Positions 1 through 64,000 are shown, numbered from the stretch's first letter. The stretch is 64,000 bases of DNA from Dendrobates tinctorius (GCF_039654945.1 NW_027361827.1:18290001-18354000), one strand, 5' to 3'. Notes: generated by a model from the sequence alone, not told the origin. Made by a program: numbers and translations.

Positions 1-1204
1 AAAAAAATGCAGTGGTTTCAGACCTCAAATAATGCTAAGAAAACAAGTTCATAATCATTTAGAAACAACAATACTAATGTTTTAACTCAGGAAGAGATCA
101 GAAATCAATATTTTCTGGAATAACCATGATTTTTAATCACAGCTTTCATGCGTCTTGGCATGCTTAGCACCAGTCTTTCACACTGCTTTTGGGTGACCTT
201 ATGCCACTCCTTGTACAAACATTTTAGCAGTTCTTCTTTGTTTGATGGCTTGTGACTATCCATCTTCCTCTTGATTTACCTTCCAGAAGTTTTCAATGGG
301 GTTCAGGACTGGAGATTGGGCTGGCCATGACAGGGATTTGATGTGGTGGTCCTTCATCCACACATTGACTGACCTAGCTATGTGGCATGGCGCATTGTCC
401 TGCTGGAAAAACAGTCCAGAGAGCTGGGGAACATTGCCTGAGCAGAAGGAATCAACTGTTTTTCCAGGATAACCTTGTATGCGGCTTGATTAATACATCC
501 TTCGCAAAGATTAACCTGCTCAATTCCAACCTTGCTGAAGCATCCCCAGATCACCACCGATCCTCCACCAAATTTCACAGTGGGTGGAAGACACTGTGGC
601 TTGTATGCCTCTCCAGGTCTCCGTCTAAGATGACCAGGTGTTGAGCAAAGCTGAAAGTTAGACTCATCAGAGAAGATTACCTTACTCCAGTCCTCTATGG
701 TCCAATTTATGGTCTTTTGCAAACTTCAGCCTGGCTCCCCTTTGCTTCTCATTGATGAAAGGCTTTTTTTTCTAGCTTTACATGACTTGAGATCTTCTTC
801 TAGGAGCCTGTTACAAATTGTTCTTGCCGTGCTCTTCACCCCAGCTGCCATTTGCCATTCCTTTTGTAGGTCACTTGATGTCATCCTGCAGTTGCTGAGT
901 GACATTCGAATAAGATGACGGTCATCCCGGTAAGTAGAGAGTCATTTTCGCCCTCTGCCGGTCTGTAGCTTTGTTGTTCCCAATGTCTGCTGCTTGACCT
1001 TGTTGTAATGGACTGCCATCTTAGAAATTTTAAGGATGGAGGCAACATGGCGCTCAATGTATCCCTCTGCTAGTAAATCCAGAATAGAGCCCTTCTTTTA
1101 CTCACTCAAGACTTTTATTTTCAACTCCTTTGGCATGGTTAAAAGTTATTTTTTCATTCCTATTACTTTTGGGATATTACTAGCACTTGTTTTGCCATCC
1201 AGCT
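1..1204 (-). mobile_element. Tc1 (DD34E) transposon, degenerate; transposase-containing part
   Basis: Minus strand from ATG 1136 reads MPKELKIKV...; ORF 378-722 has WSKVIFSDES and PTVKFGGGSVVIWGCF; frameshifted QQDNAPCH...SPVLNPIE gives 34-residue spacing. Interrupted at 1204 and resumes at 12265. Confidence 0.9.
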
Positions 1205-1549
1205 CAGGGGCAAAATTCAAATTGGCCATGTGTAGTGCAATGAGGAGAGCAGCGTTGCGGGAGGCAAAGGGGCCCCTGTGAGGCAGGGGGGCCCGCCTGC
1301 CCCCAGCGCCGACTCCACCCCGCTCCCCGCAATGATGGAGCCTGGAGGAGAGAGCGTCAGCTGACGCTCCCTCTCCAATCATTCCCCGCTCTGCCTCTGA
1401 CGCAGCGGGGGCGCGATGACGTCATCACGCTCTCACTGTGTACCAGGCAGTGCAGGAGAGCGACAGGAGCCGGAAGCAACGCAGGCACGAGGAGAAGGTG
1501 AGGAGTGTGTTGTTTTTTTTAATCAGTGTGAGTACTGGACTGTGGGGCC

Positions 1550-1826
1550 ACTCTGGGGGGCTATATACCATGCTGGGGGGCTATATACCATGCTGGGCTG
1601 TATCATACCATGCTGGGGGGGCTATATACCATGCTGGGGGGCTATATAAAATGCTGGGGGGTGCTATATACCATGCTGGGCTGTACTATACCATACTGGG
1701 GGTGCTATATACCATGCTGGGCTGTATCATACCATGCTGGGGGGGCAATATACCATACTAGGCTGTATCATACCATGCTGGGGGGGCTATATACCATGCT
1801 GGGCTGTATTATACCATACTGGGGGC
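1550..1826. repeat. Minisatellite of ~20-22 bp units (ATACCATGCTGGG core), left part
   Basis: Direct tandem repeats; the same array resumes at ~10664 after the CR1. Confidence 0.95.
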
Positions 1827-2195
1827 AACATAGTAACATAGTAATTAAGGTTGAAGGGAGACTTTAAGTCCATCTAGTTCAACCCATATCCTAACTTGCC
1901 CTAACATGTTGATCCAGAGGAAGGCAAAAAAACCCCATGTGGCAAACAGTAAGCTTCACATTGGGGAAAAAAATTCCTTCCCGACTCCACATACGGCAAT
2001 CAGACTAGCTCCCTGGATCAACGCAACACTAAGGAAACTAGTGTATATACCCTGTAATATTATACTTTTCAAGAAAGGCATCCAGTCCCCTCTTAAATTT
2101 TAGTAGGGAATCACTCATTACAACATCATATGGCAGAGAGTTCCATAGTCTTACTGCTCTTACAGTAAAGAATCCGCGTCTGTTATTATGCTTAA

Positions 2196-2929
2196 TGTCA
2201 TGATCTCAGTGCGGGTTTGACTCGCACACGTGGGGTTAATGTCTGGAACCAGTGCTGATGACTGGCATTTCTGGGGTTAAAGGTTGTGATCCCGGTGCAG
2301 GCTTACCTGCACACCTGGGGCTATGATTGTGGCCTCTCCCTGGTTCTGGGGAGGCTTCTTATAGCCTCAGGAAGCTCCCATCCCTGTCAGTTATACTCTT
2401 GCCCTTGGCATAGTGTGGTGACCCCTGAGTGTGTTTGTGCTGTTTTCTGGTTACTTGATTCTCTGTGTATGACTCGGTCTGTTCTCTGGATATCGCTTTG
2501 GATTCTGCCTGGTACCTCCTATGTCTGTTTGGTTTTGATCTCTGCTTGGCCCTGATTATCCGTTCTGTCTCCTCCCTGGTACTGTACTGATATCTTGTGT
2601 ATGACCTTTTGCTTTGTCTGACCTCCCGTCTGTTTATCCCTCCTGTACCTCGCTGGTCTGTACTGTGCATGACTTCTGCTTTGCCATAATCTGAGTTCTC
2701 TGGCTTCTCTGACGCTAAGCCCCGCCCCCTTGCAGTCACATGACCATAGGTCCTGTGCAAGCTTGCTCATTTTCAGTGTCCGCAGGTCCCGTGCCTCTTT
2801 ACTTTCCAGCGCTGACTGGACCCTGACACTATTAGCTTGTAGCACGCTTTGTCACCTCTGCTGCCCTTCTCCCCAGGTAACTCTTAGCACTGCTTCTGTA
2901 CTCAGGACACGCGCACTGGCTCTATGACA
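2196..2929 (+). repeat. 5' LTR
   Basis: Near-identical to 7238-7996 but lacks 24 bp near its 3' end. Confidence 0.97.
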
Positions 2930-3011
2930 TTATAACTGACCGTTTCAGGGTTTTTTTTTCTGAAGGGAAGAAAAAAAAAAAAAAAAAAAAAAAAAGGTGT
3001 GTGTTATCCTC

Positions 3012-6000
3012 ATGGATCCCATACAAGCCTTGGCTGATCAGGTCAAGCACCTGACCCAAATGTTCCATAAGCGCAATGTGGAACAACGCACGATGGCCCA
3101 GACCCAGCAACAGTTGGTGGTTACTGTGCAGGGGGCTGTCGATGCAGGGGCTTCAAGTTCTGGGGGTAGGGATGTGTCATTAGCGTCCCCCGAATCTCCG
3201 GTCAAATTGCCAGACCTTTTCTCAGGGGATAAAAAGGAGTTCAGGTCTTTCAGAGAAGGATGCAAGCTTTTTTTTTCTCTAAGGCCCCGCTCCTCCGGGG
3301 ATGAGTTCCAAAGGGTGGGGGTCATTATTTCCCTACTTCGGGGGGCTCCGCAAGCATGGGCTTTCTCTCTGTCTTCCTCTGCTCCTGAACGTATGTCAGT
3401 GAATGCATTCTTTGAGGCCCTCGGGCACATTTATGATGAACCTGACCGAGTGCGATTGGCAGAGGACATGTTGATGAGTGTCTGTCAGGGGAAACACTCA
3501 GCTGAGTGGTTTTGTTCTGAGTTCCGCCGCTGGGCGGCAGAGGTCTCTTGGAGCGACGCCGCACTCCGAGGACTCTTTCGCAGAGGCTTGTCCGAGCGGC
3601 TGCAGGATGCCTTGGCGTTACATCCCCCACCTAACTCTCTCGAGGACGCCATGACCCAGGCCGTCCGGATGGACCGCAGGCTGCGGGCCAGAGGGGTGAT
3701 GCAGGTGGATACTCCATTATTCCCCAGTGGAAAAGAGACTGCCCCTGAGCCCATGGATGTAGGCGCCCTCTCCCTGAAGGATACGGAGAGGAAACGCCGG
3801 AAGGACAAGCAGTTATGCTTTTACTGCAGTAAAACGGGACATTGGAAAAGGGAGTGCCCGAATTGCCCGTCTTCAAACCCGGTCGGCGGGAAACGACTAG
3901 GTCTGAGTAGTCAACGGAGAGGCTGCTCAGACCCTCAGGTACCATTTTCCTCGTTTTCTAAAGTAGTACTGCCTGTGGAACTGTTTGTGGATGGTAGTTC
4001 TTTTTCCTCTACAGCCTTCGTGGACTGTGGATCATCTATTAATCTTATTGACTCCCAATTGGTCACACACTGCAAGATAGGGACAGTTAGGCTCAAGGTT
4101 CCGATCAAGGTGATGGCCATTGACTCCTCTCCCCTCACTAAGGAGGGAATTCGCTTTATGTCTGAGGTGTTTTTGCTCAGAGTGAGCGCTACTCATGTGG
4201 AAAACATAAGTTGTTTTGTGCTGGACAATCTACCTGCAGGGTTGGTGTTGGGCATGCCCTGGTTACAACGCCATAACCTAGTTATTAACTGGAAAACGGG
4301 GGAGATTGTACAATGGGGGTTTAATGATTTTGAGTTATGTGATAAATCCGCACTGCTGGTTGAACCTGTTAAATCTGTGTCTGTATCATCTGTCGAGCTG
4401 GAAGGTATTCCGGAATGCCTGAAGGACTTCGAAGATGTATTCTCCGAAAGTGAGGCCGAGACGTTACCGCCACATAGACCCTTTGACTGCGCTATTGAGC
4501 TGGTCCCGGGGGCTAAATTACCCAAAGCCCGTCTGTTTAATTTGTACGGTCCTGAGTGCTTGGCTATGAAGGAGTATATTACTGAAAGTCTGCGCAAAGG
4601 ACACATACGTCCTTCAGTCTCACCTGTGGCGGAAGGTTTCTTTTTTGTAAAGAAAAAAGATGGCGCGTTACGTCACTGTCTCGACTTCCGGGAGCTTAAT
4701 CAAATTACTGTACGGAATACGTACCCCCTTCCGTTGATTCCCGATTTATGTAACCAACTATCAGGGGCAAAGTGGTTTTCTAAACTGGACCTTCGGGGGG
4801 CATATAATCTGATAAGGGTCCGAGAGGGGGATGAATGGAAAACCGCGTTCCTCACGACCGAGGGACTATTTAAAAATTTAGTCATGCCGTTTGGTCTTAC
4901 CAACGCCCTTGCCATATTTCAGAATTTCATCAACGTGGTATTCTCGGATCTCATTGGTCGTTTTGTCGTTATCTACTTAGATGATATTTTGATATATTCC
5001 CCCGACAAGTATTCTCATTTGGAACATGTACGAACTGTGCTCCAAAGGCTTAGAGAAAATCATTTGTATGCCGAATTGGAGAAATGTGTATTCTGTGTAC
5101 AAGAGTTGTCCTTTTTGGGGTTAATTGTATCCGGTGAGGGTTTTCGCATGGACCCCAAGAAGGTGCAGGCCATTGCAGATTGGGTGCAACCCCGAGATCT
5201 TAAGGGTCTTCAGCGCTTCTTGGGGTTCGCCAATTATTACCGCAAATTTATCCGGGGGTTTTCGCAAGTGGTCAAACCTCTCACGGATCTAACATGCAAA
5301 GGTGCGCATGTGAGAAATTGGTCCTCGCTCGCAAAAGAGGCCTTTGCAACGCTGAAAAAATGTTTTATGTCTGCTCCTGTGTTAGTGCAGCCAGATCCGT
5401 CCAAACCATTCGTCGTGGAAGTGGACGCCTCTGAGGTGGGGGTGGGGGCGGCGTTGTCCCAAGGACCTGCCACTCTAACCAACCTCAGGCCATGTGCTTT
5501 CTTTTCCAAGAAGTTCTCTGCTGCGGAAAGAAATTACGACGTAGGCAATAGAGAGCTTCTTGCGGTCAAATTGGCGTTTGAAGAATGGAGGCACTTTTTG
5601 GAGGGGGCCAGTCACCCGGTTAAGGTGATCACGGATCACAAAAATTTGTCGTACATCGAGTCTGCTAAAAGACTAACGCCCAGACAGGCCCGTTGGTCAC
5701 TTTTTTTTCCCGTTTTCAGTTTACGATTACATTTCGTCCAGGGTCCAAGAATGTCAAGGCTGACGCCTTATCACGCAGTTTTCAGCCGGTGTCGCCCCCT
5801 GAGCCACCATCCTCCATTCTTCACCCTGGGGTTGTAATAGCAGAGGTCTCATCTGAATTGGAACGGGAGATTCAGGGGGCCCAGTCGCAGGCCTCGGCGG
5901 CCAAGCCGGAGGGGAAGTTGTTTGTCCCAGAGCAACTTCGCCTGAAACTCTTGCAGGAGTTCCATGAATCCAAGCTGAGTGCTCACCCTGGTATTTCAGC

Positions 6001-7226
6001 CACACGTCTGGCGGTGGCTAGGATCTTTTGGTGGCCTACCCTTGGTTCGGACATAAAAAAATTAATTGCTGGTTGTGGGGTCTGCGCTCGTTCTAAAAGC
6101 TCTCATAGCTGGCCGGCAGGGGAGCTGATACCCTTGGCAGTGCCCGAAAGGCCATGGACTCACTTATCCATGGATTTTGTTACCAATCTCCCTCCATCTA
6201 AGGGTAATACAGTGGTATGGGTAGTGGTGGACAGGTTTTCTAAGCAGGCTCATTTCGTACCCCTGTCGGCACTACCGTCAGCTGAGACGTTGTCCAGGTT
6301 GTTTGTGCAGCATGTGGTCCGGTTGCATGGGGTACCCCTGAATGTGGTGTCTGATCGTGGTGTGCAGTTTGTGGCTAAGTTTTGGAGTGCTTTCTGCAAA
6401 AAATTAGGTATGTCTCTGTCCTTTTCATCTGCATACCCTCCAGAGAGCAATGGGCAGACGGAGCGCACTAACCAGTCCCTGGAACAGATCCTCAGGTGTC
6501 TAACCTCTGCTAGACAGAATGACTGGTGCGATGCACTGCCGTTGGCTGAATTTGCCTTCAATAGTCGGGTGAGTCAATCCACTGGTAGGTCCCCTTTCTT
6601 GATTAACTATGGGTTCAGTCCTCATTTTGGTGAGTTTTCTCGTCTGGATTCGGGGTGTCCCGGGGCTGAGGACTCTGTTCAGTGGTTAAAAGATACATGG
6701 GCAGAAGTTCAGCGGAGTATATCTAGGTCTCAAGGCAGGTATAAGTTTTTCGCGGACAGGAAACGAACACCTGGTCCCATGTTTCGGGTGGGAGAGAAAG
6801 TTTGGCTCTCCACGCGAAACATTAAGTTAAAGATTCCGTCAGCCAAGTTGGGACCCAAATTCATTGGCCCGTACAAGATTGTGGAAAAAAATCAATCCAG
6901 TGGCGTATAGGCTGTGCCTTCCACCCTCTTTCAAGATCCCTAGCGTCTTCCACAAATCTCTACTGAAACCTTTTGAAGCAGTCCGGGGAGACTCCGAGTC
7001 TGCTGCTCCTCCTGTTTTGGTCGAGGGGCAGGTGGAGTATGAGGTTGGTCATATCGTAGATTCCAGGTTGGTACGGCGGTCGGTACAGTACCTAGTTCAT
7101 TGGAAGGGGTATGGACCGGAAGACAGGTCCTGGGTACCGGACCGGTTGCTGCATGCTGATCGCCTGGTGCGGGCTTTCCATGCTAGGTACCCGGGCAAGC
7201 CTGGGGGTCCAGAGGCCCCCCGTTGA
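3012..7226 (+). pseudogene. gag-pol polyprotein with two homopolymer frameshifts (~5705, ~6890)
   Basis: PEG10/RTL1-like capsid; CFYCSKTGHWKREC knuckle; protease AFVDCGS; RT YLDD; RNase H DAS; integrase HHCC plus D-D-E (MDFV, SDRG, GQTER); GPY motif; chromodomain YEVGHIVDSR...YLVHWKGYGPEDRSW. Confidence 0.95.
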
Positions 7227-7237
7227 GAGGGGGGTAC

Positions 7238-7996
7238 TGTCATGATCTCAGTGCGGGTTTGACTCGCACACGTGGGGTTAATGTCTGGAACCAGTGCTGA
7301 TGACTGGCATTTCTGGGGTTAAAGGTTGTGATCCCGGTGCAGGCTTACCTGCACACCTGGGGCTATGATTGTGGCCTCTCCCTAGTTCTGGGGGAGGCTT
7401 CTTATAGCCTCAGAACGCTCCCATCCCTGTCAGTTATACTTTCGCCCTTGGCATTGTGTGGTGACCCCTGAGTGTGTTAGTGCTGTGTTCTGGTTACTTG
7501 ATTCTCTGTGTATGACTCGGTCTGTTCTCTGGATATCGCTTTGGATTCTGCCTGGTACCTCCTATGTCTGTTTGGTTTTGATCTCTGCTTGGCCCTGATT
7601 ATCCGCTCTGTCTCCTCCCTGGTACTGTACTGATATCTTGTGTATGACCTTTTGCTTTGTCTGACCTCCCGTCTGTTTATCCCTCCTGTACCTCGCTGGT
7701 CTGTACTGTGCATGACTTCTGCTTTGCCATAATCTGAGTTCTCTGGCTTCTCTGACGCTAAGCCTCGCCCCCTTGCAGTCACATGACCATAGGTCCTGTG
7801 CAAGCTTGCTCATTTTCAGTGTCCGCAGGTCCCGTGCCTCTTTACTTTCTAGCGCTGACTGGACCCTGACACTATTAGCTTGTAGCACGCTTTGTCACCT
7901 CTGCTGCCCTTCTCCCCAGGTAACTCTTAGCACTGCTTCTGTACTCAGGACACGCGCACTGGCTCTATGAGCAAGTGTAGTGTGGTGTCTCTGACA
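7238..7996 (+). repeat. 3' LTR
   Basis: Follows the PPT; ends TGACA, then TSD CTTAA. Confidence 0.97.
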
Positions 7997-10663
7997 CTTA
8001 AACCTTCTTTCCTCCAGACGTAGAGGATGCCCCCTTGTCCCCGTCACAGGTCTAAGAGTAAAAAGATCATTAGAAAGGTCTTGGTATTGTCCCCGCATAT
8101 ATCTATACATTGTAATAAGATCACCCCTAAGCCTTCGATTCTCAAAACTAAATAGCCCCAAGTGTAATAACCTGTCTTGGTATTGCAGACCCCCTAGTTC
8201 CCTAATAACCTTGGTCACTCTTCTCTGCACCCGCTCCAGTTCAGCTATGTCTTTCTTATACACCGGAGACCAGAACTGTACACAGTATTCTAAGTGTGGT
8301 CGCACTAGTGACTTATATAGAGGTAAAATTATGTTCTCCTCCTGAGCATCTATGCCTCTTTTAATGCATCCCATTATTTTATTTGCCTTTGCAGCAGCTG
8401 CCTGACACTGGCCGCTAAATGTGAGTTTGTCGTCCACCCATATACCCAGGTCTTTTTCAGTGACAGTTTTGCCCAGTGTTTTACAATTAAGCACATAATT
8501 ATATATCTTGTTCGTTCTACCCAAGTGCATGACCTTACATTTATCCCCATTAAAGCTCATTTGCCATTTATCAGCCCAAGCTTATAGTTTACATAAATCC
8601 TCCTGTAATATAAAATTGTCCTCCTTTGTATTGATTACCCTGCAGAGTTTAGGGTCATCTGCAAATATTGAAATTCTACTCTCTATGCCCCCTACAAGGT
8701 CATTAATAAATATGTTAAAAAGAAGCGGGCCCAAAACTGACCCCTGTGGTACCCCACTGCTAACCGTGACCCAGTCCGAGTGTGTTCCATTAATAACCAC
8801 CCTTTGTTTCCTATCCCTGAGCCAGCTCTTAACCCACCTACACATATTTTCCCCTATCCCCATTGTTCTCATTTTATGTATCAACCTTTTGTGTGGCACC
8901 ATATCAAAAGCTTTTGAAAAGTCCATGTACACCACGTCCACTGCATTCCCTTGGGCCAGTCCGGAACTTACCTCTTCATAAAAGCTTATCAGATTAGTCT
9001 GACAGGAACGGTCTCTTGTAAACCCATGTTGATATTGGGTCATAAGTTTATTCTTCTCCAGATACTCCAGTATAGTATCTCTTAGAAAACCCTCCAGGAT
9101 TTTACCCACAGTTGAGGTTAAACTTACTGGCCTATAATTTCCAAGTTCAGTATTTGTCCCCTTTTTGATTATTGGCACCACATTTGCTATACGCCAGTCC
9201 TGTGGTACAGACCCTGTTATTATGGAATCTTTAAAGATTAAAAATAATGGTCTATCTATGACTGTGCTTAATTCCTGCAGTACTCGGGGGTGTATCCCAT
9301 CCGGGCCCGGGGATTTGTCAATTTTAGAGATTTTTAGACGCTGCCGTACTTCCTGCTGGGTTAAGCAGGTGACATTTAATGGACAATTTTTATCCCTGAT
9401 CATGTTATCCGTCATGGGATTTTCTCGTGTAAATACTGTCGAAAAAAAGTCATTTAGCATATTGGCTTTTTCCTCATCCTCCTCCACCATTTCACCCAGA
9501 CTATTTTTAAGGGGGCCAACACTGTCATTTTTTTAGTTTCTTACTATTTATGTAGTTAACGAATATTTTGGGATTATTTTTACTTTCTCTGGCAATGAGT
9601 CTCTCTGTCTAAATCTTTGCTGTCTTGATTTGCTTTTTACAGAATTTATTTAATCTTCTGTATTTATTTAATGCCTCATCACTACCTACTTGCTTTAATT
9701 CTCTAAATGCTTTATTTTTGTCACTTATTGCGCCCCTTACAGCTCTATTTAGCCATAGTGGTTTCCTCCTATTTCTCGCATGTTTATTCCCATACGGTAT
9801 ATATTGTGCACAGGTCCTATTCAGGATGCTAATAAACGTCTCCCATTTTCTTTGTGTATTTTTATGTCTCAGGATATCGTCCCAGTTAATTGCACCAAGA
9901 TCATCTCTCATCCGTTGGAAATTTGCCTTCCTGAAGTTTAGTGTCCTTGTAACCCCTCTACTACACATCTTATTAAAGGATACATGAAAACTTATTAATT
10001 TGTGATCACTATTACCCAAGTGACCCCCAACCCTTACATTTGATATGCGGTCTGGCCTGTTGGTTAATATTAGGTCTAGCAGTGCCCCCCATCTTGTTGG
10101 GTCCTCAACCAGTTGTGAAAGGTAATGGTCTCCCATAGTAGTCAAAAACCTATTACCTTTCCTGGAACTGCAGGTTTCGGTTCCCCAATGTATTTCAGGG
10201 TAGTTGAAGTCCCCCATAATAATGACTTCTCCTTGAGTCGCAGCTTCATCTATTTGCTTTATGAGGATATTCTCTGTTGCTTCCATTATTTTTGGAGACT
10301 TATAACAAACCCCTATCAGTAATTTATTATTTTTCCCCCCTCCCCTTATCTCTACCCACAGGGACTCTACATTTTCATTAGATTCATATATATTATCACG
10401 AAGGATGGGTTTTAAGGATGATTTTACATTTAAACACACGCCTCCCCCTCGCTTATTTGTACGGTCATTTCTGAACAGACTATAGCCCTGTAAATTAACC
10501 GCCCAGTCATGGTTCTTGTCCAGCCAGGTCTCAGATATCCCCACCATGTCATAATTATGCTCCAACAACATTAACTCCAATTCCTCCATTTTGTTGGCGA
10601 GGCTTCTGGCATTAGTATTCATGCACTTTATGTATCTCTCTGTACCTCTATTCTTTCTTAAAT

Positions 10664-12140
10664 TATACCATGCTGGGCTGTACTATACCATACTGGGGGG
10701 TGCTATATACCATGCTGGGCTGTACCATACCATGCTGGGGGGGGTAAATACCATGCTGGGCTGTACTATGCCATACTGGGGGGTGCTATATACCATGCTG
10801 GGCTGTACTATACCATACTGGGGGGTGCTATATACCATGCTGGGCTGTATCATACCATGCTGGGGGGGCTATACCATGCTGGGGAGTGCTATATACCATG
10901 CTGGGCTGTACTATACCATACTGGGGGGTGCTATATACCATGCTGGGCTGTACTATACCATACTGGGGGGTGCTATATACCATGCTGGGCTGTATCATAC
11001 CATGCTGGGCTGTACTATACCATACTGGGGGGTGCTATATACCATGCTGGGCTGTACCATACCATGCTGGGGGGGTAAATACCATGCTGGGCTGTACCAT
11101 ACCATACTGGGGGGTGCTATATACCATGCTGGGCTGTATCATACCATGCTGGGGGGCTATATACCATGCTGGGCTGTACTATACCATACTGGGGGGTGCT
11201 ATATACCATGCTGGGCTGTACCATACTATGCTGGGGGGGGGTAAATACCATGCTGGGCTGTATAATACCATGCTGGGGGGGCTATATACCATGCTTGGCT
11301 GTATCATACCATGCTGGGGGGGCTATATACCATGCTGGGCTGTATCATACCATGCTGGGGGGGCTATATACCATGCTGGGCTGTACTATACCATACTGGG
11401 GGGTGCTATATACCATGCTGGGCTGTATCATACCATGCTGGGGGGGCTATATACCATGCTGGGCTGTACTATACCATACTGGGGGGTGCTATATACCATG
11501 CTGGGCTGTACCATACCATGCTGGGGGGGGTAAATACCATGCTGGGCTGTATAATACCATGCTGGGGGGGCTATATACCATGCTTGGCTGTATCATACCA
11601 TGCTGGGGGGGCTATATACCATGCTGGGCTGTATCATACCATGCTGGGGGGAGCTATATACCATGCTGGGCTGTATCATACCATGCTGGGGGGAGCTATA
11701 TACCATGCTGGGGGGGCTATATACCATGCTGGGCTCTGTATCATACCATGCTGGGGGGGGCTGTATACCATGCTGGGCTGTATTATACCATTTTGGGCGG
11801 CTATAAACCATGCTGGGCTGTATTATACCATGGTGGGCTATATACCATGTGGTGGTGGGCTATATACTTTGCAGCTGTTATATACCATGGGGGGTACATT
11901 TTACATTATATTCTATAAGGGGAGGCTGTGTTATATAATATGGGGGGGCTGCATTATATTTATTATATTCTATGGGGGCTGCATTATACTATATGAGGAG
12001 GGCTACATTGTATTCTATGGAGGGGCTACATTATATCCTATGAGGGGGTTGCCATATATTCTATGGAGGGGCTGCATTATACTATATGGGGGGACTGCAT
12101 TATATTCTATGGTGGGGTTACATTATGTTCTATACAGATA
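10664..12140. repeat. Minisatellite, right part; alternating units form a ~42 bp higher-order repeat that grades into a degenerate ctatgggggctgcattat array
   Basis: Tandem ataccatgctgggctgta / ataccatactggggggtgct units; explains the repetitive ORFs at 10591-12186. Confidence 0.95.
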
Positions 12141-12264
12141 TTATGTCCAGCCCTGCATAGCCTCAATATTAGATAACAACAAATAACTTTGTTGCCCTAT
12201 GAAGGGTTGGGGGGCACAAAAAATTTCTTGCACAGGGGCCCACTACAGTCTGTGTCCGCCCCTA

Positions 12265-12491
12265 ATCCAGCTTGTCCTATTGCAAGAGGATTGTGAACAC
12301 CACAGCAGGGTTTTTATACTTTGTTAAATAAGATTTGGATCAGGTGACCACTTAATCAGAAGCACATTAAGTAGAATGAGGTGTACGCTGGTTGGAATTC
12401 AACTGACACTGGAATGGAATGGCTGTCAGACATGGAGAGAAGCTGATTTTTATAAAACTAAGAAGTGCTCTCTTAATTTTTGCCAGAGCTG
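12265..12491 (-). mobile_element. 5' end and TIR of the same Tc1 element
   Basis: Continues the 1-1204 sequence across the duplicated ATCCAGCT; ends ...ctcttaatttttgccagagctg followed by TA at 12492-12493. Confidence 0.8.
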
Positions 12492-12721
12492 TATTGATAA
12501 GTTTACATCACTACCCCCCCCCCCCCCCATTAAATAACTTTAAAACAATAAACATATTTGAAATTGTTGTGTCTAAAACAAAAGTCAGATCTACCAAAAT
12601 ATATATTTAAACCTTATGATAAGTGACAAAAAGAAACAGAAAATAGGAACACAGAAATTGCCATTTCTTTTAATGCGGCTCTTCCCGCAAAAAAAAAAAA
12701 AAATAATAAGCCATCAAAATG

Positions 12722-12757
<36 letters not shown>

Positions 12758-13392
12758 CCCAAAATGGTATCCAAGATGTCAGACTGCAACAAACACAGCC
12801 GTACTCTGCTCTATGGATAGAAAAGTAAGACGTACTGGTCTCACAAAAAGGTGACAAGTCAAGATTTTTTAAATTTTTTTTTTTTTTTTTTTTTAAACAA
12901 ACTTCAGATTTTTCCCACAGCAAAATAATAAACTGAACGGGTGTTTTGTTGCCGTAATCCAACCGACGTGAAGAATCAATTTTTACGTTGCAACGAATGT
13001 TGTAAAAACAAAACCTAAAAATGCTGGAACTGCAATATTGCTTTTTTTTTCTGCTTTCCAGTACACTGTATTGTTAAAATAGTTTATGTCATTGGAATGA
13101 ACTGTACCTGAAAAAAAGCCCTCATTTTGGTTATAGTTAAAAAAAGCCAGAGCTCCTGAAACAAGAGGAGGAAAATCCAAGCACGCTCCCCGGCCATGAA
13201 AGGGTTAATCGCCCCGGTGGCAATGTGCCTTTGCAGCAGCGCAGCTCTCCATTTCCGGCCTCTGCAGCCCAGCTGGTCATTTCGTCTCTTACGTTCCATG
13301 CCCTGTGCATTTATAGGAGCGGTCATAGAGTTCACCAGTCACGTCTATCTCCTCACATCCTAGTGCTCTATGGTAGGAGGTGACGTACGCAC

Positions 13393-13574
13393 CGAGACAG
13401 AGGCCGCCATCTTTGTTTTGGGAAAGATACTGCTATGAAGCGGAATGCATAAAGAAAAATGTACTGGAATATAGCACAACAGGAGTCTTTTCAAGACCAA
13501 TACATTTTAGGCTTTTTTTTGTGTGGTTTTGTCTTTACTGCAATTTTCAAAAAAGGAGGGCGAGACTTACACAT
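13393..13574 (-). CDS. Candidate first exons of an unidentified divergent gene
   Basis: Minus strand GCCGCC-ATG-T|GTAAGT (ATG 13574-13572); candidate acceptors at 13464 and ~13431-13434; donor TCG|GTGCGT at 13392. No homology recognised. Confidence 0.4.
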
Positions 13575-13652
13575 GGCGGCCGCCTCTGCTTCTTCTGGTT
13601 GCTTAGTAACGACGTACAAGTCTACTGTTCCTACGAACGAACGGCTGGCAAG

Positions 13653-13671
13653 ATGGCGGCACCGGCAGCAG
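13653..13671 (+). CDS. INIP: INIP probable first coding exon (MAAPAA-G)
   Basis: AAGATGG Kozak context; 19 nt then CAG|GTATAC donor; phase 1 matches the 46428 exon, giving MAAPAAGFASKNRV (human MAANSSGQGFQNKNRV). Confidence 0.7.
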
Positions 13672-13924
13672 GTATACATACACTCGGCGCTGTGAGTGGG
13701 TCAGGCAACGGTAACCTGACCGAGGTGGTGGTCTGCAATGTGGCGCCATCTGAGGGCACTTGTTATAGGGGCCAGGACGCCCCCCACTAATGGCTGTCAC
13801 AGTGTATGACCTCTGCAGGGGGGCGATGGCTGCTGATGTAAGAACCCGTTCACACTGCTGTGACGACAACCATGCCGCTGGTCCCACTGGCACTCCTAGG
13901 AACCAAAAAGCCAGGAGACACAGG

Positions 13925-14135
13925 ACATTAAGTTTTTGTCGCCTCAGCTGCATGATTTGCGGCTACTAGACAGCCTGAATACATGTGATCCCCTAACAAA
14001 CAGGCAATCCCCACATGTATTCAGGCTGTCTAGCAGCTGCAAATCATGCAGCTACGGCGACAAAAACTAAGTCTCCGATCATGCCCAAAATACTCGGAGG
14101 GCACCCGAGCAGCGAGCATACTCGCTCATCCCTGG
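13925..14135. mobile_element. Partial palindromic hAT-type MITE (same family as 59666-59940)
   Basis: Shares the cagctgcatgatttg...cagcctgaatacatg palindrome and ends ...actcgctcatccctg. Confidence 0.75.
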
Positions 14136-15904
14136 TCACATGAGTTTATACCATTGGGCAGTGAAAAAAAAATAATTTCAGCTTTCCCACAGAAATTTAG
14201 TTTTGGCCCCAGATTTTACATTTTCACACTGAGAAATGGGTAAAAATGGCACCAAAATGTGTCCCGCAGTTTCTGCTGAATGTAGAAATACCCCGTATGT
14301 GGCCGTACAGTCCTGCTCAGCCACACGGGGAGACTCGGGAGGGACGGAGCGCTATTTGACACTCTGAGAACAAATTATCGTAGAACAGCTTGCAGACTCC
14401 ATACACAGAGCCCCTAAGTGCCAGAAGTGCAGAATCCCCCTTCAGATGATCCCGTTTTAGAAATTGTAGCAACCATTTTGACTCCATGGGTGTTTTCCCG
14501 AAACAATAGATTAACAGCTTATAGGGTCGTCTAAAAATTAATTTTTATTTATGCCAATTAAAAACTATTGTATCCAGCAAAGTGGCCATGATCCAGAAAA
14601 AAACTCAAAAAAACACTCCTTGTAGTGTCGGGATATAACTATTGATGGAGAGAGAGCTGTCAATAATACACACATTCATTTTTGGTCAAAAATCAATAAA
14701 TGTATAGGACTAAATGGCAAATAAAGTGCTCTAGAGCAGTAAATGTGAAGGCAAGAGAAGGAAAATGTGTGGATGTGACCCAATTCATTTACAGGCTGAC
14801 ATCCGGGTCATGTCCATATGGGTAGAAGCATGCCTCACCCTGTTGTGCCCCCTGCATTACCTCCTGCCCTGACAAGGGCAGTTCCAAAGTAAGGCTTTTT
14901 CCCCCAGAAAAATTCCCTCCCGATGCATTTCTTTCTCCGTTAGGAGATGTCATTAAGGGAGTGTACTTTATATTGGGGAAGGCACCAGCTAAGAGAGACC
15001 AGAATTGCTCCAAAATAGAATAGATAAGAAAGTGCCTCTGTGCTTATAAAGTGCCTATTTGTCAAAAATATTTTAGGAATCCTACAGTAGTGAGCATTCC
15101 TGTAGGGTACAGAGTGCTGTCATCTTTTTCGTCATTTAGCTGGATCACAGATCCTTCATCTGCCTCATTTATAGGGAATTTTCAGTCGGTTCCGTCTGAT
15201 TCACGTATTTCAGAGATTTACACGGAAACCCTGGTGTAAGCGCTCAGTGCAGAGCGTAGGATAAATGTGAGCCGAGCTTTATCTTTGAGAGGCAGAATGA
15301 ACAAATCAACAGGAGGTGAAGAATTTGTTTCACTTATTTTGTACTGCATTCCTCGTGCGGTCTTAGTGATTAGATGACTTTATTCTTCAGGTCAGTACGA
15401 TTACAGCGGTACCAGATTTATATAGTTTTTTTATGTTTGGCTGCTATCACACCTTTTTTTTTTTTTTGCTTGTTTGCAAAAAACAAGTTTTTGCATCGCC
15501 ATATCTTGAGAGCTATAATTTTTCTACATTTCTGCCAACAGAGTCATGTGTGGGCTTGTTTTTTGCAGGACAAGCTGATATTTGTATTGGTACCATTTTC
15601 AGGCACATGATATTTTTATGGTCTTAACAGGCTCGTGTAGCTAGCTGACTCATAGGCCGTCATGATGACCCCGGGTTTCCACGACAATGATAGGGCCCTC
15701 GCAATGACGTAGCGGTGACGTCAATCGGACGGGAGAGGGAGCCCCCTCCCTTTTTTTAGCCCCCCCTAAATGTTGAGATTGACTTCAGGTGGTTAAACAG
15801 CCATGGGCATTGGGGGCATCACGCCTGGCTATTACAACAGGTGTCTGACTATCACGCCGATGTCGATCATGCAGGCACCGCTCTTGTGTCTTCACCATTG
15901 TCAT

Positions 15905-16375
15905 AGAAGCAAAATAGAAGCGAGGAGGGGGGCGCTCCTGGTGTGGTATCCGGTGGTCAAGTGGAGGAGGTGAAAAACAAAGTACACTAACCTGCTGTGG
16001 TTATGCTACCGGCATAACCACGTTTGCAGAGCCTGCGGTGCTTATCATGCACCATTCGCCGTCCCCGCATCCGGGTTTGGAGGTTAGCTGGTCACGTGGA
16101 ATGTCACGTGATGCTGATGTCACCGCAGGTCCTCCGTCTTTCAGATCCTGCAGGATGGTTGATAGTCTGCTGGGTCTGTGCTCCAAGCCGCTCACCCAGA
16201 AGGGTGTAAAATGCAAGGAAAGAAAAGTACAGCTGATGAGGGCGCTCAGACCAAGACAGACACTTGGTTTAGATAGAAAAGGAGATAATGACTAAGTAAA
16301 GAAGTTTGTTTTCTATCTAAACCAAGTGTCTGTCTTGGTCTGAGCGCCCTAATCAGCCGTACTTTTCCTTCCTTG
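15905..16375. mobile_element. Unclassified insertion with terminal fold-back, possibly Penelope-type
   Basis: Flanked by CACCATtGTCAT (15893-15904) and CACCATcGTCAT (16376-16387); ~67-bp inverted repeat at 16212-16377. Confidence 0.5.
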
Positions 16376-16635
16376 CACCATCGTCATGACATACCTATAC
16401 GTCAAAGGTCGGGAACTCCTACCCGACCACAATGTATAGGTACGTCAAAGGTAGTGAAGGGGTTAATTAAATCCCGCTGTCAGTGATTGACACAGTTGGA
16501 TTTAACTGGTTAATACCCGGGGCTGTTTAAGGCACATGATGGTTGATTAAATCAGTCATTATCTGTGGGGAAACTTGTGGGCTCGGCATGCGAGTCTACA
16601 TCAAAGGCAGAGACTCTAACTCTGACGTAAATATA

Positions 16636-16900
16636 CAGTACAGACCAAAAGTTTGGACACACCTTCTCATTCAAAGAGTTTTCTTTATTTTCATGACTAT
16701 GAAAATTGTAGATTCACTCTGAAGGCATCAAAACTATGAATTAACACATGTGGAATTATATAATTAACAAAAAAGTGTGAAACAACTGAAAATAGGTCTT
16801 ATATTCTAGGTTCTTCAAAGTAGCCACCTTTTGCTTTGATTACTGCTTTGCACACTCTTGGCATTCTCTTGATGAGCTTCCAGAGGTAGTTACTGGAAAT
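16636..16900 (+). mobile_element. Solo end of a Tc1-type element (same family as 32151-33537)
   Basis: TA-cagtacagaccaaaagtttggacacacc; matches 32151-32225 directly and 33370-33537 in reverse complement. Confidence 0.85.
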
Positions 16901-19846
16901 AAAGTGCCCACTACTAGGACAACTTCTCCATCTCAATGTTTCCTCCGTTAAAATAAAAACACATATACTAGAGGCCGCTCATTTACTCTTAATTACTTAT
17001 ACGTCCAAAGGCAGGGACAGTGAATCCAGCACTGATTGGGTGCAGGGCTCATGTGACGTATCAACCTCATGTAAGCCCCGAGAATGCGAATGCTGATACT
17101 GCTGGAACGGCACTGCCACCGAAGTTGAGTATAGGTGTTTTTATTTACTAGGGACACACATTCAGAGTGAGAAGAGGTTGTCCAAGTAGTTGACAAAACT
17201 TTTAAGGTCTAAAAATTGTCTTGAGGATACCAGTTGAAATGATTACTCCCATCTTGGCCTTCCATGACTGACATGAATGAGATATGAATCCTCTATCTTT
17301 GCCCCTCTCCTGTAGAGTTGAAGCTATGGAAGGAGCTCTGTGGTTTCCATTGTTTGGCCTTCAGGATGGATTATTTCCATCTCACTCATGAAGAGCTAAA
17401 ATGGGAATAACCCGTTAGTGATGAAACTGGTGAGTCAGTTACTTTACCTGACATATATAGTGTGTTCGGTGAGTGTACTACTTATTTAGGATCTTACATG
17501 GATGAGTGGCCCACTGTCCTTTGTGACATGTACGTGTGGAGTTTTCTACTACCCTGTAAAAGGCTAATTTTAAGCAGGAATATTGTAGAACTGGCCAATT
17601 GAAAGTCCAATGTTATGAGTCACTGTAAGCACCATGTCATCTAATGGCTTTGAAATATTTGTGTCCATTTACAACATGATGTGGTGAATGCGTTGTTAAG
17701 AGCGCGCAGCCTTTGTATCTAGTTTCCGTTAATGCACCAGCTTCGAAGCATTGGCTAAAAGTAGTACAGGTAAACCTTGAGATATCAGTGTGTGTTAGTA
17801 ATTGACTCGAGAAGACAGATTCCTCAAGCACTTTATGCCAGTTTTCTGGGGTAAAACTTCTTGATTTGTCACAAAATTTTTCCTGCATGAAAACATTCCG
17901 ACTTTTGATGCCTGGCCAGCTACACCATCTTTTTGAAAAGTGGGTAAAATTTGGCAAGGAGAAGGCTTGACCAAGCATTCCAGACAAACTCGTGATAAGT
18001 GGCGTAAATTTTCACAAAAATTTACACCAATCTTTCCCTGGAGTACATTTTTTGTGGTGACACATGGCAGCTAAAAGATGTGCTAGATTCATTAGGTACA
18101 CGCTTCTATGAATTTGGTGCATCCTACCCGTGCACACTCTTCATCAAGACTGGTATACAAAATGCCAGACTTGATAGATCTAGACCTTAACCCCTTGACC
18201 CCCAAAGCTGTTTTCACCTTCATGACCAGGCCAAATTTTACCATTCTGACCGGTGTCACTTTATGAGGTAATAACTGAGGAACGTTTCAACGGATCCCTC
18301 TGATTCTGTGATTTATTTTGTGACATATTGTACTTCATGTATTTTTTAATAAATTTCAAAAGCCGTCACGCTATTCACACTTCATGTATTTCACATTGAC
18401 ATACCTTAATGCAATTGAGTGCAACCATTTCCTTATTTTGATATTATATTTCATAGTAGTGGTAAAATTTATTCTATATGACTTGCATTTATTTATGAGA
18501 AAAATCTGAAATTTGGTGAAAATTTTGCAATATTCAAACTTTTAATTTTTATGCCCTTAAATCAGAGAGTCATATCACACAAAATAGTTAATAAATAACA
18601 TTTCCCACCTGTCTGCTTTACATGAGACACAAGCAATTTCTCGCTTTTACAACAAAGTTTAATTAATGTTGAGAAAAACTACTGTTTGGGTGCACAGCAG
18701 TGCTCAGAAGGGAAAGAGCGCCATTTGACTTTTTAAATGCAAAATTTGCTGTGACTATTAGTGGACCCCATGTGGAGTTTGGAGAGCCTCTAATGTGCCT
18801 AAACAGTGGCAACCCCCCCCCCCCCCCCACAAATGACCCCATTTTGGAAAATATATCCCTCAGAAATTTATCTAGTCGTGTGGTGAGCACCTTGAACCCC
18901 TAGGTGATTCACAGAATTTTACATCGTTGATCTGTGAAAATGAAAAATCAAATTTTTCCCCAAATGTTTTCATTTTCACAAGGATAGCAGTAGAAAATGA
19001 ATCCCAAATGCAATTTCTCCTGAGTACATCAATACCTCATATGTGGTCAAAACATACTTTTGTGAGGTCAGATTTTGCTGGACTGGTTTGAGGGTGCTAT
19101 GTCACATTGGTAGAGCCGTGGGGTTCCAGAACAGCAGAACCCCAATAAGAGACCCTATTTTAAAAACTACACCTTTCAATGAATTCATCTAGGAGTGCAG
19201 TGATCATATTGACACCATGGGTGTGTCACAGAATTTTATACCATTGGGTAGCGGAGAAAAAAAAAAAATTACTTTTTTACCACCCAAATCTTGTTTTAGC
19301 CCCAGATTTTACATTTTCTCACTGGGAAATGGGTAAAATTGGCACCAAAATGTGTCCCACAATTTCTGCTGAATGTAGAAATACCCCAAATGTGACTGTA
19401 CAGTACTGCTTAGCCATACGGCTAGACTTGGGAGGGACGGATGCTATTGGCAAATAGCACTTCGTCCTTCCTGAGTCTTGCCATATGACTAGGCAGTACT
19501 GTTATACAGGAGGCATCCTGGAGCACAGAATTTTCTATAATCGTTTGCAGGCTGCATATACAGAGCTCCTAAGTGTTAGAACAACAGAATCCCCCCACCA
19601 CCACCTCAAGTGACCCCCATTTTGGAAATTATACCCCTTTGGGAATTTATCTACAGTTGTTGTGACGATTTTGTCTCCATGGGTGTTTTCCAGAAACAAA
19701 CGGTAGTGGATGTTGCTGAGTGAAAATTGCAAACTGCCGTATTAGTGGCCAGTACGTTGTAGTGACCATACGTTGTGCCCAACTTATGCACCTGTAAATG
19801 CGGCGGGTTCTCATCACTACAGAAATGCCAAATATGTGGACACTAA

Positions 19847-20638
19847 GGCCAGAGTCAGACTAAACGTATGAAAAATCGGTCAGAGTCTGCCGAGAGTCTC
19901 ACAAGTGTTCTCCGTATGGTAATCTGTGTGTAATGCTTTTGCAATGCGATAATGCGATTTTTTTTTTTTCCCACCCATGTATCCGTATGGCATCCGTATG
20001 ACTTTACATTTCTCACTGATTTTCCCCATTGAATTAAATTGCGTCCAAGTTTTCTTGCACCCATGGACTTGCATTGGCGAGTCTCGGACGATATACGCGT
20101 ACAATCGCAGTACGGTGCGATTTTACACGCACATCGAATACGCCTGAGAAAAAAAAAAGTGATGTGAGCCGTCCCATGGATTAACATTGGTCCGAGTGCT
20201 ATGCAGTGTTTTCTCACATAGCACTCGCCCGTATTCTGTGGTAGTGTGATGCCGGCCTAAGGGTGTGTGCACACGCTGCGGATTCTGCTGAGGATTGATC
20301 CGCGCGGATTTTGCAAAATCCGCAGGTAAATTCATAGGTCAAAAGACCTACGGTTTATCTGCGGATTAGCCTGCGGTTTTGCCCTGCGGTTTATCACCTC
20401 TACAATGGAGGAGATGGTAAACCGCAGCGCAATCCGCAGAAAGAATTGACATGTCAATTCTTTCTGCGGATTAGAAACCGCAGCAAATCCGCACGGAAAA
20501 TTCTGCACCGTCTGCACTGCGGTTTCCATTTCCCATAGAATATTATGGTAATGTACACCACAGCAGAAACTGCTGTGGATCTGCAGGACCAAAACCGCTG
20601 CGGATCCGCAGAAGAATCCGCAGCTTGTGCACACACCC
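19847..20638. mobile_element. Two adjacent palindromic Harbinger-like MITEs (19847-20257 and 20261-20638)
   Basis: GGCC...GGCC and GGGTGTGTGCACA...TGTGCACACACCC termini with TAA-type 3-bp flanks. Confidence 0.7.
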
Positions 20639-20856
20639 TCACCGTGGTTTTGGCACACTGAAGGTAGGGGGTATTTGGATTTGGGAGCACAGAATTTGCT
20701 GAAATTATTTTGGAGGGCGAGGACCATTTGTCTTTTCCAGAGCCTTTGTTGCTACTAGTAACGTCGAAGCCCCTATATTTCCCTTAACAGATGACGGACC
20801 TGAGTGGGGACTTGCTTTTTTGTGGATTGAGTTGAAGCTTTTACTAGGAACATTTA

Positions 20857-22128
20857 CCGTATATACTCGAATATAAGCCGAGATTTTCAGCCCAAAAAAT
20901 TGGGCTGAAAGTCCCCCTCTCGTCTTATATTCGAGTCATATACAAAGGGGGTCAGAGGGGGAGGGGGCGGGGGTGTCAGGTCATACTTACCCATCCTGAC
21001 GCTGTGTCTTGAGCCCCCAGCTTCTCCCCGTGCTCTCCCTTCCTGCCTTCAGCGGTAACGTGGTGCCGCTCATTAAAACTCATGAATATGCGCATATTCA
21101 TGAGTTTTAATGAGTGGTACCACATGACCGCTAAAGGCAGGAAGAGAGAGCACAGGGAGAAGCTGGGGGCTCAAGACACAGCGTCAGGACGGGTAAGTAT
21201 AGCGATACTCACCTGTCCTGCGTCCATGGCTGCTTGCTGCTGTCTGTTATCGGTCAGTGACTTCAGACAGCAGAGGGCGCGGTGACGTGGTTAGTGCGCA
21301 CCGCGCCCCCTGCAGTCTGAACGTCACTGACTGATGACGCGGCAGATAGCGGTGAGCAGCCATGTACACAGGACACGTGAGTATCTCAGGTGCCAGCAGT
21401 GACACCGGCACCTGACACCCAGCGACGGAGAGGTGAGTATGTCATTTTTTTTATTTTTACATGCAGCAGCAGCAGCATGGGGGCAGCATATGGGGGAACA
21501 ATCTATGGAGCTTCATATGGGGGCAGCATATGGGGGAACAATCTATGGAGCTTCTTATGGGGGCAGTATATGGGGGAATAATCTGGAGCTTCTTCTGGGT
21601 TCAGCGTATGGGGGCAGTATATGGGGGAATAATCTGGAGCTTCTTCTGGGGTCAGCGTATGGGGGAATAATCTGGAGCTTCTTCTGGGGTTAGCATATGG
21701 GGGAACAATCTATGGAGCTTCTTATGGGGGCAGTATATGGGGGAATAATCTGTAGCTTCTTCTGGGGTCAGCGTATGGGGGAATAATCTGGAGCTTCTTC
21801 TGGGGTCAGCATATGGGGGAACAATCTATGGAGCTTCTTATGGGGGAATAATCTGGAGCTTCTTATGGGGTCAGCAGATGAGGGAACAATCTATGGAGCT
21901 TCTTATGGGGTCAGCATATGGGGGAACAATCTATGGAGCTTCTTATGGGGGCAGCATATGGGGGAATAATCTATGGAGCTTCTTCTGGGGACACCATATG
22001 GGGGAATAATCGATGGAGCATTTCCCACCCTAGGCTTATACTCGAGTCAATAAGTTTTCCCATTTTTTTGTGGCAAAATTAGGGGGGTCGGCTTATACTC
22101 GGGTCGGCTTATACTCGAGTATATACGG
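20857..22128. mobile_element. Non-autonomous TA-targeting (Tc2/pogo-like) element with internal hairpins and a minisatellite (21477-22020)
   Basis: TA|CCGTATATACTCGA...TCGAGTATATACGG|TA; tandem atgggggaataatctggagcttctt units. Confidence 0.85.
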
Positions 22129-23963
22129 TATGTGCTCTACGCTAAGCACTTAGATCGGGGTTTCCCTTTAAGTCACAGAGTGACGTAATTCAGTTGAACC
22201 CCCGAGGGATCCATTCATAATAATGGCTTCTGTTCAGCGATGTCCTTCTTTTAAGAGGTTCACAAAACTGGTCACTGGCAATTTTATGCACTTCTAATTT
22301 TATGCACTCCATTTTTTTTATCGCTTTCGGTTCCGATTTTTGGGAGGCAGAAAAAAACAAAAAACAGCAATTTTTTTTATTTTTTATGACGTTCTGCATA
22401 TGGTAAAATTGAAAAGGCAACTTTATTCTTTAGATCAGTACAATTGCAGCAATACCACATTTATATAGTTTATATACTTCTTTTTACATAAAAAAAAATT
22501 GCATTGCTTTTTTATTTTTCTGCTGATTTGAGCTGTATGGCAGCTTGTTTTTTGTGGGACAAGGTGACGTTTTCAGCTATGCCATTTTTATTTACATTTG
22601 TCTTTTTGATTGCGTTTTGTTCTACTTTTTGTTTGACAGTATGGTGATAAAGCATCATTTTTCATTATTTATTTATTTTTTTACGGTATTCACTAAAGGG
22701 GTTATCTGGTGGGACAATTTTATAGGTCAAGTTGTTCCAGACTCAGCGATACCAAATATGTATACTTTATTTTTTTATTTTAATATATTTTTTTACAACG
22801 TTTTTTTGTTACTTTTTTACTTAGCCCCACTATGGGACTTTCAATTTCTGCAGTTTGATCACAGTTATACGGTAGAGCAATATAGGAACATTGCTATACC
22901 GTTTAACCTGTCAGTGTTGCAGATGCAAGTTAGTTAGATCATGTACTGCGCATGATGTAACTCACTTGCTAGTGCCTGATGTCCTGGATGTCGTCATGAC
23001 GATATTGGGTCCCCACAATGACATCGCGGATGCGCTGAACGAAGGGCAGAGGGGCTTTCTTCCCTCTGCCTGCTCTCTAAATGCTGCGATTGCACCGATG
23101 GCAGCATTTAGTGAGTTCAAGTGTCAGGAGTGGTGCGGGCACCGCTCTTGGCACTGAGAGCCGGGTGTCAGCTAAATCAGCTGACACCCGGCGGCGATCA
23201 GGCATGCACAGCCTCTATTTTATCTATACAATTTTGGGGTAGATACAATCTTTTGATCGCCTGTTATTGTGTTTTATTTCAATGTTGCGGCAACCAAAAA
23301 AACATAATTCTGGCTTTTAGAAATTTTTTTTTTTTTTTTAGTTACGTTTACCCATCATATTAATTTTATCAAAATATAAAATGATCGGGCATTTCTGAAC
23401 ATGGCGATACCAAATATGCTTATCTTGTTTTTGTTTTATTGTGATGGGCCAAAAGGGGGTGATTTGAATTTATGTATTTTAATTTTTTTTTAACTTTTTT
23501 TTTACGCTTTTTACTTGCTTCAATAGTCTCCTTAGGAGACTTGAAGCTGTGATCTTCTGATCACTTGTGCTACCCATTGCAGGGCTTCATAGCAGATGAG
23601 CATTTCTGCTACACCTGAACGCTGGCCACGGGACGAGCTCATAACAGATTGGCAATGACAACCACGGGGGTCTCATGCAGACCCCTGGTTGTCATGACAA
23701 TCTATCGGCTTCACACGCTCATTTGACAGGGGCATCAATGGGTGGAGTTAGTGACGCACTTACCGCACGATCGTGTTAAATGCCGCTGTCAGAGATTGAT
23801 AGCAGCATTTAACATGTTAGCACCCTCGGGTGGATTGCGATTCCACCCGCGGCTGTTAGGGGCACATGGCAGCTGATCAAATCATCTGTCATGTGCCGGA
23901 AAATATGCGGGCCCAGTGCCGGCCGGAGCTTGCATCAAAGGGGGAGACACAACATATGACGTA

Positions 23964-24063
23964 CAGTTAGGTCCATATATATTTGAACAGAGGCAACATT
24001 TTTCTAACCAGAACCAAAATTAGAAAAATGTTGTCTCAGTCCAAATATATATGGACCTAACTG
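23964..24063. mobile_element. 100-bp Tc1-type mini element (TIRs only)
   Basis: TA|CAGTTAGGTCCATATATATTTG...CAAATATATATGGACCTAACTG|TA. Confidence 0.85.
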
Positions 24064-26864
24064 TATATATACATTAATAAGTTATCATTAAACATTAGCA
24101 TATAAGAATAATTAGCTTGATGAGATATTAATATAAGCTCTTACATGATCCAAATAATTGTATGCTTGAGGAATGTAAAGAAGATAAGAGGGCAGAAAGG
24201 GAAAGATTGGGAAGGAAAAGGAGGGTTGGGGTGGGAAAAAAAAAGCAAAAAAAAAACATGACGTATGGAAACCAGCACTTCTCAGGAGACCACATCTACT
24301 ACAACATTCTACTTTACGTATTACTTACTGACAGCCAGATTGCCAAGTTATTCCCCTCATTCCACTGGCAATGAAAAGATTCAAGGCGATCGTTATCATG
24401 TGCAGTCATGTTTCTATTTTCATAATGCTGTTAACCTCTTTCACTCATTTGCCAAAAGTGAGAGTTTTTGTGGTTTTCCAGTGACATGGAATAATGGACT
24501 TAACAGCTGGTATAGAATGTCTAAGGATATCTATCTTTGCCTCTTGAGATGGAATCCGGAGTAATGGAAAGTAGGCCTATTTGTGGGGAGGGTATGACCC
24601 TGCTACCCGTGAGACTATTGTACAGTGAGAAAATTGAATTCCAGAACCCAGAAACCAATGGGGATTATCCCCATATATGTAACCAGAGCTGTGGAGTGGG
24701 TAAGCCAAACCTCAGACTCCCCAATTTCCCTGACCCCACAGCACTGGTCACTACCTGACCATGTGCATAAAGTGCAGCACGGATTCATCTCAATAAAAAG
24801 CAGAGATCCTTACATTAGAACAGACATTTATGGGAAGTTCACACTAGGTGTTTTTTTCTGCAGGAAAACCTGATCTCTTGGCAGGAAAGAAGCTGCAGAA
24901 AAAAAAGCATGTTTTTCTTTTTTCCTTTTTTTGCGGCATTTTTTATGCGGTTTGTTTGCTGCTAAATTTCTCTTGTTCATGCTGATAAAGTTTAGTGTTG
25001 GAAAAAGGTTCTATTCCATAGAATCAGGTTTTCACACAAAAACGCAGCAAAACCTTATACCTGCATTTTTGGTGCTATTTTTCAGTGTTTTTTGAACATC
25101 GAGTCAAGTCAATGGGTGAAAGAAGTGACATGCTCTATGTCCAAAAAAACATGCAAAGCACAAAATACTGATGACAAAAAAACAGTGTGTGCAGGAGATT
25201 TCTCAATTTTCATAGGCTTTGCTGGTACTGTAAAATGCAGCTGAAAATTAGCATAAAAACACAGCAAAAATGCCTAATTTTTGCCTTCTAGGACATTTCA
25301 TAACTTTCCCGAATTCTTCTGAAAATATTTACAGTAAATCTTGCATTGAACTACTGTGCTCAATTTCTCATATATTTTAGGAGTCGGTCCATTTTATTCT
25401 GACTCCATCAAAATGGACGCCAACTACAACGCTGACTCCACATCTCTCTATAACATAGACCCAGCTGCTCTCCAAGCCACTCCACACCTCCACCCGCACA
25501 AGTTAGACACAGAGGGGAAGATGCTATGTAGCATAGTGGGACAATGGTATCATCTCAATAGAATCTTATAGTTTTTCTCCTAAATATGGCAAGTAATAGG
25601 TAATTGCGCATGCCCGAGAAATGTTTTCACAGAGCAGGCGCTGCCATAGGAGACAGAAGGAGGCGTGGCACAGACGGCAGAGCAGGGGAATGATGGACGT
25701 CTATGGCAGCACAGGGACATGATGGACGGCTATGGGAGGCGGGGCCCACATGCTACAGAGACATGTTTGAAGGCGGGGAGGCGGCTGATACAGGGGGGAC
25801 ACACCATACCTATGGGACTGAATACAGGTATGAGGAGCTATTTATAAAAGTCGATATTTCAGCGTTACTGGGGGTCAGAAACGGAAGATCCACCTTCACA
25901 GAATGCAGCCTTAGTGCTGCTGAAGGTGGCGCTTTAACTGAAAAACGCCCTGGGGGGGGTGACAGGTTCCCGCCCCCGACACGTTAAACCCGGGCACACT
26001 GCGATCAAACATGATCGCAGTGTACCGGGGGTTTAGGGAAGCCTCGGGAGGGAGGGGGCTCCCTCCGTGCTTCCCTGAGACCCCGCAGCAGGTCCCTGGA
26101 TCCAATATGGCGGAGGGGACCTTCGGGGGCCTGCAAGGAAGCCTGTGAAGCGCCTGTGACAGATCGCTGATCTGTCACAGCGATCTGTGATGTGACAGAT
26201 CAGCGATCTGTCACATGACAGTTATGTGCCCCCTGGGACAATGTAATAAAGTTTAAAAAAGAAAAGTGTAAAAATAATTTATAAAAAATCGCTAAATAAA
26301 TTAAGAAAAAAATATTCCCTAATAAATTCATTTTTTGGAAATAAAAAAAAGGCAAGAAATGGGGAACAATCGTGAGTTCCTACTGTAATGGAAAACTTGA
26401 ATAAAAATCCAGAAAACAAGGGGTTAAATCAGTAACTAATACCACTAAAAAGGGTATACTCCGAATAAAATCATATAAACAAAAGAGGAAGGAGTACAAT
26501 TACCCATAAAATCTGTATAAATTTTATTACATAATCATAAATATTCAATCCAAGAATAGAAACATCTTAAAAATTATAAAGATGAAGGATACATGACAGA
26601 ATAACTGATACAATCACAAAATTGTATAGACCAGGGCTTCAGAGACTATAAAGCATATATAACAATATAATCTACAAGTAAACATAGACCAATACTAACA
26701 TTATCAATGTGCTGGGCATTCACAAATACCAGTGTGTATATAGTCAGCTCAATCTATAACACCATACATATGGTACTATAAACCTCCTAAAACTTGCCAA
26801 AAGAACCACCCAGCACACAGTGAAGCCTCACCCAAATTGGTCCCAGAGATCAGTCAGAAGAGTG

Positions 26865-26906
26865 CAGCCCCAACGCGCGTTTCGCGTGGGCTTCCTCAGG
26901 GGGCTG
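26865..26906 (-). ncRNA. Minimal hammerhead ribozyme in the inverted pLTR
   Basis: Exact reverse complement of 29539-29580. Confidence 0.85.
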
Positions 26907-27454
26907 TGCACACGTTTGTAAAGTTATCCCTTTATATATACCCCATACAGCTGTCCCTAATCACAGACAATGTAAGCGGTGCATGTAGATGAAATCGTGC
27001 AGGGCTGGATGTGACGTCACTCCCAGGCCTCCTATGCGATGAGTGAACACAGGAGACGCCACCATGGCAACTCCCGTACACATCCACCGCAGTGCGGACG
27101 CTGCGAGTGACGCTCCCGCCCATACACGTCATGGACATGCGCACATGTCCAGGGAAGATCCGGAATCAAAACAATGTAGGTCACATCCGGTCAAATGTGA
27201 AAAATGAGGTTGAATGACCTCATGGAGATCAACGTCCAACACTGCGGAGACACCATCACATGTTTCTCAATGCAGTGATTCTAGAGCAATGCCCCCATCC
27301 CTTATGGGAAATATGCAAAACACAAGCCGCGGAGACACCATCACAGGTTTCTCAACGCAAGCAAAGACTAGCCAGGTCTTTCCCCGGGAAGGAACAACCA
27401 CGGGAAGGGCAGTCTCCAATGAAGGAAACCACCTATGCCAAAACATGGTATCCA

Positions 27455-27498
27455 TCCACAGACAGCTGTTTCGGGGTATTGCCCCTCATCAGTGTGGA
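27455..27498 (-). ncRNA. Type I hammerhead ribozyme (repeat unit 1)
   Basis: Minus strand: UCCACA-CUGAUGA-GGGG(CAAUA)CCCC-GAAA-CAGCUG-UC|UGUGGA, i.e. stem I, core, stem II, palindromic stem III and a GUC site (cleavage at 27461/27460). Confidence 0.92.
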
Positions 27499-27797
27499 GT
27501 AGGAAACTGGCTAGTAGGAGCAATGCCTAGTAAAAGACTGTGAAAAATGAGGATGAATGACCTCATGGAGATCAACAACCAACACTGCGGAGACACCATC
27601 ACATGTTTCTCAACGCAGTGATTCTAGAGCAATGCCCCCATCCCCTATGGGAAATATGCAAAACACAAGCCGCGGAGACACCATCACATGTTTCTCAATG
27701 CAAGCAATGACTAGCCAGGTCTTTCCCTGGGAAGGAACAACCACGGGAAGGGCAGTCTCCAATGAAGGAAACCACCTATGCCAAAACATGGTATCCA

Positions 27798-27841
27798 TCC
27801 ACAGACAGCTGTTTCGGGGTATTGCCCCTCATCAGTGTGGA
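27798..27841 (-). ncRNA. Type I hammerhead ribozyme (repeat unit 2)
   Basis: Identical to unit 1. The third copy (28141-28172) is cut just before CUGAUGA. Confidence 0.92.
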
Positions 27842-28172
27842 GTAGGAAACTGGCTAGTAGGAGCAATGCCTAGTAAAAGACTGTGAAAAATGAGGATGAA
27901 TGACCCCATGGAGATCAACATCCAACACTGCGGAGACACCATCACATGTTTCTCAACGCAGTGATTCTAGAGCAGTGCCCCCATCCCTTATGGGAAATAT
28001 GCAAAACACAAGCCGCGGAGACACTATCACATGTTTCTCAACGCAAGCAATGACAAGCCAGGTCTTTCCCCGGGAAGGAACAACCACGGGAAGGGCAGTT
28101 TCCAATGAAGGAAACCACCTATGCCAAAACATGGCATCCATCCACAGACAGCTGTTTCGGGGGTATTGCCCC

Positions 28173-28512
28173 CATAGTATACTATGCACGCTGCACGTGT
28201 TCATTGGTATATGTGGGATTGACCACAAGAGAACTTCGTGTTAGAACACGGGAACATGTTAGGGATATTATGGCAGCAAGGAATGTGGATGATATTTGTT
28301 CCTTGAAAACCCTCCCAAGACATTTTAAAGAAAAACATAATTGTAATCCAAAGGAACTAAAAATATGTGGGATAGATAGGATTCGATTGGGAGTTAGGGG
28401 TAGTGATTATAAAAGCATTTTGGCCCAGAGAGAGTGCAAATGGATTGCTACTCTGGGTACAATGGTTACTGATGGTTTAAATGAGCAAATCAGCTTTGCC
28501 TCATATCTGTAA
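28173..28512 (+). pseudogene. 5'-truncated Penelope-like GIY-YIG endonuclease domain
   Basis: IVYYARCTCSLVYVGLTTRELRVRTREH...RECKWIATLGTMVTDGLN contains the VY/YVG, R, E and GLN motifs. Confidence 0.92.
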
Positions 28513-29538
28513 TCTGGATTTGTTTTTAATCGTGGTTTTGTTTTCCCTTGTTTTTAATTTTATATGTTTATTTTTTTTTTTATAGTTTTATTTGGTATAT
28601 TACTTTTTCGATCTGCCCTTGATGGGATTCTCCGGTTCTTCTCTAAAACAGTTGGAATATGTGGCTTTTACAGGGAATACTTACCATGGGTTGAAATTGA
28701 ATTATCATCGCCTCTATGGATCAAGAATAACGAAATTTATGATACATTATATAATTGTATTTTCACATTATTTTTCACTATATCTTGTATGATGTAATTG
28801 TTTATAAAATTGTGTGAATGTCTATTAATACAGTGTTTTGTTTCACTTGTCACTATATGATTTGTATTACTCCATTTATGGGGTTCTTAGTTAGTATGGT
28901 TATTTACACTTTTGTCACTTTTTATATAAACATTGATCCATTCATGTGATTAATTGGCAACATGGCTTTTTGATATGGTATTTTATATATATATATTCAT
29001 GATATGGGCTATTGTGTGCTCACACCTTGTAATTTTGGTGTGATGTTGCCATGGTGATGTTTGTTAGCTTGCACCGATGGCGATTTTTGTAAATACGTTA
29101 CTGTACTGCGCATAACTAATATAAGGTTTGTTTGTGCGCCTATTTTATGTCCATTCGCCATATCGGATTGGGGCTGAGATCACTTTGGCAACGGTCTTTT
29201 AGCATATTCTAATGGTGTTTTAGGGTTTAACGTCACTTCCGGTCATTTGACCGGATGTGACCTACATTGTTTTGATTCCGGATCTTCCCTGGACATGTGC
29301 GCATGTCCATGACGTGTATGGGCGGGAGTGTCGCACGTGGCGTCCGCAGTGCGGTGGATGTGTACGGGAGTTGCCATGGTTGCGGCTCCTGTGTTCACTC
29401 ATCGCATAGGAGGCCTGGGAGTGACGTCACATCCGGCCCTGCACGATTTATTTCATCTACATGCGCCGCTTACATTGTCTGTGATTAGGGACAGCTGTAT
29501 TGGGTATATATAAAGGGATAACTTTACAAACGTGTGCA

Positions 29539-29580
29539 CAGCCCCCTGAGGAAGCCCACGCGAAACGCGCGTTGGGGCTG
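29539..29580 (+). ncRNA. Minimal hammerhead ribozyme of the PLE pLTR
   Basis: CAGCCCC-CUGAGGA-AGCCCACGC-GAAA-CGCGCG-UU|GGGGCUG; TATATATAAA lies ~30 nt upstream. Confidence 0.85.
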
Positions 29581-30441
29581 CACTCTTCTGACCGATCACT
29601 GGGACCAATTTGGGTGAGACTTCACTGTGTGCTGGGTGGTTCTTTTGGCATGTTTTAGGAGGTTTATAGTACCATATGTATGGTGTGATAGATTGAGCTG
29701 ACTATATATACACTGGTATTTGTGAATGCCCAGCACATTGATGTTAGTATTGGTCTATGTTTACGTTTAGATTATATTGTTATATATGCTTTATAGTCTC
29801 TGAAGCCCTGGTCTATACAATTTTGTGATTGTATCAGTTATGCTGTCATGTATCCTTCATCTTTATAATTTTTAAGATGTTTCTATTCTTGGATTGAACA
29901 TTTATTATTATGTAATAAAATGTGTACAGATTTTCTGGGTAATTGTGCTCCTTCCTCTTTTGTTTATATGTAATGGAAAACTTGTAGGTGAGCTGTCCGG
30001 CTCCCTAGTATCGTATATTAATTCAGAATAGTTGTAGGAGGAACCTGTTACGTTGAAAAGGAGGCTTGTTGCCAGTTTCTCTGTAGTTATATTAAAAATA
30101 AAAAAAACCTAAAATTTCAAATCACCCCCCTTTCGCCCCAATCAAAATAAAACAATAAAAAAATCACATATACACATATTAGGTATCGCTGCGTACAGAA
30201 TCGCCCGATCTATCAATAAAAAAAACATTAACCCGATCGTTAAACGGCGTAGTGAGAGAAAAATTCAAAACACCACAATTACAGTTTTTTGGTCGCCGTG
30301 ACACTGCATTAAAATGCAATAACGGGCGATCAAAGGAAAGTATTTGCACAAACGTGGTATAATTAAAAACATCAGCCCAGCATGCAAAAAATAAGCCCTC
30401 ACCCGACCCCAGATCACGAAACATGGAGGAGCTACGGGTCT

Positions 30442-30474
<33 letters not shown>

Positions 30475-31015
30475 AGCAAACTTTGGAATTTTTTTCACCA
30501 CCTAGATAAAAGAGGACATAGACATGTTTGGTGTCTATGAACTCGTCATGACCTGGAGAATCATTGTGGCAAAAAAGCCAAGCAAAAAACAAGTGTGGGA
30601 TTGCAGTTTCTTTTTTCCCATTTTCGAGTAGATGTCATGGTAAAAACAATGGTGTAGTTTAAAAGTACAATTCGTCCCGCAAAAAATAAGCCCTCACATG
30701 GCCATATTGATGGAAAAATAAAAAAGTTATGGCTCTGGAAAGAAGGGGAGCGAAAAATCGAAGAAAAAAAAAGCTCCGGGAGTTAAGGGGTTAAAGAAGC
30801 CAACCTGATTGTTGCTAACAATTGAGAGTAGGTAGTGGGAGAGCGGTGATGCAATTATTTTAGAGTTTATTTTGTCATCTAAATTAAGGATATTGGATGA
30901 AAATTAGTGCAGGCATTTGGTTCTTTTCCAAGCTTTGATAAAACCGTTATGTGAGCCTTAAGTGATTAGGGGGCATTTGGGAAGTCTTCTGAGTTATTAT
31001 TGGACACTTGCTTAT

Positions 31016-31632
31016 AGGGAATCTGTTACCCCATTTTTGGCTTATAAGCTGCGGCTGTGGCCATCAGGTGCTTATCTACAGCATTCTGTAATGCTGTATA
31101 TAAGCTCCCGACATAACCTGAAAGATAAGTCAAAAAAATTTAGATTATACTCACCCTGGCGTTCGGTCCGGTCCAATGGGTGTCGCCGTTCGGTCCGGCG
31201 CCTCCCATCTTCATACCATGATGTCCTCCTCCTTGCTTCTTTCTCGGCTCCTGCACAGGCGTACTTTATCTTCCCTGTTGAGGGCAGAGTAAAGTACTGC
31301 AGTGCGCAGGCGCGGGACCTCTCTGTCCTTTCCCGACGCCTGCGCACTGCAGTACTTTACTCTGCCCTCAACAGGGCAGATAAAGTACGCCTGCGCAGGA
31401 GCCGAGGGAGAAGCAAGGAGGAGGACATCATCGTGTGAAGATGGGAGGACCCAGACCGGACCGCGACACTCACCGCATCTGACTCCGCCAACCGGTGAAT
31501 ATAATTTAATGTGTTTTTCTTATCTTTCAGATTTCATCGGTGGCTTATCTACAGCATTACAGAATGCTGTAGACAAGCCCCTGATGGCGGTGGCCGCAGC
31601 TTATAGGGCTAAAATGGGGTGACAGATTCCCT
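31016..31632. mobile_element. Palindromic T2/Kolobok-type MITE
   Basis: AGGGAATCTGT...ACAGATTCCCT|TTAA; the whole element is an inverted repeat. Confidence 0.85.
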
Positions 31633-31821
31633 TTAAAATGATGGTGGTAACTGGGTTGCAAACATCTTATAAAATCTGTTTTTGAATCCATCTGGCCCAG
31701 GACGTTTTTTTCCTACAGGAGAGGCCAATAAATCATTCCCTATCTCTTGTTCAGTGAAAGCTTTGTGTAGTACATCCTACTCAGGCCTCTGGAAGGAAGC
31801 AAGGGCAGCGTTCATAATATA

Positions 31822-33537
31822 CACTGCTCAAAAAAATAACGGAAACACTTAAACAACAGAATATAATTCCACGTAAATCAAACTTCTGTGAAATCAAACT
31901 GTCCACTTAGGAAGCAACACTGATTGACAATCAATTTCGCATGCTGTTGTGCAAATGGAATAGGCAACAGATGGAAATTATTGGCTATTATCAAGACACA
32001 CAATAAAGGAGTGGTTCTGCAGGTGGGGACCACAGACCACATCTCAGTACCAATGCTTTCTGGCTGATGTTTTGGTCACTTTTGAATGTTGGTTGTGCTT
32101 TCACACTCGTGGTAGCATGAAACGGACTCTACAACCCACACAAGTGGCTCACCTTTTGCTTTGATTACTGCTTTGCATACTCTTGGCATTCTCTTGATGA
32201 GCTTCAAGAGGTAGTCACCGGAAATGGTTTTCACTTCACAGGTGTGCCCTGTCAAGTTTAATAAGTGGGATTTCTTGCCTTATAAATGAGGTTGGGACCA
32301 TCAGTTATGTTGTGCAGAAGTCTGGTGGATACACAGCTGATAGTCCTACTGAATAGACTGTTAGAATTTTGTATTATGGCAAGAAAAAAGCAGCTAAGTA
32401 AAGAAAAACGAGTGGCCATCATTACTTTAAGAAATGAGGGTCAGTCAGTCCGAAAAATTGGGAAAACTTTGAAAGTGTCCCCAAGCGCAGTGGCAAAAAC
32501 CATCAAGCGCTACAAAGAAACTGGCTCACATGAGGACCGCCCCAGGAAAGGAAGACCAAGAGTCACCTCTGCTGCGGAGGATAAGTTCATCCGAGTCACC
32601 AGCCTCAGAAATCGCAGGTTAACAGCAGCTCAGATTAGAGACCAGGTCAATGCCACACAGAGTTCTAGCAGCAGACACATCTCTACAACAACTGTTAAGA
32701 GGAGACTTTGTGCAGCAGGCCTTCATGGTAAAATAGCTGCTAGGAAACCACTGCTAAGGACAGGCAACAAGCAGAAGAGACTTGTTTGGGCTAAAGAACA
32801 CAAGGAATGGACATTAGACCAGTGGAAATCTGTGCTTTGGTCTGATGAGTCCAAATTTGAGATCTTTGGTTCCAACCACCGTGTCTTTGTGTGACAGAAA
32901 TGGTGAACGGATTGGCTCTACATGCCTGGTTCTCACCATGAAGCATGGAGGAGGAGGTGTGATGGTGTGGGGGTGCTTTGCTGGTGACACTGTTGGGGAT
33001 TTATTTAAAATTGAAGGCATACTGAACCAGCATGGCTACCACAGCATCTTGCAGCGGCGTGCTATTCTATCCGGTTTGCGTTTAGTTGGACCATCATTTA
33101 TTTTTCAACAGGACAATGACCCCAAACACACCTCCAGGCTGTGTAAGGGCTATTTGACCATGAAGGAGAGTGATGGGGTGCTACGCCAGATGACCTGGCC
33201 TCCACTGTCACCAGACCTGAACCCAATCGAGATGGTTTGGGGTGAGCTGGACCTCAGAGTGAAGGCAAAAGGGCCAACAAGTGCTAAGCATCTCTGGAAA
33301 CTCCTTCAAGACTGTTGGAAGACCATTTCCGGTGACTACCTCTTGAAGCTCATCAAGAGAATGCCAAGAGGTGGCTACTTTGAAGAACCTAGAAGACATA
33401 TTTTCAGTTGTTTCACACTTTTTTGTTAATTATATATTTCCACATGTGTCAATTCATAGGTTGATGCCTTCAGAGTGAATCTACAATTTTCATAGTCATG
33501 AAAATAAAGAAAAACTCTTTGAATGAGGTGTGTCCAA
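31822..33537 (+). mobile_element. Chimeric Tc1-type element; body encodes a frameshifted DD38E (Intruder-type) transposase (32376-33429)
   Basis: MARKKQLSKEKRVAII...WSDE...QQDNDPKH...NPIE with 38 residues between the second D and E. The left 330 bp (CACTGCTCAAAAAAATAA) belong to a different family from the right TIR. Confidence 0.88.
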
Positions 33538-33684
33538 NNNNNNNNNNNNNNNNNNNNNNNNNNNNNNNNNNNNNNNNNNNNNNNNNNNNNNNNNNNNNNN
33601 NNNNNNNNNNNNNNNNNNNNNNNNNNNNNNNNNNNNNNNNNNNNNNNNNNNNNNNNNNNNNNNNNNNNNNNNNNNNNNNNNNNN
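33538..33684. other. Assembly gap (147 N)
   Basis: Run of N. Confidence 1.
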
Positions 33685-34669
33685 ATTTAATTTTTCATCT
33701 ATTTATTTTATATAATTTTTTCTCTCCTATAACAGTAGGTTTCTATTATGGCATACTTCCTACCTGAGCGTTTGGATTTTGTCCGGTTTTATTTTGAAAA
33801 AAATTATATACAGCATTTTCATAATGTTCATCTTTATTTGTTTACTCCTTATGCCCATTCCCCCTGAGGTGTTCAGTCTTTTTTTTTTTTTTCATGAAAA
33901 CCATAGACTACTTTAATTCCACAACACAATGCTACAACTTTTAATATCGATACCACGAAAGGCTGGTGGTTTCAATGCAGCGTTGGCTGCTCGCGCACGC
34001 GCATCTTATACATCTAAATAGGCGTCAGTGTGTGCGGCCGCGTGTGTTTCATTTTGTCAGCCTTTGATTTGCGCATTCGCCGCCGTCACAATGACATTGC
34101 TTATGCCTCGGCAAGCTATTATACCAGTGGCTCATTATCATGTGACCCTGGTGTTTGCACAGCAGTGTCTTCATGACGCCTCTCTCATATCCATGGCTCC
34201 CAGAGGTCGGCTCAAGCACACCATATTCTATTAAAACCTGGCCTTACCATACCCCCATCATACCCCTGACGGAGCTGCATCGCAGCGATACGCGTGGGCT
34301 TCTTCCCCACAACCTTCCCCTCTCCTTACCACCCATTCCTTCCCTTCATTGGTCACCTTCATGGGAGTTTATTTTCCTCCTAGGACCCGGATGTTCCATC
34401 TGGTAGCGATCCTTATACTAATTTGCGACTTTTCATGTGGCATGGTTGTATATTCCTTTCTTATGAATTTGTTTTGATCATACAGATATTGTCAAATTCT
34501 AGATATTTCCTTCCTGCCATTCTACTTAGTACCGCATTTTTAGGATTGCTTTTATAAAAGGGAAGATGGGTGGTTTGGAGTTAATCCTTCAGTGCTTTAT
34601 TGCACAGTGTTCAGATTAGTGAGGCATTAATGGGGACGCCCATTTGCCTGTGTTTTTCTATACACTTTA

Positions 34670-34914
34670 GGCCTGTTTCACACTTCCGTTTTTGTGTCCG
34701 CCAAACGGATCCGTTTCCGTTTTTTTGACGGAAACTGATGCAAACGGATCCGTTTTTTTAAAAACGGATCCGTTTTTTTGACGGATCCGTGGTAACCGTA
34801 ATGGAAGTCTATGGGACAAAAAAAAACGGATCCTGCAAAAAATGGCGGATCCGTTTTTTTACGGAAAACAACGGATTTTGACGGATTTGAAAAAACGGAA
34901 GTGTGAAACAGGCC
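34670..34914. mobile_element. Harbinger-like palindromic MITE
   Basis: TTA|GGCCTGTTTCACACTTCCG...CGGAAGTGTGAAACAGGCC|TTA. Confidence 0.88.
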
Positions 34915-35327
34915 TTATGCTGCCTCCTAATTAGGATCTCAGCACACTGGTCTTCTAATTATTCCATAGCCACATGTGTTTATTCCTTGATGTCATTGTT
35001 TGTCATCTATCCTATGCATATATATATATTTTTTGTTACATAACAGCAGTGTTTTCTTGGTGGAATAATTTTTATGGGATAGGATGTGGGTCACATCTTG
35101 TATATCTTTAAAGTGTTTTTAATTGTACATCTAATTGTGACAATAAAGTATTTTCTATATATATATTTTTTTGACAAACTTCAATATAAGTGTGCGCAGT
35201 TTTTTATGCATTGGTCTGTTTCCTTCTGGTTTGGTGAGTCAGTTTCATGATACAGGAAAGATGTATATCTTTGTACTGTGTTAGCCAGTAGTATTTAGAA
35301 TTGAGAGTCCTCAGTGGTTGATACCTT

Positions 35328-38300
35328 TTAACCACTTCCTGACATCAGACGTACTATCCCGTCCATGGGACCCGGGCCCCTATGCCCATGGACGGGATAG
35401 TACGTCTACCGCGATCAGCGGCGCCCACGTGGTAAGCGCCCCTGATCGCAGCCGGGTGTCAGCTGATTATCACAGCTGACACCCGGCACAATGTGTCAGG
35501 GGCGGTCACGGACCGCCCCCGACACGTTAACCCCTTGCACACCGCGATCAAACATGATCGCGGTGTACCGGGGGTTAAAGGGAAGCATCAGCAGGGAGGG
35601 GGATCCCTCCGTGCTTCCCTGACCCCCCACGGCAGCGCAATGTGCAGCGCTGCTGCGGGGGGCTCCTTTCCTGCAGGCCCCCGAATCCAAGATGGCGACG
35701 GGGGCCTTCGGGGGCCTGCAGGAAGCTGGCTTCCTCAGTGTCTGCAAAGCGCAGGCATGAGGAAGTCTGCAGCAGTGCCTGTGACAGATCACTGATCAGT
35801 GAAGTTAAAAAAAAAAAAATAAAAAAAGTGTTAAAATAAATTAAAAAAAATCACCAAATAAATTAGAAAAAAAAAAATATTCCCCCAAATAAATCCATTT
35901 TTTGGAAATAAAAAAAAAACAATAAAAGTACACATATTAGATATCGCCGCGTCCGTAACGACCCGCCCTATAAAACTGTCCCATTAGTTAACCCCTTTAG
36001 CGAACCCCTTAAAAAATAAAAATAAAAAACAAAGCAAAAAATAATGATTTATTATCATGCCGCCAAACAAAAAGTGTAATAACGCGCGATCAAAAAGACG
36101 GATATAAATATCCATGGTACCGCTGAAAACCTAATCTTGTCCCGCAAAAAACGAGCCGCAACACAGCATCATCAGCGAAAAAATAAAAAAGTTATAGCTC
36201 GCAGAATAAAGTGATGCAAAAATAATTATTTTTTATATAAAATAGTTTTCATTGCATAAAAGCGCCAAAACATAAAAAAAGACCTAAATGAGGTATCGCT
36301 GTAATCGTACTGACCCGAAGAATAAAACCGCTTTATCAATTTTACTGCACGCGGAACGGTGTAAACGCACCCCCCCAAAAGAAATTCATGAAACGCTGGT
36401 TTTTGTTCATTCTGCGTCCCAAAAATCGGAATAAAAAGCGATCAAAAAATGTCACATGCCCAAAAATGGTACCAATAAAAACGTCAACTCGTCCCGCAAA
36501 AAATAAGACCTCACATGACTCAGTGGGTCAAAATACGGAAAAATTATAGCTCTCAATATGTGGTGATGCAAAAACTATTTTTGCAATAAAAAGCGTCTTT
36601 TAGCGTGCGACAGCTGCCAAATATAAAAACCGCCATAAATAGTAAATCAAACCCCCCCATTATCACCCCCTTAGTTAGGGAAAAATAATAAAATTAAAAA
36701 AATGTATTTATTTCCATTTTTCCATTAGGGTTAGGGCTAGGGTTAGGGCTGAGATTAGGGTTAGGGGTGTGTTGGGGTTCGGGTTGGAGTTAGAATTGGG
36801 GGTTTCCACTGTTTGGGCACATCAGGGGCTCTCCAAATGCAACATGGCGTCTGATCTCAATTCCAGCCAATTCTGAGTTGAGAAAGTCAAATGGTGCTCC
36901 TTCCCTTCCAAGCTCTGCCATGCGCCCAAACAGTGTTTTACCCCCACATGTAGGGTATCAGCCTACTCAGGTCAAATTGCAAAACAATTTTTGGGGTCCA
37001 ATTTCTCCTGTTACCCTTAGGAAAATAAAAAATTGGCAAAAATATCATTTTTGTGGAAAAAAATATGATTTTTTTATTTTCACGTCCGAGCGTTATAAAC
37101 TTCTGTGAAGCCCTTGGGGGTTCAAAGTGCTCACCACACATCTAGATAAGTTCCTTAGGGGGTCTCGTTTCCAAAATGGTGTCATTTGTGGGGGGTTTCC
37201 ACTGTTTAGGTACATTAGGGGCTCTCCAAAGGCAACATGACACCCGCAGAACATTCCCTCAAAGTCTGCATTCCAAAACGTCACTACTTCCCTTCCGAGC
37301 CCTGACGTGTGTCCATACAGTAGTTTTCTCCCACATATGGGGTGTCAGCGTACTCAGGACAAATTGGACAACAACTTTTGGGGTTCAATTTCTCCTGTCA
37401 CCTTGGGAAAATAAAAAAATTGGGGACTAATTGATCATGTTTGTGGAAAAAATACGATTTTTTTATTTTCATGCCCTGGCATTATAAACTTCTGTGAAAC
37501 CTTTGGGGGTTCAAAGTGCTCACCTCACATCTAGATAAGTTCCTTAGGGGGTCTAGTTTTCAAAATGGGGTCATTTGTGGGGGTTTCCACTGTTTAGGTA
37601 CATTAGGGGCTCTCCAAAGGCAACATGACACCCGCAGACCATTTCATCAAAGTCTGCATTCCAAAACGTCATTACTTCCCTTCCGAGCCCCGACGTGTGC
37701 CCATACAGTAGTTTTCTCCCACATATGGGGTATCAGCATACTCAGGACAAATTGGACAACAACTTTTGGGGTCCAATTTCTCCTGGTACCCTTGGGAAAA
37801 TAAAAAAATGGTGACTAAAAGATCATGTTTGTGGAAAAAATACGAATTTTTTATTTTCACGCCCGGGCGTTATAAACTTGTGTGAAGCACTGGGGGGTTC
37901 AAAGTTCTCACCACACATCTAGATAAGTTCCTTGGGGGGTCTAGTTTACAAAATGGTGTCATTTGTGGGGGGTTTCCACTGTTTAGGTACATCAGGGGTT
38001 TTCCAATCGCGACATGGTGTCCGATCTCAATTCCAGCCAAAAACGTCAAATGGCGCTGCATCCCTTCCGAGCTCTGCCATGCGCCCAAATAGTGGTTTAC
38101 CCCCACATGTGGGGTATCAGCGTACTCAGGACAAATTGCACAATAACTTTTAGGGTCCTGTTACCCTTGGAAAAATAAGAATTGAGGGTGAAAAGATCAT
38201 TTTTGTGGAAAAAATATGATTTTTTAATTGTACGGCTGTATGTTATAAACTTCTGTGAAGCCCTTGGGGGTTCAAAGTTCTCACCACACATCTATATAAG

Positions 38301-38745
38301 TTCCTTAGGGGGTCTAGTTTCCAAAATGGTGTCATTTGTGGGGGGTTTCCACTGTTTTGGTACATCAGGGGTTTTCCAATCGCGACATGATGTCCGATCT
38401 CAATTCCAGCCAAAAACGTCAAATGGCGCTGCTTCCCTTCCAAGCTCTGCCATGCGCCCAAATAGTGGTTTACCCCCACATGTGGGGTATCAGCGTACTC
38501 AGGACAAATTGCACAATAACTTTTAGGGTCCTGTTACCCTTGGGAAAATAAAAATTCGGGTGAAAAGATCATTTTTGTGGAAAAAATATGATTTTTTAAT
38601 TGTACCGCTGTACGTTATAAACTTCTGTAAAGCCCTTGTGGGTTCAAAGTTCTCACCACATATCTAGATAAGTTCCTTGGGGGATCTAGTTTCCAAAATG
38701 GGGTCACTTGTAGGGGGTTTCCACTGTTTAGGTACATCAGGGACT
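35328..38745. mobile_element. TTAA-type (piggyBac-like) non-autonomous element with TTAGGG-like tract and ~360-380 bp internal tandem repeats
   Basis: Starts TTAACCACTT; shares segments with 25930-26350 and 30095-30794; about five repeats containing ttataaacttctgtgaagc...ctagataagttcctt at 36790-38745. Confidence 0.7.
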
Positions 38746-38891
38746 CATTTTTGCAGGAGTCTATAGTCTCACGAAGGTGTGGGCCACAGGTTGAGTCTTT
38801 AAGCAGATTATCATTTAGGTTCCAACATCTGAAGCCTTGGGATTCGGGTATATTCAGATTACGATATACAAGAGCATGATCTGACCATATA

Positions 38892-40875
38892 CAGTAAAGG
38901 AAATATTTATTTGATCTCTTGCTGATTTTGTAAGTTTGCCCACTGACAAAGACATGAACAGTCTATAATTTTAAAGAGTAGGTTAATTTTAACACTGAGA
39001 AATAGAATAATAGAAAATAAAATCCAGAAATCACATTGTATAAATTATATAAATTTATTTGCATTTTGCAGTGAAAAATAAGTATTTGATCTCCTACAGA
39101 CCAGTTAGACGTTCCTGATCAGCTCATTACCTTCATTAAAGATAGTTGTCTTACATAATCACCTTTATAAAAGACTCTTGTCCACAGACACAATCAATCA
39201 GACTCTTAACGTTCACAACATGGGCAAGACCAAAGAGCTTTCTAAGACTAGTTTCACACTAGCGTTTCACTGACCTGCGTCAGTCTGCGCACGGCCGCCG
39301 CTAAGCTCAGCCCTCGGCCGTGCCTCCTCCCGGCCGCTCTGCCTATGACGCTGCATGCGACCTGTGTACCCTATCTTTAGCATTGGGTACGCAGGCCGTG
39401 TGCAGATATGCGTTTGCCGGCGCATGCGTCTTTTTGACGGTGCGCCGAGCGCACAAAAATGCAATGCGGTGTGTTTGGCGCAGGTCGGCATGCCGGCAAA
39501 CGCATACCTGCGCACGGCCTGCGTACCCAATGCTAAAGATAGGGTACGCAGGTTGCATGCAGTGTCATGCGTCCATAGGTGGAGCGCCCGAGAGGAGGCG
39601 TGGCTGGGGGCGGAGCTTAGTGGCGGCTGTGCACAGACCGACGCAGGTCAGTAAAACTCTAGTGTGAAACTAGCCTTAGGATGTCAGGGACAGGATCATA
39701 CACCTGCACAAAGGTGGAATGGGCTACAAAACCATACGTAAGACGCTTGGTGAGGAGACAACTGTTGGTGCAGTAGTAAGAAAATGGAAGAAATACAAAA
39801 TGACTGTTAATCGACATCGATCTGGGGCACCATGCAAATTCTTACCTTGTGGGGTATCCTTGATCATGAGGAAGGTGAGAGATCAGGCTAAAACTACACG
39901 GGGGAACTTGTTAATGATCTCAAGGCAGCTGGGACCACATTCACCAAGAAAACCATTGGTAACGCATTACGCCATAAAAGTTTAAAATCCTGCAGTGCCC
40001 ACAAGGTCCCCCTGCTCAAGATGTCACATGTGCAGGCCCGTCTGAAGTTTGCCAATGACACCTGGATGATTTTGTGAGTGATGAGTGAGAAGGTGCTGTG
40101 GTCAGATGAGAAAAAAATTGAGCTCTTTGGCATTCACTCAACTCGCCGTGTTTGGAGGAAGATAAATGCTGCCTATGACCTAAAGAACACCATCCCCACT
40201 GTCAAGCATGGAGGTGGAAACATGTTTTAGGGGTGTTTCTCTGCTAAGGGCACAGGACTGCTTCACCGCATCAATGGGAGAATGGATGGAGCCATGTACC
40301 GTAAAATCCTGAGTGACAACCTCCTTCCCTCCACCAGGACATTAAAAATGGGTCTTGGCTGGGTCTTCCATCAAGTCAGTGACCCAAAACATACAGTCAA
40401 GGCAACAAACGAGTGGCTCAAAAAGAAGCTCATTAAGGTCATGGAGTGGCCTAGCCAGTGTCCAGATCTTAATCCCATAGAAAACTTATGGAGGGAGTTG
40501 AAGCTCTGAGTTGTCAAGCGACAGCCTAAAAATCTTAATGGTTTAGAGATGATCTGCAAAGAAGAGTGGAACAAAATTCCTCCTGAGATGTGCGCAAACC
40601 TCATCATCAACTACAAAAAACGTACAAAAAACTGCAGTGATTGCCAACAAGGGTTTTGCTACCAAGTGTTAAGTCTTGTTTGCCAGAGGGATCAAATACT
40701 TATTTCTCATTGCAAAATGCAAATTTATATAATTTATACAATGTGATTTTCTGGATTTTATTTTAGATATTGTATCTCTCAATTTTAATATTAGCCTACC
40801 CTTAAAATTATAGACTGTCCTTGTCAGTGAGCAAACTTACAAAATCAGCAAGAGATCAAATTATTTCCTTCATTG
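38892..40875 (+). mobile_element. Full-length degenerate Tc1 (DD34E spacing, long IR/DR ends)
   Basis: TA-flanked ~200-bp inverted repeats; MGKTKELSK|DVRDRII...WSDE...PDLNPIE; the second catalytic D is mutated. Confidence 0.92.
39246..39675. mobile_element. Harbinger-like palindromic MITE inserted in the Tc1 transposase
   Basis: TAA|GACTAGTTTCACACTAG...CTAGTGTGAAACTAGCC|TTA splits ...CTTTCTAAG-GATGTCAGG. Confidence 0.88.
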
Positions 40876-41199
40876 TAGCAGTTGCTATCTGAGATGTAGG
40901 TTGTCATGTAAGCAAGTGATGGCTAATTAAGACAGTCTATACGGCTATGCATATTGTGTAAAGTAGAATAATATGTATAATCCTTTGTATGGATGTAGTA
41001 TCCTCCATACATCAACCAACTGCATAGACTAGTGCACGTTTAGCAAAGCTTTCCTTTGTGTTTTAGATTGAGGTCTCCAGCCCAGGGACAAGTCTAAAGA
41101 AGGATCCAAGACCAAATTAAAGTCACCTCTAATGATAAGGCATTTTTCAAAAAAATTTAGTTTAAGTATTGACTTCATGTATTAATTTGGTCACAATTA

Positions 41200-42550
41200 G
41201 GCTATGTGCACACGTGTGGAATTGCCATGGAAATTTCCGCGGCAATTCCTCAACTCCCTGCCGCGGGAAATCCGCATGCGGAATTACCGCGAAAAACTAG
41301 CATTTTGCTTGCAGAATACTAGCGTTTTACAAGCGATCTGTAGCATCACTTGGAAAACTGATTGACAGGTTGGTCACACTTGTCAAACATAGTGTTTGAC
41401 AAATGTGACCAACTTTTTACTATTGATGTTGCCTATGCAGCATCAATAGTAAAAAGATATAATGTTAAAAATAATAAAAAAATAAAAAATCGTGATAGTC
41501 TCACCTTCCGGCGGCTGCCGCCGCAGCCTTCCCGATCTTCGCGATGTTCCCGGCAACTCCAGTTCCCAGTGATGCCTTGCGACAATGACCCCATATGACG
41601 TAGCATCACGCGAGACCGCTATGTCATCACAGGTCATTGTCGCAAGGCATCACTGGGAACGGGAGTCGCCGGAACCGTGGCTGAGAGGTGGGAAGGCTGC
41701 GGGGGCCGCCGGAAGGTGGGAATAACACGATTTTTTATTTTAATTCTTTTTTTAACAGGGATATGGTACCCAGGGCCTGGAGGAGAGTCTCCTCTCCTCC
41801 AGACCCTGGGTACCATCCGCACATCATCCGCTTGCTTTGCGCATGGTGGGCATAGCCACATACGGAAAGTAAGCAGATCGATGCATTGCTATGTGTGCGG
41901 AATTTCCATGATTCCGCAGAAAGAATGAGCGTGCAATGCGATTCCTCTGCGGAAAAATACACAGCATTAGCACAGCATTGCGGAATGCCATTGAATTCAA
42001 TGAGTTGCGGATTGTAAGAGTTTTCACGGTGAAAAAACACGGCAAAAACACCTATAATCCGCACGTGTGCAAACAGCCGTAGGCCTCTTTCACACTTCAG
42101 TTTTTTGTGTCAGTTAAAATCCGCCAAAAAGGTGGACAAGCGGATCCGTTCGTAACTGATGTGAACGGATGCCACAGGAGCCACGGATCCGCAGAATGAG
42201 GAAATTTAAAGGAACTGCTGGCGAGAGAGAGAGAGAGATTTTTCCACCACCAGAAAGGATTTCAGGGTTAATTTTCTCCCTGACTTCCTTTCTCCGGGCA
42301 TGCGCATTGGAAAATGCGGATCCAACCACAAAAAAAACGTTGCAGGGTCCGTCCAGGCATGCCGGCGGATGAAAAAACTTTAGCGGATCCTCACAAAAAC
42401 GGATCCAACGGATGACCATCAGTCAGATCCTCCAGTAATGCAACTCAATGGGGAAAAAAACGGCTCCGCAAAAAAAAATTGCGGATCCGTTTTTTTCAAA
42501 ACCTGACGGATTTTGACTGATTGTCAAAAACGGAAGTGTGAAAGAGGCCT
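41200..42550. mobile_element. Two adjacent Harbinger-like MITEs (41200-42078 and 42082-42549)
   Basis: GGCTATGTGCACACGTG...CACGTGTGCAAACAGCC and GGCCTCTTTCACACTTC...GAAGTGTGAAAGAGGCC termini. Confidence 0.8.
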
Positions 42551-43119
42551 TCGGGCGATAGAAGTATGAAGAGGTCAAAATTTTGGAGTAGATAGAGATC
42601 TTGACAAACGCATACCTCCCTTGTGTGTCAGTCTGACAGTGTTTCTAAAGTGGTATGCAGCAGTGATTTGTGTATGCCTATACTCACCCCCTTACACTTC
42701 CAAACCGCATTTGTACTGTGGCATCAAGATGAATAATATTTGTTAGTAAACTAAGGTATATGATCGCCTCTAAAATGGGTTTCCTGAAGAAAGGAAATGT
42801 ACAGTACACGTAGTTGATGCATAAGGTAAAACACTTGAGATCTTTTCTCTGGAACATTAAGTCCTCTGACATTCAATGAGCAAGTTTTGAATTGTGTCAT
42901 ATTAGTAACAAAGCGGAAGTATAGACGTCAGATAGTAATGCCTACCTCTCAGCGTCTAATCTAAGAAGTATAGATTGTGAATAAAATGAACACTAGGAAA
43001 TTGCAAACAAGGAGATTACAATGCAGATCCCTAGGGTTCTTATTAGGGGAAACATGAGATATATAGCACATAAAGTAATACAGCCTGACATTACGGTACT
43101 ATTATCTGAATTCAACCTA

Positions 43120-44356
43120 CCATATATACTCAAGTATAAGCAGACCCAAGTATAAGCCAAGGCACCTAACGTATATACTCGTGTATAAGCCGATATTTTC
43201 AGCACATTTTTTTGTGCTGAAAACACCCCCTCAGCTTATACACGAATCATTGTCCCAGGGGGTCGGCGGGGGAGTGGGGGCGGCAGGAGCCGGCGGCTGT
43301 CACATCATACTCACCCACTCATGGCGCGGTCGCTGCAAGTCCTCCCTCCATCTCTTTGCGGTCCCGGTGAGGCAGATTCTTCCTGTGTTCAGTGGTCACA
43401 TGGTACCGCTCATTAAAGTAATGAATATGCGCGCGTCTCTACTCCCATAGGCGTGGAGCGCATATTCATTAATTTAATGAGCAGTACCACGTGACCGCTG
43501 AACAGAGGAAGAAGCTGCCTCGCCGGGACAACAGAGAGATGGAGGGAGGGATTGCAGCAACCGCGCCAGGAGTGAGTGAGTATGACAGGGGGAGCCATGC
43601 ATACAACAGAGGGAGGACGAGGTAGCCATGCATACAACAGGGGGAGGACAAGGGAGTCATGCATACAACAGGGGGAGGACAAGGGAGTCATGCATACAAC
43701 AGGGGGAGGACAAGGGAGTCATGCATACAACAGGGGGAGGACGGAAGAGCCATGCATACAACAGGGGGAGGACGGAGGAGCAGTGCATACCACAGGGGGA
43801 GGGCGGAGGAGCCATGCATACAACAGGAGGACAGGGGACACATGCATACAACAGGGGGGAGGATGGGGGAACCATGCATACAACGGGGAGCTACAAATAC
43901 CAGGACAGGGATGAGATGACAATGCATACCCGGCTTATACTCGAGTCAATAAGCTTACCCAGTTTTCTGTGACAAAATTCGGTGCCTCGGCTTATACTCT
44001 GGTCGGCTTATACTCGAGTATATACTGTAATTTTGCCACGGAAACTGGGTATACTTTTTGACTCAAGTATAAGCTTAGTATACATGGCTCTCTCGTCCCT
44101 GTCCTGGTATGCATAGCTCCCCGGTCCCTGTCATTGTATACATGGCTCCCCGGTCCTTGTCCTTCTATGCATGGCTCCCCCATCCCGTCCTGGTGTGCAT
44201 GGCTCTTATCCCCTATCCTACTCAACCTCCAGCGTGCCCTTGCAGCATCTCGATGGTTTCAGCTTCCAGCAGCACTTCCGGCGTGATCACGTGGCGCCGC
44301 TCATTAAGGTAATGAATATGTGCTTCACGCCTATGGGAGTGGAGACACATGCATAT
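43120..44356. mobile_element. Tc2/pogo-like non-autonomous element with 29-bp minisatellite (43590-43890), plus a partial inverted relative
   Basis: ccatatatactcaagtataag...cttatactcgagtatatactg termini as at 20857; catgcatacaacagggggaggac repeats. Confidence 0.8.
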
Positions 44357-45737
44357 TGAGATTCTGATTTGGCTTTTATCCTAAGTCATATTGCAAGACT
44401 CTTTAGAGGGTTGATTGTGACTTGTAGGATCGCTATAAGAAGTTTTTGTGGGAAAAATGTGTGTGTTTTTTTAAAAAAAAATTTATTTTCAGGGCTCTAC
44501 GGTGGAATGTTCTATGAAGCACCTTGGGGGTTCAAGGTACTCACCACACATCTGGATACATGCTTTGAGGGGTGTAGTTTCCAAAATGGGGTCAGTTGTA
44601 GGAGGTTTCCACTGTTTATGCACATCAGGAGCTCTCCAAACACGACTTGGCGTCTGCTAATGATTCCAGCCAATTTTGCGCTCCCATAGTCAAATGGCGT
44701 TTCTTCCCTTCTGAGCCCTGCCGTGTGCCCAAACAGTAGTTTTCCCCCTTACATGTGGTATCAGCGTACTCAGGATAAATTGCACAACAAATTTTGGAGT
44801 CCACTTTCTCCTGTTACCCTTGTCAAAATTTAAAAGCAAAATGGGGTCTAAAGTAAAATTTTAGTGAAAAAAAGTTAAAATGTTCAATTTTTCCATCCAC
44901 ATTGCTTCCTTTCCTGTGAAGAACCTGAAGGGTTAATAAACTTGTTGAATGTGGTTTTGAGCACCTTGAGGGGTGCAGTTTTTAAAATGGTGTTACTTTT
45001 GGGTCTTTAAATGTGATATGGTCCCTAAAAAACGATTTTGTTGGAAAAATGAGACATTGTGGGTCAGCTTTAACTATAACTCTCTCTGGTTTAAGGGCAT
45101 AAAAATTACAAGATTGAAAATTGTGAAATTCTAAAGTTTTTTCTAAATTTCCGATTTTTTTTCACAAATAAACACAAGTCATATCAAACAAATTTTACCA
45201 CTATCATGTAGTGCAATATGGCATGAGAAAGCGCTCAGAATCAGTGGGATCCGTTGAAGTGTTCTGGAGTCCTTATCACATAAAGTGACACTAGTCAGAA
45301 TTGTAAAATTTTGGCCTGGTCACAAAGGTGAAAACAAGCTTGGAGAGAGTAAAGGGGTTAAATTATTTATTTATTTATTTATTTTTTTTTTAACTTTTTA
45401 TTGTATTTTGTAGTCTTCTTAGGATATTTCAACTTCAGATTGTGTGAATACCACAGTATTGCTGGGTATAGTACAAATCTGGGTCTCCTAAGAACAGTGT
45501 CATGACAGGCACAAGGTTCTTCACCAAAATCCCCAGCTGTCATGGCAACCCATTGGTGCCCCATGATTGTGTAAGTGGGGGCGTTGATGGGCAGTTAGAA
45601 CAGCGCACTCTCCACTGTAAATAACAGCGGTATTTAACAGGTTAACAGCCACAGGTGGATACAGCGATTATCTGCTGGGCAGGAGGCCAACTCATCTTCT
45701 GAGCCCACTACATTATTTTTCTCCTGATAAGGGGTAA

Positions 45738-46115
45738 AGAGGACCTCTCACCAGGTCAAAAATGGCCAGTTTTTGTTCTATTCCAGCTGCTCCCCTGAGT
45801 ATTCTGTTTTTGTTTTTGTTTCTTTTATATGCGTCATATGGTTCCAGAAATGTGGGCCTTTTATTTAGTTCTAATTTTTATGGTCTTTACCGAGGGGGTG
45901 GTGGTCACAGTGTAGTAATGCAGATCATCCTAAAGACGTGCCCCAGAGAATCCACTGAGCCACACCCCCTTGCAAAGACCATAAAAGTTTGCATGAATAA
46001 AAAAGCCCATAATTCTGGAGCCAAATGGTAGATTTAAAAAAATAAAAAATACTCAGGGCATTATAGAGGCAATAACATAAGAGAAAAAACTGGCCATTTT
46101 TGCCGTGGTGACATG
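45738..46115. mobile_element. T2-type palindromic MITE
   Basis: tcaccaggtcaaaaatggccagttttt...aaaaactggccatttttgccgtggtga. Confidence 0.65.
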
Positions 46116-46427
46116 CCAGCCCACATAAAAAATTGTGTTCACTTAACCTTTGAATATATTCATAATTAGCTTTTTGATGTGGGCTGTGCCCAGAAAATTG
46201 CAGTGAAGATAATTTGATTTTTTTTAATTGTATTTTTGATCTGTTGCACGTTGTTAAAAGCACAAAACACTCTTCTGAGTTTAGTAACATATTCATCCGA
46301 ACCCAGAAAACTTTCAAGTATTACATTGGTTCTTTATCTAATAAAGAAATTCAATTAAATTGCATTTCTTACATTTACATTTAAGATATTTTATGTTCTT
46401 GCCCATCCTTTCTTTTGTGTTTCGTAG

Positions 46428-46530
46428 GATTTGCAAGCAAGAACAGAGTCGCTATTTTGGCAGAACTAGACAAAGAGAAGAGAAAATTGATTTTGCAAAA
46501 CCAGTCTTCAACAAACAATCCAGGGGCAAG
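46428..46530 (+). CDS. INIP: INIP / SOSS-C coding exon (103 nt)
   Basis: Pyrimidine tract + TAG acceptor; (G)FASKNRVAILAELDKEKRKLILQNQSSTNNPGA(S); AG|GTGAAC donor. Confidence 0.97.
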
Positions 46531-47920
46531 GTGAACATGTTTCCAGAGATTGTTAGATATTATTTGTAGCTGTCCATAACCCAAATATATAGGCAGTTTC
46601 TTATGCTGACGTGACTAAGCCATCTGAGAGTAAAGCACAGAGCAGTTAAGAAAATGTTGAACCCCTTAAGTTTAGCCCCTTCACGTCATGGCCAGTTTCC
46701 TTTTTTTCATTTTTGTTTTTTCCTCCCCTCTTCCAAGAGCCGTAACTTTTTTTTATAATTTTTCCATCAATATAGCCAAAGGAGGGCTTGTTTTTTGCGG
46801 AACAAACCTGATTCCAGCAATGTGTCACTTTCTTGACTGCCTGCTGTAGTTTTGATAAAATTATTATTTTTTTTTTTATCAGCTGGAGTTTATCGTTAGA
46901 GGACGTGTATACCTGCTGCCATGTAGTACAAACCACTCTCCAACATTGATTGTCAACTTTCTGCTTATGCTCAGTCTACACAGAAAACTGTCAATCAGTG
47001 GTGTGAGCGGGGTTATACAGAGCTCAGCAGTCAGAGAAATGGTAGATCTGCAGCAGAGAAAACGATGATTTTATAAAAAGTGCAGAGAATTCCTGTAAGT
47101 GACATAACTAGAATTGGTGTCTCTGCCCCTACATCATACTGCTCTTATATTTAGTAGAAACACCTGGTGACAGATTCCCTTTATTGCTGCTGCTAAGAAG
47201 GGCTATATTCTGATGTGCTATCTTTTAATGCACTTGCATAGTCTAGATGCCCAGGCTATGGCTATGGCTAGACTCAAATAGTAGGTTTTTATTCAACTCC
47301 CTTAATCCATTTTCTTTAAAATCCAGCGTTTTATTTAACTCATTAGTGCTGATGATAGTTTTGACCTGCCTGAAACAACCCCATTTTCAAATTTGATGTG
47401 ATAATAACCCCATTTTCAAATTTGATGTGATAATAGCTTTCCAGTTTTTTATTTAATCCTAGTGATTTTGAGATTTTTATTTTTTTTTATGACACTTTGT
47501 ACTTTGGTAAAATTTGTGTTTATTTATGAAAGTGGACCCGATTCATCTAAGCTTTTATGCCAGAATTCTTTTGGCATTCTCACTCCGGCTGGGGCGGGAC
47601 AAGGGCGTGCAACCCCTGCTGGTCAAATCTATGACTAGAGTAAGATTTGTGGCAAGGTTCACATGCCTCTTAAGAAATCAGGAGCATCTGTTTCCAGCAT
47701 GCCTTCTCATCAAGACTGGTGTGAACAACGCCGGTCTTGACGAATCAGCAGCAGTGTTTTTAGTATCAAAACTTTATTTGTACTTTTTTTATATATATTT
47801 TTACAAATGTTATTGGATTTTTTTTCCCCTTTTTACTCAGTCCCACTATGAACTTTTAATTTTCTCTAGTCTGATCAGTGGTTTAGTACTCTGCAATACC
47901 TGTATATTGCAAGGTATTTA

Positions 47921-48247
47921 GGGCCTGTCACACTAAGCGATATCGCTAGAAATATCGCTATAATGTCACTGGTTTTTGTGACGTTATAGCGATATTTCTA
48001 GTGAAATAACGGCCTGGACCGTTTCTCGTCGTCCGCTTCCTGTGGCGCCGACGAGCGACGCGGGCATGAGGACGTCAGGATCGCCTCGTCTGACAGATAA
48101 GTAGCGACCCCCGACCCCTGCTATGTCGCTGGTGAGATCTGCCTGTGTGGCAGCTCACTAGCGACCACTTAGCGATGCACCAGCGATCCTGACCGCGTCA
48201 TATCGCTGGTCGGGATCGCTGGTACATCGCTAAGTGTGACAGTACCT
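47921..48247. mobile_element. Harbinger-like MITE
   Basis: TTA|GGGCCTGTCACACTAAGCGAT...ATCGCTAAGTGTGACAGTACC with TTA-type flank. Confidence 0.8.
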
Positions 48248-48859
48248 TTAGCCTTGTCATTGTTTCACGAACAACAGGCCTAACAGGCCACCTTATTTGG
48301 CAGATCCTAAAGCTAATGGGGTTAAAAAGGGAGCCCCCTCCTTCAAATAACTGTCTGAATGTCGCTGTTTACAGCAATATCTAAATGGTTAAATGGCCAC
48401 GATCAGGGCTTGCTCCGATTGCTGTTGTTTCTGTAGGTTGTTGGCTATGATATACAGCTGTCACCCGCTCATGATGATACCGGTTCTGCTTTGTGAGCTG
48501 GATTCATGACTGTGCCATACATGTACTGCAGTTTGCGGGAATACAGTGCCCACTGTGCTGTAAATGAATGGCAGATTTTGGGAAGGGGTTAATTATTTTT
48601 TTTTTTTAAATGAGATAGCATTATAAAATATTCACCTTCACTTCACTAACAGGTTTCTGACATACTATGGCCATTACTCAGAAACCTGACTGACCTGCTG
48701 TGTTATATATACCTGGTTGCTTACTAAACACACATCGTGTAACAAAACCGGGACAAATAGTCCTCAAACTCCAGCTCATGAAAAAACGCTAATGAAGAGA
48801 AAACTGTCCCCAAATCATGAAAAATGTATGCAAGATTCCACTATACCATGGGTGGCTTG

Positions 48860-49690
48860 AGAGAGAGAGAGGATTCAAAAAGATATAAATAAACTGGAGA
48901 AGTGGGCAGCAACTAACAGAATGGTTTTTAACAGGGAGAAATGCAAAGTACTACATCTGGGCAATAAAAATGAAAAAAGCATATACAGAATGGGAGGAAT
49001 AGGGCTAAGTGACAGCACATGTGAAAAAGACTTGGGTATACTAATAGATCACAGACTGAATGAGTCAACAGTGTGATGCAGCAGCAAAAAAGGCAAATGC
49101 AATTCTAGGATGTATTAACAGAAGCATACAGTCTAGATCACGTGAAGTCATTATTTCCCTCTACTCCTCTTTGGTCAGACCTCATCTGGAATATTGTGTC
49201 CAGTTTTGGGCACCACATTTTAAAAAAGACATCAACAAACTGGAGCAAGTTCAGAAAAGAGCGACCAGAATGGTGACCGGTCTGCAAACCCTGTCTTATG
49301 AGGAAAGGTTGCAGGATTTGGGGATGTTTAGTTTGCAAAAGAGAAGACTGAGAGGAGACTTAATAGCTGTCTACAAATATCTCAAGGGCTGTCACATTGT
49401 AGAAGGATCAACTTTATTCTCATTTGCACAAGGAAAGACTAGAAGCAATGGGATGAAACTGAATGGGAGGAGACACAGATTAGATATTAGAAAAAACTTT
49501 TTGACAGAGTGATCAATGAGTGGAACAGGCTGCCACGAGAAGTGATGAGTTCTCCTTCAATGGAAGTCTTCAAACAGAGGCTGGACAGACATCTGACTGG
49601 GATGATTTAGCGAATCCTGCTTTGAGCAGGGGGTTGGACCAGATGGCCCAGGAGGTCCCTTCCAACTCTACGATTCTATGATTCTATGAA
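48860..49690 (+). mobile_element. CR1 LINE 3' fragment
   Basis: [15 protein letters not shown]...RRLRGDLI; (ATTCTATG)n tail at 49673-49688. Confidence 0.93.
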
Positions 49691-49694
49691 TAAA

Positions 49695-50040
49695 GAACAA
49701 CCCCAGGGTTCGAGTTCAGGTTGGTAATGTCACTGAGATGATCCTTTATACATATTCTACGTTTGCAGGGAGTACAACTCATATATTTGGGATTGCATTC
49801 CGAACTCTCAGGAACATAGACAACAAAATCTGTATTACAATTCCAAAAATGTTTTATGGGAACAGATTGCCTGTTATCAGAATCTGTAAATGTTTCGCTT
49901 TACCACTTGTTGTACAAACCTGATGCCAACACCTGAAAAAGCGTCTCACACTTAGCCAGGTATCCCCATGTTGTCTTGTTATGAAAATACTCCGGAACAA
50001 CATTGTGCCCAATTTGGGAGCTCATTGCAAAATTATCTTA
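49695..50040 (-). pseudogene. Decayed Penelope-like GIY-YIG remnant
   Basis: Minus frame reads FTDSDNRQSVPIKHFWNCNTDFVVYVPESSECNPKYMSCTPCKRRICIKDHLSDI, matching the NC.T..VVY...C...YVG.T...RI.EH pattern. Confidence 0.6.
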
Positions 50041-50804
50041 ATTCAGTTATCATGCAGTAGCGTATAAATAAGGTTTTTCTCCTGCAGGCTGAGTCCTCCT
50101 ATTCTTGAGCTCTAGCTTCTCCTGTAGATGATTGCTAATGTTCTCCCTTTACTATATACAGTATATATATATGTAGCGGAATAGACTCGACAGCATAATA
50201 GAGAGGACTCCTAAGCTTGGATGGGGGGGGATGCGTTTAATCGCCCCTCCTTCTTGATGCAATCAAGAGGTATAATATATACTGCAATAGTGTTGTACTG
50301 CATTATATCTGGTGCAAGTGATCAACTGCAGGTTCATGCCTCTAAGGCTTTTGGAAGAAAGGGAGGAAAAATACAAAACACAACCAACAAAAAAAGGTCT
50401 TCGCCAGGAAGGATTTAAAGTGTTACTTACAGCACAAGCGCTTCCATCCAGAGTTCAGATTTGATATTTGAGCTACCGGAGAGGCAGGATGGGCTGGTTG
50501 CTGCTGCAACTGTGAGACAGCTCAAACAGTTCCACTTTTTTCACTGATGAGCTTCTTCATTGATTGTAAACATTGCCTGGTATCCAAGGGAGGTGCTTAT
50601 GCCCATCTTTTGACAAATTGTGGGAGACAACCCTACACATGGGTGTTCAATTAATTTTCCCAAGCGACCACCTGATAAACCGGCGCTGTTGTGGAGGACC
50701 GAACCAGTAGGTTGAAATTAATTCTGCTCAACATTAAAATTAGCATATTCATTATAATTATTTTATATTAATAATTGTCACTTAATATTGAGCAGAATTA
50801 ATAG

Positions 50805-51250
50805 CCCTATATACTGTACGAGCCCCCACACCGCCACCTATATATCCTATGAGCCTGCACACAGCCCCCTATATACCATATGAGCCCCACATAGTATCCT
50901 ATATACATTATGAGCCCAACATGGCCTTCTATATACAGTTTGAACCCCCTATATACAGTATGAGCCCCACATAGCTTCTTTATAGTGTTGGCCCCAGATA
51001 TCTTTCTATATACAGCTTGTGAACCCTTTATACAGTATTACAGTATGAGCCCCATATAGCCTTCAATATACAGTATGAGCCCCATATAGCCTTCAATATA
51101 CAGTATGAGCCCCATATAGCCTTCAATATACAGTATGAGCCCCATATAGCCTTCAATATACAGTATGAGCCCCATATAGCCTTCAATATACAGTATGAGC
51201 CCCACTTAGCCTCCTATATACAGTATAAGCCCCTTTAGCTTCCTATGTAC
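50805..51250. repeat. 30-bp minisatellite
   Basis: cagtatgagccccatatagccttcaatata exact x5 at 51041-51190 with degenerate flanks. Confidence 0.95.
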
Positions 51251-51770
51251 ATAAAAACATTCCATACACATGAAAAAAACCACATACTCACCTTGCACCT
51301 GTTCCCCTGGCACTGTGCTCCTGTCTCCGATGTACTGACTCTCTGAAGTGCCCAGCTAACGTGATAAAATGACATCATGTCAGCTGTCTCACACAGTCTC
51401 AAAAGAATGGCCCCTCCTCCACCAATGTATTGTGCATCGGATGCAGAGAAAGGTGATGGTGGGCAGGGGAGGGCATGTTGCTGCCTGTGGGCCACTGTTT
51501 TCAGTTCCTCAGCTGTCTCGGTTCATGAGCGGGACTGGAGCAGCCAGCGGGTCGGATGCGGCCCTCGGGCCACACTTCACCAAGGTCTGCCCTACACATT
51601 ATGGAGAAATATCCGAATCCCATTTATAGTTGTGCATGATTTGAGAAAGGGAAGACAAAGGTTAAATTAAATTTCATATGAATACTGTACATTCTGTTTG
51701 CCTTTTATTTTATATGCTTCATTACAAAATATGAAATTATTTAACATTTTGATATTTGTATATCTTATAG

Positions 51771-51861
51771 TATAGCCCTTGCTCGGCCAAATGTTAACAA
51801 GGATTTCCGCGACCATGCAGAGCAGCAGCATATAGCAGCCCAACAAAAAGCTGCACTGCAG
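51771..51861 (+). CDS. INIP: INIP coding exon (91 nt)
   Basis: TAG acceptor; IALARPNVNKDFRDHAEQQHIAAQQKAALQ; CAG|GTATGT donor; phases consistent. Confidence 0.97.
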
Positions 51862-52119
51862 GTATGTTCAGCACTAAAAAAAATAAATTTGATGGAAATA
51901 TCTACATCAGGTGAAGTGAGACCTCGACTGTAGCTGTTTTATTGTAGTCTGCTTGTGTACCTTTTTATGAACTACTGGCAAGTGGAAAAGGAGAAATTGG
52001 GAATGCGGTCACTTTTAGTACTTTTGTAATAATGTTCTAAACTATCTTACAGCCCACAAAGTTTAAAGGGAGTCGGTCACTCGATTCATGCTGACCTAAC
52101 TAGTGGCAGCAGGACTCAA

Positions 52120-54775
52120 ACACGGGAAAACAAATAAGGAGAATTGGAGCTGCTAACACAGTAAGAGAGATGATGTCATAGGCAGCACTGAAACTTGGTG
52201 GAATGATTCACATGATTGGATTACAAACCTTGATGTCTAGAACTTTTTTTTAATTAGAAACAGGATTAACAAGAGGGGAGGACGTGTTGCATTGGAAAAT
52301 GTATATGTCCACAGAGACCCAAGCTTCAGAAGACTGGTAGCTCTGTAGAAACTGTTTGGGTAAGAATACAATGAAAGAAGAACAGAAAGGACTTTATTGT
52401 AGGTGTTTACTATAGGCCACCTGCACAGATTAAAGATATGGATGAACTCTTTTTACATCAGATGTTTCTCTACTCTAAAAAGTACAACATAGTGATTATG
52501 GGAGACGATATTTATTGGGAATCTTTCTCAGGCAAAAGTAATGAGTCCAGAAAATTCTTACCATCTCTTGCTGACAACTTTATCTTTCAAAAGGTAGAAG
52601 AGAGAACATGAGGATCTGCATTATTGGACCACATTTTTTACCAACAGGGATGAAATGGCTGAGAAAGTAAAGGTGGCTTGGAATTTAGAAGGCAGCGATC
52701 ATGCTATGCTCAAATTTTAGATTACAAGATTAAGAAAACCAGCGAGGAGTCTTTAAGGTTGGACTTCAGAAAGGCAGATTTTAATGGACTCAAAAAAGAG
52801 GGTAGGGAAGGCTCAAGGGCTGGATTTTCTAAAGGAAAGAAATGTCCAAGAAGGATGGGAGATTTTGCAAAATGAAATTCTCACTGCACAATCGGTAACA
52901 ATCCCAAACAGAAGGAAGAATTGGAAGCATTTAAAGAGACCAGAATGGATAAACACAGACCTTAATCACCTGGTAAAAAGGAAAAAAGAAAAGTATATTA
53001 AATGGAAAGAGGGGGGCATATATAAAGAACAATATAATACTGTTTGCAGGGCATGCATTAGAAAACTAAAGCCAGTAATGAAGTGAGTCTTGCAAGGGAG
53101 ACCAAAAGCAGTAAAAAAGGATTTTGGTGGTATGTCAAAAGAAAAGTCAAAGGATTTTTACAGAATGTAGGATTTTTACAGGATGAAAAGGGTGAAGTGG
53201 TTAAAAATTATGTAGGCCAAACTTTTTAAATCCTACTTTGCATTTGTGTTCTCTAAGAAAGCAATTGTAACATCAACTGATCTTCACGGTGCCATCGACG
53301 GAATAAAAGAATCCACACTGTCTATAATCAAAGATGGTGAGGGAACACTTTGCTAATTTAAATTAATTTAAATCTCCCGGTCCAGATGAATTACATACTA
53401 GGATACTGAAAGAGTTAGCAGAGGAAACTGCAGAACTAAAAGCCAGAATCTTTGAAAAATCCTGGAGAACAGGAGAAGACCCAGAAGATTGGAGAAGGGC
53501 AAATGTTGTCCCTATCTTCAAAAAAGAAAGAAGATGGAGCCAGGGAATTACATACCAGTGAGCCTCACTTCTATACCAGGAGAGATCTTTGAACAAATTA
53601 TTAAACAGCATGTATGTAAGTACTTGGATAAGAATACAGTAACTAACCAGAGCCAGCATGGGTTTGTAGCAAACAAGTTGGGCCAGACTAGTCTAATTTC
53701 TTTCTATGATGGAATCACTGACTGTGGGGGATCAGGGAAATGCGGTAGATATAGTATATCTTGATTGTACTCAAAGGGTGGTAATAAATGGTTGCTCATT
53801 TCAATTAGATGAATTTTTCAAGTGGGGTACCACAAGGCTCTATCCTGGCCCCAGTGTTCAACATTTTTATAAATGATTTATATAAGGGAACTGAAGGTAA
53901 ATTAATCAAATTTGCAGATGATGCAAGGTTAGGAGGGATAGCTAACACTAGAGAATACAGAGAAAGGATTCAGAAGGAGCTAAATAAGTTTGAACAATGG
54001 GCATTGACTATTAGAATGGTATTTAACGGAGAAATCCAAGATTCTACATCTGGGCAAGAAAAACTAACATTAAATCTACAGAATGGGAGGAATAGAACTA
54101 ATCAACAGCACGCGTGAAAAAGACTGGGGTATACTAATATTTCACAGACTGCACCTCAGGAAACAGTGTGATGCAGCAGCAAAAAAGACAAGCACAGTTC
54201 TAGGATATATTAAGAGAAGCATAGAGTCTAGATCATGTGAGGTAACAATCCCCCTCTATTCCTCCTTGGTCAGGCCTCATCTGGAATACTGTGTCCAGTT
54301 CTGGGCTCGACATTTAGAGAAAAGACATTGAAAAATAGGAGCAAATTCAGAGAAGAACTACCAAGATGTTGCACAGACTGCAAAGCATGCCATACAAGGA
54401 ATGATTAAAGGATCTGGGAATGAATGCTTAGCTTTCAAAAAAGAAGGCTAAGAGGTGACTTAATAGCTGTCTACAAATATCTGAAGGGATATCACAATGT
54501 AGAGGTATCATCCTTATTCTCATTTGCACATGGAAACATGAGACGCAATGGAATGAAACTTAAAGGGAGAATATGCAGATCAGATATTAGAAAAAACTTT
54601 TTGACAGTGAGGGTGATCAACGAGTGGAACAGGCCGCCACGAGAGGTGGTGAGTTCTCAGTCAATGGAAGTCTTCAAACAGTGGCTGGACAGACACCTGT
54701 CTGAGATGGTTTAGTGATTCCTACATTGAGCAGGGGATTGGACCCAATTACCCTGCAGGTCCCTTCCAACTGTAA
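52120..54775 (+). mobile_element. Old CR1 LINE ORF2 (EN + RT), heavily mutated and internally deleted
   Basis: Fragments [54 protein letters not shown]; CR1-type 3' UTR. Confidence 0.92.
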
Positions 54776-55405
54776 CAGCTGGATTGTTTTAGAGAAAACA
54801 TAGTTTGGGAATCTTGTCGGGGACAATAGAGATGGAAGATATATGTCCGGCCACGGCCGACTTCTCTTCTCCCCACTCCAGGTAATTGACAGGTCTCTCC
54901 CATATGTTTTTATTGGGAGAGACCTGTCAATCAGCTATAGCGGTACTGGGAGAATCCAGCCGAGGTTCGCATCGGACTCATCTTGCCTAACCTTATGGTT
55001 CGTGGCCAGATTTTCAAACTGTTTTCTCTGAAACATAAATGGCTGCAGTCGTTTAGCCAGGCTATGATTCCTGCTTTCCGTGATTTCACTGGAGTCCCTT
55101 TAGGGACAGTGCTCACTTTGCAGATTTGTCACCAAACCTGAAGGATTTCCTATTGCCAATAAAGTGAATGAGATTCCTGAAGTCTCATGGACATGTTGCT
55201 TTTTTTTTTTTGCTGGTTTGGTGCAGATTGTCAATTCTTTCAGCATTTTTGCTGCAGATTCCACTCATACTAATAAGTGGTGAAAAATTTGCTGCATAAA
55301 AAATTCATATAGAAAAACACTATTTTAGGCAGAGTTTTTGCTGCCAAATGACTCAGAAGTGGTACATACATTTCTGCTGCATATAATGTGTGCCCATACG
55401 CTTAA

Positions 55406-55745
55406 AGGGGTATTCTCATCTCCAAAATCCTATCCCAATATGTAGCAGGTGTAATAATAATATTAGCAAATACCTCCAATTAAAAGTGTAGAATAGTTTT
55501 TCTGATTCGCTATGTGTTTCCTCATATGCAGGCATTGCAGTAGGTATCCATGGTTACGACCACTAGCAACTAGCTAACTGTCACTATATCAGTGGTCATA
55601 ACCATGGATACCTAAAGCCCTGCAATGCCTGCACATGAAGAAAGAGACATAGCCAATTAGAAAAACTATACATTTTTAATTGGAGGTATTTGCTAATATT
55701 ATACCTACTACACATTGGGATAGGATCTTGGAGATGGGAATACTT
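55406..55745. mobile_element. T2-type palindromic MITE
   Basis: TTAA|AGGGGTATTCTCATCTCC...GGAGATGGGAATAC...TTAA. Confidence 0.85.
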
Positions 55746-55961
55746 TTAATGCTAAATTCATACTAATTTCTCTACATAGTGTAATCTTTCACATGAAAAA
55801 TCATCCTCCGCCTTACACTGCAGTACCTGTTTTGCTTGTTATCAGCTGATTCCATTGCATATGTGGAATCTTCCCAAGCCTTTCATTACGTTACCTGTTT
55901 TGCCAGTTATCATTTACATGTTACAAGTTTGTAATAAAAGCCTTTTGGAGATATATAAATA

Positions 55962-56561
55962 CTAGATGGTGGCCCGATTCTAACGCATCGGGTATTCTAG
56001 AAAAAAAAAAAAAAAAGGTTATTCTCACCTTCCGACGGCCCCCAATCTCCTCTCCACGCTCCCGGCATCTTCCAGTCCCAGTAATGCTTAGCGTGAAGGA
56101 CCGGAGATGACGTCACTCTCGCGAGAGCGTGACATCATCAGCGGTCTTTCGCGCAAAGCATTACTGGGACCGGAAGATGCCAGGTGCGTGGTGAGATGAG
56201 GGAAAGAGTCTGGGAGCCGTCGGAAGGTGAGTATATCACTATTTTTTATTTTAATTCTATTTTTTACAGGTTTATGGTACTCAGGGCCTGGAGGAGAGTC
56301 TCCTCTCCTCCGGACCCTGGGTACCATCTGCACATTGAGTACTGCTTGCCGGTCATGTCCTGGCTGCGTCGCTGATGACCTCGGCAGGAGATGACCCGCG
56401 GCGCCGCAGATCTCCCGACGGTAGCGGTGGCGTGCGTCATTCGAATTCCGCGCCAATTCGCGGCCGGAGTGCGCCTGTTGCTGATTGGTCGCAGCCGGCT
56501 GGGCACAACCAATCAGCGATGCGGGATTTTTGTTACAGGCATAATTAGACGATTATATAGA
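55962..56561 (-). mobile_element. Non-autonomous Helitron (600 bp)
   Basis: Minus strand A|TCTATATAAT start; subterminal hairpin CCCGAT-GCGTTAGA-ATCGGG; ends CTAG|T; no TSD. Confidence 0.85.
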
Positions 56562-56708
56562 TTTTTTTTTTTCATTGTCTGAAAACTTTTTTGACCAATT
56601 GCTTATTATTTGTATATATAGATACTTGACCTTTTTATGTATGCTCAGTTTTTTATTATTGAAATTTTGAACAATCGTTGCAGCTAATAATGTATGTTCT
56701 CTCCACAG

Positions 56709-56804
56709 CATGCACATGCGCACTCCACGGGATACTTCATTACCCAAGACTCTGCTTTTGGCAACTTGATTCTTCCAGTTATCCCACGTCTGGAGGCAGA
56801 TTAA
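56709..56804 (+). CDS. INIP: INIP last coding exon
   Basis: CAG acceptor; HAHAHSTGYFITQDSAFGNLILPVIPRLEAD* matches the conserved SOSS-C C-terminus. Confidence 0.97.
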   Translation, partial: HAHAHSTGYFITQDSAFGNLILPVIPRLEAD

Positions 56805-57029
56805 CGTTGCACATTATCTTTTCTATTATCTAAAGCTGCTCTTCTTTAAACTGTCCACAAGCTCTGTATAACTTTTGTATATATATTATGATTTCTAATT
56901 TTTTTTTTTACTATCTTGTTATGTTTATATAGACAAGTGTTCACTTGCAAGTCATAGTTTTAGGATTTGACATAAAATAAGCAAAACTGTACACATAACA
57001 TTAATGTAACACATTTATTTGCTCATATG

Positions 57030-57040
57030 AATAAAATAAA
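57030..57040 (+). terminator. Likely INIP polyadenylation signal (overlapping AATAAA x2)
   Basis: AATAAAATAAA ~225 nt after the stop, followed by a T-rich tract. Confidence 0.7.
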
Positions 57041-57084
57041 CTTAGTTTTTATCTTTTAGTTAGGAAAAAATAAAATTCACATTG

Positions 57085-57830
57085 CTATCGCCACGACAGC
57101 ACCCTGCTGAGAGAGGGGATACGCCCACCAGGACAGGAACCTACACTTTAAAAGAGGTCCCCCTATTTTCCTCATTTGGGTTCCTGTCCTGAGGGGAACC
57201 TGCAAAGAAGAATCTTACCTGGATTCAATCAGCCTCTGTGCTGTCTCTGCGGAACGGCAAAGCCTGGGATCCCAGAAGCAGCGTCGGGGGTGCTCTGCCT
57301 GTTCAGACCCCTCCTTGTCTGGCGTGGATGGCGCAATCCCAGGGTCCGGGTGGCGCCGCCCTGGGTTGCGTGGACGCGGCACAAGTGGAGGTGAGGCTCC
57401 CTGTGTTCATCCGGGATGGCGGCATCGGTCGCCCTGCGCCGCGTGTGGGTCATTTCCGGTCGGCTTCTATGTGTGTGTGCTCTGGCAGTGAAGCGCCTGT
57501 AACCCGGAAGTGCCTCCTCTTGAATTCCGGGGGGACCGGGGAGGTGCATCGTGGACGGGAAAGTGAAGGGGTGTGGCCAGCCCTTCTTTAGCTGGCACCA
57601 TGCAGCAGCAATGTACTTCAAAGATGTCTTCCCCAAGAGATGCTGAGGAGCACCCACCGCTTAAAGAGGTGGTTACTGAGTAGCACAAAAGCAAAGGCAG
57701 CAACAGTGGTCGCTCTAGAGAGTGACACCACTGAGGTCAGAAGGGAACGGGGTCGGCAAACATGTCCGGCCTCCAAATCATGCGCTGCTTCTCCACCTTC
57801 TGAACCGGTACTCTGCTAACAAGCTTCAGA
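57085..57830 (+). mobile_element. 5' fragment of a DIRS-like retrotransposon
   Basis: ctatcgccacgacagcacc...ggacagga terminus resembles the DIRS start at 61302 (catgacagcac...ggacaggaaac); GC-rich leader with decayed Cys motif. Confidence 0.55.
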
Positions 57831-58180
57831 TGGTAAGTGCATACAATGGTCACCTGATAAGCTGAATCCCCCTTTCTGTTCTGTATGTTCCATCCAAATA
57901 GACTTCCCTTTGTTTTTAGTTTGAATTGTACAGATTATGGGTGACGGTATAGGTAGGAAAAATACTGAAAATATTCTTCTTGGTGTAATTTTTTTTTTAT
58001 ACATGACAAAAACCTGGCATTATAACAGGGGTGTTTAGACTTGTTATATCATCTGTATTTTATCCATCTATGCAGTTTGCATAGGAAGAACTGTCAATCA
58101 ATTTCAATTGGAGGACTGTTAATCCTTTCTTTTTCCCTGAGAGTGTGTGTGTGTGTGTTTCAGTATGGATCGGGAAATAA

Positions 58181-58410
58181 AGGCCCCCATACACATTATA
58201 TAGCTGTCAGCCCAGCCAAGTGCTTCTGTGCTCTCTGAGAAAGCCGTTAACAGACTGCTCTGGCAGCGGCTTATCTTACTGTTGAACAAAATGATCATCC
58301 TTTCAAATTCCAAGATGATCTTGGGAGAGAGTCCACTACACATTAGACTGTCGACTGGTCCCACCGAAATTGACGTGTTTAGCTGACTAGTCTAATATGT
58401 ATGGGTGGCT
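58181..58410. mobile_element. Harbinger-like MITE, degenerate
   Basis: ggcccccatacacatta...taatatgtatgggtggc termini. Confidence 0.6.
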
Positions 58411-58885
58411 TAAGTCTCTGGTAAACACCCCTGGCAGCGACCTGTTTACCTGAGAACAAAATCATCAGCTGTTGAAATTGACCTTTCGAGGGAGAATGAG
58501 CACACTCCAAGTGCTTAATATCATTGGCTAATCCCAATGCAGTGGCAGGTCTGGGACAACTTTACTGCCCTAAGTATTATCATAGCGTAATAAATAGGGC
58601 CGGTATGAAAATATCATAACCGTCTTACATCCCACATTAGATTATAAGTAACACAAACTACAATGATGGACAGGGCTATTTATTTATATACTTCTCAGAA
58701 GCGAGCAGATCTGAATTTGCCCTCTAATGTCTTATGCACAAGATCCCTTAATTAAAAGGCCACCCTCTTCTGAGACTCTTCACATCAGGTTAGCATCATT
58801 CTTCTGCCAATGTGGCTATCTTGTATATTTTTAAGTGGTTAAGTGCAATTAAAGCCAGTCAGGATAACGTAGGAGACCCATACCT

Positions 58886-58893
58886 TATAAATA
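58886..58893 (+). promoter_or_regulatory. TATA box
   Basis: TATAAATA 76 nt upstream of the signal-peptide ATG, in unique sequence. Confidence 0.65.
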
Positions 58894-58961
58894 GCATCAT
58901 CCCTCTTAGAGCCAGAAAGCTCTCCTGAGTCTGATACAAAGAAGATATCGGATATAACAAG

Positions 58962-59013
58962 ATGAAAACACTGTTCGTTATGGCAGTCTTTCTCATATTA
59001 GTTTGGCTTACAG
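58962..59013 (+). CDS. First coding exon of an unidentified secreted protein (signal peptide MKTLFVMAVFLILVWLT-)
   Basis: AAGATGA start; basic N-region plus hydrophobic core; consensus CAG|GTAAGC phase-1 donor; upstream TATA. Confidence 0.75.
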
Positions 59014-59665
59014 GTAAGCTTATATATCATAAATCCTATTGGTTTCTTTATATTGTTTCAATTCAATGAGGCTATGTATAGTTAGAATATGTACTATATA
59101 TGTGTTATTTTATCATAATTACCTAAATCTAATATGTATAAATAATTATAACAATCTAAATCATTATATATATATATAGGCACAGAGCCTATCATTTGGA
59201 CACATGCTTATCATTATAATCTTATTGTGTGTAAAAGCCTGAGCTATAAGTGTGCATCCATATATTGTAGACCTGAGAGAAACCACTCCGATAGATGCAG
59301 CTTTTTTTAAAGTCCGGTCTAGTACTCAGTAGTTTATAATACAACATTATTAAAAAATAAGGGAGAAAATATTCAGTAGTTAAATTGTTTAACGTCTATA
59401 CAATCTTGATCTCTGACTGTTCTGTAGCATTGACTTGGCTTTATAACTACCGTAGGTGAGTTATTCAACATGTAGTGCACAAGTGTCTAGAACATGCTGT
59501 TAAGGCCACATGGTATATAAGTATTAGCAAAACTAATGTTTTCACATATGGCTGTAAGAAAAGAATAAGTAATCCATTGTTGTATCACAATAAGAAGCCA
59601 AATTACTCAGATCTGTTCTAGCAATGCAGAAGCATTTTATAAGCCTGCTGAATATAACTGGCTAC

Positions 59666-59940
59666 TAGTGATGAGCGAGTATACTCGTTGCTCGGGTGAT
59701 CTCCGAGTAATTTGGCGTGCTCGGAGATTTAGTTTTCGTCGCCTCAGCTGCATGATTTGTGGCTGCTAGCCAGCCTGAATACATGTTGAGATTCCCTAAC
59801 AAACAGGCATCCGTCACATGTATTCAGGCTGTCTAGCAGCCACAAATCATGCAGCTGCGGCGATACAAACTAAATCTCCACGCACGCCAAAATACTCGGA
59901 GGTCACCCGAGCATACTCGGAAAAACCCGAGCTATCACTA
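59666..59940. mobile_element. Palindromic hAT-type MITE
   Basis: TAGTGAT...ATCACTA termini; TGGCTAC(T) duplicated on both sides. Confidence 0.85.
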
Positions 59941-60481
59941 TGGCTACTGTCTGCGACTGTTCAGAATCTCTGCACTCACGGAATATTATACCTGTCACAC
60001 ATAAAAGAACTTTGAGTTTTAAAGCATGCTGAATTATAATGTTTCACATCGAATAGGGTATAGATCCTGTCAGTGTTATACTATCTTTTACAAGTGTTTC
60101 ATTGATGACATCACTGGTTAGAGACTGAATAGAGAATGCCATTTTTCAAGTGTATGAACAGAGTTTAATAGAACATGTGGTGCTTATCAGTAATTCATTA
60201 GGAAAAGGCACTGTCTTAAGTGTGGGAGAGCAGTAACGGGGTTCTCCTTTGCTGACAAAGTTAGGACCCCACACACCTCCCAAGATGAGTGCACTGTCAG
60301 CAGGTATCTTGCATGTGTCCTTTTCTTATAAATGGGACAAGTGCACAATACCTGCTCATCATGGGCACCCAAATCTTATGTAAAATCATAAATATATGAT
60401 GATACTGGTCACTGTACAACATAGAGCAAGAACAAAATGTTCAGCTATTAGAGGTGAATGTTCATGGTCCCATATACAGTA

Positions 60482-61301
60482 CAGTTGAAACCAGAGGTTT
60501 ACATACACTATATAAAAAGACACATGGATGTTTTTCTCATTATATGACCTGAAATCAGAATAAACCTTTCCCTTTTTAGGTCAATTAGGATTACCGTAAT
60601 TAATAATATTTGCCAAATGCTAGAATAATGAGAGAGAATGTTTTAAGGCATTTATTACTTACTGCAAAGTCAAAAGTCTTCATACACTAATATTACTATG
60701 CCTTTAAACAATTCTGGACTGCTATATGATGATGTCATATGTTTGGAAGTTTCTGACAGGTTTTTTTTTGTTGCAACATCTGAGTTAATTAGAGACACAC
60801 CTGTGGATTTATTTTAATGCACACCTGAAGCACACTGCTCATTTGTGTAGCATTATGGGAAAGACTAAAGAAATCAGCCAAGATATCAGGAAGAGAATGG
60901 TCGACTTGCACAAGTCTGGCTCATCTGTGGGTACAATTTCAAAATACCTGAAGGTCCCTCATTCATCTTTACAAGCAATTATATGCAAATACAAACAAGA
61001 TGGGAATGTCCAGCCATCATACCACTCAGGAAGGAGATGTGTTCTGTGTCCCAGAGATGAACGTGCTTTGGTCAGACGTGCATATGAACCCAAGGACAAA
61101 AGCAAAAGCTTGTTGTGAAGATGATAGCGGAAGCTGGTAAGATTGTGTCAATATCTACAGTGAAACAAGTACTATATCAAGGAATAAGCCATTACTCCAA
61201 AAGAAACATAAAGAAGACAGATTAATTTGCAATTGTACACCGGAACGAAGACCTTTATTTTTGGAGATATGTCCTGTGGTATGATAAAACTAAAATTTAA
61301 C
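60482..61301 (+). mobile_element. Sleeping Beauty-like Tc1, 5' half (interrupted by DIRS)
   Basis: TA|CAGTTGAAACCAGAGGTTTACATACACT with inner DR at ~60670-60690; MGKTKEISQDIRKRMVDLHKSGSS from 60855; breaks after VLWYDKTKI. Confidence 0.9.
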
Positions 61302-64000
61302 TTTCCCCAGGATGTCCCTCATGACAGCACAACAGGAAGTGGTCCTATTTATCCTCTGGACAGGAAACACACAAGAGGTTAAAAGTCCCCCCCCTTCCAC
61401 CTCACCCCAAGTGTTTTACCTGTCCCTAGCAGGACAGGGCGCAGCAAGAGGAACGCAGGAGAGTGATATACTTACCGGGGCTCAGCAGGATCGGAGGGAA
61501 CTGGATCTCTTCTCTTCCTGCTGTCAAGAGGCTCTGAAGCTGATACCTCACTGGGCGCGGGTCCCTCAGCCTGTTGATGGAGCAGGAGAGCTCCTTACGT
61601 TGCCACTTCCCTCCGGAGGGCTCTCGGCTCCATGCTGCGGCCGACTTCCGGTCACACAAGCTAGCATGCATTCCAGTATGGAATGCATTTCCAGCCGTGG
61701 GACGCCTTTCGATGATGCGCACTTCTGGTTTAGAGGGGCACTTCCGATTGGGGTGACGCAGTGTGTGTTCCAACCAAGAAAGCATGAAAGGACTATGGGG
61801 GTAATCTGAAGGCCACCTGGACAAGGTAAGACTCTTTAAATGGGTGCTGACAGAATGGTGTGGTGTGCACAGTCTGAACCATGGAGGATAATCCGACCAA
61901 TCAGAAGCACCAGCCGGGCAGTTCTTGGCCAGCATAAGTAACCTCATAGAGCCTGCTTCACCACATATTAGTGGTCACTCAGTAAAAATACAAAATTGAT
62001 CCATCTTTTATATTGGGATAAAGGTACTCCCTGAAGATCCGGCTCCTCTTCCTGGAAAAGAATGAGGTGATACATGACATGCAACACTAAGTTAGCAGAT
62101 TCATATAAAAAGCAGTTGTGTGCAGAGTGTGTTGCAAAATTCCTGAAGGAAGAGCAAACATCTTTCTTAATAGATATGCGGGCCATAATTAGGTAAGAGG
62201 TCTAGAGCACCCGTTGCCAGTCTCGTGCTATGGCAGCCAGATCCAAGCACCTCCCGTCACAAGAGAGCCAGATGGGAGATGGAAGAGTTCCCGGAGGAAG
62301 CATACCCATACTCATACTACTCAGATGAAAATGCTGATGATGCAGAAGAAAATTCCCAGAGGTCGGAGGAGGAGAGGAAGAAGTATTTTTTCTCATCTGA
62401 AAATATGGACAACTTATTGAAGGCTGTAACAGCGACTATGATAATTGAAGAGACTGAGGTTCTTCACACAATTCAGGATGAGATGTTTAGGGGACTGAGA
62501 ACGCAAAAATAGTGTTTCCGGTCAACCAGTACATTAGGGCTGTGATCCTGGAAGAATGGGAAGATACAGAAAAGCGCCTGGTCATTCCTCAGGACTTTAA
62601 GGCCCATATCCCCTTTGACCTATTAGAAATCAAGGATTTGGAGGAAATACCCAAAGTGGACATTCCTATAGCCAAAGTGGCAAAGAAGACCTCAATGCTG
62701 TTTGAGGACTCTTCCTGCCTGCGGGATGCCTTGGATAAGAAAGCAGAAGGGTTGTTGAAGAGGAGTTCGGAGTCTTCGGCGGTGGTTATTAAGACCAATA
62801 TAGCAGCCACCTGGGTAGCTAGATCTATGTGTATCTGAATAGACGAGCTGTCTGCCCAAATAAAATCTAACACCCCTAACGAGGTTATATTGGAGTCCCT
62901 CTCTATGTTAAAAATGGCAACGACGTTTATTGCTGATGCTTCAGCGGAGTTTGTAAGGTTTGCAGCTATTAGTAATGTGCTCTCTAGCGCGGCAGGCCAT
63001 CTGGTTTAAAAAATGGACTGGACAGCCAGCCTAAAAGCAAGCTCTGTTCCATCCCTTTCTCAGGTACACGTCTTCGGTCCAGTACTAGATGACATTTTAG
63101 AGAGGGCTGCTACTGACAAGAAGGGGTTCCTGGAGGAAAAAAGATTCTGTTCCTTTCGTAGGCCCCGTCCTGGGAGGATGGGGAACCATAATGGCCAACC
63201 AGTGGATCCTGCGGACCAAGAAGAAGAAGATTACAGGATAGACTTCTCCCAGCTCCCACCCCAACGATTTTGCACCACCAAACCCCAGTTCCTCTTCACG
63301 CAAAACAGACTCTGGACAGATGTCAGGAACCTCATAAGAATTTGGAGCAGTCGAGCCGGTTCCTGTTTTTGAGAGAGGTCCGGGTCACTACTACTCCCTT
63401 TTCTCCATAAAAAAGCCTTCGGGCAAATATCGGACTATTATAAATCTAAAGTCCCTGAATCATTGGGTCAGGTACAGGAGATTCAAAATGGAGACAATGA
63501 AGCCAAGTATACAGCTAATGGGGAAAGGCAACGCCATGTGCACATTAGATCTGAGATGCATACTATCACGTGCCAATTCACCCAAACCACCGCCAATATC
63601 TGAGGTTTGCTTTAGATCATCAGGGTTTGGGCCACCATTTCCAGTTTATGTGCCTTCCATTTGGCCTATCTTCAGCCCCTCGCATCTGTACAAAGATAAT
63701 TACGGAGGTGGCAGCTTTTCTGAGGAGACGAGGGATTATCGTGGTCCGCTACCTGGACAACATCCTGCTGGTAGCAGACTCTGCTATCCGCCTCAATCAG
63801 CAACTGGCCCAGGCTATCAACATTCTAGAGGGCCTGGGTTGGCAAGTGAACTGGGATAAATACGACCTATGTCTGCGTACCCAGAAGGTGTTTTTAGGAG
63901 TCTTCGATTCCCATCTTAGGATGTCTTCCCTGCCCCGCGTAAAACAGGAAAAAAATCAGAAGCAGGGTTCAGGCATTGCAGAGGAAGAGGACAATCTCCA
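61302..64000 (+). mobile_element. DIRS1-like retrotransposon, degenerate; runs off the window
   Basis: ORF1-like FPVNQYIRAVILEEW...PKVDIPIAKV...LRDALDKKAE; RT KKPSGKYRTIINLKSLN...FKMET...DAYYHVPI...LPFGLSSAPR...YLDN. Confidence 0.9.

Follow-up and report, generated by a model that had tools for sequence, protein, structure and literature searches.

How did a multimeric hammerhead retrozyme come to lie inside a Penelope-like element (PLE), and does the join between the two record a PLE reverse transcriptase (RT) changing templates? The locus that raises this question lies in a stretch of 64,000 nucleotides from Dendrobates tinctorius (the window, numbered from its first letter). The proposed mobilisation of animal retrozymes by PLEs has so far been supported indirectly, by co-occurrence and a shared hammerhead type (PMC7229834), and by similarity between retrozymes and the PLE terminal repeat (pLTR; Li, Clavereau and Pollet 2026 preprint, 10.64898/2026.07.22.740005). 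No report of a physical retrozyme-PLE junction inside one insertion event was found in the literature searched. An initial annotation had read the locus as a single PLE-type insertion holding a foreign retrozyme multimer, and had further proposed that the RT jumped onto a circular or multimeric retrozyme RNA, ran through it nearly three times, and thereby revealed the helper family.

A two-armed PLE insertion within one target site duplication

The structure is bounded by two copies of the 16-bp sequence TGTAATGGAAAACTTG, at 26384-26399 on the left and 29969-29984 on the right, which match exactly (16/16) and form a target site duplication (TSD) with no strand assigned. The 16-mer occurs only twice in the 64-kb window even when up to 2 mismatches are allowed, against 0.1 occurrences expected. 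Within this one TSD lie, in order, a tail and an inverted PLE 3′ end (minus strand), a hammerhead array (minus strand), and a GIY-YIG endonuclease fragment followed by a 3′ UTR and a second PLE 3′ end (plus strand). The perfect 16-bp duplication around the whole structure, as first annotated, was thus recovered, as was each of the listed parts: the inverted pLTR with its ~70-bp tail, the 2.85 x 343-bp array, and the GIY-YIG end with 3′ UTR and pLTR. An empty-site contig (X6) with the joint 26383>29969 carries a single copy of the 16-mer, whose 16 letters fit both flanks, with 3 differences and a shorter side of only 29 letters. This empty site is not the orthologous allele of the locus: at a depth of 32.6, compared with 2.5-5 for single-copy sequence, the contig represents a paralogous copy of the host repeat. 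It backs the TSD and not a presence/absence polymorphism.

The left arm consists of a 72-bp 3′ tail (26400-26471, minus strand), missing from the right arm, and an inverted copy of the PLE's terminal ~726 bp (pLTR/3′ end; 26472-27197, minus strand), delimited by alignment to the right arm. Tail and PLE end are contiguous in a second genomic copy (X2 contig 26397-26589; 7 differences). The right arm comprises a 5′-truncated PLE open reading frame (28173-28512, plus strand), a 3′ UTR (28513-29243, plus strand) that is single copy in the genome (depth 6.6-12 in samples X1/X2) and is lacking at 88% identity in the sister species (organism B), and the 725 bp of PLE 3′ end that are repeated in the left arm (29244-29968, plus strand; alignment to 29970). 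The first two bases of the right TSD copy (TG, 29969-29970) double as a continuation of the PLE and are a candidate priming microhomology. The proposed switch point at 29244 lies within a small palindrome (CCGGTCA..TGACCGG).

Aligned to each other, the arms differ by 26 substitutions in 723 aligned bases and by 2 indels, which corresponds to 96.4% identity (substitutions alone) or ~1.8% per arm. Transversions are in excess among the inter-arm substitutions (14/26), and the two arms could have been made from slightly different templates. The tail is found in the left arm only, and the UTR and endonuclease (EN) in the right arm only; as each arm has sequence that is absent from the other, neither was copied from the other, and the arms were primed independently. 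Both contain a candidate PLE-type minimal type I hammerhead. The right-arm motif (29540-29579, plus strand) matches Rfam Hammerhead_1 at 25.2 bits (E 1.6e-4), under the gathering score of 34, and its left-arm counterpart (26866-26905, minus strand) is identical in sequence. CRE-like and TATA-like motifs lie upstream of the right-arm hammerhead, and the GAAACGCGCGT-type motif of the arm hammerhead also flanks a related frog PLE.

The coding remnant was identified by homologue search and encodes a GIY-YIG endonuclease domain of 112 aa followed by a stop codon. The right arm begins, at 28173/28174, with the first residue of this domain. Its translation (28174-28509) reads VYY-ARCTC-S-LVYVG...REH, in keeping with an EN+ PLE, and the Pfam GIY-YIG match is weak (E 0.019, below cutoff). 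The EN fragment has 653 homologues, 139 of them at E<=1e-10, and it matches the C-terminus of RT-bearing proteins. No PLE reverse transcriptase is present at the locus, where the copy is 5′-truncated at 28173, or elsewhere in the window; RVT_1 is found upstream of EN only in relatives, and weakly. The best EN match in the representative protein library has 58% identity, no close relative was found among proteins of similar length, and an exact look-up returned no record of identical proteins for the window ORFs 32286-32891 and 28105-28509. An apparent extension of the EN protein similarity into the array was rejected as a handful of chance identities.

A TSD, 5′ truncation, an inverted adjacent copy and a one-sided tail are all found here, and an inverted 5′-truncated copy with a one-sided tail has been described for PLE insertions (Craig et al. 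2021, PMC8557442; the form is also in Evgen'ev and Arkhipova 2005, as cited in PMC8557442). In L004, a young PLE from the genome of a related frog, the layout is the same: a 14-bp TSD, head-to-head arms of ~3.5 kb and, at one side only, a tail of 44 nt. The L004 arms enclose PLE sequence only and no foreign DNA, whereas at the present locus a foreign 977-bp retrozyme multimer lies between the arms. The 72-nt tail also differs from the 30-40 nt of the published PLE insertions.

A foreign retrozyme multimer between the arms

The array occupies 27196-28172, with its sense on the minus strand, and comprises 2.85 units of 343 bp (977 nt) as delimited by tandem-repeat detection (period 343, 2.8 copies, 96% matches) and alignment. 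A hammerhead core pattern (CUGAUGA, a 4-bp helix II, GAAA, a 2-bp helix III and a GUC cleavage site) has 2 exact matches, with 0 expected by chance: these are the complete cores of unit 1 (27461-27492, minus strand) and unit 2 (27804-27835, minus strand). The hammerhead of unit 3 (28147-28172, minus strand) is 5′-truncated and lacks CUGAUGA, the array ending within helix II. At Rfam gathering thresholds there is no match anywhere in the window, and at relaxed thresholds the array hammerhead reaches only 13-16 bits and is not called, although the weak alignments show the same core; the assignment is therefore based on the exact core pattern. Helix III is likewise very short (2 bp) in newt satellite 2, a feature that the array hammerhead shares.

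Cleavage is predicted on the minus strand at 27461/27460, 27804/27803 and 28147/28146. The array starts 26 nt 5′ of one such site, inside helix II, and ends 263 nt 3′ of another, in agreement with the earlier view that its ends are unrelated to self-cleavage. The unit is non-coding, with unit ORFs that match no Pfam family and a 109-aa ORF without a homologue, and structure prediction gives the 343-nt monomer RNA a strong fold (z -2.7). A tandem unit within ~150-450 bp, an intact type I core and an absence of coding function identify the array as a retrozyme. It shares a ~340-bp non-coding tandem unit, a type I hammerhead and great abundance with the metazoan non-LTR retrozymes and satellite-2-like hammerhead repeats of amphibians (Cervera and de la Pena 2020, PMC7229834; 10.64898/2026.07.22.740005), and differs from them in having no TSD of its own and in being embedded in a PLE insertion.

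The array is foreign to the PLE. Local alignment of the two gives a score equal to that of shuffles. This contrasts with Xenopus, in which homology to the pLTR was reported for 24/57 retrozyme families (10.64898/2026.07.22.740005), since the present unit is without similarity to the terminal repeat of its PLE. A 20-nt likeness of 29490-29509 to the hammerhead region of the array was considered and discarded, being no better than that of shuffles. Neither the 343-bp unit nor the pLTR of the studied element was found at the loci of related PLEs (L001-L004).

The two partners also differ greatly in copy number. By k-mer depth, words of the array occur at 1.5e5-5.6e5, compared with ~7 for single-copy sequence; retrozyme word depth is ~1e5 in two species, tens of thousands of times single-copy, whereas the PLE family is nearly single-copy in the genome. 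This disparity does not sustain the annotation's claim that the locus identifies the helper family.

How the array and the PLE were joined

At the left junction, comparison with the sequence by which either partner would be expected to continue showed that a TG at 27196-27197 is common to left arm and array, which confirms the microhomology first annotated there; random joining yields a 2-nt overlap with a chance of ~6%. At the right junction (28172/28173) the join is blunt and lacks microhomology. Sequences flanking 27196 and 28172 have nothing in common, and no TSD other than the outer one is present, so the duplication at the array's own flanks that had been named as a sign of secondary insertion is lacking. 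The array lies exactly where the arms meet, with ~2.6 kb of PLE sequence around it, and in the sense of the left arm, both hammerhead types being read on the minus strand. Over the 977 nt of the array, units differ by 15 substitutions and 1 indel; the resulting ~1.6% per unit, set beside ~1.8% per arm, gives array and arms a matching age.

The lack of an array TSD, the exact position at the arm junction, the left-arm sense and the similar age fit co-insertion by RT template switching, and a single PLE-type insertion in one TSD, holding a foreign retrozyme multimer at the arm junction, is supported as proposed at the outset. We consider it marginally probable that one PLE insertion was primed on both strands and that its RT switched from PLE RNA to sense retrozyme RNA. 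In such an event, a GIY-YIG nuclease would make nicks staggered by 16 bp, each 3′-OH would prime reverse transcription of PLE RNA, and two 5′-truncated PLE copies would grow toward each other, the right one having been primed 70-72 nt deeper in the RNA via the TG microhomology. The left-copy cDNA (window plus strand) would take in the tail and 726 nt of PLE 3′ end, leave the PLE template internally and continue, via the 2-nt TG/CA overlap, on sense 343-nt hammerhead retrozyme RNA. There the RT would pass three uncleaved or religated ribozyme sites to give 2.85 units, and the left cDNA would finally be linked to its counterpart at the codon that opens the endonuclease domain.

The same junctions bear on a later or DNA-level origin, in which the array, or free retrozyme cDNA, entered after or outside reverse transcription, for instance as filler when the two cDNAs were end-joined or during break repair at the palindrome centre. 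In its favour are the fragility of palindrome centres, the blunt right junction and a retrozyme so abundant that it could often serve as filler. Such a capture is nonetheless improbable, given an array that has no TSD, sits exactly at the arm junction and not elsewhere in the 2.6 kb of PLE, has diverged as much as the arms, and has the sense relative to the left arm that RT continuity predicts. The event may also be turned around: the right-arm RT would reach the EN start and then copy antisense retrozyme RNA leftwards, with TG marking the final join to the left arm. The geometry is symmetrical, and microhomology is equally expected at a final cDNA-cDNA join, but antisense retrozyme RNA would be required, and the abundant circular species is of the ribozyme-bearing polarity (PMC7229834), which makes this reversal very unlikely.

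Another way to the same sequence dispenses with a jump at this locus. An earlier 5′-truncated PLE (726 nt plus tail) would have landed inside a genomic array, read-through RNA from it would have templated the left arm, and the TG overlap would date from that earlier insertion. This predicts exactly what is observed. The retrozyme is very abundant (1.5e5-5.6e5 compared with ~7), retrozyme arrays are reported to be heavily transcribed (PMC7229834), and units that are not identical, including an apparently common variant at 27975, are natural in a genomic array. We nevertheless regard a chimeric template as unlikely. In X1/X2, depth over the 5′ half of the repeated PLE part (29254-29410) is only 4-10, roughly that of the two arms alone, and no extant source locus for it was seen there at >=88% identity; a chimeric locus would have to have been lost in addition to a master element, making two missing sources and not one. 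Arrays also seem, by an estimate from depth ratios, to be a small share of the genome, so that a PLE landing in one would be uncommon.

The preferred account of an RT switch leaves the form of the retrozyme template to be considered. That the RT was caught switching from its own RNA to a circular retrozyme RNA, with rolling-circle reverse transcription giving a multimeric cDNA, is a tentative possibility. The annotation was correct that nearly three units (2.85) are present, but the circle does not follow from them. At 27975 the letter of unit 3 differs from that of units 1 and 2 and seems to be a major variant of the retrozyme family, which is a poor fit with three passes around one circle; an uncleaved multimer or serial monomers would fit equally well. 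The co-insertion features suit the proposed jump onto circular or multimeric retrozyme RNA, which goes beyond them in choosing an RT jump over the copying of a chimeric RNA or the capture of DNA.

A wrong join of a retrozyme array to PLE fragments during assembly appears most improbable. PLE inverted structures do trouble assemblies (PMC8557442), and among the contigs examined none bridges the internal junctions at 27196 or 28172. Against an artefact stand the perfect TSD and the coherent PLE organisation, as well as the unique parts, which recur unchanged in contigs of two samples. A second individual (X6) yields identical UTR contigs, which argues against a private artefact. An X1 contig (28419-29273) stops 30 nt into the repeat, as expected of a 31-mer graph in which a second path joins at 29244, and the nearest run of N is 3.5 kb from the structure.

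Precedents and implications

Chimeric retrocopies of U6 with L1 and other LINEs arise by RT template switching (PMC11838501, PMC4476161), in some cases with double jumps (PMC2104539). Here too a sense copy of a foreign RNA lies 5′ of an element's 3′ end, within one TSD and with none at the join, and the locus is best read as a putative topological analogue of the U6/L1 chimeras, formed by a both-strand-primed PLE insertion with an RT switch. Both have an abundant small non-coding RNA in sense, fused to the element 3′ end without a TSD of its own, a single outer TSD, and little or no microhomology at the join. In contrast to these chimeras, a PLE RT and not a LINE RT would be involved, 2.85 unit lengths would have been copied, and the chimera forms one arm of a two-armed insertion. 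A related precedent is L1 twin priming, in which cDNA synthesis starts from each strand of a staggered break and leaves an inverted structure in one TSD (PMC2837659). Both-strand priming and the inverted structure within one TSD are shared with it, but the two parts of a twin-primed L1 are different segments of one RNA, whereas both arms here start at the element 3′ end and form an inverted repeat.

That an RT jumps onto a very abundant RNA, as that of L1 does onto U6, is not proof of a dedicated helper-parasite pair. The evidence on mechanism comes from one locus, as the other copies of the PLE family do not extend far enough 5′ to reveal an array-PLE join. A single locus cannot prove what usually mobilises retrozyme repeats and is not enough to name the helper family. 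If the RT made the join, PLE-primed reverse transcription can take retrozyme RNA as a template and can copy several tandem units in one run, the step that the rolling-circle model needs. The question also becomes countable, in the form of PLE 3′ end/retrozyme chimeras that share a TSD genome-wide. Should the rolling-circle switch prove true, the locus would be the first physical record of PLE machinery making the tandem retrozyme arrays of animal genomes.

Architecture of the insertion

The anatomy proposed in the initial annotation, an outer target site duplication (TSD) enclosing an inverted arm, an array and a right-hand element, was recovered at the positions originally assigned. The 16-mer TSD, TGTAATGGAAAACTTG, occurs in exactly two copies in the 64-kb window (26384-26399 and 29969-29984), and no further copy with up to 2 mismatches was found anywhere in the window (0.1 expected). 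Within it lie a 72-bp tail, present on the left side only (26400-26471); the left arm (26472-27197), which repeats in inverted form the terminal ~726 bp of the right-hand element (29244-29970); a tandem array (27196-28172; period 343, 2.8 copies, 96% matches); and the right-hand element itself, an ORF fragment to 28512 followed by a 731-bp AT-rich UTR and the repeated 3′ end in direct orientation. The closest run of Ns is at 33538-33684.

Each arm carries sequence missing from the other, so priming on Penelope-like element (PLE) RNA took place independently for the two arms, at the two nicks. Priming of the right arm occurred 70-72 nt further inside the PLE RNA, via a TG common to the target. 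The left arm departs from PLE sequence at 29244, inside a small palindrome (CCGGTCA-TT-TGACCGG, 29239-29254) that adjoins ETS-like and CRE-like motifs of a putative promoter in the PLE terminal repeat (pLTR).

PLE insertions include an adjacent inverted, 5′-truncated copy and often have a tail at one end only (Craig et al., PMC8557442), and the insertion in the window is normal in these respects except for the array. As a direct comparator we used a very young palindromic PLE from a related frog (GCA_958301615.1, locus L004, 9044-16350), whose GIY-YIG endonuclease (EN) is 54% identical to that in the window. It has a 14-bp TSD, a 44-nt tail on the left side only, and two ~3.5-kb head-to-head arms (99-100% complementary) separated by 173 nt of putative RT-coding sequence; it is flanked by hammerheads of the same GAAACGCGCGT type. 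It also contains 68-bp tandem subrepeats, and there is a hammerhead in each of its terminal repeats. Near PLE genes at two other loci of the related frog are ~390-bp tandem arrays (L001:1382-3929; L003:63-1384, 7537-8880 and 13698-14856) in which no strict hammerhead match was found; one array-type hammerhead core lies at L001:20901-20932.

The insertion is surrounded by a very high-copy host repeat (25957-26427 and 30039-30500; word depth 1e5-5e5) with perfect 25-nt hairpins at 26155-26215, which yield sub-threshold matches to microRNA models (mir-5985, 43 bits vs. 100). A comparable hairpin is present at 31281-31368, and 3357-7196 contains Ty3/gypsy-type chromovirus coding remnants (RNase H, integrase, chromodomain; 39-63% identity to P0028 and P0030).

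Endonuclease fragment and hammerhead motifs

The EN fragment gave a weak Pfam match (E 0.019), and a search of 1.84 billion representatives returned 653 matches, 139 of them at E<=1e-10. Since the matches fall at the C-terminus of proteins with a weak RVT_1 domain upstream, the architecture is that of a PLE. Protein homology starts at the first residue past the array; a seeming extension into the array was rejected as chance identities. The repeated 3′ end contains a candidate minimal type I hammerhead (29540-29579; Hammerhead_1, 25.2 bits, E 1.6e-4, under the gathering score), identical between the arms and directly downstream of a TATA-like box.

On its minus strand, the array encodes a full hammerhead core: CUGAUGA, a 4-bp helix II, GAAA, a helix III of 2 bp capped by a 4-nt loop, and GUC, after which comes the 6-bp partner of helix I. 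Units 1 and 2 both match this pattern exactly (no chance matches expected); unit 3 is truncated within helix II. Rfam models scored only 13-16 bits, and nothing was found at gathering thresholds. The monomer RNA is predicted to fold more stably than shuffled sequences (z -2.7). Similarity between the 343-bp unit and the PLE fragment was undetectable in both orientations, and ORFs of the unit matched no family or homologue. In each unit there is also a pair of 31-nt direct subrepeats at 85-nt spacing (27244-27274 and 27329-27359, in equal phase in units 2 and 3), which on the sense strand resemble a hammerhead 3′ half (GAAAC, 4-bp helix III, GUC) lacking the CUGAUGA box and are possibly relics of ancestral shorter units.

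Arrival of the array

No duplication flanks the array, which lies exactly between the arms and at no other point of the 2.6-kb PLE sequence. The strand that carries its ribozyme is also that of the left arm, as it must be if reverse transcription ran on from PLE RNA into sense retrozyme RNA, and array and left arm overlap by 2 nt at their join. The units differ by 15 substitutions and 1 indel over 977 nt (~1.6% per unit), each difference being confined to one unit, and the arms by 26 substitutions in 723 nt (~1.8% per arm; 7 of CpG type); judged by these divergences, array and arms are indistinguishable in age. Together, the lack of an own TSD, the exact position, the orientation, the overlap and the matching age make it most likely that the array arrived with the event. 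We regard its co-insertion with the PLE, by whatever route, as probable, and put about even odds on the RT having switched templates in the course of one PLE insertion. The arrangement could also have arisen by capture of the array at the DNA level where the arms meet, or by the right-arm RT jumping, in mirror fashion, onto antisense RNA.

The left arm has the same topology as U6/L1 chimeric retrocopies, for which a LINE RT leaves its own transcript and continues on a small, abundant RNA (PMC11838501, PMC4476161; double jumps, PMC2104539). The left-arm cDNA spans three ribozyme sites, and its entry point into the retrozyme is 263 nt away from a cleavage site, so the 3′ terminus of a self-cleaved monomer did not serve as acceptor; a circle, or a multimer left uncleaved, would fit. 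The initial interpretation is partly supported: it holds for a single PLE insertion with the array at the arm junction. A circular template found no specific support: at 27975 unit 3 has an apparent major family variant, although the near-identity of the units makes contig placement, and with it this call, uncertain. An identical sequence would also arise if the template were a transcript reading through from an array into a previously inserted, truncated PLE; its source locus is not visible at 88% identity, but neither is the master PLE that any model needs. RT switching onto retrozyme RNA would make the locus a combination of known kinds, PLE insertion grammar and an RT template-switch chimera. 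Our literature search found no paper tying PLEs to template switching onto retrozymes.

Copy number and the helper question

Copy number was estimated solely from word depth in Logan contigs of public runs. Array words reach 1.5e5-5.6e5 in the source individual and similar depths in a second species, compared with ~7 for single-copy sequence, indicating that the retrozyme family is enormous and predates the split of these species. The PLE UTR is single-copy and, at 88% identity, absent from the second species. Depth over the 5′ half of the repeated PLE part is close to that of the two arms alone, rising only toward the 3′ extremity, where it corresponds to roughly 10-20 copies. A contig from another copy has the tail running straight into the PLE end, which identifies the tail as genuine element sequence. 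Only ~300 nt around the PLE hammerhead (29411-29724) are common to some hundred other repeats, with depths of 650-2000 there and at 26742-26898 vs. ~7 for the rest of the terminal repeat. Other PLE families, or a retrozyme family derived from the pLTR, may carry this stretch as well, as a 2026 preprint proposes (10.64898/2026.07.22.740005).

Contigs of a second individual match the UTR and its boundary with the repeat at 0 differences, and in one of them 26383 runs directly into 29969, leaving one copy of the 16-mer. The depth of this contig and three differences mark it as a paralogue of the host repeat, so that it confirms the sequence before insertion and is no evidence of a presence/absence polymorphism. 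Among the Logan contig pieces inspected, none bridged 27196 or 28172.

Mobilization of animal retrozymes by PLEs has been proposed from co-occurrence and hammerhead type (PMC7229834), and the 2026 preprint describes pLTR-retrozyme homology in Xenopus, with no chimeric junctions reported (10.64898/2026.07.22.740005). The suggestion that this locus identifies the helper family was not borne out, as the PLE family is near-single-copy and the k-mer depth of the retrozyme exceeds single-copy depth by a factor of tens of thousands. When an RT jumps to an RNA of such abundance, this demonstrates that the two were close together and that the RNA can serve as template, but not that they are partners; what the locus does is make the helper question countable.
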